Position numbers and translations under genes: made by a program. This document shows, in pieces, positions 1-64,000 of a stretch of DNA of 64,000 nt. The notes below the pieces were generated by a model. The model was not told where the DNA came from. It did no database searches and saw nothing but the letters and a program-made list of their open reading frames with translations. The first letter of the stretch is position 1. The number at the start of each line of letters is the position of its first letter. The DNA is from Alphaproteobacteria bacterium (GTDB taxonomy: Bacteria; Pseudomonadota; Alphaproteobacteria; UBA828): the NCBI GenBank assembly GCA_965214705.1, contig CBDCCI010000002.1:1-64000 (forward strand), in the 5' to 3' direction.

Positions 1-255
1 GCGCGCTCCGAACAGAGCCGCACGCCCGTGCCGTTCCCCGAGTACACCGTGGTCCGGCTCGACACCGGCGACGTGATCGACAGCTTCGAGACCGAAGCGG
101 AGGCGGCCGCCTGCCTCGTCTTCGCCAGGCTCCGCCCCGACCAAGTGGAGATACGCGCCAATGTCCCATTGATGGGTAAGCGGTACGCAGACCCCATACC
201 GGAATCTGGCTTGACTACGACGGGGATTTCTTGAGGAGCGCCGTGAGCGCGCGAG

Positions 256-1998
256 TCATTTTGCCTCGGGCTGGAAGTTCCACGGCAGAAGCTCCTGGAT
301 GCCCGACTGCGGGTGGCCCTTGGCGATCTTCTCGAGCGTGCTCCGCATCCAGGCGTAGGGCTCGACGCCGTTCATCTTGCAGGTCTCGATCAGCGAGGCG
401 ATGCGGGCCCAGGCTTGCGCACCCTCGTCGTTGCCGGCGAAGAGCGCGTTCTTGGCGGTGAGCTTCAGCGGCCGGATTCGGTTTTCCACCAGGTTCGAGT
501 CGATCTCGACACGACCGTCGTGCAGGAACTCCAGCAGCCCGTCCCACTGGTTGGCGATATAGGTCAGCTTCTCGCCGAGACGCGAGCGCGGTGAGACGCG
601 CGAGCGCTGCTCGTCGAGCCAGACACCGAAGGTGTTCACGATCGGCGCCGACTCCTCCCAACGGATCGCGCGGCGCTCCGCCGGCGGCTTGCCCCGGATC
701 TTCTTCTCGATCGCATAGAGCTTCGCGATCCGATTCAGACCGGCCAGCGCGATCGGCGATGCGCTCGAGTCGTATACCTCTTTCAGCTTCCGTCTTACAT
801 GCGCCCAACAGAGGGCCCGCGTCACAGGGCCTTCCGCCCGGTCCGGCCGCGCCAGGATGTTGTGGCCCGAGTAGCCGTCGAGCTGCACCGTCCCCGAAAA
901 GCCCTCCATAAGCTCGGCGCCATACTTGCCGCCGCGGCCGGGCGCATAGCGATAGACGACGCCCGGCGGGTCCGTGCCGCTCCAGTGGCGCTCGTCACGC
1001 ACAAGGGTCCACATGTAGCCCGTCTTCGTCTTGCCCCGGCCCGGGTCGAGAACGCGGATCGTGGTCTCGTCCAGACCCAGGTGATCCGACTTCTTCAGCT
1101 CATCCTCCAGGCAAGCGACCACGGGGCGCAGGTGAAACGACGCCTGGCCCACCCACGTCGCCAGCGTCGCACGGTGAACCTCGATCCCCGAGCGCTCGTA
1201 GATCTGCGACTGGCGATAGAGCGGGCAATGATCGCCGTACTTCGCGATCAGCACCTGCGCCAGAAGAGCCTCGGTGGGAAGGCCGCCCTCGACCAGAGCG
1301 GCCGGCGCCGGCGACTGCACCACCCCGCCCCCCTTGCACTTGTTGCAGGCGTAGCGGGGGCGCACGGTCTCGATGACGGTGAACTTCGCCGGCTCATAGT
1401 CCAGCCGCTCGCTGCGGTCCTCGCCGATCTTCGTCATCTCGCCGCAGCCGCAGGGGCACATGATCGTGTCCGGCTCGATCACCTCCTCGCGCCGGTCGAC
1501 CTGGGGCCCGAAGCGCACCCCGCTGCGCGACCCCCGGGAAGAGCGCCGCCGGCGCTTGCCGCCAGCCCCCTCGTCCTGCTCCTGGTCATCTGCCTCGGGC
1601 CGACCGCCGGCTTCAGCGATCGCCGCCCAAAACTCCTCGAACGTAAGCTGGCGCTCGTCCTCGCCGAGCTTCTCGGAGCGCGGACCGAACAGCGCCTTCC
1701 TGAGCTCCTTGTTGAGATGCTCAAGCCGGCTGATCTGCTCCGCGCTCTGCGCGTTCTCGGCCTCCAGCCGTGCCGCCCGCGCTTCCGCCGTCTGCCTCGC
1801 CGCCTCCGCCGCGCCGCGTGCCTGCTCCGCTTCGCATAGGGCTGCTTCCGTCGCCCGGCGCGCCGCGCGCTCGTCGTCAAGCTCCGCATGCAGGGCCGCC
1901 AGCGCCGCCGAAACCACCGCAGGCGACGGCGAACCGGCGCTGCTGAGGGGTGAGGGCGTGACCTTCGGCATGGGCCACCCCTTAATCCGATTCGCCAA
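256..1998 (-). CDS. tnpC: IS66 transposase TnpC
   Basis: Coiled coil, LFGPRSEK, Zn finger CPCGCG/CNKC, DETT, DGYSG, CWAHVRRK, ENRIRP, ELLPW. Start may be the ATG at 1971. Confidence 0.95.
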   Translation of the reverse strand: MANRIKGWPMPKVTPSPLSSAGSPSPAVVSAALAALHAELDDERAARRATEAALCEAEQARGAAEAARQTAEARAARLEAENAQSAEQISRLEHLNKELRKALFGPRSEKLGEDERQLTFEEFWAAIAEAGGRPEADDQEQDEGAGGKRRRRSSRGSRSGVRFGPQVDRREEVIEPDTIMCPCGCGEMTKIGEDRSERLDYEPAKFTVIETVRPRYACNKCKGGGVVQSPAPAALVEGGLPTEALLAQVLIAKYGDHCPLYRQSQIYERSGIEVHRATLATWVGQASFHLRPVVACLEDELKKSDHLGLDETTIRVLDPGRGKTKTGYMWTLVRDERHWSGTDPPGVVYRYAPGRGGKYGAELMEGFSGTVQLDGYSGHNILARPDRAEGPVTRALCWAHVRRKLKEVYDSSASPIALAGLNRIAKLYAIEKKIRGKPPAERRAIRWEESAPIVNTFGVWLDEQRSRVSPRSRLGEKLTYIANQWDGLLEFLHDGRVEIDSNLVENRIRPLKLTAKNALFAGNDEGAQAWARIASLIETCKMNGVEPYAWMRSTLEKIAKGHPQSGIQELLPWNFQPEAK

Positions 1999-2064
1999 TG
2001 CATGACCAGGGAAAAGTGCAGGCGGGACCGCGACCGAAATCTGCGGCCCCGCCTGCGTGCCGCC

Positions 2065-2415
2065 TCACTCCGCCGCCAGCGGGCGGCGAACCGGGCGGGC
2101 CTTCACCCGGCGCCAGTCCAGACCCTCGAAGAGGGCCTCGAACTGGCCCTTCGTAAGGCGCATCACACCATCCTCGATCCGAGGCCAGGCGAAGCGGCCC
2201 TGCTCCAGACGCTTGTAGGTCATCACCAGACCGCTGCCGTCCCACGCAAGGAGCTTGAGCCTGTCGCCGCGGCGCGAGCGGAAGATCACGATCACCCCGG
2301 AATAGATATCGAGGTCCAGCTCCCCCGCCGCCGTCGCCGCAAGCGCGTCGTGGCCGCGACGAAAATCAACCGGCCGCGTCGCCAACACGATGCGAAGCGA
2401 GGGGGCCGCGATCAT
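2065..2415 (-). CDS. tnpB: IS66 accessory protein TnpB (orf2)
   Basis: PVDFRRGHDAL, FRSRRGDRLKLLAWDGSG, KRLEQGRFAWP. Confidence 0.95.
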   Translation of the reverse strand: MIAAPSLRIVLATRPVDFRRGHDALAATAAGELDLDIYSGVIVIFRSRRGDRLKLLAWDGSGLVMTYKRLEQGRFAWPRIEDGVMRLTKGQFEALFEGLDWRRVKARPVRRPLAAE

Positions 2416-2867
2416 GACGACGCCCGGCCCAGGCCCGAGGCCACCGCAACAATCCGATCGACCGCGCTCTCCACCGGAAGGCGAACGACCACGCCTAGCG
2501 CCTCGATCGCCACCGTCCGCTCGGACGTCACGCTATCAACCACCACGGGAACAAATGGCGGTGCAGAGCCACCAATCCGAGCGCCCGGAAGAGTTCCCTC
2601 CCGCGCGCGCCGCCGCCACTTGGTCAGGGTCGTATCGCTGACGCCATGGCGGCGCGCGACCGCCGCAACCGAAGAGCCCGGCTCAAAGCTCTCCGAGACA
2701 ATCCGCGCCTTCTCATCGTCCGGCCAGCGTCGCATGGGGGCCGGCTCAGACGGAGCCGGGGCGGCTCCCTCAGAAGCTGGGATCTCAACCGAAGCAACAG
2801 CGACACCGTCGCCAGATGCCAAAATCGAATCTGTCATCGCGATCTCTCCTGTGTGGCTCGTGGTCAA
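2412..2867 (-). CDS. tnpA: IS66 TnpA (HTH)
   Basis: RRWPDDEKARIVSES...VAAVARRHGVS..L.KWRR HTH signature. Confidence 0.9.
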   Translation of the reverse strand: MTTSHTGEIAMTDSILASGDGVAVASVEIPASEGAAPAPSEPAPMRRWPDDEKARIVSESFEPGSSVAAVARRHGVSDTTLTKWRRRAREGTLPGARIGGSAPPFVPVVVDSVTSERTVAIEALGVVVRLPVESAVDRIVAVASGLGRASS

Positions 2868-3211
2868 GGCGGAGAGTCAGCCCCGAAATCAGATCCGCTG
2901 GAAGTATGGGGGCCCGATACCGCTTACATTGATGGCGCTCTCTCCGCCATGAACGCAGCATCGCCGCGTGCAGGCATCCCGCAGGCGATGCCAACCTTTG
3001 GCCTTCGTGACCCTGTGCCGCCGTGATCCGACTCTCGGCAATCCGATCGGACGCGCGGTCCGCACGGTCGTCGACCCCTCGGCGGGCGTCGGGGCAGACG
3101 GCGGCCGGGAGGAGGAGAGCGGCTTTCGAGGAGTGAACGGGAGGTGGGTCGAGAGAGATCGCCCCGTTCGGCAACCTTCGTCAGCAACTCGGAAGAACAG
3201 GAGACAAGACC

Positions 3212-3658
3212 ATGTCGTTCGGATTGAACAGGGCAGAAGTCATTGGCCGGCTCGGTGCCGATGTCACCATCAGCAACCTCGCCTCCGGCGGGCGCGTCGC
3301 CAATATGAGCGTGGCGACCGACGAGGGGTATCTGGAGAAAAATTCGGGGACCCGGATCGACAAGACAGAGTGGCATCGGGTGGTCAGCTTCCAGAGCGGG
3401 CTGATCGACATGCTGGAAAAGCACGCGAAGAAGGGCCGGATCGTCTACGTCGCGGGCAAGCTGCAGACCAGGAAGTGGCGCAAGGACGGCGAGGACTCGG
3501 ACCGGTTCTCCACCGAGATCCTGCTGGTGCCTGGTTCGCGCGTCCAGTTTCTGGACAAGCCTGCCGGCGCCACCGGCACCGCGCCGGCCAACGGTGAGGC
3601 GGCGGAGGCCGCAAGCGGCACCGGCGAGCCTCACGACGGCAGGGCCTTGCCGTTCTAG
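3212..3658 (+). CDS. ssb: Single-stranded DNA-binding protein
   Basis: LNRAEVIGRLGAD, TEWHRV, KGRIVYVAGKLQTRKW, C-terminal LPF. Confidence 0.95.
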   Translation: MSFGLNRAEVIGRLGADVTISNLASGGRVANMSVATDEGYLEKNSGTRIDKTEWHRVVSFQSGLIDMLEKHAKKGRIVYVAGKLQTRKWRKDGEDSDRFSTEILLVPGSRVQFLDKPAGATGTAPANGEAAEAASGTGEPHDGRALPF

Positions 3659-3945
3659 CCAAGACCCCGCGGCGGGCTTCCTCGGCCCGCCCGCCCCATG
3701 GCCGGACCCGCGTCCCACCCACGCGGGTTCGGCCATTTTCGTGCAGCCTGATCCGATTCCCTCACGGGTCGGACGGCGGGGCGCGCGCTTCGCGCGCCGC
3801 CCGCCGTCCCGGCGCTCCCATAAGAGTAAGGAGAGGCCGGGACCGGGGCGCGTCCCATGCCGCGTCCAGCGAGGTCTCTCATGCTCCCCATGACCGCCGA
3901 CGGTCCCGGCTTCGCCGGTTCCCGCTTGATCCAGAAGTGTGCACC

Positions 3946-4926
3946 ATGAACGCGGCTTCCGTCGCCGCCGCACTTGCCGAGCGCGCCGAGGAGGTGTGCC
4001 GCCGATACCTGCCCTACGGACGTCGCCGGGGCAGGTACTGGGTCGCGGGCGACCTCGACGGCGGGCGCGGGCGATCCCTCTTCGTCCGTCTCGCGCCTCC
4101 GGGCACGCCGGGGAAGTTCACTGATGCGGCCACGGGCCAGCATGGCGATCTGCTCGACATCGTCCGCCACCGCATCGGCGCGCCGACGCTTCGCGCGGCG
4201 CTCGACGAGGCCCGCGCCTTCCTCGCCCGGCCGGCTGCGCCGGCTGCGGGCTCGGGCGACGCCTACGACGCCATCGAGGCGGCACGCCGCCTCTGGCACC
4301 GCTGCCGCGCCATCGACGGCACCCATGCCGAGGCCTACCTGCACGCCAGGGGTCTCGCGCGCTGCCGCTTCCCGGCACTCCGCTTCCATCCCGCGTTGCT
4401 CTACCGTGACGGCGGCGGTGTGCGCCGCCTGCCCGCCTTGGTCGCGGCCGTCACCGGCTCCGACGAAGCCGTCTGCGGCGTGCTGCGCACGTGGTTGGAT
4501 CATCGGCGTCCCACCAAGGCCAGCGTCTCGCGCGCGCGAAAGGCGCTCGGGCGCGTGCACGGCCATGCCGTGCGCTTCGGCCGCCCCGCCGACGGAGCTT
4601 CGCTCCTCGTCGGCGAGGGGATCGAGACCGTGCTGTCCATCGTCACGGCCATCCCCGACACCGTCGCCGCAGCAGCACTCTCGGCCGGCAGCCTCGGCGC
4701 ATTCGCGCCGCCTGCCGGCGTCACGCGGCTGGTGATCGCACGCGACAACGACCCCGAGGGAGAGCGTGCCGCCGAGCGCCTCGCCCGGCGCTGCACGCGG
4801 GCGGGCGTCGCCGCCACCGTCATCGTGCCTCGCGGCACCGACTTCAACGAGGACTTGCTCACATTCGGTCCCGCCGCGCTCGCCGCCTGGACGGCGGCCG
4901 CGCTCGGAGACCGGGAGCCCGAGTGA
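3946..4926 (+). CDS. Toprim-domain primase-like protein of alphaproteobacterial plasmids/ICEs
   Basis: GEGIET and IARDND toprim motifs, DFNEDL; N-terminal GDLLD region. Confidence 0.85.
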   Translation: MNAASVAAALAERAEEVCRRYLPYGRRRGRYWVAGDLDGGRGRSLFVRLAPPGTPGKFTDAATGQHGDLLDIVRHRIGAPTLRAALDEARAFLARPAAPAAGSGDAYDAIEAARRLWHRCRAIDGTHAEAYLHARGLARCRFPALRFHPALLYRDGGGVRRLPALVAAVTGSDEAVCGVLRTWLDHRRPTKASVSRARKALGRVHGHAVRFGRPADGASLLVGEGIETVLSIVTAIPDTVAAAALSAGSLGAFAPPAGVTRLVIARDNDPEGERAAERLARRCTRAGVAATVIVPRGTDFNEDLLTFGPAALAAWTAAALGDREPE

Positions 4927-5002
4927 AGCGGGCGAGGGGCGAGCCGCATGGAGAGGAGAGAGAGTCCTCTCCGCGCCGGCATCACGCTACGGGGAGAGCA
5001 CA

Positions 5003-5230
5003 ATGAGCAGCGACATCAGGTTCCGGCGGGTGGGCGAGAACGAAGCCCGCGTCTATCAGGACGGCGACTACGTCGGGGACGTCTTTCGCCACGACGACAT
5101 CCTCAACCGCGGCGCCGTGTTCTATGTCGTGCATCTCAGCGAAGACCCTCGCGGCCCCGTCAGGGTGCACGAGCGCAATCGCGTCCGCGAGGTCGCCCGT
5201 CATTTGCTCGACACCCATCCGATGCTGTGA
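5003..5230 (+). CDS. Small hypothetical protein (75 aa)
   Basis: RBS-like GGAGAG upstream; frame conserved in the paralogue at 61466..61693. Confidence 0.75.
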   Translation: MSSDIRFRRVGENEARVYQDGDYVGDVFRHDDILNRGAVFYVVHLSEDPRGPVRVHERNRVREVARHLLDTHPML

Positions 5231-5239
5231 GCGGTGACG

Positions 5240-5860
5240 AGCGCTACCGGCGGTGCCATCGGCGGCACCGGGAGCGGCTCGCTCTCGATCCCGTTGCCCG
5301 GCCCGCGGCCTGCACCGAGCCTTTCATCGCTGCGGCGGTGCCACGCCGTTTGCAGGAAACAAAAACTGGGGTCCGTTCGTCGTGATGTCCGAGGATCTCA
5401 CACGTGCTCGCGGCAGCAACCCTGCGGGTCCTTCGGTCGCTCCGCTCCCTACGGCCTGACCCAAGGAAGTCTAAGGCGGGCCGTGAAGTTCGGCGACCGT
5501 GAAGATGGCTTGCGTGTAATCGCCAACCGCCTCGTCTCGCAGCGCGCCGGCCCCTTGCGCGGGGCCGGCGCGTCACGCTGCACCGCATCAAATCCATTCG
5601 CGGAACCATTCATCGCGGCGCCTAGACGCCGGGCAGGCCCAAGCGGGCCCGCCCGGCCCGGCGCCGTAATGACCACTGGAATGGATTTGCTGCGGAGCAC
5701 CGTTCCCACCGGCACGGCGGCGCCATCTTCCGCACCAACATCGCCGAACTTCCGCACCTAATCCCGCCCAAGACTTCCTAGGGCCAGGTGCTGCCTCTGC
5801 GCGCGCGTGAATCACAAAGGACATCACGACGGGGCACAGGGTCCCGGAGGACGACAAGGG
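5240..5860. other. Conserved GC-rich non-coding block of the leading region
   Basis: Inverted, highly similar copy at 52160..52647 + 61340..61465; no ORF conserved in both copies. Confidence 0.6.
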
Positions 5861-5868
5861 AGATCGTC

Positions 5869-6786
5869 ATGATCGACACTACCAGCACTACCGCTTCTTC
5901 CACTGCCACCGTTTGCGAGAGCATGGCCCTCTACGGCGCAGCGCCCGAGCGCGGCGAGCTCGACAGCAGGGTCGTCTGGGACGAGGACGACGCCATCGAT
6001 GCGCTCAACGAGGCCATCCGCGTCATCGTCGACGGCATCACCGTAGACGGCACACAGATGGCCGACGAGCGCGAGCCCCTCATGTGGGGCCTGACCAACA
6101 TGCTGCACAGCCAGGTCACACGCCTCGACCGCGCCGTCGACCGCATCGCGCCCGAGATGCGCGACCTCGAGAAGGCGCAGGACGGGTCGGAGGTGAAGGC
6201 ATGGGAGCTGCAGACCATGACCGACCGTGCCCAGAACCTCGGCGACAGGCGCGACGCCTTCGAGAAGCTCCGCGACCTCGCCGCCGACGCCTACCGCGTC
6301 GAGACCGGCGACACCTGGCGCCCGCGCCACGGCTCGCACACGAGCCGGACCGGACAGCTCACCTCCGCCGCCATTGACGCGCGCGACTTCCGCCGCGCAC
6401 GCAAGGACCGCGAGACCCGCGCCCACCTGCCCGAGGGCACGCTCGTCGCCGTCACCGGCGGCAAGACCGTCAGCGATGCCGACGCGGTCTGGAGCACGCT
6501 CGACATGGCACGCGCTAAGTACGGCGACATGGTCCTGCTGCACGGTGGCGGTCCCGGCGTCGAGAAGATCGCTGCGAGCTGGGCGGACGCGCGCGGCGTC
6601 GACCAGGTCGTGTGCCGCCCCGACTGGAAGGCTCACGGCAACGCCGCGCCCTTCCGCCGCAACGACGAGCTGCTCGACCTGCTGCCCAAGGGCGTCATCG
6701 CCTTCCCCGGCAGCGGCATCACCGGCAACCTCGTCGACAAAGCCCGCCAGCTCGGCATACCGGTGATGCAGATGAAGGCCGCGTAA
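5869..6786 (+). CDS. DUF2493 (SLOG/YspA-like) domain protein
   Basis: VAVTGG, LLHGG, APFRRNDELL, VIAFPGSGITGNLVDKARQLGIPV. Confidence 0.85.
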   Translation: MIDTTSTTASSTATVCESMALYGAAPERGELDSRVVWDEDDAIDALNEAIRVIVDGITVDGTQMADEREPLMWGLTNMLHSQVTRLDRAVDRIAPEMRDLEKAQDGSEVKAWELQTMTDRAQNLGDRRDAFEKLRDLAADAYRVETGDTWRPRHGSHTSRTGQLTSAAIDARDFRRARKDRETRAHLPEGTLVAVTGGKTVSDADAVWSTLDMARAKYGDMVLLHGGGPGVEKIAASWADARGVDQVVCRPDWKAHGNAAPFRRNDELLDLLPKGVIAFPGSGITGNLVDKARQLGIPVMQMKAA

Positions 6787-7653
6787 GCGGCGCGCGCCTC
6801 GACCAAGCGGCCGATCCCCGATGCGGGATCGGCCGCTTTCGTCGTGTTTCACGACAGGCATCACGAACGTCGGCCTGTGCGCCCGCCCGTCGGATCGCGC
6901 ACCGCCAACCCGAGTGCGCGCTCGAACGTCCGCGTCGCCGCGCTTCGCGTCGGCGCCGTCCGCGGTCGCTGCAGCGACCGGGCTAGCCGACTGCGCCGGC
7001 ATCGCATGCCGCCCAACTTCCTCGCCATGCACCCGAGCCACGCCGGTCGCGGCTTCGCCGCGCACCGGCATCCGCAGCATTGCCCGCGGTCCCGCTGACA
7101 GCGGTGTCGGCTCCGGTGCTGATGCAGTTGACGGCGCGTCCGGCAGCGCGCTTCGCACAACTGCCCGCGGCTCCGCTCGCACCGCCGATCGTCGCGGTGA
7201 CATCCGTTCAGCGCAGCCGCAACGATGACACCGCGGTAACGAGTGCGTCGCAGCTTCTGCGCTCGCGGTAACGAGTGAAACGAACTGCCAACGCCTTGAC
7301 CATCAGCGCGTTCACCGCCCGCATCTGCGCTGCGGGAACATGTGATAGTCACGCCGCTGTTCTTTGGAACATGTGCGACCGCCATCGTGCGCTGAGGTAA
7401 CGAACCGGACCGCGAGCGAACCTGCGCACCGGCTTTGGTGCGCGATGTGTGAAGACTGCTGCCGCGAGCTTGCACCCTGCGCCCCACTTTGTTACCTCGG
7501 TTGTCGGGACGACAACGTGCAACGCGCTTGGAGATCATAGCCCGGACCTCTCGCTCAATCGCCGCAAACGCCGAAAGCAGCCGTCACCGCAGGCTTGGGG
7601 CCTGACCGCTTCTACTGCCCTCCATAGTCACCGCTCTACGGCAGAGCCGCTTC

Positions 7654-7682
7654 TATCTCACACCCGACGCACCCTTAGGTGC
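7654..7682 (-). other. Putative MOBF oriT nic site, copy 1
   Basis: Minus strand reads GCACC-TAAG-GGTGC-GTCGGGTGT^GAGATA, the same architecture as R388 nic (GCACC-GAAA-GGTGC-GTATTGTCT^). Conserved at 50073..50099. Confidence 0.7.
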
Positions 7683-8058
7683 AGAGCTATTTTGGGGGTC
7701 AGGAGTGCGCAGGGCTACGCCAGAGCCCTCAATGCTACGCAGGAGTTCGATGGGAACATGTCCCTGTTTCGGGTGACGGCGCAAGTGTCTGTAAGAGCGC
7801 GCATTTCTGTCGACGCGCCCGATCTGCGTCGCATAGCTCTTTCGCTACCGGGCCGTGCGAATGTCAAACGAGTTTCGGTGAATTCGCTGGAATTTTGCCT
7901 CGGCCGGCGTGTGACGAGAGACGGCCAGGGCCATAATGGCCCCGCCAGGATATCCCGGCGGGCGACGAAGCCGGGCAGTTGATTCGATGCCGAGGCGGCT
8001 CGAGCCGCGCAGCCAGGCCGGCAGGGACACGATTTTCGACCAACGACGGAGGCTGTCG

Positions 8059-8400
8059 ATGGCGAAGCCACGCTTCCAGCACTCGATCAGGTTCTCCAAA
8101 TCCGAGTGGAACGCGGTATGCGAGGCGGCCGAACTCCGGAACATGAAGCCTGCGGAGTTCGTCCGCGAAGCCGCCGCCGGCGTCGCGGCTCGCGAGATCG
8201 ACCTCGACGACGGCAAGCTGACACCCGCACTGGTGGAGATGATCGAGCGAACGTTTCGGGGCGTGCACCTGCTCGCCTACCTCAAGCACGAGGAACTTGC
8301 TGCGCTGGGCAGACAAGAAGACTTTCGGCGGGCCACCGAGGCCGGCCAGATCGCCCAAGCGGAGACGCTCAACCGGGAAGACGCGGACGAGGAGACGTGA
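8059..8400 (+). CDS. Ribbon-helix-helix protein, probable relaxosome accessory factor
   Basis: HSIRFSKSEW...MKPAEFVREAA RHH pattern; GGAGG RBS; next to oriT. Confidence 0.7.
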   Translation: MAKPRFQHSIRFSKSEWNAVCEAAELRNMKPAEFVREAAAGVAAREIDLDDGKLTPALVEMIERTFRGVHLLAYLKHEELAALGRQEDFRRATEAGQIAQAETLNREDADEET

Positions 8401-8639
8401 ATCCAAGCCTCCTCGTTACGGCAATCCCACTCGGTCTCGCCGTTCCCGGCCGGGTTTCGGACGTCCATGAAGCCTGCATAGTTCGGCGCAGGCGATGCCT
8501 GCAGGGTGCCGAAGCCGGCAGGGTGAAGCGAGTTCCATGTTCGGTCGAGGCCGATAACGGACGACCGAAGCCAACTCCGAACGCGAACTATGGAGCCGAC
8601 GAAGCGACGGATCTGCGCTTCCCAAAGCGCCGCCGGGGG

Positions 8640-10046
8640 CTATTCCAGCGCCTCGATCCCGAGCTCGCGCCGTATCCAGCCGGTGTCATAGGGCTTGTGG
8701 CGCTGCTGCGCGGCGCGGCGATACTCGGTGTTTTCCAGCTGCTTTAGCCAGTCGATCACTTTCTCTCGCCCCTTTCTCGTCCCGGCCGCCTGCCGCAGCG
8801 TCTTGCCGTCCACCGAGGGGTGCGGGTCGTCAAGGATGCGACGGTAGTAGTCGTCGAGGCAGGAGTGGATCACCTGCACCGCTTCACCGGGCGGAAACTC
8901 GGGTTCGACGTCCGATTGCCCCGCTTGTTCGTCCATCGCCCTTTCCGGATCCTCATGCGAGATCAGCGCGGGCCCGACAAGATCGCCCAGGCAAGACGCC
9001 AGCAGGTCCCGTCCCCTCTCGGCTCGCTCGCGAGAGTTGACGAACAGCGTCACTGCCCCCGCATTCAACTCCGCGTGGCCAAGCGACGTGTTGCCGATGA
9101 CGCTCTCCGATTCAGAAGCATCGTCCCCTCTGCGGCGGAGTGCCATCCGGTGCAGGGGCGAGCCGGGAACGGACCATGTCCAGCTCGGCTCATCCTCCTC
9201 GTCCCTCTCGAAGCACTCGATCCTGTCGAGCATCGTGGCAACTTCCGCCTCGTCGCCCACGACAGGGAAGCGCACCCTGCAGAACATTATCGGCTCGTCG
9301 TCGGTGTTGTGCAGCGCGGGCAGCGGAGCCTGGGCCTGCAGGATGGCGTCGAGCAGCCAGGTGTGAGTGAACATCTGGGCGCCGGCTCCGCCGCCGAGGA
9401 TGATCTCGCGCACCATGGACCGGATATCCGCCGACTCTTCAATTTCTCTGCGGGCCTCCTCGGGAATGTCCTCCTCCATCTCCGTCGCCGTCTCGTCGAA
9501 CATCGACAGGAATAGAAGCGACAACTCGTGGCGAAATCGGAGAACAGCGCCCGTGAAGTACATCTTGCCGTTCACCTCAACGATGCGCGCGGCCAGACGG
9601 TCCCAGGGAGCCGCCGACTTCGAACCCAGCTTCTCGTGCACGGTGACCTCATTGCCGCCCCGGATGAGGTCATGGACCGTCATGCTGCGCCCCGGATCGA
9701 TGCCGACGACCTCGTAGAGAGACACCATGGAATCCCTGAGCGATTCCAAGTAGCGCCTGCCCGGCGCGGTTTCCCGCCAGCCGCGCCGCTTCAGATAGTC
9801 GTCGACGACGTTCACCTCGCCGTCCTCGCCGAAGCGGGCGGTGAGGAAATCCTCCACGATGAAGACACCCAGCATGTCGGCGGCGTCGGCGAGAAGCTCT
9901 TCGAACTCGTCCTCGGATACATCGAGAATGTCGGCAACGGGTGCGACATGAGCATCGTAGATGTCGAGTTGCCACTCCACCCACTCGTCCCTCGCCGACC
10001 ACCTGAGCAGGTTCTCGGTCGCCTTGTCGAAACGGGAAGCACTCAT
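8640..10046 (-). CDS. Conserved hypothetical acidic protein
   Basis: Long ORF with protein-like composition; start MSASRF inferred. Confidence 0.7.
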   Translation of the reverse strand: MSASRFDKATENLLRWSARDEWVEWQLDIYDAHVAPVADILDVSEDEFEELLADAADMLGVFIVEDFLTARFGEDGEVNVVDDYLKRRGWRETAPGRRYLESLRDSMVSLYEVVGIDPGRSMTVHDLIRGGNEVTVHEKLGSKSAAPWDRLAARIVEVNGKMYFTGAVLRFRHELSLLFLSMFDETATEMEEDIPEEARREIEESADIRSMVREIILGGGAGAQMFTHTWLLDAILQAQAPLPALHNTDDEPIMFCRVRFPVVGDEAEVATMLDRIECFERDEEDEPSWTWSVPGSPLHRMALRRRGDDASESESVIGNTSLGHAELNAGAVTLFVNSRERAERGRDLLASCLGDLVGPALISHEDPERAMDEQAGQSDVEPEFPPGEAVQVIHSCLDDYYRRILDDPHPSVDGKTLRQAAGTRKGREKVIDWLKQLENTEYRRAAQQRHKPYDTGWIRRELGIEALE

Positions 10047-10200
10047 AGGTGGTTCTGACGGTCTCGTCGGTGCATCGCCGCCTACGGTAGTCGCGAACGC
10101 CGGGGGCGACAACGCGGGCTTCGACACGTGGGCCATGACGAGCGTTACCTCGGCGGTGCGGTTGCAAGCCGCCATGCACATCACGCGCGGCTGGGTGACC

Positions 10201-13200
10201 CTACAGTTCGAGTTCCAGCTCGTACTCGATCTGCTTGGGGGCGCGCTCCTTCACCCGTTCCGGCGCCTTCGCGGGCTCCGGCGCCCGAGCGGGCCGGGGT
10301 GCCGGGGTGGGCGGCTGCTCCGTCTCCGGTTCCGGTGTTCTTGCGGGCGTTGGCTGCCGCGTCCTTTCCGGTTTGCGGGCCGGCGCCTCGGGCTCGATCC
10401 CGGGCTCCCTGCTTCTCGCCGGCGCAGGCGCCCGCATTCCTGCAGGATTGCGGGCCGGCGCGTCCCGCTCGATCTCCGTTTCCCTGCTCCTGGCGTCTTC
10501 GCGTGCTTGCGCCTGCCTGGCCCGCTCCGCACTCTTCGCTCTTTCCACCGCCGCAGCGGCAGCGACGCCTTCCAGCGCCGACACGCGCTCCCCGGTCGCG
10601 GCCTCCAGGCGGTCGCACAAGGCCTTCGCGTCGTCCGTGACCAGCTCCGCCCGGTGCCGCGCGCGGCTGATCTCCACGTAGAAGCTCTTCTGCGTGGTCA
10701 GGTGGGGATGATTGGCCTCCATCACCGCGATCACATTGTCGACCGTGCGCCCCTGGAAGGCGTGCACCGTGGACGCCCACGCGTGATCCACATGCCGCAG
10801 CTGCGGATGATCGCGGCGCAGGTCCAGCCTGCGGCCGTCCTCCAGCAGGAACGACACCCGGTCTTCCCGCACCGCCGTCACTTCCGCCGCATGGCTGTTC
10901 ATCAGCCCGAGCTTGGCGTCGTTGCGGGTCCAGCGGATGCGGTCGCCGGCACGAAGCTCCGTCGGCTCCACACGGTACACCTCGACGGCGCCGCGCAGAG
11001 CGCCCACCTGGCGCGGGCGCCAGGGTATCGCCTCGCCCTTGGGGCCTTCCAGCGTCACCACGCCGGGAGTGCCAGTACCAAGTACCCGGCGCTCGTCGCC
11101 CTTCTCCACGCCGAGGCTCTTGTAGGCTCGGTGGAAGGCGACCACATCGCCCGGTGCGTAGTTGGCCGCCTGCATCTTCTCAGCGGTGGTATACCCGCGC
11201 GAGACCAGCCGCTCGCCCTCAAGCGCCGCTCCATGAATGACGCCCTCGCGGGCGAGGCGCTCGCGGATGTGTCCGTTGACGCTCTCGCGCATCGCATGGC
11301 TTGGCGCCATCAAGCCGGTGTTCTCACGCTCTTCGGCAGAGAGCCTCAGCCAGCGGGCCGCCGCAGCGCCGGCGAGATTGTCCGCCTTCACCTCTGCGAC
11401 GCTCTCGCCCAGCTTGCCGAAGGCCGCGCGCACGTCGCCCGCGAGGCTCGCGCGCACCGCCTCCTTCAGCACGGGGGCCTTCTGCCGAAGTATCTCGTCC
11501 ATGACCACCGTCTTCATGCCCGCCCCCTGCAACTGCGCGAAGGGTTTTCCCGCATCCACGGCATCCAACTGCTTCTCGTCTCCCATCAGGACAATGCGAG
11601 GTATCCTGAGCCTGTCGGCGATCCGCAGTAGGTCGCGGGCCTGCACAGTGGACGCCAATGAGCCCTCGTCCACCACCAGCACCGTCTTGCGGAAGGAAGC
11701 GCGCATCCTGCGCTCGGCCGCGGGCGTGAGCCGCCCCTCCGCCACCCCCGCGTTGCGGGCGAGGAAGCGCTGCAGCGTCTCGCTTCGAATTCCGGCCTCG
11801 GTCCCGAGCGTGGCCACCGCCGATGCCGAGGGTGCCAGGCCGACCATGCGCCAGCCGCTCTTGTCCGCGAGAGCGCGCGCCCTATCAAGCATCGCGGTCT
11901 TGCCCGTGCCGGCATAGCCCTGCACGCCCACAACCCGGTCCTTCGAGGAGAGGATCGTGGTCACCGCCTCCTTCTGGCCCTGGGTCAGGCGGCCGTTGTG
12001 GAGCAGAGGCGCCGCGGTCCACTTGCGCATCACCGGCCTCGACCGGCCCTGGCCGCGCTCCATGAGCGCGATGGTTTCGGTCTCGTCGATGAGGGCCTTG
12101 TCGGTGGTGAGCGCGTCGCCGAGCACGGGTGTCCTCGCGGCATGGAGGGTGCCTGCTTTCTCCAACCTCCCCACGGCGGCCTCGGCCTCTTCGATATTCA
12201 CCTTGCCGGGGTTCCAGGCGAGGGTGGCGGTGAGCAGGTCGGTGCGGGCGAATACCGCCTCCCGTTCGGAGAGGTGGGCCACCGCCCAGGCGGAGGCGCG
12301 CTCAGCGTCAGCCGTCACGCCGGCCACGGCCTCACGGTCGTGGCCGGCGGAAGGCAGGGAGCGCTCCGGATATGCCGCCTGCCAGTGCCGGGCCTCGGCA
12401 ACTATGCCGCGTGCGTCGAGGCCCAATTCCGAGGCCTGTTTCTGCCAGGTCTCGCGCAGCGCCTCCTTGTCGACGTCGCGCTTGTGCGAGCGCGTGACCA
12501 GCGCTGCGCGCTCCGCCACGCGCGGGTTCGCCGCCGGATCGCCGAGACCCCGTGAAGCCATCGCCGTTTCGATCTCGGCCCGGCGCGTGGAAAAGACATC
12601 GATGATGGGCCTCGGGACACCTGCGATCTCGAACCGTCCGTCAGCATGCGTCTTCTCGATGGCATACCCCAGCTCCTCCAGGCCCCTCGCCAACTCGGCC
12701 CGGTAGAGCGCGCCGATCAGCATCTTCGACGCATAGAGCTTCTCGTTCGCCATGGTGCGCCATTTGCCGGACCGGGGCGTTCCCCCGTCCTCGCCCTGCA
12801 CCATGTTGGCGATCACCGCATGCGTATGGAGCTGGGGGTCCAGGTTGCGAGACGTGTCGTGCCGGAACGTGGCTGCCACGATCGATTGATCGCCGGTGCG
12901 CACCATGCGTCCAAGCTCGGGGTCCATCATCCTGGTCTCGGCCGCGTTGGCCTCGATCCAGGCCAGCGCCTTGCGCACGGCGGCATCGTGGACGCCCACG
13001 ATACGCTCGTCGCCGCCGATCAACGCGGCGATCGAGACGGACTTAGATGCCGAAAAGGTGAGGTCGCGGCCGGGGCGGTGCTCGATCTTGCCCTCCTTGT
13101 TCCTGCGGCCCAGCCGGAGCCCGGAGCCGTCGGGTACCTCGCCCGCGAGGATGTCGGTGATGATGTCGGGGTCGACTGTGCCCTCCAGGCCCAGCGCCGC

Positions 13201-13326
13201 CGCACCCTTGCCGAACCAGGCGCTGGCCTCACGGTGGGCGGCGTCGTCCTTCGCGTAGTACCCGTCTCGTTCATAGTAGGAGACGCCCTGCGCGGGCGAG
13301 GCGACCGCGCCGATGGAGACCACCAT
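10201..13326 (-). CDS. MOBF (TrwC/TraI-type) relaxase-helicase
   Basis: N-terminal YY..GYY, DLTFSASKSVS, HDTSRNLDPQLHTH, Walker A GYAGTGKT, VVDEGS, HAWASTVHAFQG. Confidence 0.96.
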   Translation of the reverse strand: MVVSIGAVASPAQGVSYYERDGYYAKDDAAHREASAWFGKGAAALGLEGTVDPDIITDILAGEVPDGSGLRLGRRNKEGKIEHRPGRDLTFSASKSVSIAALIGGDERIVGVHDAAVRKALAWIEANAAETRMMDPELGRMVRTGDQSIVAATFRHDTSRNLDPQLHTHAVIANMVQGEDGGTPRSGKWRTMANEKLYASKMLIGALYRAELARGLEELGYAIEKTHADGRFEIAGVPRPIIDVFSTRRAEIETAMASRGLGDPAANPRVAERAALVTRSHKRDVDKEALRETWQKQASELGLDARGIVAEARHWQAAYPERSLPSAGHDREAVAGVTADAERASAWAVAHLSEREAVFARTDLLTATLAWNPGKVNIEEAEAAVGRLEKAGTLHAARTPVLGDALTTDKALIDETETIALMERGQGRSRPVMRKWTAAPLLHNGRLTQGQKEAVTTILSSKDRVVGVQGYAGTGKTAMLDRARALADKSGWRMVGLAPSASAVATLGTEAGIRSETLQRFLARNAGVAEGRLTPAAERRMRASFRKTVLVVDEGSLASTVQARDLLRIADRLRIPRIVLMGDEKQLDAVDAGKPFAQLQGAGMKTVVMDEILRQKAPVLKEAVRASLAGDVRAAFGKLGESVAEVKADNLAGAAAARWLRLSAEERENTGLMAPSHAMRESVNGHIRERLAREGVIHGAALEGERLVSRGYTTAEKMQAANYAPGDVVAFHRAYKSLGVEKGDERRVLGTGTPGVVTLEGPKGEAIPWRPRQVGALRGAVEVYRVEPTELRAGDRIRWTRNDAKLGLMNSHAAEVTAVREDRVSFLLEDGRRLDLRRDHPQLRHVDHAWASTVHAFQGRTVDNVIAVMEANHPHLTTQKSFYVEISRARHRAELVTDDAKALCDRLEAATGERVSALEGVAAAAAVERAKSAERARQAQAREDARSRETEIERDAPARNPAGMRAPAPARSREPGIEPEAPARKPERTRQPTPARTPEPETEQPPTPAPRPARAPEPAKAPERVKERAPKQIEYELELEL

Positions 13327-14498
13327 CAGTAGAAATCCTGACTGGCACGGCGGCGCCTTCTCCTTGCGCCATGCCTCGTGCCGAAGAGTCGCTCGTTCGA
13401 TCCTGGCATCCTGTTATCGGAAGCGGCGCGCTCACCATGGGGCGCGGGCGACGGGCTCTTGTCCGCGCTATCGTCGCGAGCAGCGTCCTGTGGTTCTTGC
13501 GAAGAGCCGGGCTTTGACGAGGCGACGCCTCCGGCTTCGGATTTGCTGACATCGTGGGAGACTTGCCCCGGGGCGTGCGGCATGCGGCTCTTCGGCTCGG
13601 AACGCCTCGGGTTAGCAGAATCGTCGAGCAGGGCGGGCGCCGATGTTGTCGGCGCTGCTGGCGATGATGTCGCCGGCAAGTGCGGGCTTGATGGGTCGTC
13701 GTGCGCCTCGTTATCGGTGAGTTGGTCCAATCGATGATGCGCTTGGCCCTGAGGCACCTCCGCAGAATCCGCCCGGTCCAGCCTCCCTGATCGCGCCAGT
13801 TCGAACAGCCTGGCCGTCAGCTTACCGAATGCAGCAGGCACCGCGGCGCTTCCTTGCCGCCGCGCAGAGCCGCTGGCCGCGCTGTCCGCGGCGTGATGTT
13901 TGCTGCCCCTCGAACTGACGCCCTGATGCTCCGTGCTGCCGCTGTGCGCGCATCCCTTCGCAGTCTTCCAGACGAACCGCACGGGCGCCCGGAGCAAACG
14001 CAGTATTCGGTCGAACCAGTGGCCGGTCCGCCGTCGCGGCACCGAGGCCACATGCTTCTCTCCGGCGCCCCGGCGGCGCCTGGAATTTCGCCGGTGGACG
14101 ATGCGCATGACGACGACGGCTCCGATCAGCAGACCGGCTCCGATGCCGCCGCCCCACAGGGCAGCACCGCGGGCATCGCCCAGCATGCGGTCGCGCAGGC
14201 CGAGGATATAGCCATGCCTCGTGATGGCGTCGATGGTCCAGACCAGGACTTCCCCGTCCAGGTCACGGATCTTCTTGGTCTTGTCCGGTGCGAACGGAAG
14301 AAACAGCAGGAACTCACTGAGCACGTAGACGCCGAAGACGTGCCAGTCATGCGCGGTGTACCTCGCGACGGTGGTCCAGATCGCCGCTCCCAGCCCGAAC
14401 ACGGCGGCGACGAAGGCGACAAACCAGGAGAACGCGTACCAGTCCAGCCAGTCCCGCCAGACGATATACAGGTCGAACGCTTGGACCGGACTCTTCAT
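13326..14498 (-). pseudogene. Truncated coupling-protein-like membrane protein (N-terminal TM part only)
   Basis: Two TM segments then a low-complexity tail, no Walker motifs; stop overlaps the relaxase start, where a TraD/TrwB gene is expected. Confidence 0.5.
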
Positions 14499-14987
14499 GT
14501 TGACGCCGCTCCTGCGCGGGCGGCTTCGCCCCCGCCGTCGCGGAGGGGGTCGGCCAGTTCCCCGAGCAGGGCGCACCGGCCCCCGGCGACGGTCACCGAG
14601 GCCCGAACCGTGGCGCGTGGCGGCGGAAGAGACGCGCTCCTGCCGTCCACACCGAAATCGCGGCCTGCCAGGCAGTCGCACCGTTCTGCAGTGTGCGGTG
14701 TCGACGGTGCGAGCGACGAAGCGCAGATGCACTATGGGGAGAACTCTCCCCATAGAGCACTCGCCGGATCGACGTCCGCTGCTGCCGACACCTGCCCAGG
14801 TTCCGGACCTGCCTCCGTGTCCTCCACGTTCAAGGCGAGACCGACTTTCACCCTGCCCTCCGCACGAACCACCGTCCGGGCTCGAGCGCCTCCACCGCGC
14901 AGATGCCCAGGCAGGAATGCCGGAAGGCCGATAGCGGGTCCGATTGCCGAAGCGACGGAACGACCAGAAGCAAATCGGCGCCGATCG

Positions 14988-15281
14988 TCATCGCCGTGTC
15001 CTCCCAGGCCCGTCAGCGCCCCCATCCTCTTCTTCCTCGTCACTCTCCTCGTCCCCGTCTTCCGGGACCGGGTTCGTGAGGCCGTCGTCGGAGGTCGAAT
15101 GCCCGCGCCTCGCCGTCGCCCACTTCAGGACTTCGGACAGCAGATAGCGCACGAGTACGCTGCCGACGACATAGAAAGGCGGACCCCCACCGCGTGATCG
15201 GTAGCTCTCCAGCGTGCGCTGGCTCAGGCCCACGTACGCCGCCACCTCCCGCGTGGTCATGAGGCGAGTGTTCTCGTCCAT
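14988..15281 (-). CDS. AlpA/excisionase-like HTH DNA-binding protein
   Basis: LMTTREVAAYVGLSQRTLESYRSRGGGPPF...VRY...EVLKW. Confidence 0.85.
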   Translation of the reverse strand: MDENTRLMTTREVAAYVGLSQRTLESYRSRGGGPPFYVVGSVLVRYLLSEVLKWATARRGHSTSDDGLTNPVPEDGDEESDEEEEDGGADGPGRTRR

Positions 15282-16098
15282 CTTCTCTCTCCCTTGAGTC
15301 TTGTCGCATCGACCTGAAGCCCCGTCCCAGCCTGAGCACGAAGCCGGGACCGCTCATTGCCCTCTAGCCGAACCCGTGTGGCTTGATGCCGGTCACCTCA
15401 AGGAAGGTCTCGACCTCCTGCAGGAAGTGGGAGCCGATGGGTTCCAGGTGCGTGGAGGCCGGCACCGTGTCGGCAGTACCGAGGCGCACGTCCAAGACTC
15501 GGCCGAGGCGGCCAGGGCACGACGCGTCCCCCGGCGCAGCACTGCCGAGGGCGCAATGCGAGAGATGCTCGCGAGCGATGTGCGCCTCGATGCTGTCGAG
15601 CAGCGCCTGACGGCTGCCTGGGGCAATGCGGTCGATGTGGAGTGGTGTGCTCATGGAGAGAACATATAGTGATCAAATGGGCACAGGCAACTGTAGGGAA
15701 AAGGAGATTTGCTACAGAAATTGGCTATATGCGACGACATGAGATGTCAGGAGTACCCAGGAGTACGATCCAGTACGGCGATCAAATATTCGTGATGCCG
15801 GCATGGCCCTTCCGGGCGGTAACGGTTCGCTCAGGCCGTGGAGATGTGGACTTGGGGAGGCCGGAAAAGGGGAAGACAGCACGCCTGCCTCGCTCGCGGG
15901 TCGGCCCCTCCACGGTATTACCGAACCGTTACTCCGGGCGCAAGATCGCGCTTACCATCGGCCGCAACCGCTGCAGGGTCAGCGGTTAGTGGGAATTCAG
16001 AAGGTGGAGGGAGACTGCCGCCGGTGCCCCGATTTCGAAGTTCGCACAGTCATGATTGAGCCGGTCCGAGTTCGAGGGATTTCTGGCAGAACCGCCCA

Positions 16099-16626
16099 AT
16101 GCAGGCGAGCATCGAACGGAAGGGAATGGAGGGCACCGCCCACGGGTATGCTGGATTCTGTACAAGGCGGGCTACGCTGCGGGCTGTGGTCGCGACCCTC
16201 TGCGCGGAGATGCTCAACCTGAAAGAGCACCGGAGCGACCGGGGCTTGCCGTGTGTGCCCGGCGGCAGAAGAGAGCCCCTGCCGGTCGAGACGCTCTGCC
16301 GGTTCTTCGCGCTGGCGTGGCGCTTCGGCCTGGCGGAGGAGACCGATGCGGCCAAGTTCCTGCTGGAACGGAACGGTTCTGCGCCGAAGCTGCCGGCGGA
16401 CTGGAGACTGCCGACGGACCGCCTGACCTGCGGCTGCGCTCATTGCGCGGAGTTGCGCAAGTTCTATGCCGACCCGGCCGCCGCAGTTCACCGCTTCGCG
16501 GTCCGCGCTGAACTGAGCTCGCATCTCGGCACCGAGATGGCACGGGCGAAGGTCGACATGAGCGGCGAGACCGGGCAGCAGCGCTGTCCCTGTACGCTGG
16601 TCTGCATCAAGACCCGCGCGACCTGA
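16099..16626 (+). pseudogene. Gene fragment with a CxCxxC motif (resembles the C-terminal part of larger proteins)
   Basis: WRLP...CGCAHCAELRKF...TLVCIKT; no convincing start. Confidence 0.35.
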
Positions 16627-17078
16627 GAGCGCCGGCTTGAGCAATACAGGGAGGATATCGCAGGGATGGGTCGCCCGGCCGCGGCCGCCGGCGCGGTTCC
16701 GGGCTCGGACGCCGCCTTGGCGCTCCCGATCGCGATCGAGGAGTCTCAAGGCCGGTCGCAATAGGCCCGCGCATCCCGGCAGGGCTCGTTTTTTGTCGAC
16801 CCGGCGGGCGGCGTACCGTGCTCAGCGGTCCATTTGGGGGCGCGTTTCGTTGTCGTTGTGCCGAATTGCGCCTCATAGAGCTGCCGTCGACCCCGCCGCA
16901 GGCAACTTCGCACTGGTCGCCGACACTCGATCACGACAAAAAATTGTTCCTGCGCATCCCGGTCGACCGGGACTGCCGGTTCGGCGTAGGCTGGCACCAT
17001 GTCGGAACTGGTCGCCGTCGCACACACGTTGGCAGTCCCCCGTCCGTTGCCAGCTGCCACTGCCGGGAAATCTGCCAG

Positions 17079-18092
17079 GTGAGCCTTCCGACGACGCCGC
17101 ACGACGCGCTGTTCCGGGCGCTGGTCGCCAACCCGGCCCGCGCCGGCGCGCTACTCGCGGAATACCTTCCCCAGGAGACCGCCGATCTGCTCGATCCCGG
17201 CGCTCCGCCCGAGGCGGTCGAGGGAAGCTTCGTCGACGCAGACGCCGCGAGGACGCAGTGCGACGCCCTGTTCAAGGTGAGGCTCAAGACCGGACACCAG
17301 GCCCGGATCTACGTCCTCCTCGAGCACAAGAGCAGCGTCGACGCCGGCACGCCCCTTCAGATTCTGAAGTACATGGCCAACATCTGGCTCCGTGAGATCG
17401 AGGGCCGCACCGCCAGGGATGGGCTTCCGCCGATCATCCCGCTCGTCTTCTACCACGGCCAGGGTCGATGGACGGCGGCCCGCTCGGTGGCGGAGATGAT
17501 CGAGGCACCAGACGAGTTGGCACCCTTCCTGCGGGAGTTCGCCTACGTGCTGCACGACCTCGGGGAGATCGCGCCGCTCCGACTGTCCCGAACGCCCGAG
17601 GTGCGGGCCGGGCTGCTGGCGCTCAAGGTGGTCCATGCCGACGCCATCCCGGCCGACATTCTCGATCAGATGACCGGCGGACCGGTTGCGGGAAGCGAGT
17701 TCGAGCGCCATATTATTCGTTACATCGCCGAACGCATGAACCTGACGCCGCCCTTGCTGGAGGCGTCGTTGCGCCGGACGAAGCCGGACCGCTGGGAGGC
17801 GCTGATGGGCACTGTGGCGGAAGCCTGGATCGAACAGGGAAGAGCAGAGGGGATCGAGCGTGGCCGGACCGAGGGCATGGCCCAGGGAGTGGAGCAGGGC
17901 TTGGCCCAGGGTATCGCCACAGGCCAGGCCGGGCTGCTTCTCCGCCAACTTGAATTGCGCTTCGGCGAATTGCCGGAGGCTGTCGGCGAGCGAGTTCGCG
18001 GTGCGTCGGCCTCTGAGCTCGAAGCCTGGGCGGTGGCCGTGCTGGTAGCGGCCAGCTTGGACGAGGTGCTGGCGGCCAGACCCGGCCCCTGA
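17079..18092 (+). CDS. Rpn/YhgA-like PD-(D/E)XK nuclease with C-terminal DUF4351-like tail
   Basis: PHDALFR, SFVD, DALF, YVLLEHKS, PIIPLVFYHG, G-x-x-E/Q-G repeats, LLRQLELRFGELP. Confidence 0.92.
   Translation: MSLPTTPHDALFRALVANPARAGALLAEYLPQETADLLDPGAPPEAVEGSFVDADAARTQCDALFKVRLKTGHQARIYVLLEHKSSVDAGTPLQILKYMANIWLREIEGRTARDGLPPIIPLVFYHGQGRWTAARSVAEMIEAPDELAPFLREFAYVLHDLGEIAPLRLSRTPEVRAGLLALKVVHADAIPADILDQMTGGPVAGSEFERHIIRYIAERMNLTPPLLEASLRRTKPDRWEALMGTVAEAWIEQGRAEGIERGRTEGMAQGVEQGLAQGIATGQAGLLLRQLELRFGELPEAVGERVRGASASELEAWAVAVLVAASLDEVLAARPGP
17805..18092 (+). CDS. Putative internal in-frame small Rpn protein (Rpn-S antitoxin, 95 aa)
   Basis: GGGAGG RBS at 17794-17799 before in-frame ATG of MGTVAEAW. 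Confidence 0.6.
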   Translation: MGTVAEAWIEQGRAEGIERGRTEGMAQGVEQGLAQGIATGQAGLLLRQLELRFGELPEAVGERVRGASASELEAWAVAVLVAASLDEVLAARPGP

Positions 18093-18280
18093 CTTCCGGG
18101 CGGCTGCCGCTCCACCGGTAACTGCGAGTTCCGCTCTGACTTGTCGATCTCCTCGGGAAACGTCGTGATGGCAACGGCGGTCCCAGAATCGCTGACGGTG
18201 TGGCGTTGCGTCGCGGAGTCCGGCATCTTCAACATGACAAAACCGACCCGCCAGCTTGGTGTCGTCGAGCGGTTGGATGA

Positions 18281-20716
18281 TTGAAGAGCAAATTGGCTCG
18301 CCAGAACTCCGATAGCGACGAGGCCGCCCTCATTCGCGACCGCCTCGCACGGCTAGAGGCCGAACGCGATACCCTCAAGTCGCGGCTTGCCGAGCTCGAA
18401 GACCAGGGCCAAATCGCGCCCAACGACGATTTGCGGGATGGGCAGGTAACCGAGCGCTCGCCGGCGCGCGAGAAGGTTACGCTGTTCCGCTCGCTCTTTC
18501 GTGGCCGCGACGACGTCTATCCCAAGCGCTGGGAGAACACCCGGACCGGAAAGTCAGGTTACGCGCCCGCCTGCGGTAATGAGTGGAAACCGCAGGTATG
18601 CGGCAAGCCCAGGATCAAGTGCGGCTCATGCACCAACCAGGCCTTCCGTCCCGTCACCGACGAGGCGATCATGGACCACCTGCGCGGTCGCCACACGCTC
18701 GGTGTCTACCCCATGATGGCGGACAGCACGTGCCACTTCCTGGCCGCCGACTTCGACAAAGAGACGTGGCGGAAAGATGCTGAAGCCTTTCTCGCCGTGT
18801 GCCGCTCGAAGGGCGTTCCGGCGGCCCTGGAGCGCTCGCGCTCGGGCAATGGCGGGCATGTCTGGATATTCTTCGCCGAGGCCGTGCCCGCGATACTCGC
18901 CCGCCGCCTCGGCGCCCATCTTCTCACCGAGGCCATGGAGAACAACCCGGACATCGGCTTCAAGTCCTACGACCGGTTCTTTCCGAGCCAGGACACTCTT
19001 CCGGACGGAGGATTCGGCAATCTGATCGCGCTGCCCCTGCAGGGCGGCCCGCGCGAGAGCGGCAACAGCCTGTTTCTCGACGACGAGTTCGAGCCCTGTG
19101 CCGACCAGTGGGCCTTTCTGGGCTCGGTTGGCCGCCTGAGCATGGCGGAGGCCACGGCCATCGTCGACGAAGCCAGCAGGCAGGGCCGCGTCGTCGGCCT
19201 CCGCCTTCCGATTGAAGAGGAAGACGAAGAGCCCTGGACGGCGCCGCCATCGCGGTGGCGGCCGCCGCCCGCGATCCCCGGCTCGCTGCCGGAGCGGATC
19301 GATGCGGTTCTGGGCGATCAGCTCTACGTTCCGCGCGAAGGCCTGCCGCCGGGTCTGGTCAACCAGCTCGTCCGCCTCGCGGCATTCCAGAACCCGGAGT
19401 TCTATCGCGCACAGGCGATGAAGCGCTCCACCTTCGGCATCTCCCGTATCGTCGCCAGCGCCGAACTCCTGTCCCACCACATCGCCTTGCCGCGCGGCTG
19501 CCTCGTGGAGATGGAGCAGTTGCTTGACGAGCTCGGCATCGCCTGCCACGTGCGCGACGAACGTAGTGCCGGCCGGCTTCTCGATATCGCCTTTCTCGGC
19601 GAGTTGATCCCGGAGCAGAAGGCGGCGGTCGAGGCCCTGCTGGCACACGAGACCGGCGTGCTGGCGGCGGCGACAGGGTTCGGCAAGACAGTCGTCGCCG
19701 CCTCCGTGATCGCCACTCGCGGGGTGAACACTCTCGTCCTCGTTCACCGCAACCAGCTGATGGATCAGTGGGTCGCGCGGCTGGGGGCGTTCCTGAGTCT
19801 TCCGGACGGCGCGATCGGGCGTATCGGCGGAGGCAAGCGCAAGCCGGCCGGCATCGTCGATGTCGGCATGCTGCAGAGCCTTGAACGCGACAACGTGGTG
19901 GACGACATCGTCGCCGACTACGGGCATCTCGTGGTCGACGAGTGCCACCATCTCTCGGCAACCAAGTTCGAGATGGTGGCGCGCCGTGCCAAGGCCCGCT
20001 ACGTCCTCGGTTTGTCGGCGACGGTCACCCGCCGGGACGGCCATCATCCCATCGTCTTCATGCAGTGCGGCCCGGTGCGGTTCCGGGCGAGCGCCAAGGC
20101 GGAGGCGCGCCGCCACCCGTTCGGGCATCGGGCGATCCTGCGTCCGACAGGATTCAAGCTGCCCGGCAACGACCACGAAGATCGCCCGCCGATCCAGCAG
20201 ATTTACGCCGCACTGGCCGACGATGAAGATCGCAACGCGCTGATTTTCGACGACGTGCTGACGGCGCTGGAGGCGGGCCGCTCGCCGATCCTTTTGACCG
20301 AGCGCAAGGACCACGCCGATCGTTTCGCCGAGAGGCTCGGCCGCTTCGCGCGCAACGTGATCCTTCTGCGCGGGGGCATGGGCGCGAGGCAGCGCCGCGA
20401 GGTCATGCAGCGCCTCGAAGAGATACTCGATCAGGAGGAGCGAGTTCTGGTTGCGACCGGCCGCTACATCGGAGAGGGGTTCGACGACGCCCGCCTCGAC
20501 ACGCTATTCCTGACGATGCCGATATCGTGGCGGGGGACACTTGCTCAATATGTCGGCCGCCTGCACCGCATTCATCCGGAGAAGCGAGAGGTGCTGGTCT
20601 ACGACTATCTCGACGACGCCGTGCCGGCGCTTCGGCGCATGGCGGCAAAGCGCATTCGCGGATACGAGAACCTCGGCTACACGGTCAAGACGCCCGGCAT
20701 CCTAAGCACCAAGTGA
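18281..20716 (+). CDS. AEP-primase-like domain fused to DEAD/DEAH (ResIII-like) helicase
   Basis: FRSLFRGRDDVY, ADFD, ERSRSGNGGHVWIFF, GNLIALPLQ; ATGFGKT, DECHH, GLSAT, QYVGRLHR. Confidence 0.88.
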   Translation: MKSKLARQNSDSDEAALIRDRLARLEAERDTLKSRLAELEDQGQIAPNDDLRDGQVTERSPAREKVTLFRSLFRGRDDVYPKRWENTRTGKSGYAPACGNEWKPQVCGKPRIKCGSCTNQAFRPVTDEAIMDHLRGRHTLGVYPMMADSTCHFLAADFDKETWRKDAEAFLAVCRSKGVPAALERSRSGNGGHVWIFFAEAVPAILARRLGAHLLTEAMENNPDIGFKSYDRFFPSQDTLPDGGFGNLIALPLQGGPRESGNSLFLDDEFEPCADQWAFLGSVGRLSMAEATAIVDEASRQGRVVGLRLPIEEEDEEPWTAPPSRWRPPPAIPGSLPERIDAVLGDQLYVPREGLPPGLVNQLVRLAAFQNPEFYRAQAMKRSTFGISRIVASAELLSHHIALPRGCLVEMEQLLDELGIACHVRDERSAGRLLDIAFLGELIPEQKAAVEALLAHETGVLAAATGFGKTVVAASVIATRGVNTLVLVHRNQLMDQWVARLGAFLSLPDGAIGRIGGGKRKPAGIVDVGMLQSLERDNVVDDIVADYGHLVVDECHHLSATKFEMVARRAKARYVLGLSATVTRRDGHHPIVFMQCGPVRFRASAKAEARRHPFGHRAILRPTGFKLPGNDHEDRPPIQQIYAALADDEDRNALIFDDVLTALEAGRSPILLTERKDHADRFAERLGRFARNVILLRGGMGARQRREVMQRLEEILDQEERVLVATGRYIGEGFDDARLDTLFLTMPISWRGTLAQYVGRLHRIHPEKREVLVYDYLDDAVPALRRMAAKRIRGYENLGYTVKTPGILSTK

Positions 20717-21128
20717 GATTCTCCGGGCAATGCACGGCGAGGGGAACATTATCTCCGCGATCAACCGCCGATAAATGTCGCGCCTTCCATCTGGCCCATC
20801 GCCCGCGGGCGCGTTCTCCGGCATGCGCCACCGTGGTGAAAGCTGAGTTGATCGTCTGTTCAGGTCCGCCCGGATCGATCCAAACGCCTCTCCACGTTCG
20901 CCATCGGCTTCAGGGGCTCCGCCATACCGCCGAATTCGGCGCTTGGCCACCATCATCGTCTTCACGACTATGTCATCCCACGCGCCATCGCCCATGTTGT
21001 GGCCATCGTGGCCGGTGTTGCCGCAGGACAGTCCGTGCGGGCCGTGCCTGACGCGTCCGCGGGCGCACGCTATGCTTGGCGCCGTCGCACCGGGGCCGAG
21101 AGCAACTGTAATTCGAGGTAAGAGCGGC

Positions 21129-23894
21129 ATGCCTGCGAAACGTGCAGACCAACGAACGCGGCGTCGAAAGCGGGCGACCGCCCCCACCTTTCAGGGCTGG
21201 CATTCGACGGACGAAGAAGAGATCAAGCGGCGACAGTGGCGCGGTCGAACCGAGATCGCCGAAGTCCGGCCCGTGGATGCGGAGAACGGCCCCTTCTGCG
21301 ACTACACGGTGACGTCTTCCAGCGGCAACTCCTACACGGTGGAGATCCGCAGCATCCGGGAGCGCATCAACTCCTGCGGGTGCCCGGATCACAGGACCAA
21401 CCGGCTCGGTACCTGCAAGCACATCGAAGGCGCGCTGCGGCGTCTGACGAGGCGCGTCCGTTCCCTCGAGGTCAGCGGTCGCATCGAGGTCTTTCTCGAC
21501 GAGCGCGACAGCCGGAGTCTGCGCCTGTCGGTGCCCGAGAGCCTCGCGCGCGACAAGCCCGTTCTCGTTGCTGAGGTGGAACGCCACTTCGATGAGTTGC
21601 ATCATGGATCGAGCAAGGCCTTTGCGGCCTTGCGCGGCATCGCAAGGGAAAACGCCCACTCCTTTCGCGTCTCGCACAGGCTGGAGAGCTGGGTCACCGC
21701 CCTGCAATCTGAGAGCGAGCGCCAGCTTGAGCGCGCCCGCTTCGAGGAAGACCTCGAGGCGGGGCGGCGCTCGATGGACATGCTCAAGCTCCCGCTTCTG
21801 CCCTACCAGATCGAAGGGGCGCTGCACCTGGCCTTCGGCGAGCGCGCGCTGTTGGCCGACGACATGGGCCTCGGAAAGACCGTGCAGGCCATCGCGGCCT
21901 GCGCCCTTCTGCGCGAGTTGCGCGGGATCGAACGCGTGCTCGTGGTCTCGCCCGCCTCGCTCAAGGCCGAGTGGAAGGAGCAGATCGCCCGCTTCTGCGA
22001 CCTGTCGGCCACTCCGGTCTACGGTAACTTCCTGACTCGGAGCGCCGCCTATGCGAAGGGATCGTTCTTCACGCTCTGCAACTACGAGCAGGTGGTCGCG
22101 GACGGGCGCAAGATGCTCGACGCCGTGGCCCCCGATGTGGTGATCCTCGACGAGGCGCAGCGCATCAAGAACTGGCAGACCAAGACGGCGACTGCGATCA
22201 AGAAGATGGAGAGCAGGTACGCGTTCGTGCTGACGGGCACGCCGATCGAGAACCGCATAGACGAAATCTACTCGATCGTTCAGTTCCTCGACCCGGAATT
22301 GCTGGGTCCGCTGTTCCGGTTCAACCGTGAGTACTACGAACTCGACGAGAGGGGGCGCCCAAAAGGGTTCCAGAATCTCGAGGGTCTCGCAGACCGGATA
22401 TCCACGGTCATGCTTCGCCGCCGCAAGGATGACGTGGAGACCGAGCTTCCCGCTCTGTCATCCAAGACCTTCTTCGTTCCCATGACCGATGCGCAGACCA
22501 AGGTCTACGAGGACTACGAGTACCTGGCCAGGAGACTCGCGTCGCTCGCCGAGAGGCGGCCTCTGACGGCCGAGGAGTTCGAGATGCTGCAAAAGTATCT
22601 CGCCTGCATGCGCATGGTCTGCGACACGCTCTACATCCTCGGCGGGGACGACGACGCCTGCCCCAAGATGGACGAGATCGAGAAGCTGGTCCCGGACCTG
22701 CTGGACGATCCGGGATGCAAGATCATCGTCTTCTCCGAATGGGTGCGGATGCTGGAGTTGGTCCGCGCCTTCGCGACCGAGGCCGGCATCGAGTTTGCCT
22801 GGCACACGGGCTCCGTGCCCCAGCCCAGGCGGCGCGAAGAGCTGAAGAGATTCCGCGAGGATCCGGACTGCCGCCTGTTCCTCTCCTCCGAGGCCGGCGG
22901 TGTCGGCCTCAACCTCCAGGTCGCGGACACGGTGATCAACATGGACCAGCCCTGGAACCCTGCGAGGCTCGATCAGCGGATCGCGCGGGCATGGCGCAAG
23001 CATCAGCATCGCACGGTCAGGGTCTTCAATCTGGTGAGCGAGGACACCATCGAGCACCGGATGCTTGGGCTCTTGGACGCCAAGCGAACCTTGGCCGAGG
23101 GTGTGCTGGACCGGCGCGGCGACCTCGCCAGTATTCCGCTGCCGACCAGCAGGACGGCCTTTATGGAGCGCTTGAAGGCCGTGCTCGGTACCGAATCGAC
23201 TGCGGAACCCGACGAAGCCGCCGCACCGACGATCTCCCCGACAGAGGCTCTGCGGGACAGGCTGATCGCCGATCATGGTAATGCGCTGAGCCGCATCTTC
23301 GGTCATGAGAACGGAACGGCGATCCTGGCTGTGATTGATCTTCCCGCGGACCGGATCGGCGAGGAAGAGAAGCGGCTTACCGAGCTCACGGATCTGACGG
23401 TCACGGTGATCGATCCCGCGACTCATGAGTCGATGATGCGGCTGGCTCAATCGGGGCTGATTCCCTCACCGACAGAGACGATGGAACAGATTTTCCCCAT
23501 GCCGGGAGAGCGCGAAGACGCGGAAGAGCGGGCGAACCTGCTACGTGCTCGGGCGCTCGCGGACCGCGCCGACCACAAACTCAAGGCAGCTCAGCTTCTT
23601 GCGGGCGGAGGCTTCGCCGAGGAGGCGCGCGTGCCGGCCGTCGACGCCATCCGCCTTACCGCTGGCTCATTGGCGGCGATAACATCGGGGAAGGAGCCCG
23701 AGGACGTGGAGGAAGCGGCGGCGTTTCTTGCCAGCCTGGAGCCCGGCGGCGAAGATGACGGAGTGCCGTTTGACGCCGTGCGGGTGCTTTCCGGGGATAC
23801 AATGAAGCGGGACACTGTCGAGACTGCTGCTGCATTCCTTGATCACGTGTCGCAACGAATCTCAACAATGCTGGCGACTTCGCAGCAGGCCTAG
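21129..23894 (+). CDS. SWIM zinc finger + SNF2-family helicase
   Basis: CGCPD...CKH SWIM; LADDMGLGKT, DEAQRIKN, LTGTPIEN, GGVGLNLQ, WNPARLDQRIARAWR. Confidence 0.92.
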   Translation: MPAKRADQRTRRRKRATAPTFQGWHSTDEEEIKRRQWRGRTEIAEVRPVDAENGPFCDYTVTSSSGNSYTVEIRSIRERINSCGCPDHRTNRLGTCKHIEGALRRLTRRVRSLEVSGRIEVFLDERDSRSLRLSVPESLARDKPVLVAEVERHFDELHHGSSKAFAALRGIARENAHSFRVSHRLESWVTALQSESERQLERARFEEDLEAGRRSMDMLKLPLLPYQIEGALHLAFGERALLADDMGLGKTVQAIAACALLRELRGIERVLVVSPASLKAEWKEQIARFCDLSATPVYGNFLTRSAAYAKGSFFTLCNYEQVVADGRKMLDAVAPDVVILDEAQRIKNWQTKTATAIKKMESRYAFVLTGTPIENRIDEIYSIVQFLDPELLGPLFRFNREYYELDERGRPKGFQNLEGLADRISTVMLRRRKDDVETELPALSSKTFFVPMTDAQTKVYEDYEYLARRLASLAERRPLTAEEFEMLQKYLACMRMVCDTLYILGGDDDACPKMDEIEKLVPDLLDDPGCKIIVFSEWVRMLELVRAFATEAGIEFAWHTGSVPQPRRREELKRFREDPDCRLFLSSEAGGVGLNLQVADTVINMDQPWNPARLDQRIARAWRKHQHRTVRVFNLVSEDTIEHRMLGLLDAKRTLAEGVLDRRGDLASIPLPTSRTAFMERLKAVLGTESTAEPDEAAAPTISPTEALRDRLIADHGNALSRIFGHENGTAILAVIDLPADRIGEEEKRLTELTDLTVTVIDPATHESMMRLAQSGLIPSPTETMEQIFPMPGEREDAEERANLLRARALADRADHKLKAAQLLAGGGFAEEARVPAVDAIRLTAGSLAAITSGKEPEDVEEAAAFLASLEPGGEDDGVPFDAVRVLSGDTMKRDTVETAAAFLDHVSQRISTMLATSQQA

Positions 23895-24051
23895 GCTCAG
23901 ACTTCCTGACCTCATGGCCTTGGCGATGCGGATCGGTGCGTCGGGAACTCGTTGAAATTCCCCGCTTTCTTCCCGTTTCAGGCCAGGTTTTCGTTGATCG
24001 GCACGGCGGAATCTGCTATTTTATGGTGACGCAGATTCGGCGGCCTGAGCC

Positions 24052-26441
24052 ATGCCCATCACCCTCCCGATTTGCCCCCCAGAAGCGGTTCCGATCGGCA
24101 ACAGCTGCTTCGCCGTCCTGATCTCCGACGACACCTTCACCTACTTCTCCAATCTCGTTCCGTTCGACAGCCACCCCGCCGATGACCGTGCCGCCATGCT
24201 CATGCGGATTGGCCGGCTCGCGGTGGTCAGCGACATCGCGCAACGGGATCTGGTCGACGCGTTCGGTGTCTCGCGCGCGACCGTGCTGCGCGCGCGGCGG
24301 CGCTACCTGGCCGAGGGTGAAGCGGCGTTTCTGAAACCCCGGCGCGGTCGCGGGCCGTCGGTGTTCACACCGGAACTGGCCGAGAAGGCGACAGCGTTGC
24401 TGGAAGCGGGCCTGAGCGGCTCTGCGGTGGCCCGGGTTCTGGGCGTGTCGGTGGCGTCGGTCAACAAGTGGCGCCGGCAGGGGCTGATCGGCAAGGCGGC
24501 GCAGGAGCCCGGGGGTTCGGCGCAGGGTCCACCGCCCGATGCGGTTGAGCGGCGCGTCGACGATGACGGTGCCGGCGCCCCCGGGTCCGAGACGGTACGA
24601 CCGGAAGCGCCGCCCCTGACGGAACCGGCGCAGAGCCGCTCACCAGGCCCCATCGACGCCGGGCCGCAGACCGATCGCACCGCACGCGACCGGCGCGACC
24701 GGCAGGCGCCGATGGGGCGCGCGACCTGCGATGTTTCGGGCCGGGTGCTGGCCAGCTGCGGGCAGGCGGGGCCGGTCGATCCGCAGTTCGGCAGCGCCGC
24801 CCGCGGGGTGCGCTCAGGTGGCGTTCTCACCGCCCTGCCGGCTCTGCTCAAGGAAGGCCTGCTGGCCGCGACCGAGGTCCTGCCACCGCTGCCGAAGGGC
24901 TATTACGGCCTGAACACGATCCTGCTCTTCCTGGCCTTCATGAGCTTGGCGCGGGTGCGCAATCCCGAGAGCCTGCGCTACCGGCCGCCGGGCGAATGGG
25001 GCGCCATTCTCGGCCTCGACCGCTGCCCCGAGGTCAAGACGCTGCGGCGCAAGATCGCGCTGATCGCCAACGACGAGGCCGGCGTGCGGGCCTGGCAGCT
25101 CGCCCTTGCCAGGCGCTGGCAGGCCGACGAGCCGGAGCTCTGGGCGACGCTGGCCGTCGACGGGCACGTCAAGGTCTACGCCGGCCGCAAGGGACGCCTG
25201 CCGAAACACTTCGTCTCGCGCCAGAAGCTGTGCCTGCCGGCCAGCGCCAGCTACTGGATCAATGCCCTGGGCGGCAAACCCCTGCTCTGTCTGCACAAGA
25301 CGCTGGATCCGAAGATGGTCGCCGCCATCGAAGCCGACGTGGTGGCGGCGCTGCAGGAGCTCGGGATCGTCGATGCTCAGGCGCCGGACCTGACCGCACA
25401 GGCGCCCGGCCACCCCGCGCTCACCCTGGTCTTCGACCGCGAGGGCTGGAGCCCGGAGCTGTTCCGCCGGCTGGCGAGGCGCGGCATCGCTTGCCTGACC
25501 TGGCACAAGAACTTCAGCGGCGAGGATTGGCCGGTCGAGGACTTCAGCGCGACGACCGTTCCCATTCACGGACCGGCGACGAGCGGCACCGCCGCCTTGC
25601 GGCTGGCCGAAAAGCCGGTGACGTTGCCGAACGGCTTCAGGGTGCGCCAGATCCGCCGCCTGCTGGACAACGGCCGCCAGATCCCCTTCATCGTCACCGA
25701 TCCGCACAAACCGATGGGCGAGGCCGCAGGCGCCATGGTCTCGCGCTGGTCGCAGGAAAACTTCTTCAAGTACATGCGCGACGAGTTCAACCTCGACGCC
25801 CTGCCGACCCACCAACTCGAGCCGCTCGCTCCCGACACCATGGTCGTCAACCCGCTCCGGCGGGCCTACGACAAGGCAATCCGCAGCGCCGAACGCCGGC
25901 TCGCCCGCCTGCGCAACCGGATCGCCGGCGCGGCCAGGAAAAAGAGGCCGACGGCGCAGCTCAGGAGCGAGGTCAGGGACCTCGAGGGCGCCCTCGAGAT
26001 CGCCAAGGCCAGCCGCAGGAACGTGCCGAAGCACTGTCGGGCCGGCGACCTCGACGAAGACCGACAGCTCGATGCCCTGCCCTCACGCGACCGTCTCCTC
26101 CTCGACGTCATCCGCATGATCGCCTACCGCGCCGAAACCCGCATGATGCTCCCCGTCATGCAGGGACAAGGCAAGAAGCCTCATCCCCGGAAACTGCTTC
26201 AGGCTCTCTTGGCCGCCGATGCCGACATCCTGCCGGACCCCGCCAACGGCGTTCTCCGGGTCCATATTCTCGGCCTCGCAAATGACGCCTGCGACCGCCA
26301 GATCGATGCCCTCCTGAGCGAGCTCAACGCCACCGAAACCGTCTTCCCCGGGACCGAACTGCGCATGGTCTACGAGGTCGCCGCAGCCCCGGAATCCACG
26401 CAAACCGCATCACCCCAAATCAGCAGAGGTCAGGAAGTCTG
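24052..26441 (+). CDS. Transposase (796 aa, ends ...RGQEV; stop TG|A split by the intron)
   Basis: N-terminal HTHs, VDGHVKVY, VFDREG, RWSQENFFKY (DDE-like). The ORF-track extension to 26775 is read-through into intron RNA. Confidence 0.85.
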
Positions 26442-26837
26442 GTGCGCCAGGCAAACTGGTGGAATGTCGCCGGGTGGAAGTCCCGGCAGAAAGAGAGGTG
26501 AACCGACCACTTTCTCCGCGACCCATGCGCCGGTCGTCGCGAGGCGGCAGGCGAAGCGTTGGGAAGCGGCAGGCACGGGCCGGGCTATTGAGCCACGAAA
26601 CCTGATTCAACCGGGGTGCCGAGGCTGTCAGATTAGCCGAAGGCAACACCCTGTGAGCCGTTTTGGTGAGGCGAGCAGGGGCTCTGCGGGGTCTAAGAAC
26701 CATGGCACGTGCCGAAGCAGTCCACCGGGACCTGGGAGGTCTTCGAACTGCCCCGCGGTCGTGCGGGGCCGCTAAGGAAAGGAGCTATACCGCAACCCAA
26801 TGATGTACGGTTCGAAGAAATCAGATTCGCCCATAGT

Positions 26838-28861
26838 GTGTGCTGGGCAGCGCCCAGATCAGGTGGGTTCAAGTCCCACTGGCGCTCGGGTAAGGGGCGC
26901 CATATCCAAAAGTGGGGGTAATTCGTCACTGGCCGGAGTGAGCCGATAAGCGAAACTCTAAACGGGCACGAAGCCGGAAACGGCGGAGACAGCCAAGGGA
27001 GGAGCTAAGTTGGTCCACTGTCGAAAGACAACCGGAAGGCAGGGTGTCCACCGCGAGGTGGAATCTGAAGGGCTTGCGGAGAAGTACCGGGCCGTAATCG
27101 AGGGGGCCACCCCATGATGAATCGGTCGGCCAAAGACGGGGCAAGGTCGAGCCGGCACTATGGCGGCGAAGGCGTTCTTACCCACCCGTCGCACCAAGGT
27201 GTTTGCGAGCGGCACGGTACGGAAGATCTGGACGTGACCCCAGGAGGGCTCGCCGCGTTCCCGGGTGGCACCGGGATAACGGACCCTATAAGCCGAAAGG
27301 CGAAATGGGAAAGGATGCGCGGCGAGCAATCGGACAACCGAATAGTACCTGAAGCCCGGCGAAAGCCGGGTGACCGCGCGAGCGGCGGCCGTGTGGGCCG
27401 GGGAAGTCGGTTGGCAGAGGTGGTCGGCGAGAGACAGCGATGAGTGAGTAAGGACCATGACGCGGACAAGTTCCTTGAGCGAAAGACCCGGACATCATGG
27501 CCCGAGGAGACTCATCGACTGGATCAACCCGGCGGGTGACAGGAAGGTCCACTCACTGGTGGACAAGGTGTACAAGCGGAAGAACCTTGAGGTGGCCTGG
27601 GAAAAGGTGAAGCGCAACCGGGGTGCCGGTGGCGTGGACGGAGAGGATTTAGCGGCGTTCGAGGCATCGCTGGATGCAAATCTCGATCGCCTGCACCGGG
27701 AGTTGCGGGACGGTGAGTATCACCCGCAGCCGGTTCTCCAATGCCTGATCCCCAAGGCGGGCCAGCCGGGGAAGTTCCGCCCGCTCGGCATCCCGACAAT
27801 CTACGACCGGGTGTGCCAGCAGGCGCTGCTGAACCGGCTGGAACCGATCTTCGAGCCGGTGTTCGACGATGCCAACTACGGGTACCGGCAAGGAAGGTCT
27901 GCCCATGGAGCGTTACGCAAGATATGGAGGGAACTGGACGAGGGCAACGAGTGGGTTCTCGATGCGGATTTGAAAGACTTTTTCGGGTCCGTGGACCACG
28001 AAAAGCTCCTCGAACTCGTCAACCAGCGAGTCTCGGATGGCCGGGTATTAGGTCTGCTCAGGCAGATGCTCACGGCCGGGGTGGTGGCCGACGGTAAGAG
28101 GCTGCCGACCGAACAGGGCACTCCGCAGGGCGGCATCGTTTCACCGCTGCTCAGCAATATCTTGCTGACCCCGTTCGATTGGGAAATGCGTCGTCGCGGC
28201 TATCGACTAACGCGATACGCCGATGATTGGCTGATCACGTGCCGCACACGCGGGGAAGCCCGCGCAGCACTGGAGACGGCCAGGCGGATTCTGGCAAAGC
28301 TGGGTGTGTCCCTCAACGCCGGGAAGACCCGCATTGTCCATGTCAGGCACGGGTTTGAGTTCCTCGGCTACAAGATCAAGCAGGGCGAGCGGCCTCTCCG
28401 GCTGTCGTCCTCCAAGATCAAGAGCGGGGTTCGCGGGGGAGCGCGCTACGCGGTTCCGCGTGAGAAATCCATCCGGCACTTCAAGGACCAGATTCGCCAG
28501 CGTACCCGGCGCAAGGCTCCTGTCAGCACGCAGGAGCTGATTGACGAGATCAACCCGATCATTCGGGGATGGGGCCAATACTATTGCAAGGCCCACGTCC
28601 GCGGGCTCTTCCACCAGCTTGACGGCTGGATCGTGCGGCGGCTCTGGTCGCATCGTCGCAAGCGCTGGCGCAACGCTGGCTGGAAACAGTTGCCGGAGCG
28701 CAAGCTGATCGACGAATACGGGCTTGTTCGCCTGATCTCACTGGTTCCGTCCTTGAACCTTCGTTGAGACACCTTTGTGAAAGCGGCTTACGGGAAAACC
28801 GTACGGGCCGTTTGAGCGGCGGACGGAGGCTAGCCTCGCGGGGCGCCTCCTCCGACCCGAC
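26838..28861 (+). mobile_element. Group II intron I, copy 1 (inner, 2024 nt, intact)
   Basis: 5' GTGTG; DV AAGCGGCTTACGGGAAAACCGTACGGGCCGTTT at 28781-28813; 3' end ...CCGAC; both boundaries coincide with the edges of identity to copy 2. Confidence 0.95.
27457..28767 (+). CDS. Intron I reverse transcriptase/maturase (no endonuclease domain)
   Basis: GVDG, RPLGIPT, GTPQGG, RYADD, FEFLGY, IRGWGQYY. Confidence 0.95.
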   Translation: MTRTSSLSERPGHHGPRRLIDWINPAGDRKVHSLVDKVYKRKNLEVAWEKVKRNRGAGGVDGEDLAAFEASLDANLDRLHRELRDGEYHPQPVLQCLIPKAGQPGKFRPLGIPTIYDRVCQQALLNRLEPIFEPVFDDANYGYRQGRSAHGALRKIWRELDEGNEWVLDADLKDFFGSVDHEKLLELVNQRVSDGRVLGLLRQMLTAGVVADGKRLPTEQGTPQGGIVSPLLSNILLTPFDWEMRRRGYRLTRYADDWLITCRTRGEARAALETARRILAKLGVSLNAGKTRIVHVRHGFEFLGYKIKQGERPLRLSSSKIKSGVRGGARYAVPREKSIRHFKDQIRQRTRRKAPVSTQELIDEINPIIRGWGQYYCKAHVRGLFHQLDGWIVRRLWSHRRKRWRNAGWKQLPERKLIDEYGLVRLISLVPSLNLR

Positions 28862-28865
28862 AGCA

Positions 28866-30302
28866 ATGAAGCCGGCGAACAACGGCCCCTCGGGGCCGGC
28901 GGAGCCGGGGGAGCGAAGGGGCGGACCCAAGGGCAATCCGAAAGGCCAAAGCTCGCGCCGCGCGCAGAAGCGGGGAAGCGAGTCACAGGCGGCCGACCGG
29001 ATACGACAGGCTGCAAAGAGGAACCCGGATGAGTGTCTCGTGGCGCTCCTCCACCATGTGACGGTTGACTGCCTGCGCGACGCGTACCATTCGCTGAGAA
29101 AGGACGCGGCAGCGGGGGTGGACGGCGTCACGTGGGAGGCATACGCCGACGGGCTGGAAGATCGCTTGGTCGACCTGCACGGGCGTGTGCACAGGGGGGC
29201 GTATCGGGCGCCGCCGTCGCGGCGGGTCTACATACCCAAAGAGGACGGGGGACAACGACCGCTCGGCATCGCCTCGCTGGAGGACAAGATACTCCAGCGG
29301 GCGGTGACGGATACGATTCTGGTGCCGATCTACGAGACGGAGTTCCTCGGCTTCAGCTACGGCTTCCGGCCGGGGCGGGGGACGCATAACGCGCTCGACG
29401 CCGTGGCGGTTGGAATGGAACGGCGGAAGGTCAACTGGGTCGTTGACGCCGACATCCGCGGGTTCTTCGACAATCTCGGGCGGGACCACCTGGTCGGGAT
29501 GCTCGAAAGGCGCATCGGAGACACGCGGGTCATGCGGCTGATCGTCAAGTGGCTGAACGCCGGCGTCATGGAAGGGACCGACTGGACGGACACCGGCAGG
29601 GGCGTTCCGCAGGGTGGGATAATCTCACCCTGCCTCGCCAACGTTTACCTGCATTACGTGCTCGACGACTGGTTCCACAACACATGGCGCAAACGGACGG
29701 CAGGAGGCGACACAATCATCGTGCGATACGCCGATGATTTTGTGTGCGGCTTCCAGCACGAGGGCGACGCGAAGCGTTTCCTCCGGGACCTCGGCGAGAG
29801 GCTGGCCCAGTACGGACTGGAACTGCATCCGGGCAAGACCCGGCTCATCGAATTCGGCCGCTACGCGAAAGCGAACCGCCGGACACGGGGGCAGGGCAAG
29901 CCGGAGACGTTCGACTTCCTTGGCATGACGCACTTCTGCGACCAGTCGAGGAAGGGACGGTTCAGGGTCGGCCGCAGGCCATCCCGGAAACGGGTCAACC
30001 GCACTCTGCGGGGGATCGCGGAAAGGCTGCGCAAGCGCTGGCACGACAACCGGCACGAGACAGCGAAGTGGCTGGGAAGGGTCATCGACGGCTGGCTCAA
30101 CTACTACGGCGTACCCGGGAGCGGCCGCTATCTGGTGCGGTTCGTGCACCAATGCAAACGGCTGCTCATGCGTGCCCTGCGGCGAAGGTCCCAACGGGAC
30201 CGCACCGCGTGGGAGGATATCAATCCCCTCACTGCTGCCCACTGGCCCAAGGCCAGCATCCGTCATCCGTGGCCGAACCAGCGGCTTGTCGTCAGGACCT
30301 GA
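28866..30302 (+). CDS. Intron A reverse transcriptase/maturase
   Basis: AAGVDG, RPLGI, GVPQGG, RYADD, ETFDFLGMTH, HPWP. After inner-intron removal the frame is open from ATG 26800 (MMYGSKKSDSPIV|AMKPAN). Confidence 0.93.
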   Translation: MKPANNGPSGPAEPGERRGGPKGNPKGQSSRRAQKRGSESQAADRIRQAAKRNPDECLVALLHHVTVDCLRDAYHSLRKDAAAGVDGVTWEAYADGLEDRLVDLHGRVHRGAYRAPPSRRVYIPKEDGGQRPLGIASLEDKILQRAVTDTILVPIYETEFLGFSYGFRPGRGTHNALDAVAVGMERRKVNWVVDADIRGFFDNLGRDHLVGMLERRIGDTRVMRLIVKWLNAGVMEGTDWTDTGRGVPQGGIISPCLANVYLHYVLDDWFHNTWRKRTAGGDTIIVRYADDFVCGFQHEGDAKRFLRDLGERLAQYGLELHPGKTRLIEFGRYAKANRRTRGQGKPETFDFLGMTHFCDQSRKGRFRVGRRPSRKRVNRTLRGIAERLRKRWHDNRHETAKWLGRVIDGWLNYYGVPGSGRYLVRFVHQCKRLLMRALRRRSQRDRTAWEDINPLTAAHWPKASIRHPWPNQRLVVRT

Positions 30303-30615
30303 GGGAGGAGCCGGATGCGAACAGCGCCCGTCCGGATCTGTGCGGGGGGACCGGGGCAACCCGGTTCCCTACCGCGATAGGCTGTGACAGTGTCAAAGGA
30401 TGGCGCCTTGGTCATCGCGTCAATTCTCTTCAACGAGAGCTGCCTTCTCAGTTCGATCGGCCAATCGATTGAGGAGACCCCGCAGAGGATTGGCGCGGCA
30501 CAGGTTCAATCAATACTGGGTGTCCATGGATCCTCTTAGGTGGTCCAAGACGCCCACCTGAACCAAGGTGAGAAAGTGACACACACTGCGTCGACGATAT
30601 GGGTATTTTGGGGAC

Positions 30616-30867
30616 ATGAAAACAACGTTAGACATCCACGACGAACTTCTGGCACGTGCGAAGCGGCATGCCAAGGCAACGGGGCGTCCGCTGCGCGCCG
30701 TCGTAGAAGACGGACTTCGCCATGTGCTCCAGCCAAGCAGCCGTCGCCGTACGTACACGCTTCCTGATCTAAGGGCAGGCGATCCCGACGCGCCTGATCC
30801 AACGGATCGGTATTCCTGGCCGGTGTTGCGCGAGCTAATCTACGGCGACCCTGGCAGCATCCGTTGA
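30616..30867 (+). CDS. vapB: VapB-type RHH antitoxin
   Basis: MKTTLDIHDELLARAK...LRAVVEDGLR; overlaps a PIN gene. Confidence 0.85.
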   Translation: MKTTLDIHDELLARAKRHAKATGRPLRAVVEDGLRHVLQPSSRRRTYTLPDLRAGDPDAPDPTDRYSWPVLRELIYGDPGSIR

Positions 30868-31305
30868 TCGCGGTCGACACCAACATTCTGGTTTACGCGC
30901 ACCGACGAGAGTCGCGCCTGGGCGAGGCGGCATATTCTGTCATGGTTGGACTCGCTGAAGGTGACGAGGCTTGGGCGATACCGTGGCCGTGCTGCTACGA
31001 GTTCTTGAGCGTCGTGACCAACCGCCGCATCTGGAAGGATGAGGCGACCAAGCCCGATCATGCTTGGCGCCAATTCATGGCTTGGGCAGGGTCGCCCTCG
31101 CACCACATGATCGGCGAAACCGACGACTTCATTGAGATTCTGGCGCGGATTGCGGATCGTGAGCCGTCCACATGTGGTGGGCGGAGTCGTCCACGACGCC
31201 CGCATCGCGGCGGTGTGTATCGCGCACGGCGTCGACGCGCTGCTCACGCGCGACCGGAATTTCTCCCTCTTCCCCGAGCTGGTGATACGCGACCCGTTCG
31301 AGTGA
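30864..31305 (+). pseudogene. vapC: VapC PIN toxin, frameshifted by a 7-bp insertion
   Basis: IAVDTNILVYA; the C-terminus VHDARIAAVC...TRDRNF is in another frame after GCGGAT-T-GCGGAT. Confidence 0.85.
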
Positions 31306-31399
31306 GCCCCAGTGGGAATTCGGCGCTTGTCCGTTGCGAAACTGCGCTTCAGAAGGCACCGCACTAAGCCGAACAGCGATATCAACCTGCCTTTCTTAC

Positions 31400-32266
31400 T
31401 CATCGGCCGGCATCGCGCTCGCGCGTGTCTTCGTAGCCGGAGGGCAAGTAGCCGAAGCGCTCCATTTGGGCGCGGTGACGCTCCACCACGCGGCGGACCT
31501 GTGCGTCGTCCAGCACCTCCCGCCAGCCGCCCATCTTGCCGGTTCGGAAGAAGCGCTCCTGCGACGGGGTGCGCTCGATAAAGCCGACGCGGTCCTCCTG
31601 CGCGCGCAGTGAGCGGAAGGACGAGTGCCGCATCGCCCGCTCCAGACGCTCGCGCGGCGGCTTGAGGCCGAGGAAGGCCGTAATGGCGCGGAAGGTCGGG
31701 CCGGGCCGGCGACTCATGTCTTCGTAGCGCACGACGTGGAGCTGCGGATGCGAGCTGGCGGTCCAACTCTCGACATGGGTGGACCAGTCGCTGTGGTGCT
31801 CGGGCACCTGGTCCGCCGACGCGGGCGAATGAAATCCTTTAGTTTCCATGAGCGTGATGACGTCGTCCGTCGGCTGGCCCAGGTGGTGGGCGTAGGAGAC
31901 GACCACGTCGAGCGGGTTGCGCACGACGTAGATCGCTCCTGCCGTGAGCGACTGGGTGACCATAGGCACGCCGTCGACCTCGACGAGGGCGTTGTGGGTC
32001 TTGACCATGACGGTATCGCGCGCGCTCTCGGCGATGAGTGCGTGCACCCTGGGGCGGAGGCGCGCGAGGTCTTCCCCGCCCAGCGCCAATGGCGGTCGGG
32101 GATCGAGGCGCCCGTACCAGTGGGCTTGGCTGTCGCCCGCCGTGAGCTCGGACATCCGGTTGATGTCGAAGGGCGTGCGCGCGTTCCGCAGCAGGTTGTG
32201 CAAGAAGGCGCGCAGCCACGTGTTGCCCGACTTGGGGTAGGAGGCCAGCCACAGGATACCGCTCAT
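31400..32266 (-). CDS. PAPS-dependent sulfotransferase, copy 1
   Basis: SYPKSGNTW (5'PSB), RNPLDVVVSY (3'PB), FFRTGKMGGW. Confidence 0.93.
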   Translation of the reverse strand: MSGILWLASYPKSGNTWLRAFLHNLLRNARTPFDINRMSELTAGDSQAHWYGRLDPRPPLALGGEDLARLRPRVHALIAESARDTVMVKTHNALVEVDGVPMVTQSLTAGAIYVVRNPLDVVVSYAHHLGQPTDDVITLMETKGFHSPASADQVPEHHSDWSTHVESWTASSHPQLHVVRYEDMSRRPGPTFRAITAFLGLKPPRERLERAMRHSSFRSLRAQEDRVGFIERTPSQERFFRTGKMGGWREVLDDAQVRRVVERHRAQMERFGYLPSGYEDTRERDAGR

Positions 32267-32421
32267 GAATTATCGCAGAGAGACCGAACGCTTATTGCGC
32301 CGGCAATGCCTTTCCAGGTGGCCACGCAGCGCAAGTCCAGCAATAGCTGAACGCATCCAAGTCGTCTCCGCTTTCCCGTCCTATCGCCTCAGCCGCGCGT
32401 GCGGCCCGCTGGAATCCGGTC

Positions 32422-32451
32422 AAAGAAAAGGGAGCGGCCGAAGCCGCTCCC
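32422..32451 (-). terminator. Intrinsic terminator after porin 1
   Basis: GGGAGCGG-CTTCGG-CCGCTCCC hairpin followed by TTTTCTTT on the minus strand. Confidence 0.75.
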
Positions 32452-32477
32452 CACGCTTTTGACAACAATGCTCCAGA

Positions 32478-33485
32478 CTAGAAGTTGAGCATCGTCCCCA
32501 GGAGGATCTGAGTGAAGTCGTTCGCGCCCTTCTCGCCCGCGCCGACCTGCAGCCCGAGATCGATTCCCGGTCCGAGATTGTAGTTGGCGTTGAAGGCCAC
32601 GATGCTGCTGTCGGTAGTCTCATTGTCGCCGTACTGAACACCCAGCATCATGGGGCCGTCGGTCCAGGACATGCCGATATCGGAATGCGAGGTCGTGACA
32701 CCACCGATTTCCTTGTCGTACACGGCACCGCCTAGCGCGATCTGGTCGATGCTGATCGAGGCCCCGTAGCGCAGGCCCGAGGGATCCTCACCGTCGCCCT
32801 CGTTCGTATAGCCCTCGTAGCCAACATTGGCGCTGAAGCTGCCGCCCATGACGTCGACCGAATAGCTAAGGGCGGCAGAGACCCCCTCCGAGTTCTGCCC
32901 CTCTTCGTCATTGGCCATTCCGGCATAGGAGTCTGTCGAATCCTCGGGCGCGTAGCTCGCGGCAAGAGAGATGCCGTTGAAGACCGGCGAGAAGTAGAGG
33001 ACCTTGAGAGCATCCTCGTTCATGATGTAACCAGGCCCACCGGGGCCCGAATTCCACATGCCGCCGATGCCGTTGAACCAAGGCGACTTGATGCCGCCGA
33101 TCGGCACGCTCGAGCCTGGCGCCCAGATGACCGTCTGCTGCGCGGCGCCTTCGATTGCGCCGACGTGCAGGGAACCGAAGCTACCCTTGAAATAGACTTC
33201 CTGCTCGTCGCTGTGTTCGTAGTCATTGGCGGTGAAACGTACTCTGACACCAGAGGTAATGCCGTTGTCCAGCGTGGCCTCTGCCCTGAGTTGCATCTCC
33301 ATGTTCTGGTTGATGCCATGCCCGCGATTATTGACACCATCCTCGTCATAGCCGATGGCGGCGATTGTGTAGTAGCCTCCAACCCCGACTTCCATCGGCA
33401 CCATCATGTCCTGAGCATGTGCGGCGGTGCCGGCCAATCCGCCTGCAGCCACGAGCGCCGTTGTCGCCAGAAGAACTCGCTTCAT
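32478..33485 (-). CDS. Gram-negative (alphaproteobacterial-type) porin, copy 1
   Basis: Signal peptide MKRVLLATTALVA, TLDNGIT.G, GSFGSLHVG, YFSP.FNG, C-terminal Phe. Confidence 0.9.
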   Translation of the reverse strand: MKRVLLATTALVAAGGLAGTAAHAQDMMVPMEVGVGGYYTIAAIGYDEDGVNNRGHGINQNMEMQLRAEATLDNGITSGVRVRFTANDYEHSDEQEVYFKGSFGSLHVGAIEGAAQQTVIWAPGSSVPIGGIKSPWFNGIGGMWNSGPGGPGYIMNEDALKVLYFSPVFNGISLAASYAPEDSTDSYAGMANDEEGQNSEGVSAALSYSVDVMGGSFSANVGYEGYTNEGDGEDPSGLRYGASISIDQIALGGAVYDKEIGGVTTSHSDIGMSWTDGPMMLGVQYGDNETTDSSIVAFNANYNLGPGIDLGLQVGAGEKGANDFTQILLGTMLNF

Positions 33486-34998
33486 GCTTCTGTCTCCCCT
33501 TTTTCAGTGGTCCAAAGCTCAGGGGTCTCACACCGCCCCTTAACCCGGACCGGTCCCAACCCACCGATAGCGAAGAATGAGGCACCCCGACCCCGTCGCG
33601 CAACCGAATTCATGACAGAATGTTAACGGTCGGTCGTTTTCCCCTCGCACTGTGACCAAAATGCCACGACCCTGCCTCGCCACGGTATCTTGGCCCTCGG
33701 ACCCGGCCCGAAGGCCCTGACCCAATCTCGCCCTCACGCCGCGTCCACGGACCGGCTCGATCCAGTGCCGTTTGCAGGGAGTGGCCCCCGTCAGCAGCCG
33801 CTTCCGACTACCGAAATGTAGCGATTCGCCTACTCGTACCGTCAGGAGTACGCTTACGTTGTAATCAATCCGCTTCCCCTGCGCTTACGGAAATTTGCGC
33901 GTATCCGGCGAGAGGGCGTCGAGATCAGATATTATAACGCTATAACAACGCCGTATAGAATTGCTCCCAAAATGCCGCTCGCGAAGCATGAAGCGAGTTC
34001 TTTTGGGAACTACGGCACTCGTGGCCGCCAGCCTTCTGGTCACCAGCGTTGCCTACGCTGACGAGGAGGAGATGGCCGAAGAAGAGATGATGATGGAAGA
34101 GGAGATGATGGAGCCGGCCGGGCCGATCAGCGTAGGCGTGGGCGGCTACTACACCATCGCCGCCATCGGCTACGACCAGGACGGTGTCAATGATCGCGGC
34201 CACGGCATCAACCAGAACATGGAGATGCAGATCGCGGGCTCGACTACCCTCGACAATGGCATCACTGTTGGCGTCAGGGTCCGCTTCACCGCCAACGACT
34301 ACGAACACAGCGACGAGCAGGAAGTCACCTTTAGCGGCGGCTTCGGCTCCCTGCACGTCGGCGCAATCGAAGGCGCCGCGCAGCAGACGGTCGTCTGGGC
34401 GCCGGGCGGGACCGTGCCGATCGGTGGCATCAAGTCGCCGTGGTTCCAAGGAATTGGCGGCATGTGGACGACGAACGACATCATGAACGAGGATGCGCTC
34501 AAGGTTGTCTACTTCTCGCCGAGCTTCAACGGCATCTCCCTTGCCGCGAGCTACGCGCCTGAAAATTCAACGGACTCCTATGCCGGAAGGAGCGATACCG
34601 ACGCGGGGCAGAACTCGGAGGGGGTCGCTGCCGCCCTTAGCTACACGGTTGACGTCATGGGCGGCAGCTTCAGCGCCAATGTCGGCTATGAGGGCTATAC
34701 GAACGAGGGCGGCGGTGAGGATCCCGAGGGCTTGCGCTACGGGGCCTCGGTTAGCATCGACCAGATCGCGCTCGGCGGTGCCGTGTACGATCAGGAAATC
34801 GGCGGAGTCACGACCTCGAAGTCCGATATCGGCGTGTCCTGGACCGACGGTCCCATGATGCTGGGCGTTCAGTACGGCGACAACGAGATGACTAACAGCA
34901 ACATCGTGGCCTTCAATGCCAACTACAATCTCGGACCGGGAATCGATCTCGGGCTGCAGGTCGGCGCGGGCGAGAAGGGCATGGACGATTTCACTCAG

Positions 34999-37158
34999 CC
35001 CAAGTTGGCACTTTTCCGCTGCCTGTGTTCCCTATTGGTTTGATTCAACGCGATATTTTTCTCGGTCGATTCCAACATGGCCCCACATTTTGTGAGATTC
35101 TGTCAGCTCATCAGACGGGTCCTCGTGCGGTGGATGGCGGGGTCCACGCCCGCCGCCGAGGAGATTGCGGCAACCTCGGCGGCCGGGCGCGTGTCCTGGC
35201 GGTTGACGATCAAGGTGCCGTCGGTCTGGCGCAGGCGCGTGGTGATCCGCACCCAGGTCCGCATGCTCTCGCGGATCGACGCCCAGCACTTGTGGATGCC
35301 GCGCGCGGCCAGCCGGGTACGGATCAGATGCACGGCGTGGTAGGCCAGCACGGCGATCAGCAGGTGGGCCGCGATGCGCCGGTCGAGCTGGTGCCAGATC
35401 GGGCGAAGGCCGAGCTCGGATTTCAGGCTCCGGAATGTCGCCTCGATATCCGTGATCCGCCAGTACGTCCGCAGGACCGTCTCGATGTCCCAGTCGACGT
35501 GGCTGGTGCGCAGCACATAGGCACCGGCGCCCTCATCGGCCTCGTCGTATCGCGGCCTGCGCTTGAAGCGCACGGCGGTGGCATTGGGGCCGGTTTTCGC
35601 CCTCTCGACCGTGATCTCGTAGTGCCTGGCGACGGCGGAGAAGCGCTGCTTGAGGCGGCCTATGCTCTCCAGCACCTTGTCGTAGCGCTTGAGGCGGCCC
35701 TTGACCGCAAGGCCGCCGTGGAGCCTTTCCAGCGCCGCCTCGAAGCGGTTCCGCCTCAGGCCGATGATCGCGTTCTCGGCCTTCTTCTTGCCCTCGCTGA
35801 CGACGTAGAGCCGCGCCTCGCCGTCCTCGCTGGCAAGCCGCCAGGCCCGCACCTCGTGGCGCGCGCTGGTGATCAGCAGGGCCTCGGGTCCGCCCTCGGG
35901 CGGCGCAGGCCTGGCACCGCGGCTGACCGCGATCCAGTCGTAGCCCTGCTCGCCCAGCCACGCGATGTTTTTCTCGGTGGCGATGCCCGCGTCCATGACC
36001 ACCGTGGGCTTCGGCGCCGTGCCGCCGCACACCGCCTCGAGCCGCGCCAGCGCCTCGTGCAGCGTGCCCGGCTCGCTCACGTTGCCCGGCAGGATCTCGC
36101 AACTGCGCGGGAAGCCCGCGCCGTCGAGCGCCAGCGCCAGCGTGATGAGGGGACAGTCGTCGCGCTTCTGCTTGGAGCGCCCGAACCTGGGAAGCTCGCC
36201 GCCCGTGTGGCCGTGGTAGTGGACGTTGGTGAGATCGTAGAAGGCGATCGTCTCGGGCAGGTCGAGCAGTGCGCGCTCACGGTTGAACAGCTCCCGCTGG
36301 ATGGCGGCGCGGTGGCGCCAGAGCAGGTCGCCGATGCGGTAGAGCGTCTTGCGCCGCAGCGCCTTGCGGTCGCCCTCCAGGCCCAGGAGCTCGGCGGCCG
36401 CGCTGTCGTGGCGGAGCCAGCGGCTGGTATCACGCTCGCTGGCGGGATGGACCATCCTGGCGACGATCAGCGCGCTGGCGATGCGCCCGTCGCGGCCCTT
36501 GATGTCGAGGCCGTGGAGGATTTCGGCGAAGCCGAGGGCGTCGAGGGCCTTGAGGCACAGGCGCTCGCAGCCGACCGTGCGCGGGTTCTCGTGCTCCAGG
36601 GTATCGAGGTCGACGGTGGCGATGTCGGGCTTGCGCGCCTCTTCCTGCATCGCCTCGACGCGGAACCCCCTGGCCCTGAGCTTGGCGACGATGTCCTCGG
36701 CTGCGGCCCGCACATCCGCCTCGCCCTCGAACAGCGGCGGCTTGCCGTGAAGCAGCGCCTCGGCGAGTTCGGTGACGGCCTTCCACTTCTCGCGCGGCAC
36801 CGGATAGTCGGTGCCGAGATTGAGCAGCGTCCTGTGGCGCACCTTGTCGCCGACGCGCTGGGCGAGCACGAGGCGATGGCTTCGGACCGGCTGGCCGGCC
36901 TTGTCGGTGTGTGTCCTGGTTGCCTTGATGTACATGGCGGCGCCGTTTCTGCGATGCCTGTTTCGCATACACGGCGTTCGCGGCATCTGGCAAGAGGGAT
37001 ATCGACTCAACTCCAAAGTCCTGGCCCCACAATTGGCTTCCAGGACCACGAATGGCAAATGTGGGTCTCAGGTGTCCTCCAACCCCAACATCTAGTGGTT
37101 CAGCGCCGCAAAACTGGCTCGAACAGGCTCGGCTGGTCGGAAAAAGTGCCAACTTGGG
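34999..37158 (-). mobile_element. IS1634-family element (2160 bp)
   Basis: 17-bp IRs CCCAAGTTGGCACTTTT; TSD TCAG. Confidence 0.92.
35103..36935 (-). CDS. IS1634 transposase
   Basis: FYDLT, FGRSKQKRDD, PGNVSE, VMDAGI, IEATFRSLKSELGLRPIWHQ. Confidence 0.92.
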   Translation of the reverse strand: MYIKATRTHTDKAGQPVRSHRLVLAQRVGDKVRHRTLLNLGTDYPVPREKWKAVTELAEALLHGKPPLFEGEADVRAAAEDIVAKLRARGFRVEAMQEEARKPDIATVDLDTLEHENPRTVGCERLCLKALDALGFAEILHGLDIKGRDGRIASALIVARMVHPASERDTSRWLRHDSAAAELLGLEGDRKALRRKTLYRIGDLLWRHRAAIQRELFNRERALLDLPETIAFYDLTNVHYHGHTGGELPRFGRSKQKRDDCPLITLALALDGAGFPRSCEILPGNVSEPGTLHEALARLEAVCGGTAPKPTVVMDAGIATEKNIAWLGEQGYDWIAVSRGARPAPPEGGPEALLITSARHEVRAWRLASEDGEARLYVVSEGKKKAENAIIGLRRNRFEAALERLHGGLAVKGRLKRYDKVLESIGRLKQRFSAVARHYEITVERAKTGPNATAVRFKRRPRYDEADEGAGAYVLRTSHVDWDIETVLRTYWRITDIEATFRSLKSELGLRPIWHQLDRRIAAHLLIAVLAYHAVHLIRTRLAARGIHKCWASIRESMRTWVRITTRLRQTDGTLIVNRQDTRPAAEVAAISSAAGVDPAIHRTRTRLMS

Positions 37159-37218
37159 TCAGGTCCTTCTGGGGACGATGCTCAACTTCTAGTCTGGAGC
37201 ATTGTCGTCAAAAGCGTG

Positions 37219-37248
37219 GGGAGCGGCTTCGGCCGCTCCCTTCTCTTT
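37219..37248 (+). terminator. Intrinsic terminator after porin 2
   Basis: GGGAGCGGCTTCGGCCGCTCCC followed by TTCTCTTT. Confidence 0.7.
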
Positions 37249-37253
37249 GGCCC

Positions 37254-38120
37254 ATGAGCGGGATCCTGTGGCTCGCCTCCTACCCCAAGTCGGGCAACAC
37301 TTGGTTGCGTGCCTTCTTGCACAACCTGCTGCGGAACGCGCGCACGCCCTTCGACATCAACCGTATGTCCGAGCTCACGGCGGGCGACAGCCAAGCGCGC
37401 TGGTACAAGCGCCTCGATCCCCGACCGCCAGTGGCGCTGAATACGGAGGACCTCGCACGTCTCAGGCCCAGGGTGCACGCACTCATCGCGGAGAGAGCGC
37501 GCGATACCGTCATGGTCAAGACCCACAACGCCCTCGTCGAGGCCGATGGCGTGCCCATGATTACCCAGTCGCTCACGGCAGGGGCGATCTATGTCGTGCG
37601 CAACCCGCTCGACGTGGTCGTCTCCTACGCCCACCACCTGGGCCAGCCGACGGACGACGTCATCACGCTCATGGAGACTAGGGGATTCCATTCGCCCGCG
37701 ACCGCGGACCAAGTGCCTGAGCACCACAGCGACTGGTCCACCCATGTCGAGAGTTGGACCGCCAGCTCGCATCCGCAGCTCCACGTTGTGCGCTACGAAG
37801 ACATGAGTCGCCGGCCCGGCCCGACTTTTCGGACCATCGCGGCCTTCCTCGGCCTCAAGCCGCCGCGCGAGCGCCTGGAGCGGGCGATGCGGCACTCGTC
37901 CTTCCGCTCACTGCGCGCGCAGGAAGACCGCGTCGGCTTTATCGAGCGCACCCCGTCGCAGGACCGGTTCTTCCGGACCGGCAAGATGGGCGGCTGGCGG
38001 GAGGTGCTGGACGACGCACAGGTCCGCCGCGTGGTAGAGCGTCACCGCACCCAAATGGAGCGCTTCGGCTACTTGCCCTCCGGCTACGAGGGTACGGGTG
38101 AACGCAATACCGGCCGATGA
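37254..38120 (+). CDS. PAPS-dependent sulfotransferase, copy 2
   Basis: 288-aa close paralogue of 31400..32266. Confidence 0.93.
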   Translation: MSGILWLASYPKSGNTWLRAFLHNLLRNARTPFDINRMSELTAGDSQARWYKRLDPRPPVALNTEDLARLRPRVHALIAERARDTVMVKTHNALVEADGVPMITQSLTAGAIYVVRNPLDVVVSYAHHLGQPTDDVITLMETRGFHSPATADQVPEHHSDWSTHVESWTASSHPQLHVVRYEDMSRRPGPTFRTIAAFLGLKPPRERLERAMRHSSFRSLRAQEDRVGFIERTPSQDRFFRTGKMGGWREVLDDAQVRRVVERHRTQMERFGYLPSGYEGTGERNTGR

Positions 38121-38345
38121 GCAAAGACGCTGGCTGAGCGCCGCTTAAGGCGGACACGCGTCTCGACGCGCCGCAGCGTGACGTCCGCTTCACGCGAGAG
38201 GCTCATGTAACTTTCGGCTTACTTCCGTTGTTCAAGCAGCTCGGTAAGGAGTCGAACGTGATGATATGGGTCTGCCGCAAGACGTTCTACGATCATTGCC
38301 TCAACAAATGATCCTCCGCTGTCGCCATCGCGTTCTCCCAACTAG

Positions 38346-39993
38346 CCCGAATTTCTCACGAGCGGGAGGTGCATCGGGGCTCTGAACGTGAGAAAGAGCT
38401 TCTGCGACAAAGACCTAATCAGTTGCAGAGGAGCTCCCCGATGCCCGCAGAGTGTACCCCGCCTACGATGCAGTTTGAACGCCTCGATGGCCGCGCCGTG
38501 GTGGCCGACTTCGGCGGCGGCGTGATGACCTCGGACGCGGGCGCCTTGCTGCTGGGCGCCACGGACCGGGCGATCGGACTGGTGGATCGCTTCGCTGCCT
38601 GCTTCTCGGACGGGCGCGCGGGCGCTCGTGTGGTGCACGACGTCACCACCCTGGTGGGCCAGCGGGTGTTCGGCATCGCGTTGGGCTACGAGGACTTGAT
38701 CGACCACGACGCACTGCGCCACGACCCTGTGCTGGGTGTGGTGCTGGGGCGTCTGGAGGCCAAGCGGGCGGGCTGTGCGCCGCTTGCCGGCAAGTCGACG
38801 CTGAACCGTCTGGAGCACGCGCCCGCAGGTGCCCATCGCTATCGCCGGATCGGTCATGAGCCGGACGCCATCGAGACGCTCTTCGTCGATCTCTTCCTCG
38901 ACGCCCACGGGCAAGCCCCTGAGCGGTTGATCCTCGATCTGGACGCCACCGACGACCCGCTTCACGGTCATCAGGAAGGCCGCTTCTTCCACGGCTATTA
39001 CGACTGCTACTGCTATCTGCCGCTCTACGTCTTCTGCGGCGATCACCTGCTGGCGGCGAAGCTGAGGCGCTCCGACATCGACGCCAGCGCCGGCGCGACA
39101 GAGGAGGTGGCGCGTATCGTCGCGCGCATCCGGAAGCGCTGGCCAGAGGTGGCGATCGTGCTGCGCGCAGACTCTGGCTTCGCCCGCGAGGGGCTGATGG
39201 CCTGGTGCGAGGCGAACGGCGTGGACTATGTCTTCGGGCTCGCACGGAACCCGCGCCTGGTCGAGCGTATCGATGCCGACCTCGCCGGGGCCGAGCGCGA
39301 GGCCTGCCTTAGCGGCCAGACGACACGGCGCTTCGCCGACTTCCCCTGGACCACGCGCAAGAGCTGGAGCCGCGAACGCCGCGTCGTCGCCAAAGCCGAG
39401 TGGATGCCGGGCCGGGGCACCAACCCTCGCTTCGTCGTCACCTCGCTGAGCACGGCTGCCTTCGACCGGCGGGAGCTCTACGAGACCCTCTACTGCGCAC
39501 GCGGCGACATGGAGAACCGCATCAAGGAGTGTCAGCTCGACCTCTTCGCAGACCGCACCTCGGCTCAGACCATGCGCGCCAACCAGCTCCGCCTCTGGTT
39601 CGCCGCCATGGCCTACGTGCTGCTCGCAGCGCTCAGGCGCATCGCGCTCCCCCACACCCGCCTCGCCAGAGCCACCTGCGGCTCGATCCGCCTCAAGCTG
39701 CTGAAGATCGGCGCCCAGGTCCGCCTCAGTACCCGCCGCATCCGCATCGCCATGGCCTCAGGCGCACCCCACGCGCCCGAGTTCACACGCGCCCACGCCC
39801 GATTATGCAACTGACCTGAGACCCAGGACCCCACAACCCTCCCGCCAACAACGATGAACCCGCTCCAGACTCAACCGCGCCCCCGGCGCCACCGCCACTC
39901 CTGCGCCATGGCCCAGAAGGCGCCGCCAGGCCAACCAGAAAACCCCCGAAGCCAACCAAACACCCATCGCAGCCCACTCGTGAGAAATGCGGG
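38346..39993 (+). mobile_element. IS1380-family element
   Basis: 21-bp IRs CCCGAATTTCTCACGAGCGGG (19/21 match); TSD CTAG. Confidence 0.93.
38441..39814 (+). CDS. IS1380 transposase
   Basis: TSDAG, LDLDATDD.LHGHQEG, RADSGF, RGDMENRIKE. Confidence 0.93.
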   Translation: MPAECTPPTMQFERLDGRAVVADFGGGVMTSDAGALLLGATDRAIGLVDRFAACFSDGRAGARVVHDVTTLVGQRVFGIALGYEDLIDHDALRHDPVLGVVLGRLEAKRAGCAPLAGKSTLNRLEHAPAGAHRYRRIGHEPDAIETLFVDLFLDAHGQAPERLILDLDATDDPLHGHQEGRFFHGYYDCYCYLPLYVFCGDHLLAAKLRRSDIDASAGATEEVARIVARIRKRWPEVAIVLRADSGFAREGLMAWCEANGVDYVFGLARNPRLVERIDADLAGAEREACLSGQTTRRFADFPWTTRKSWSRERRVVAKAEWMPGRGTNPRFVVTSLSTAAFDRRELYETLYCARGDMENRIKECQLDLFADRTSAQTMRANQLRLWFAAMAYVLLAALRRIALPHTRLARATCGSIRLKLLKIGAQVRLSTRRIRIAMASGAPHAPEFTRAHARLCN

Positions 39994-40911
39994 CTAGGGA
40001 TGGTGGATAGAACGAGGCCTGCAGGCCCGATGGCGACACTTTCTATCTGATTCAGCCAGGACGGCGCGACGCGAGTGCCGACGAACTTCGCAGCCAGGCC
40101 GTCGTGCCGTCGGGTGTGGGTTGGAAATCCCTGAATCGCCCTCTTGGTCAACCCCAGGCACGCAGAAATGCGCCAATCCGATGGTGTAAGAAAAATCTCA
40201 GATCTTCCGAAGCCCTTGCTCGCCAAGGGCTTCGCGACAGCGCACATGACTCACCGCGGACGCCGGCGAGTCGTTAGACTAAGGGACGGATCACGAGCGG
40301 GGACGTCTTGGGTGTTCCCCGCCGGCGCTAGGCGCTTAGTTGAGGTTCCTCACGTTCCCCTTGCCGACCAGTCTTTGCAGAAATTTACTGCCCTTCCGAT
40401 CCCCACTAACCATTCTTGAGCGGACCAACTTGCCTTTGTCGGAATATTCCCAGCAGCCCTTGCCCCATTCTGGATTCGTCCATTTGCTGCAAATCGCGTC
40501 GCCCTTTATTTTCCATATTCCAGTGACCCGATAACTCCAGCCTTCTCCCCATCCTTTGCCGACCGCCGATCCATCAGGATTAAGGTAGTACAAAACGTGC
40601 CATGGTTAAGGGTTGGGCAGGCTCTCTCTCGAGAGCCTGCCCAACCCTTTTGAACGAAGCCGCGGGCCACGAGAGGCGAAGTTGAGCTATGTGGAAAGTG
40701 CGCTGATGTCAGCGTCAGGCGGCATCCACCGGCAGCAGAGTTGCGCATAAAATCGACGCTCGCGCCGGTCTTTCGGCAGGCATGCGGGCGCACGCTGCGA
40801 GGACTGAGCGGGGTGTGAGCCGAGGGCTGTCAGCCCGGCTCAAGCGGAGACAGGTTCGGTCGTGCGTCGGCGCTTTGGCGCCGTTGCGCGGGGCCGAAGC
40901 GAGCGGGCGTC

Positions 40912-42154
40912 TCACGGTTTCCCCCTGTGGGTCGGCGGCAGCGCCGGCGGGCCGCGCGTCGAGCGGGGCTCATGGCGGCGGCGGATTTCGCGGACGAGGC
41001 GCATGACGCCGCCGCAGTGGGGGCAGGCCACGGGCGCGGTGCCGATCTCGGGCTCTTCGTCGGGCTCGGCCCGAGCGCCGTCCACGCTTCCCTCGGGGGC
41101 GGCGCAGCCGAGGGCGCCGAGAGCCTGGCGTGCTCTCTCCAGCGTGCTGGCGCGGCAGCCGTTGGCGAGGATGCCGAAGTAGCGAATGCGGTGCATGCCG
41201 TCCGGCAGGACGTGCCTCAGGAAGCGGCGGATGAACTCGTCGGCGCTCACGGTGGCGATGCCGTAGCGCGGCTTTCTCTGCCCCGGCGCCTTGGGCTTTC
41301 GGTGGCGGAAGGAGACCGTCTCGCCGTCGAAGGAGACGATGCGGCTGTCGGAGATGGCGATCCTGTGCGTGTAGTGCGAGAGGTACCGGAAGACCTGCTC
41401 AGGCCCGCGGAAGGGCCGCTTGGCGTAGACCACCCAGTCCCTGGCCCGGGCGGCGGCAAGCGTGGCGTGGAACTCGCCGGGATTGGCGAGGTGGGCGAGG
41501 GTGCCGTGGAACTCCAGGTCCCCCCCGGCCGTGGGCGCGGGCGAGCTCCTCGAGGAAGAGGCGGCGGAACAGGCTGCCGAGGACCTTGACGGGGGCGAGG
41601 AAGGTGGTGCTCCCCGTCTTCCACTCGCCACTGTCTACGTCGAAGCCCGCGTTGGGCACGACCACGTGCAGGTGCGGGTGGAAGCGGAGCTTCTGATCCC
41701 AGGTATGGAGGACCGCGGTGCCGCCGATGCGCATGCCGCCGTGGCGGGGATCGGCGGCGATGGTGCGCAGGGTCTCGGCGACGGCCCGGAAGAGGATGTC
41801 GAACACCACCCTGCGGTTGCAGAAGGCAATGGCGGCAACCTCCTTGGGCAGGGTGAAGACCACATGGAAGTAGGGCACCGGCAGGATGTCCCCGGCGCGC
41901 TCCTCGCTCCAGAGGTTGGCGGCGAGACCCTGGCAGGTGGGGCAGTGGCGGTTGCGGCAGGAGTTGAAGAGCGGATGCTCGCGCCCGCAGCCCTCGCAGG
42001 CGTACATGTGGCCGCCGAGCACGGCGGTGCGGCACGCCTCGATGGCGCCCATGACCTTGAGCCGGGCGGCGTCGATGCGCCCTTTGTGGCGCTCACGGAA
42101 AGCGGCGCCGGCGCGGCGGAAGATCTCCGCCACGCCCGCGCGTTCGGCCTCCAC
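40912..42154 (-). pseudogene. IS91-family transposase with a frameshift at a C7 run (41520-41526)
   Basis: SCRNRHCPTCQ, YFHVVFTLP, HPHLH in one frame; YLSHYTHRIAIS, IRYFG in the next. Confidence 0.85.
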
Positions 42155-42160
42155 GCGCCG

Positions 42161-43039
42161 TCAGTTGCGCAACGCTGCGAAGCCTGAGATCGGGTGGTCG
42201 AGGCCCTCGAACATCTTGCCGGTGACGCGGGCGTAGTGACGGGTCGTGTTCGCGCTTCGATGGCCGAGCATGTCCCGGATCACCTCGATATCGCCGCCGC
42301 GCTCGAGGAGATGGGTCGCCGCCGAATGGCGCAGGCAATGGAAGGTGTAGCTGCGGTCGAGCTCGGCAATGTCGCGCGCCCTCCTGAAGGCGGCCTGCAA
42401 GGTCTCCGTTGCGATGGGCCTGTCGAGCGAGACGCCGTAGAAGAGCCAGTTCGTCGGACGCGGCCAGATGTTCCTGTAGTAGACGCGCAAGTAGTGGATG
42501 ACGATGTCCGGCAACGGTGCCATTCTCTCGGTGCCGCCTTTGCCGGAGGGGATGTGCAGCAGCTTCTTCTCCGACAGGATGTCGCCGACCTTGATGGCCA
42601 AGGTCTCGGAGATGCGGAGCCCGCCGCCATAGCCGGTGACAATGGCAGCACGGTGGCGGAGGTCGGGTGTCGCAAGGATGAGGTGCTCGACCTCCTGCTC
42701 CGACATGTAGCGCGGCAGCTTGCCGGGCTTCTTGCGGGAGCGCAGGCCGGCGACATGGTCAGGCCAGCCGAGTGTGTCGATGTAGAGGAAGTTCAGCGCG
42801 GCGAAGGAGACGTTGGTCGTGCCCGGACTGAGCCCCTTGTCGATCCGCCCCAGGTACCACTGGCGCACCTGCTCGGCGTCGAGCTCGTCCGGCGAGGCGT
42901 CGTAGTACCTGGCCAGGTTCTTGATCTCGCAGATGTAGGCCTTGGACGTGCTCGCGGCCAGATTGGCGATGCGGAGCTGCTCCTCCATGCGCTGGCGAAG
43001 AGGGGTGACGGTGTTCGTGTCGCACGCGGTCCCGGTCAT
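42161..43039 (-). CDS. Tyrosine recombinase/integrase
   Basis: GLRISE, KGG, HCLRHSAATHLLE, LGH, TTRHY catalytic motifs. Confidence 0.93.
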   Translation of the reverse strand: MTGTACDTNTVTPLRQRMEEQLRIANLAASTSKAYICEIKNLARYYDASPDELDAEQVRQWYLGRIDKGLSPGTTNVSFAALNFLYIDTLGWPDHVAGLRSRKKPGKLPRYMSEQEVEHLILATPDLRHRAAIVTGYGGGLRISETLAIKVGDILSEKKLLHIPSGKGGTERMAPLPDIVIHYLRVYYRNIWPRPTNWLFYGVSLDRPIATETLQAAFRRARDIAELDRSYTFHCLRHSAATHLLERGGDIEVIRDMLGHRSANTTRHYARVTGKMFEGLDHPISGFAALRN

Positions 43040-43821
43040 TATCGATCTCCCTGGATCGCGACGGCGCGCCGCCGGACCGATCCGGCGACGGTCCGTCGCA
43101 GGGGTCGATGCTAACCACTGGTGATCGGGAGGCTGCTGGGGATCCGCCACCCGACGGGCGGAGCGCCACTGACGCAACCGGGAAGCGAACGCACAGAACA
43201 AACGGCACCCGCGACGCCTCGGAAATGAATGAACTCTACGCCGCTAACTCCGCGTAGCGGCTTCGTTCAATTGTTCTTGCCCTTGCCCCCAGTGGAGTAG
43301 AAGGTGTGATCCACCACTCTCGCCTGCAGTTCCTCGGCGGTCCACGCCCTTCCCTCTTCGGCCATCACCGGGTCTCCGGCGAGATCAAGGCCTGCCGTCA
43401 GTAAGGCTAGAAAACAAGCCAACGACAGGATTCTCGTTCCATGTCTCATTGCTATTCCTCCTTGACCACATTACAAAAATCTTTGCATAGCTTACGGATT
43501 ACAGAGGCATTCGTCTACGAGAGGAACGTGCGCTGTTGCATTTTTGGAGCGCGCGTTGCGGGGTGGATGCAACCGGGCTATCGTCCGCTCTCTCAATGGG
43601 GTCGAGCAGGATACGGGAGTTTTCGGCGGGATTCGAACGTCATATGAAAGTGAGCGGGGGTTAGCCGCGGCTTGTTCTCTGCCCGCAGGCGGCTTGGTTG
43701 AACTGCGATGTCGGAGGTCAGACAAACGGTCAGCCGGTGCCGAGGTCCGTCACGGCGGCGACCAAGGAGCGCATCTGTTCGACGTGGCCGGCCCGCCACA
43801 AGTGCCCGGATTCATAAGTTT

Positions 43822-44500
43822 CTATCCAACTTTGGCATGGACGCTGAGCGTGCGTTGGCAGAAGCGTTCGATGGACGCGAGAATGTCGTCGGCCGACTTG
43901 GTCCAGCGGAACGGTCGGGGATCGCGGTTATGGCTTTCGATGTAGCGCTCAATGGCGGCCTTGAGGTCGGCGGTGGAGCGATGTGCGCCGCGCTTGATCT
44001 GGCGCTCGGTAAGCAGCGCGAAGAAGCGCTCGACCTGATTGAGCCATGACGAGGATGTTGGTGTGAAGTGGCTGTGCCAGCGCGGCCGCTTGGCGAACCA
44101 GTCGCAGATCAGCTTGGTCTTGTGGCTGGATGCGTTGTCCATAACGACATGGATGTCGAGGTCGGCCGGCACGTTGCGCTCCACCTCGTCGAGGAAGGTG
44201 CGCAACTCGCGCGCCCGATGCCGCTTCATGCAGTTGCGGATGACCGCACCCGTCGCCACGTCCAGCGCCGCGAACAGTGTGATCGTGCCGTGGTGCGGTC
44301 GTGCCGTGGTGCTTGTAATCGTGGGTGCGCCGCTCCACTTGGCTAGGGCACATGGGCAGCATCGGCTGGCTGCGGTCGAGCGCCTGGATCTGGCTCTTCT
44401 CGTCGACGCACAGCACCAGCGCGCGGTCCGGAGGGTCGAGATAGAGGCCTATGATGTCGCGCACCTTGGCGACGAACAGCGGATCGCTCGACAGTTTGAA
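43822..44500 (-). pseudogene. IS630 transposase remnant
   Basis: KLSSDPLF, CVDEKSQIQALDR, VMDN, SWLNQVERFF across a frameshift; N-terminus missing. Confidence 0.85.
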
Positions 44501-45000
44501 GCCTCCGAGCGTCTCCGGGGCGATGCTCTCCCAGCGCTCATACATGCTCTGGGTCAGCCGCTGTAGCGTGCTCACCGACGGCACCATTCCGCCTATCTTA
44601 GCGAAGAACTCCTCGGCTTCGCGCGGCGTACAGTGGCCCATCATCATCAGCCCGAGCTGTTCCGCCGGCCGCGTAGGGTAGTCTTCAATGAGGCCCAGGC
44701 TCTCGTCCGTCGGCACCAGCGACGTGCTACTCGCGCCGCTGCGGTAGCGTGCATGCCGATAGGTCACAGGACCGAGCGTCGTCAGGATCGTCTTCGGCGT
44801 CGCAGCCACTCGAAACCAGCTCTGTCCGTCGTGCTCGATCCGGCTCGCACCGTCGTCGCGGCTCTCGGCGTACGCCCCAAGAAGCTTGCAACCCAGACCG
44901 TTCATGGCGTCGCGCAGCCCCGTCTCAACTGTCTCGAACGCCTCCGCAGACGGGTTCGAGACAGCCTGTTCTCGACAGAACTCCACCACTTGGGCGCCCG
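44501..45000 (-). pseudogene. ISKra4-like transposase remnant
   Basis: Diverged copy of the N-terminal part of 54501..55886. Confidence 0.8.
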
Positions 45001-45201
45001 CGTGCAAAATCTGGCCGCATTTGACCGCAGTCTGGCGACATCTGACCGCGATTCCGGCGGGACTTGACCGCCGGAGGCCGGGTCTGAGGCCCGGCCCGAT
45101 CGCCCTGCGGGTGCCACCGACATCCATGTTTCCAGACGCGCCGATCCTCTCCCGGCTCAGCCTCATCGATCCACTGATCGACTCGAGGAGGCAGGGCCCC
45201 A

Positions 45202-46250
45202 ATGAAGAGGATCGACACCATGAGCATCAGGGACATCCTTCGGCACCATCACGACCTGGGCTTGCCCCGGGCGGAGACCGCGGTGGCCGTGAACGTGAGC
45301 GCGGGGACGGTATCGAACGTCCTGCAGCGCGCGCAGGCGGTGGGCCTGTCATGGCCTTTGCCGTCCGATCTCGACGATGAAGGGCTGTGCGCGGGCCTGT
45401 ATCCGCCGGCGCGGCGACGGCGATTATCTGGAGACGCTTTTCACTCGCACCCGCGCGATCCGGCGCGCCGTCATCGAGGCCAAGCAGGTTTAGCCTTTTC
45501 GTCGCTCACGGCAGCCGGCCTGCGGCCGGCGCCTGCGCGAGCGCGCCGCAGGAGCGGCGGGCCGCGGTCGCGACCTGTCGCGAGCCCCGCATGGGGCGTG
45601 CTCGCTCAAGCCCCGCGCCAACAGCCAGTTTTGCGCGCGCCTGAAGGCGCACCAGGGCAGCTGCGCCGGCTCGGCGCAGATGCACTTCGACTACGAGCCC
45701 GGGCTGTACGGGATGGCGGACTTCTCCGGCAAGACGCTGGCCCTGCGCACCGGGCGCGGCGAGACCGACGTGGAGATCTTCGTCGCGGTCCTGGCCCATT
45801 CGAACCTGATCTACGCCGGGGCGGTCCCCGACCAGACGGTGCGCCACTGGACCATGGCGCACCGGCGCGCGCTCGAGTACTTCGGCGGCACCCCCCGCCG
45901 GTGGATCATCGACAACCTCAAGTCGGGCGTGGACGATCCCGACCGCGATGATATCAGGCTCAACCCCTCCTACCGGGAGTTCGCGCGCGACTACAAGATC
46001 GCGGTGCTGCCCGCGCGCCGGTACCGGGCCACCGACAAGGGGCTGGTCGAGAGCTGCGTCAAGGCCGTCCAGACCCGTATCCTGCTGGCGCTGCGCCACC
46101 ACACCTTCTTCTCCCTCGAGACCATGAACGCGGCCATCCGCCGCGAGCTCGACCGCCTCAACGATGCCCCATGGCCAAGTGCGGCGAGAGCCGCCGCGCG
46201 CTCTTCGAGGCGAACGAGCGGGTGGCCCTGACCGCCCTGCCTGTCAACGG
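45202..46250 (+). pseudogene. IS21 IstA transposase remnant
   Basis: IRDILR...LSWPLP, DFSGK, DNLKSGV, DKGLVE in broken frames. Confidence 0.8.
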
Positions 46251-46422
46251 CGGCGGGATTATGCGCCAGAGCGGCAGAGTAAAATTGTACCACGGTCTCG
46301 GCGGTAGCTTGTCCCCGTAGTCCACGGGAGGGCCCCGCGCGCGGGGCGACGCGCCCTCCGCGTGGACCATTATTCCGCCGCCGTTAACACTTCAGGCGGG
46401 TGACGGTCGCGACCATGGTTGC

Positions 46423-47370
46423 CTACTGCTCCGCCTTGGGGTCGAACTGCCCTTCGGACGGCACCTTGGTCAGAGTTCCCGGATAGAAGGGGACCGTCAC
46501 ATCCAGCGCGGGGTCGATATCCAGCCCGCACCGAATGGTTCTCTCGTCCAGACGGGCCTTCGACGCGCAGATTGCGAGCGACGGCGCGTAGTGCTCGGCG
46601 ACGAATTCGTTCCAAGCGTGCCGGGGGTCGCCGAAGGAGACCAAGTCAGTCTCGCGTTGCAGCACCGTGCCCAGCGCGAAGAAGACGAACGACGCGGCCG
46701 CCACGGCGAGACCGAACACCCAGTACCGCCACTGCAGTCTCTCGGCGATGCGGGACAAGTCGTTGCGGAGGGAGCACAGCTGGTCGCCGAGGGCCGTCGC
46801 CGACTGGTTCATGTCCTCGAGGCTGTGGGCGGCCACCGCTGACTGCCGATCCGTAGCGTGGATACGCTGGTCGAGGGCCTCGCCCTGCGTCTTCAGCGCG
46901 GCGGCGACCCCGGCCAGGGCACGCGCTGCCTCCGCCACCCCGTCCCGGTGCGAGGCTAATTCTGCCGCCTCGGCGAGCGTACTGCGCGCGTCGGCGACCG
47001 CCAGCGTCAGTGAGACCGTCTCGCGGGCAAGCGCCTCGGCCGTGTCCTGGCCCGGTCCCGGCTCGTCCTGGAGCACGTCCATGCGTGCGGCGGTGGCCCG
47101 CACCGTCGCGAGGATATCCGCGATGGCCGCGTCGTGCGCGCCGGGCTGCGGGGATGGCGCCGCCGGAGGCGCCCTTTTTGCCCCGGCAGCGGGCCTGCCT
47201 GCCGCCCCTTCCGGCCGGCCGACCAACAAGGTCGCGGCCCGCGAAATCGTCGTCTCCAGACTTCGGACCGCCGCGCCTCTCCTACTTCGGCGCCATGGTC
47301 GCCTCCCGACAACACGAATGGTTCGTCGTTTGTACCAAAGAGGAGGACCGACAGGCGGCACTTTCTTCAT
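46423..47370 (-). CDS. Hypothetical coiled-coil membrane protein
   Basis: Ala-rich coiled coil then one TM segment; start uncertain. Confidence 0.5.
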   Translation of the reverse strand: MKKVPPVGPPLWYKRRTIRVVGRRPWRRSRRGAAVRSLETTISRAATLLVGRPEGAAGRPAAGAKRAPPAAPSPQPGAHDAAIADILATVRATAARMDVLQDEPGPGQDTAEALARETVSLTLAVADARSTLAEAAELASHRDGVAEAARALAGVAAALKTQGEALDQRIHATDRQSAVAAHSLEDMNQSATALGDQLCSLRNDLSRIAERLQWRYWVFGLAVAAASFVFFALGTVLQRETDLVSFGDPRHAWNEFVAEHYAPSLAICASKARLDERTIRCGLDIDPALDVTVPFYPGTLTKVPSEGQFDPKAEQ

Positions 47371-47518
47371 GAAGATGGCGTCGTCCTCGTACTCGGCGAT
47401 CTCAGGGGCTGTGTGGAGGAATCCCGGCAGATGGCGCGCGGTTCCGAGGCCCCGACCTCCCCTTAAGCCCGGCTCTTCACTCCCCTGCGGTCGGAGTGCT
47501 CGGACGGCGCCGCGCGGT

Positions 47519-48091
47519 CTACAGGTAGAACGCGCGACCCTGGACGATGTCGGACTCCCCGCTGTCGAGGTGGTGGGGTCCGCTCACGCGAAACCAATAC
47601 TCTATGGGGCCCCCGAAGTGGACTTGGTAGCAGTTGGTCTGGTGAAGCGTGTCCCAGACTCCCGAATAGCGCGGGCCGTCCCATGCGTCGTGCCCTCTGC
47701 GCCTGCGCAGCTCATCGACGGTGACACAGCGCGTGCCGTCCTCGTTGACTGACCACGTGCCGTCCGAGCGGTAATCTCCCTGAAGGGTCGTGAGCTGGAC
47801 CTTGATTGTTCCGTCGGGGAGGTAATGGGTCACGAACGTGCCGCCCCCTCCCGACATGGAGGTGGTATTGCCAGTCAGCGTAGCCACGACCTCCTCGGCC
47901 GTTGCTTGGCGGATGCCGCGCTCCTCCAGCGATTCCCGCAACTGCTGGGTCACGCGCTTTTCCATCTCGACTAGGTTCTCTTGCACGATCCGGGCCTCTT
48001 CCGGGGTTAGCGGCTCACCTCGCGGCATGCACGAGGCTAGCAGTCCAGCCACGGCCACCGCGATGCATGCGGCTCCGAGCATTCGTCTCAT
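47519..48091 (-). CDS. Lipoprotein of unknown function
   Basis: Lipobox LLASC; AAAGGAG RBS. Confidence 0.8.
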   Translation of the reverse strand: MRRMLGAACIAVAVAGLLASCMPRGEPLTPEEARIVQENLVEMEKRVTQQLRESLEERGIRQATAEEVVATLTGNTTSMSGGGGTFVTHYLPDGTIKVQLTTLQGDYRSDGTWSVNEDGTRCVTVDELRRRRGHDAWDGPRYSGVWDTLHQTNCYQVHFGGPIEYWFRVSGPHHLDSGESDIVQGRAFYL

Positions 48092-48351
48092 GTGTTGCTC
48101 CTTTCTCCGTTGCAGATCGATGGCCCGCGAATGCCTTCCCGCGAACTGGCTTTCCGCACCAGCGGCATCCGCCGCCCGAGCCGCCGCACCAAAAGCCGGG
48201 CAAAGGGTGCCACATCGAGAATGGAATGGTCAGCCCCGACTTCAGCTCAACCCGCTCGACGAGCGGGCAATAAATTCGCCCTGCGCGCGGTTTGACCGAT
48301 ACAGGGGGCGATGTCAGTATCGGACATGATCGGACATGGCGAGATTCCACG

Positions 48352-48594
48352 ATGCCGAATGTTCACTTGACCGACCAGATGCACCGCTACGCCCAAGGGC
48401 AGATCGACGCTGGCGCCTACGCCAACCTGAGCGAGGTCGTGCGCGCCGGGCTGCGGCTGCTCATGGAACGCGACGGCGCACGGCAGTTTTACGCGCTGAA
48501 GGGAGAGCTGGAAGCGGCCGTGCGGGAAGCGGAAGCCGGCGAGTTCGAGGAATTCGATCCCGTGGTCTACGAATCGGACGTGGGATCGAGATAG
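48352..48594 (+). CDS. parD: ParD-family antitoxin
   Basis: G.YANLSEVVRAGLRLL; tandem ATCGGACATG x2 upstream. Confidence 0.88.
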   Translation: MPNVHLTDQMHRYAQGQIDAGAYANLSEVVRAGLRLLMERDGARQFYALKGELEAAVREAEAGEFEEFDPVVYESDVGSR

Positions 48595-48604
48595 CCGCCG
48601 CGCC

Positions 48605-48922
48605 ATGACGATTCGTCTGTCGCGCCGGGCGCGCCGCGATCTGGACGAGATTCGGCGCTATACGATCAAGAGCTGGGGTCGCGAACAATGGCTTACCTAC
48701 TACGGTGGGCTGGTGCACACCTTCGAACGGATCGCTGCCGACCCCGACGGCGGGCGCGACCGGAGTCTGTTCGCGCCCGGACTGCGTTCCCTGACCTACC
48801 GGCGGCACCTGATATTCTTCGCCCGGATTGCCGCCGCCGACGATGCGCCGGTGGTCCTTCGTATCGTACATCAGCGCCGCAACCTGCCCGCGCTCGCCTA
48901 TTTCGAGGATATCGGCGGCTGA
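48605..48922 (+). CDS. parE: ParE/RelE-family toxin
   Basis: LSRRARRDLDEI..YT..WG...HLIFF...VLRIVH. Confidence 0.88.
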   Translation: MTIRLSRRARRDLDEIRRYTIKSWGREQWLTYYGGLVHTFERIAADPDGGRDRSLFAPGLRSLTYRRHLIFFARIAAADDAPVVLRIVHQRRNLPALAYFEDIGG

Positions 48923-48929
48923 GTTCGCG

Positions 48930-49720
48930 TCCCGATCCGTCACTCCGTGGCCTCGTCGAGGTTCTCCGCCTTTCGATAGGGGCACGTCGTTGACGATGCT
49001 GTCGAGCAGCTACTTGCGCTTGGCGCGGAGTAATTCCTCGCAGCGGAGCGTGGTCAGCAGGTAGGCACCGCGGTTGATGTCCTTGATCAGCGCGAGGTGA
49101 CCGGGAGTGAGCGCAGCCTCTGCGGGCCGGGTGGAGACGCTCCTTGGCCGCGGCGAGCGTCACGGAGCGGACGAGTTGGTGAGCGGACGCGCAATTGCGC
49201 CCTGGTGCAACCGTGACGCACGAGCCCGGCATGCGCGAGACTGCAGACGCGGCCAGGCCTGGTCTCGGGGTCGCAGCAGCAGTTCCGACGCTGAAGACTT
49301 CCGTTTGGCGGCGATGCTCTGCGGCGCGATCATGACCACGACGAGGAGCCTGATCGGCGTATCCACCGCTGACTCCGTCGCCATGTTCATTTCCTGCTCA
49401 TCGATGGCCGCGCATGCTCTCGGCTTGCGCGAGCCTGCCTTGTTTGATCGTGGCGTCTATTTCGTCGCCCCTTCCGTCGCGGAGCATTTCGTCACGCTTG
49501 ACGGTCGAGATAAAGTAGGCGGGCTCGATCAGCATGGCGAGCCCTGCGGGGACCGCGCCAGCCGCACCGGCATGGAGGTTCAGGGCCCCGTGGCGGACGT
49601 ACTCGCCGGGCATCATGTCCTGCTCCTCGACCTGCGTCTGGATCACCTCCCATTCGGCGTCGGAGAATCTGATGGCGTGGGACTTTCTTCGGCGTGCACT
49701 CTCCCCAAACCGTGATGCCG
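48930..49720 (-). pseudogene. Two degenerate RHH genes paralogous to 8059..8400
   Basis: HAIRFSDAEW...EYVRHGAL and LTPGHLALIKDINRGAYLLTTLR with an internal stop. Confidence 0.6.
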
Positions 49721-50072
49721 AAAACGGAGTCCTCCGTGAACGGTTTGGGGGCCTGTGACGGAAATACCGGTGACGATTCTGACTTGATAGTGCGCTCCTG
49801 AACGCAATATGCGGTAGTTGACCCTGTCCCCATCGCGGGTGCAGAACGCAATGCAGGTGCAGGACAAGGACTATGGCTATCGGAGCTCCATGCCCCAAGC
49901 TCTATCGAACGTGATGCACAAGCCGTTGCTTCGTAAGGGACAATTATTATGTAGCCCGAAGCGACGCAAAACGCGACGCACTCATTCCGGCGCCTCTCTG
50001 CTACGCTCTTCTACGAGATGTCGTAGCAGACTGTATCCTCCACGTGCCTGAGCGTAGGGTTGTCGTAGGCCT

Positions 50073-50099
50073 GCAGCGGGCTGCGTCAGGTGTGAGATA
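50073..50099 (+). other. Putative MOBF oriT nic site, copy 2
   Basis: GCAGC-GG-GCTGC-GTCAGGTGT^GAGATA; same position relative to the RHH and leading genes as copy 1. Confidence 0.6.
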
Positions 50100-50260
50100 A
50101 CAAGCGCGCAAGCGTCGAGCGGGACACAAGTTCGACATAAGAAGGTTCAGGCCCCAACCCGATGAGGTGCCGCGGGAATAAGGCGCAGGAAAACGGCCTG
50201 GCGGCTCGTTGTTCAGGGTACACGGCGGTGGCCGGTGCAACCGGAACGGGCACCGGAAGT

Positions 50261-50940
50261 GTCACGCGATCAGGGGCGGCGCAGCAAGCGCATCGTCATG
50301 ATCGTCGTGCGTGTCGGGCGGGGTGACGGTGGGCCATGCAGGCACGGCTGCGCCGTTGTCGGGCAAGGCGTCGTGGCGTTCGTCGCCATCGGCGACGGCG
50401 CTGACGCCGAGCGTGCACATGACGCGTGCAGCTCATCTCGCGCAGGCGAGTTGCTGCACGGCGGCGGCGTTCGCACTCGCCGATGCGCCGTCGCCATCAT
50501 CATGGTCATCATTGTCTTCGGCAGCGGGAGCGGTCGATGCGCGCGCAGGTGCGATGCTCGGCGAGCACGGCGTGCGGCTCCATCGCGGGCAGACGGTCGT
50601 GCGAGCACGGCGGTCGGGGCGACGGTCGATTGGAAGGCAACAGGGAGGATGTGCAGAGGCTCGCGATCACGATCGGCGCAGCGTGTCGATCGCCATGATC
50701 GTCACCGGTGTCGGGCTTGGTGACGCCGGGCCGTTCAGGCGCGGCGACACCGATGTCCGGCGAGGTGTCGTGGCGCTCGTCGCCATCGGCGACGGCACGG
50801 AGGCCGAGCGCTCGCATGGTGGACGTCCAGATCATCCGGGGGAGGTGCCGCACGCGGCGGCGTTCGCACTCATCGATGCGCCGTCGCCATGGACATCATC
50901 ACCGGCATAAGTGGGAGCGCGCGCGGTCGATGCGCTGGCC
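50261..50940. repeat. Degenerate direct repeat, two units with about 400-bp period
   Basis: Shared blocks such as GTCGTGGCG.TCGTCGCCATCGGCGACGGC and GCGGCGGCGTTCGCACTC..CGATGCGCCGTCGCCAT. Confidence 0.7.
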
Positions 50941-51227
50941 GATGCAGCGCTCGGCGGGGGCGGGCGGCTCGGCCGCAGGTAGAGCTTCGCGGACCAAACC
51001 GCAGTCGCATCGGCTGCTGCGAGGCGAGCGTCCGTCGACGGTGCGCAGCACCGAGGCAGACGCGATGCCAAAGCCGCGGCGGGAACGACACACTCGCCGG
51101 TTCGAGCGCGAGCGGCGCCTGCGCGAAGCGCGGCGGCGAGGGACATCGCTCGTGACGCCCGTCGTGAAACACGAAGAAAGCGGCCGATGCCTTGAGGCAC
51201 CGGCCGCTTGGTCGAGGCGCGCGCTGC

Positions 51228-52151
51228 TTACGCGGCCTTTATCTGCATAACCGGTATGCCGAGCTGCCGAGCTTTGTCGACGAGGTTGCCGGTGATGCCG
51301 CTGCCGGGGAAGGCGATGACGCCCTTGGGCAGGAAGTTCAGCAGCTCGTCGTTGCGGCGGAAGGGCGCGGCCTTGCCGTGCGCATTCCAGTCCGGGCGGC
51401 AGATGACCTGGTTGACGCCTCTCGCTTCTGCCCAGCTCGCGGCGATCTTCTCGACGCCGGGACCGCCACCATGTAGCAGCACCATGTCGCCGTACTTTGC
51501 GCGCGCCATGTCGAGCGTGCTCCAGACCGCGTCGGCATCGGCGACGGTCTTGCCGCCGGTGATCGCGACCAGGGTGCCCTCGGGCAGGTGCGCCCTCGTC
51601 TCGCGGTCCTTGCGAGCTCTGCGGAAGTCGCGCGCGTCGATGGCGGCGGAGGTGAGCTGTCCGGTCTGGCTCGTGTGCGAGCCGTGCCTCGGGCGCCATG
51701 TGTCGCCGGTCTCGACGCGGTAGGCGTCGGCGGCGAGGTCGCGGAGCTTCTCGAAGGCGTCGCGCCTGTCGCCGAGGTTCTGCGCCCTGTCAGTCATGGT
51801 CTGCAGCTCCCATGCCTTCACCTCCGATCCGTCCTGCGCCTTCTCGAGGTCGCGCATCTCGGGCGTGATGCGGTCGACGGCGCGGTCGAGGCGTGTGACC
51901 TGGCTGTGCAGCATGTTGGTCAGGCCCCACATCAGGGGCTCGCGCTCGTCGGCCATCTGCGTGCCGTCTACGGTGATGCCGTCGACGATGACGCGGATGG
52001 CTTCGTTCAGCGCATCGATGGCGTCGTCTTCGTCCCAGACGACGCGGCTGTCGAGCTCGCCGCGCTCGGGCGCTGCGCCGTAGAGGGCCATGCCCTCGCA
52101 GACCGTGGCAGTGGAAGAAGCTGATGCGGTAGCGCTGGTCGTGTCGATCAT
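51228..52151 (-). CDS. DUF2493 (SLOG/YspA-like) domain protein, copy 2
   Basis: Near-identical paralogue of 5869..6786. Confidence 0.85.
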   Translation of the reverse strand: MIDTTSATASASSTATVCEGMALYGAAPERGELDSRVVWDEDDAIDALNEAIRVIVDGITVDGTQMADEREPLMWGLTNMLHSQVTRLDRAVDRITPEMRDLEKAQDGSEVKAWELQTMTDRAQNLGDRRDAFEKLRDLAADAYRVETGDTWRPRHGSHTSQTGQLTSAAIDARDFRRARKDRETRAHLPEGTLVAITGGKTVADADAVWSTLDMARAKYGDMVLLHGGGPGVEKIAASWAEARGVNQVICRPDWNAHGKAAPFRRNDELLNFLPKGVIAFPGSGITGNLVDKARQLGIPVMQIKAA

Positions 52152-63039: not shown

Positions 63040-63360
63040 TCAGAATGGGATATGGGTCCCCTGAGCGTCGGCCGATGCGGGCGCCGCATCGCCATCATCG
63101 GACGCCGCGGCGCCGTTGCCGTTGGCCCCGGCAGGCCGATCAAGAAACTGCACCCGGCCGCCCGGGACCAGCAGGATCTCGGTCGAGAAACGCCAGGAGT
63201 CGTCGCCGTCCTTCTTCCAGCGGCGGGTCTGGAGCTTGCCCTCGATGTAGACCAGGCGGCCCTTGGTGGCGTGCTTCTCGAGCATGTCGATCAGCCCCTC
63301 CTGGAAGGTGACGCCCCGGTGCCACTCGGTCCGGTCCTTCCGCTCGCCGCTCTGGCGGAC
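63040..63360 (-). pseudogene. ssb: ssb copy 2 lacking its N-terminus
   Basis: TEWHRG...KGRLVYIEGKLQTRRW...IPF; similarity to ssb stops near 63360. Confidence 0.85.
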
Positions 63361-63413
63361 GACCGTTTCCAAATGCAGGCAGTTACGCCGCAGCGGGTGA
63401 TCATCAGGATGCT

Positions 63414-63689
63414 TTGATTACCCACCCGTTTCATCCGCTCAGCGGCCGAACGATTCGGGTTTACGACCGCGTGAGCGGGAGCAGAAGAGCGATCGTTCGC
63501 TACTTCGTGGACCGCCCGCCGGGCGCGGTCCTTGCCAGTATCCCGATTTCCTGGACGTCGCTGCGGCGCGTCGACGACTTCGAGCGCGTTGCGTCGGGCC
63601 GCAGTCTGTTCCGCGCGGACGACCTGGTTGAGCTTGGCGAGGTCGTGGACTCGATGCTTTCGCCGGCCACGAAGCGTGATCAGAAATAA
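63414..63689 (+). CDS. DUF5372-like small protein
   Basis: ITHPFHPLSG...IPISWTS...F...DL..L pattern; start uncertain. Confidence 0.6.
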   Translation: MITHPFHPLSGRTIRVYDRVSGSRRAIVRYFVDRPPGAVLASIPISWTSLRRVDDFERVASGRSLFRADDLVELGEVVDSMLSPATKRDQK

Positions 63690-63862
63690 TGGCGCTATGT
63701 GATCAGAAACTAGGGCGCTCAGGCGCGGCGGTGTCCGGCATGGAATGCCGGATAATAGCTGGAATACTGCCATATAGAGCGAGATTGTCGCGGTTGGGTG
63801 TTGACGTGGTGGCGAATGATGGCGTATTATTTATTGAAACAGTTTCGGAGGGCCGCACCGCC

Positions 63863-64000
63863 ATGGCAGACCGTCGCGACGACACCGAAAAACAGGACCG
63901 GCTCAGGGAGGCCGGAACCCTCAACCGGACGCCGGAAAAGATCAGCGATCCGATGTTCGTCGCCGGCGACTTCTTCGATGCCCGCGACCTGCTCCAGGTC
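63863..64000 (+). CDS. Partial gene running off the window edge (HTH protein of recombinase-associated elements)
   Basis: MADRRDDTEKQDRLREAGTLNRTPEKISDPMF...FFDARDLLQV; GGAGG upstream. Confidence 0.6.
   Translation, partial: MADRRDDTEKQDRLREAGTLNRTPEKISDPMFVAGDFFDARDLLQV

Follow-up and report, generated by a model that had tools for sequence, protein, structure and literature searches.

The question raised by this locus is what directs a mobile group II intron into the interior of other group II introns, an arrangement present twice in the 64,000-nt stretch of DNA analysed here (the window). It is highly probable that a hairpin loop of the inner intron is the EBS1 of an En-less mobile group II intron, whose natural homing site would be the domain III loop (YCRUAGU/A) of other introns. 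The two twintrons comprised the following features.

26442-30378, + strand: host A, the group II intron that forms the outer part of twintron 1 (GTGCG at 26442; Rfam D1D4-6 at 26477-26701, 154 bits; Rfam DV-DVI at 30306-30378; IEP with RT domain)
26838-28861, + strand: inner group II intron, copy 1, intact, 2024 nt, GTGTGC...CCCGAC (boundaries from 21 near-identical genome copies and self-comparison of the window)
27457-28767, + strand: IEP of the inner intron, 436 aa, RT plus maturase (Pfam RVT_1, 3.1e-40; GIIM, 2.2e-19)
28781-28813, + strand: domain V of the inner intron (consensus fold, 56 distinct 3' ends)
28818-28857, + strand: domain VI of the inner intron, bulged A at 28855, 7 nt from the end (consensus fold, 56 distinct 3' ends)
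52648-61339, + strand: host B, the group II intron that forms the outer part of twintron 2 (Rfam DV-DVI at 61239-61339)
53184-54433 and 56109-56894, + strand: inner intron, copy 2, preceded by IBS1 TCGTAGT at 53177-53183

The inner intron had the hallmarks of a mobile bacterial group II intron, namely a 5' end (GTGTG at 26838) that fits GUGYG, domains V and VI, an RT/maturase ORF in domain IV and an EBS1-IBS1 pairing. The domain V triad was AGC in the consensus fold. Rfam RF00029 gave no match below E=1 on copy 1 and matched the equivalent DV-DVI in several relatives. A Pfam search found no endonuclease domain in the IEP, which is thus En-less, and the solved structures nearest to it were group IIC reverse transcriptases (GsI-IIC, 219 bits; 7UIM, 217 bits). 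Rfam RF02001 (D1D4-3), which we take to stand for group IIC (class C), scored 21.4 bits on the inner intron, under its gathering score of 32. The copies in the genome were 98.9-100% identical. Copy 2 was dead, being split by a 1675-nt insertion (54434-56108) with an ORF that matched UPF0236; host B was additionally interrupted by an IS66 element at 57535-60286. An empty paralogue of host B's exon lay in the window at 3364-6869, and intact host B copies were present elsewhere (for example, locus L113).

The first-pass annotation had proposed that a short EBS1 in the inner intron reads, by wobble, a domain III motif in hosts of different classes, without an evident EBS2/IBS2 pairing, and had suggested that covariation be sought in relatives. 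Each of these points held in the analysis that follows, as did the reported hairpin and the AG start of both 3' exons (28862-63 and 56895-96). The elements of the pairing were these.

27151-27167, + strand: EBS1 hairpin, stem 27151-27154 (GCCG) with 27164-27167 (CGGC) (consensus fold of 54 relatives)
27157-27163, + strand: EBS1 ACUAUGG, intron positions 320-326 (covariation with the last 7 nt of the 5' exon; best intron 7-mer)
26831-26837, + strand: IBS1 in host A, CCATAGT, in the 5' strand of the host domain III internal loop (placement by the Rfam RF01998 consensus)

The hairpin loop (27155-27163) read GCACTATGG and, in the consensus fold, was the terminal loop that closes the distal arm within the 3' half of domain I; the copy 2 counterpart of EBS1 (ACTATGG) lay at 53503-53509. 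The stem was 99.6% paired among relatives, with compensatory changes in three of its four pairs. The IBS1 of host A was the exact reverse complement of EBS1, and the end of the host B 5' exon also paired at 7/7 positions, with wobbles at -5 and -7. All 21 5' junctions in the own genome paired with EBS1 at 6-7 of 7 positions: CCATAGT occurred 11 times, TCGTAGT four times, TCATAGT twice, and TGATAGT, CTATAGT, CCGTAGT and ACGTAGT once each. Among all 7-mers of the 2024-nt intron, ACTATGG at position 320 paired best with the 14 distinct targets of the own genome, on average at 6.86 of 7 positions and never at fewer than 6.

Across 61 distinct relatives from many phyla, EBS1 and the last seven exon bases covaried, as in L056 (ACTTTGG/CCAAAGT), L050 (CTTATTG/TGATAAG) and L097 (ACCATGC/GCATGGT). 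In this set 90.8% of cells were paired, and six of the seven pairs showed changes on both sides. None of 500 shuffles reached the observed level, and slid registers gave only 24-55% of paired cells. A mutual-information scan of target against intron columns returned a single combination with high information plus pairing (-2/321). The best-7-mer rank, the covariation and the compensatory stem changes together indicated a match beyond chance. The loop was thus shown by comparative sequence evidence to contain the predicted EBS1, which pairs with the final 6-7 bases before the insertion point.

The bases of EBS1 opposite the variable motif positions were U (facing A or G at -5) and G (facing C or U at -6 and -7). 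The target carried A at -5 in 38 rows (AU pairs) and G in 20 rows (GU pairs), with the facing U unchanged throughout; at -7, CG was found in 22 rows and UG in 16. The -7 pair was weak, being unpaired in 19/60 rows, and EBS1 was therefore effectively 6 nt long with an optional seventh. From this pattern, the wobble pairs would enable a single EBS1 to recognize domain III as it varies among several intron classes. Wobble targets may be used rarely, since most sites identical or close to the occupied one in host B were empty (one occupied; four empty at 99-100% and two empty at 91%).

The target was the 5' strand of the domain III internal loop (AUAGU/A) in other group II introns. The Rfam RF01998 consensus placed AUAGUA in this loop, and the fold of the inner intron itself had the same anatomy. 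The hosts came from different lineages, with IEPs 30-36% identical, and fell into at least four D1D4 families (D1D4-6, -4, -3+1 and -2); some matched D1D4-3 strongly (106-139 bits). In host A, an ATG at 28866 was considered as the IEP start and set aside as probably domain III RNA instead: residue 67 is the first to align with solved RTs, and this part of the sequence shows homology to domain III of the inner intron.

Direct evidence of a host intron was found at 16 of the 21 own-genome junctions, one further junction (C1_1694283) had the motif alone, and four insertions were outside introns. Nesting in another group II intron extended throughout the lineage (57/64 relatives), as judged from another RT ORF just downstream at 45/64 loci and from Rfam group II host signatures at a further 12. 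A protein search recovered 7580 lineage members at E <= 1e-40. The relatives, with IEPs 66-93% identical, bore record titles of Alphaproteobacteria, Thermodesulfobacteriota, Gemmatimonadota-type, Entotheonella, Nitrospirales, Rhodothermales, Acidobacteriota, Planctomycetota and others.

Such a distribution could also arise if whole twintrons had moved as units, so that the EBS1 matches reflected a few ancestral insertions. In favour of this, three host families (A1, A2 and A3, mutually 77-79% alike) carried three, five and two occupied copies with identical junctions, and the inner copies were too alike to date the insertions separately. However, occupied and empty copies of the same host shared 100% identical flanks (3 occupied and 2 empty in A1, 2 and 2 in A3, 1 and 4 in host B), the near-identical inner intron sat in at least six unrelated host types as well as the four non-intron sites, and the covariation across relatives requires repeated retargeting. 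Co-movement as the general cause is therefore unlikely. The near-identity of the inner copies, the divergence of their hosts and the empty sites with identical flanks pointed to repeated independent insertion; in some twintron copies, the inner intron may have travelled with its host instead of homing separately.

For homing by EBS1, the usual En-less pathway may be envisaged, in which the intron would reverse splice into DNA and then be primed at replication forks. The inner intron would have to splice out first, restoring domain III of the host, and nesting within another selfish element would provide a safe haven.

What else is recognized at the target was sought on both sides of the insertion point. 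On the 3' side, the following base was a candidate.

28862, + strand: first 3' exon base A, candidate IBS3 (A in 20/20 own-genome 3' junctions and 58/62 distinct relatives)

No EBS3 partner of this base was identified in the intron because it varied too little (58/62 were A). Its recognition looked EBS3-like rather than of the delta-delta' kind, since A is not a possible pairing partner for the bases directly 5' of EBS1. On the 5' side, no intron segment was complementary to or covaried with -8 to -25, as an EBS2-IBS2 pairing of the IIA/IIB types would be; in a 6-mer partner scan for -8 to -24, the best segments were G/U-rich and averaged just 4.4 of 6. One EBS2 candidate, AAUCUGA (27062-27068), was a perfect complement of TCAGATT in host A and was conserved as a motif in relatives. 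It was ruled out, as its U/C position did not track the target A/G: for the wider AAUCYGAAGG the combinations were U-A 10, U-G 12, C-A 17 and C-G 14.

Group IIC (class C) introns have a very short IBS1 and insert just downstream of a DNA stem-loop (a terminator or attC). The inner intron resembled them in its En-less IEP, the absence of an evident EBS2 and its closest solved RT structures. Unlike them, it had a 6-7 nt EBS1/IBS1, and among its 14 distinct targets no consistent DNA hairpin ended near -8. The recognition of target structure by the IEP that the first-pass annotation had also raised would thus be speculative.

Specificity cannot lie in EBS1 and the +1 A alone, since the own genome contained 366 unoccupied YCRTAGT/A sites (335 expected) and 34 unoccupied [CT]CATAGT/A sites outside the four empty host-intron sites of A1 and A3. 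It is conceivable, though rather less probable than direct guidance by EBS1, that EBS1 merely fine-tunes the insertion and that targeting relies chiefly on a second determinant, located upstream of -7 in the host J2/3 (..GUCRGA..) and read by the IEP or by an unrecognised RNA segment. The 34 empty sites are well paired, and the occupied CCATAGT and TCATAGT junctions were all in introns; moreover, a CRGA core recurred around -16 to -12, also where the target gave no hint of a host intron. Against this, the scans of the intron described above found no partner for the upstream positions, the spacing of CRGA varied by about 1 nt, CRGA occurred by chance upstream of 162/366 unoccupied sites, and four own-genome insertions were outside introns. 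Purifying selection against insertions in genes could by itself leave matching sites there unoccupied.

The inner intron's own domain III has the same loop.

27329-27334, + strand: J2/3 of the inner intron, AAUCGG (consensus fold)
27335-27413, + strand: domain III of the inner intron (consensus fold)
27340-27348, + strand: own 'site' GAATAGT/AC inside this domain III (consensus fold)

The first-pass annotation had held that a diverged domain III prevents self-nesting, and this found only partial support. The own site of the window's intron paired with EBS1 at 5/7 positions, with -6 and -7 unpaired, and none of the 21 own-genome copies was broken there (intron position 509/510). No used junction had both of these positions unpaired, save one row flagged as an alignment-gap artefact. 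As judged from pairing, GAAUAGU is likely a poor target for the inner intron itself. However, self-avoidance through a diverged domain III was not general: among 45 distinct relatives, the own site paired at 6/7 in seven and at 7/7 in one (8/45 self-compatible), and a self-nesting remnant was found in a relative's genome (G050). There the own site GCATAGT paired at 6/7, as well as many used targets, and just one of 44 scored matches, the remnant itself, started at it (q511).

Self-nesting might instead be rare since self-nested copies are lost or unable to propagate, a serious possibility that we nevertheless rate somewhat below an even chance. The single match at a well-paired own site in G050, the self-compatible relatives and the absence of any nested host with an IEP of the inner intron's lineage among the 64 loci speak for it. 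Against it, the own site of the window intron showed the sole pattern absent from distinct used junctions, and the sole trace of self-nesting came from a genome with a compatible own site.

Introns that home into other introns by way of different target motifs have been described before, and by sequence comparison the domain III target would be a new variant. No description of homing into domain III was found in the literature searched, and an earlier one is possible. In the B-like class, the En-less introns M.a.I5, UA.I3, P.l.I2 and B.th.I3 have as their homing site the RT active-site motif of other group II introns (Tourasse & Kolsto 2008, PMC2504315; Zimmerly & Semper 2015, PMC4424553). As in that lineage, an En-less intron has a homing site conserved inside group II introns, twintrons result and the host intron offers a perpetual, harmless landing pad. 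The B-like introns recognize the coding motif YADD in domain IV through IBS1 and IBS2, whereas the target here was an RNA-structural motif of the ribozyme, in domain III and upstream of the host ORF, for which EBS1 and the +1 base alone were evident.

In Thermosynechococcus elongatus, F3 (TeI3) introns nest in F1 (TeI4) introns, and the identical inner introns in diverged outer introns were interpreted as recent independent insertions (Mohr et al. 2010, PMC2882425). The present case was similar in its identical inner introns in diverged hosts and in that twintrons serve the introns to proliferate. In T. elongatus the inner introns are ORF-less and insert in domain IV, between the two start codons of a single related family in one genome, whereas the inner intron here encodes an IEP, enters domain III and has hosts of several classes in many phyla.

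A retroelement of this kind may escape the limit of one homing site by aiming a short guide at a motif that is hard for its targets to change, with wobble-capable bases placed opposite the positions that vary. It also offers a natural covarying guide/target system for the rules of EBS1 in introns without EBS2, and bears on the tolerance of the outer ribozyme to interruption of domain III before the inner intron is spliced. Nested arrangements are usually discarded in intron surveys (PMC4028801, PMC8919778), which probably leads to an under-count of such lineages.

A broader reading, which we put forward tentatively and with nearly balanced confidence, is that of a cosmopolitan lineage of hyperparasites, its EBS1 partly tuned by wobble to the J2/3-proximal domain III loop, that tracks host variants and is itself invaded in return, which would make for an arms race between selfish ribozymes. 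One genome contained both an ACUUUGG intron in a CCAAAGU host (L056) and an ACUAUGG intron in a CCAUAGU host (L033). Conversely, at locus L115 an ORF-less intron resembling host A was inserted into a member of the inner intron's lineage.

Two twintrons (nested group II introns), in which a copy of the inner intron interrupts an outer, host intron, were found within the window.

Components of the two twintrons
26838-28861: inner intron, copy 1 (2024 nt, GTGTGC...CCCGAC)
27457-28767: intron-encoded protein (IEP) of the inner intron, a 436-aa RT/maturase with Pfam RVT_1 and GIIM and without an endonuclease domain
about 26442-30378: host intron A (twintron 1), with Rfam D1D4-6 at 26477-26701 (154 bits) and DV-DVI at 30306-30378
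53184-54433 and 56109-56894: inner intron, copy 2, inside host B and interrupted by a 1675-nt insertion
about 52648-61339: host intron B (twintron 2), with DV-DVI at 61239-61339, interrupted by an IS66 element at 57535-60286

The three IEPs are distinct lineages, with identities of 30% (inner and A), 36% (inner and B) and 35% (A and B). Other mobile elements were also present. The IS66-family element (580-aa transposase) occurred as two inverted, 100% identical copies (176-2927 and 57535-60286), one of which interrupted the host B IEP. A Transposase_29 ORF (355 bits; region 24052-26441) lay immediately 5' of host intron A, so twintron 1 in its turn either sits within another mobile element or borders on one. 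The ~1675-nt element (54434-56108 in the window), which carries a minus-strand ORF with a weak UPF0236 match, split inner-intron copies at intron positions 1250, 1788, 863 and 411 with an 11-12-nt overlap each, and it seems to hit the inner intron repeatedly.

The first-pass annotation had read a hairpin of the inner intron as its EBS1, and all of its sequence statements held. The hairpin GCCG / GCACTATGG / CGGC (27151-27167) exposes ACTATGG in its loop (27157-27163; copy 2, 53503-53509). The 5' exon end in host A, CCATAGT, is the exact complement of the loop; that in host B, TCGTAGT, pairs at 7/7 positions with wobble at -5 and -7, and both 3' exons start with AG. The equivalent site in the intron's own domain III (GAATAGT|AC, 27340-27348) pairs at 5/7. 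In the whole genome (3 contigs, 7.9 Mb), 21 5' junctions of the inner intron were found, with the exon ends CCATAGT (11), TCGTAGT (4), TCATAGT (2) and TGATAGT, CTATAGT, CCGTAGT and ACGTAGT (one each). In each of the 21, at least 6 of the 7 positions paired with the loop, and a comparison of all 7-mers of the intron ranked ACTATGG at position 320 first as a partner for the 14 distinct targets, with a mean of 6.86 paired positions and a minimum of 6.

Close relatives of the inner-intron IEP number in the thousands. We collected 79 loci from one-genome-per-species contigs (66-93% IEP identity; record titles from many phyla) and aligned 66 stretches that began 20 nt inside the exon and extended through the hairpin, of which 61 distinct rows were analysed; L080 (5' end not found) and L084 (without exon sequence) were left out beforehand, and the tandem copy of L105 and the odd junction of L093 were retained. 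The covariation between EBS1 and target that the annotation had proposed to look for was evident: the exon-loop helix was paired in 90.8%, with both-side changes in 6/7 pairs, 0/500 shuffles matched it on any measure, and shifted registers were only 24-55% paired. The hairpin stem was 99.6% paired, with compensatory changes in 3/4 pairs. Loop and exon changed together in ACTTTGG-CCAAAGT (L056), CTTATTG-TGATAAG (L050), ACCATGC-GCATGGT (L097), ATTATGA-TTGTAAT (L035) and ACTATCG-AGATAGT (L086). Folding 54 distinct relatives to a consensus placed the hairpin (positions 314-330) at the end of the long distal arm within the 3' half of domain I, the general location of EBS1 in group II introns; the annotation's placement in domain I thus stands, and its name for the arm, Id3, is one that we assume by analogy. 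Own-genome pairing, covariation and the consensus fold together identify the loop as EBS1. The -7 pair was absent in 19/60 rows, and therefore EBS1 effectively comprises six bases plus an optional seventh.

Two cases among the relatives deserve separate mention. In L105 (678-3076), two copies stood head to tail, so that the 5' exon of the second (..CCGACCCGAC|GTGCGCC) was the 3' end of the first and did not pair with EBS1; this may stem from tandem insertion, from a circle-derived form or from an artefact of assembly. L033 (3519-3601) and L056 came from the same record and combined EBS1 ACTATGG with a CCATAGT host and EBS1 ACTTTGG with a CCAAAGT host, and an uninterrupted CCAAAGT|AC host copy adjoined the L033 intron. 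These two matched pairs may reflect co-evolution of guide and target.

The wobble tolerance proposed for EBS1 was visible across the rows. At target position -5, 38 rows had A and 20 had G, with an opposite U that never changed, and the pairs at -7 were C-G in 22 rows and U-G in 16. The two EBS1 bases facing a variable purine or pyrimidine were thus exactly the wobble-capable ones, from which we infer that wobble pairing explains the reading of several hosts. The ratio of occupied to empty copies in the own genome was 3:2, 2:2 and 5:0 for the host A families A1, A3 and A2, and host B was occupied once and empty four times at 99-100% identity, plus twice at 91%. These counts may point to a rarer use of wobble sites, a comparison confounded by co-movement of whole twintrons.

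The first base of the 3' exon was A at 20/20 own junctions and in 58/62 distinct relatives. No intron partner base was found for this +1 A. The bases directly 5' of EBS1 are unable to pair with A, and the search for an EBS2 in the inner intron found none, as the annotation had noted for EBS2/IBS2 pairing. The own genome contained 366 unoccupied sites matching EBS1 plus the +1 A (335 expected), including 38 [CT]CATAGT|A sites, only 4 of them in known A1 or A3 host introns. Either a further determinant is recognised, or selection removes insertions in genes.

The target motif had been assigned to domain III, and two folds agree on this. In the inner intron, domain II (411-491), a short J2/3 AAUCGG and domain III (498-576) follow each other, and the basal stem of domain III leads to an internal loop, AAUAGUA, on the 5' side. 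The Rfam model RF01998 gives an uninterrupted host-type intron the same anatomy, with a domain II hairpin, a linker (..AGAAgUCAGCAGAg) and a domain III whose basal stem GcC/GgC carries an internal loop AUAGUA facing GAAG. The insertion point lies between the U and the A of this loop. The 'ATG' at 28866, considered as the start of the host A IEP, thus probably belongs to the RNA of domain III instead; solved RTs align only from residue 67 onwards. A six-copy repeat of the own genome carried an unoccupied TCGTAGT|AGCCGTGGAAG site with a superficial likeness to domain III (C1:2645058, 2873541, 3978313 and 2146757; C2:147549; C3:2212588).

Of the 64 loci whose downstream flank extended for 300 nt or more, 45 had another RT ORF directly after the inner intron (identity 33-70% with the IEP of host A, 36-41% with that of host B or 33-46% with that of the inner intron). 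L047, L105 and L107, counted among these (71-82% to the inner IEP), represent neighbouring or tandem copies from the lineage itself rather than hosts, and the number nested by this measure is accordingly a little below 45. Twelve of the remaining 19 had Rfam host signatures beside the insertion (D1D4-6, D1D4-3 plus D1D4-1, D1D4-4, D1D4-2 or a downstream DV), giving 57/64 with the three included; this range of hosts bears out the suggested cross-class targeting. Neither RT ORF nor Rfam signature marked a host at seven loci (L044, L057, L091, L081, L097, L086 and L108). Nesting characterises the lineage as a whole, and the main interpretation of the annotation was right and extends to it.

Direct evidence of a host intron existed at 16/21 own-genome junctions, with the motif only at one more (C1:1694283-1697993). 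The four others lay outside introns: two followed an IS4-like transposase, at sites paralogous to each other, one lay beside an AAA_22 ORF in a repeated element, and one was antisense within a 597-aa ORF. The copy at C1:1694283-1697993 had an AT-rich 5' flank ending in CTATAGT, in a 67% GC genome, and the 3' flank of host A1; recombination between inner copies from different hosts probably produced this chimera. Fifteen of 19 copies on C1 and C3 were co-oriented with fork movement by cumulative GC skew, as expected for En-less introns using a lagging-strand template, with rough origin and terminus calls and host orientation as a confounder.

Group II introns that home into others of their kind are already known. 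A B-like En-less lineage targets the RT YADD motif via IBS1 and IBS2 (PMC2504315), and such homing is also described for nested Methanosarcina introns (PMC4424553). The ORF-less introns of T. elongatus insert in domain IV (PMC2882425). The inner intron differs from the first and last of these in targeting domain III, for which literature searches of article full texts returned no report; this target may be new. Among solved structures, the IIC RTs came closest to its IEP. Of the IIC hallmarks, a hairpin just upstream of the site was not consistent across the 14 distinct targets, and the match to Rfam RF02001 stayed below the gathering score (21.4 against 32 bits).

The annotation had also suggested that a diverged own domain III prevents self-nesting. 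The own site is unpaired at both -6 and -7, a pattern absent among the used junctions of the 61 distinct rows (the single flagged row was an alignment-gap artefact), and 0/21 own-genome copies were broken at position 509/510. Of 45 distinct relatives, 28 paired with their own site at 5/7, 8 at 4/7, 7 at 6/7 and 1 at 7/7, and the row for L050 is unreliable because the copy is truncated; 8/45 were therefore compatible. In one relative's genome, G050 (own site GCATAGT, 6/7), an ORF-less copy ran directly into domain III of the lineage itself, beginning at position 511. It was the only match starting there among 44 scored (40/55 candidates scored), and it is the remnant of a self-nesting event. 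The contrast between the incompatible own genome and the compatible G050 fits the suggestion in this one case; self-avoidance is plausible, but not general.

G050 also held a 670-nt ORF-less intron inserted at 400|401 of the 'inner' lineage (L115, C1:3309500-3312200; locus 897-1566). It resembled host A (GTGCGCC...CTACCGCGAT), and its own domain III site, TGATAGT|AG, was unoccupied. The host-A-like and 'inner' lineages thus nest reciprocally, and the 400|401 break was common to several copies.
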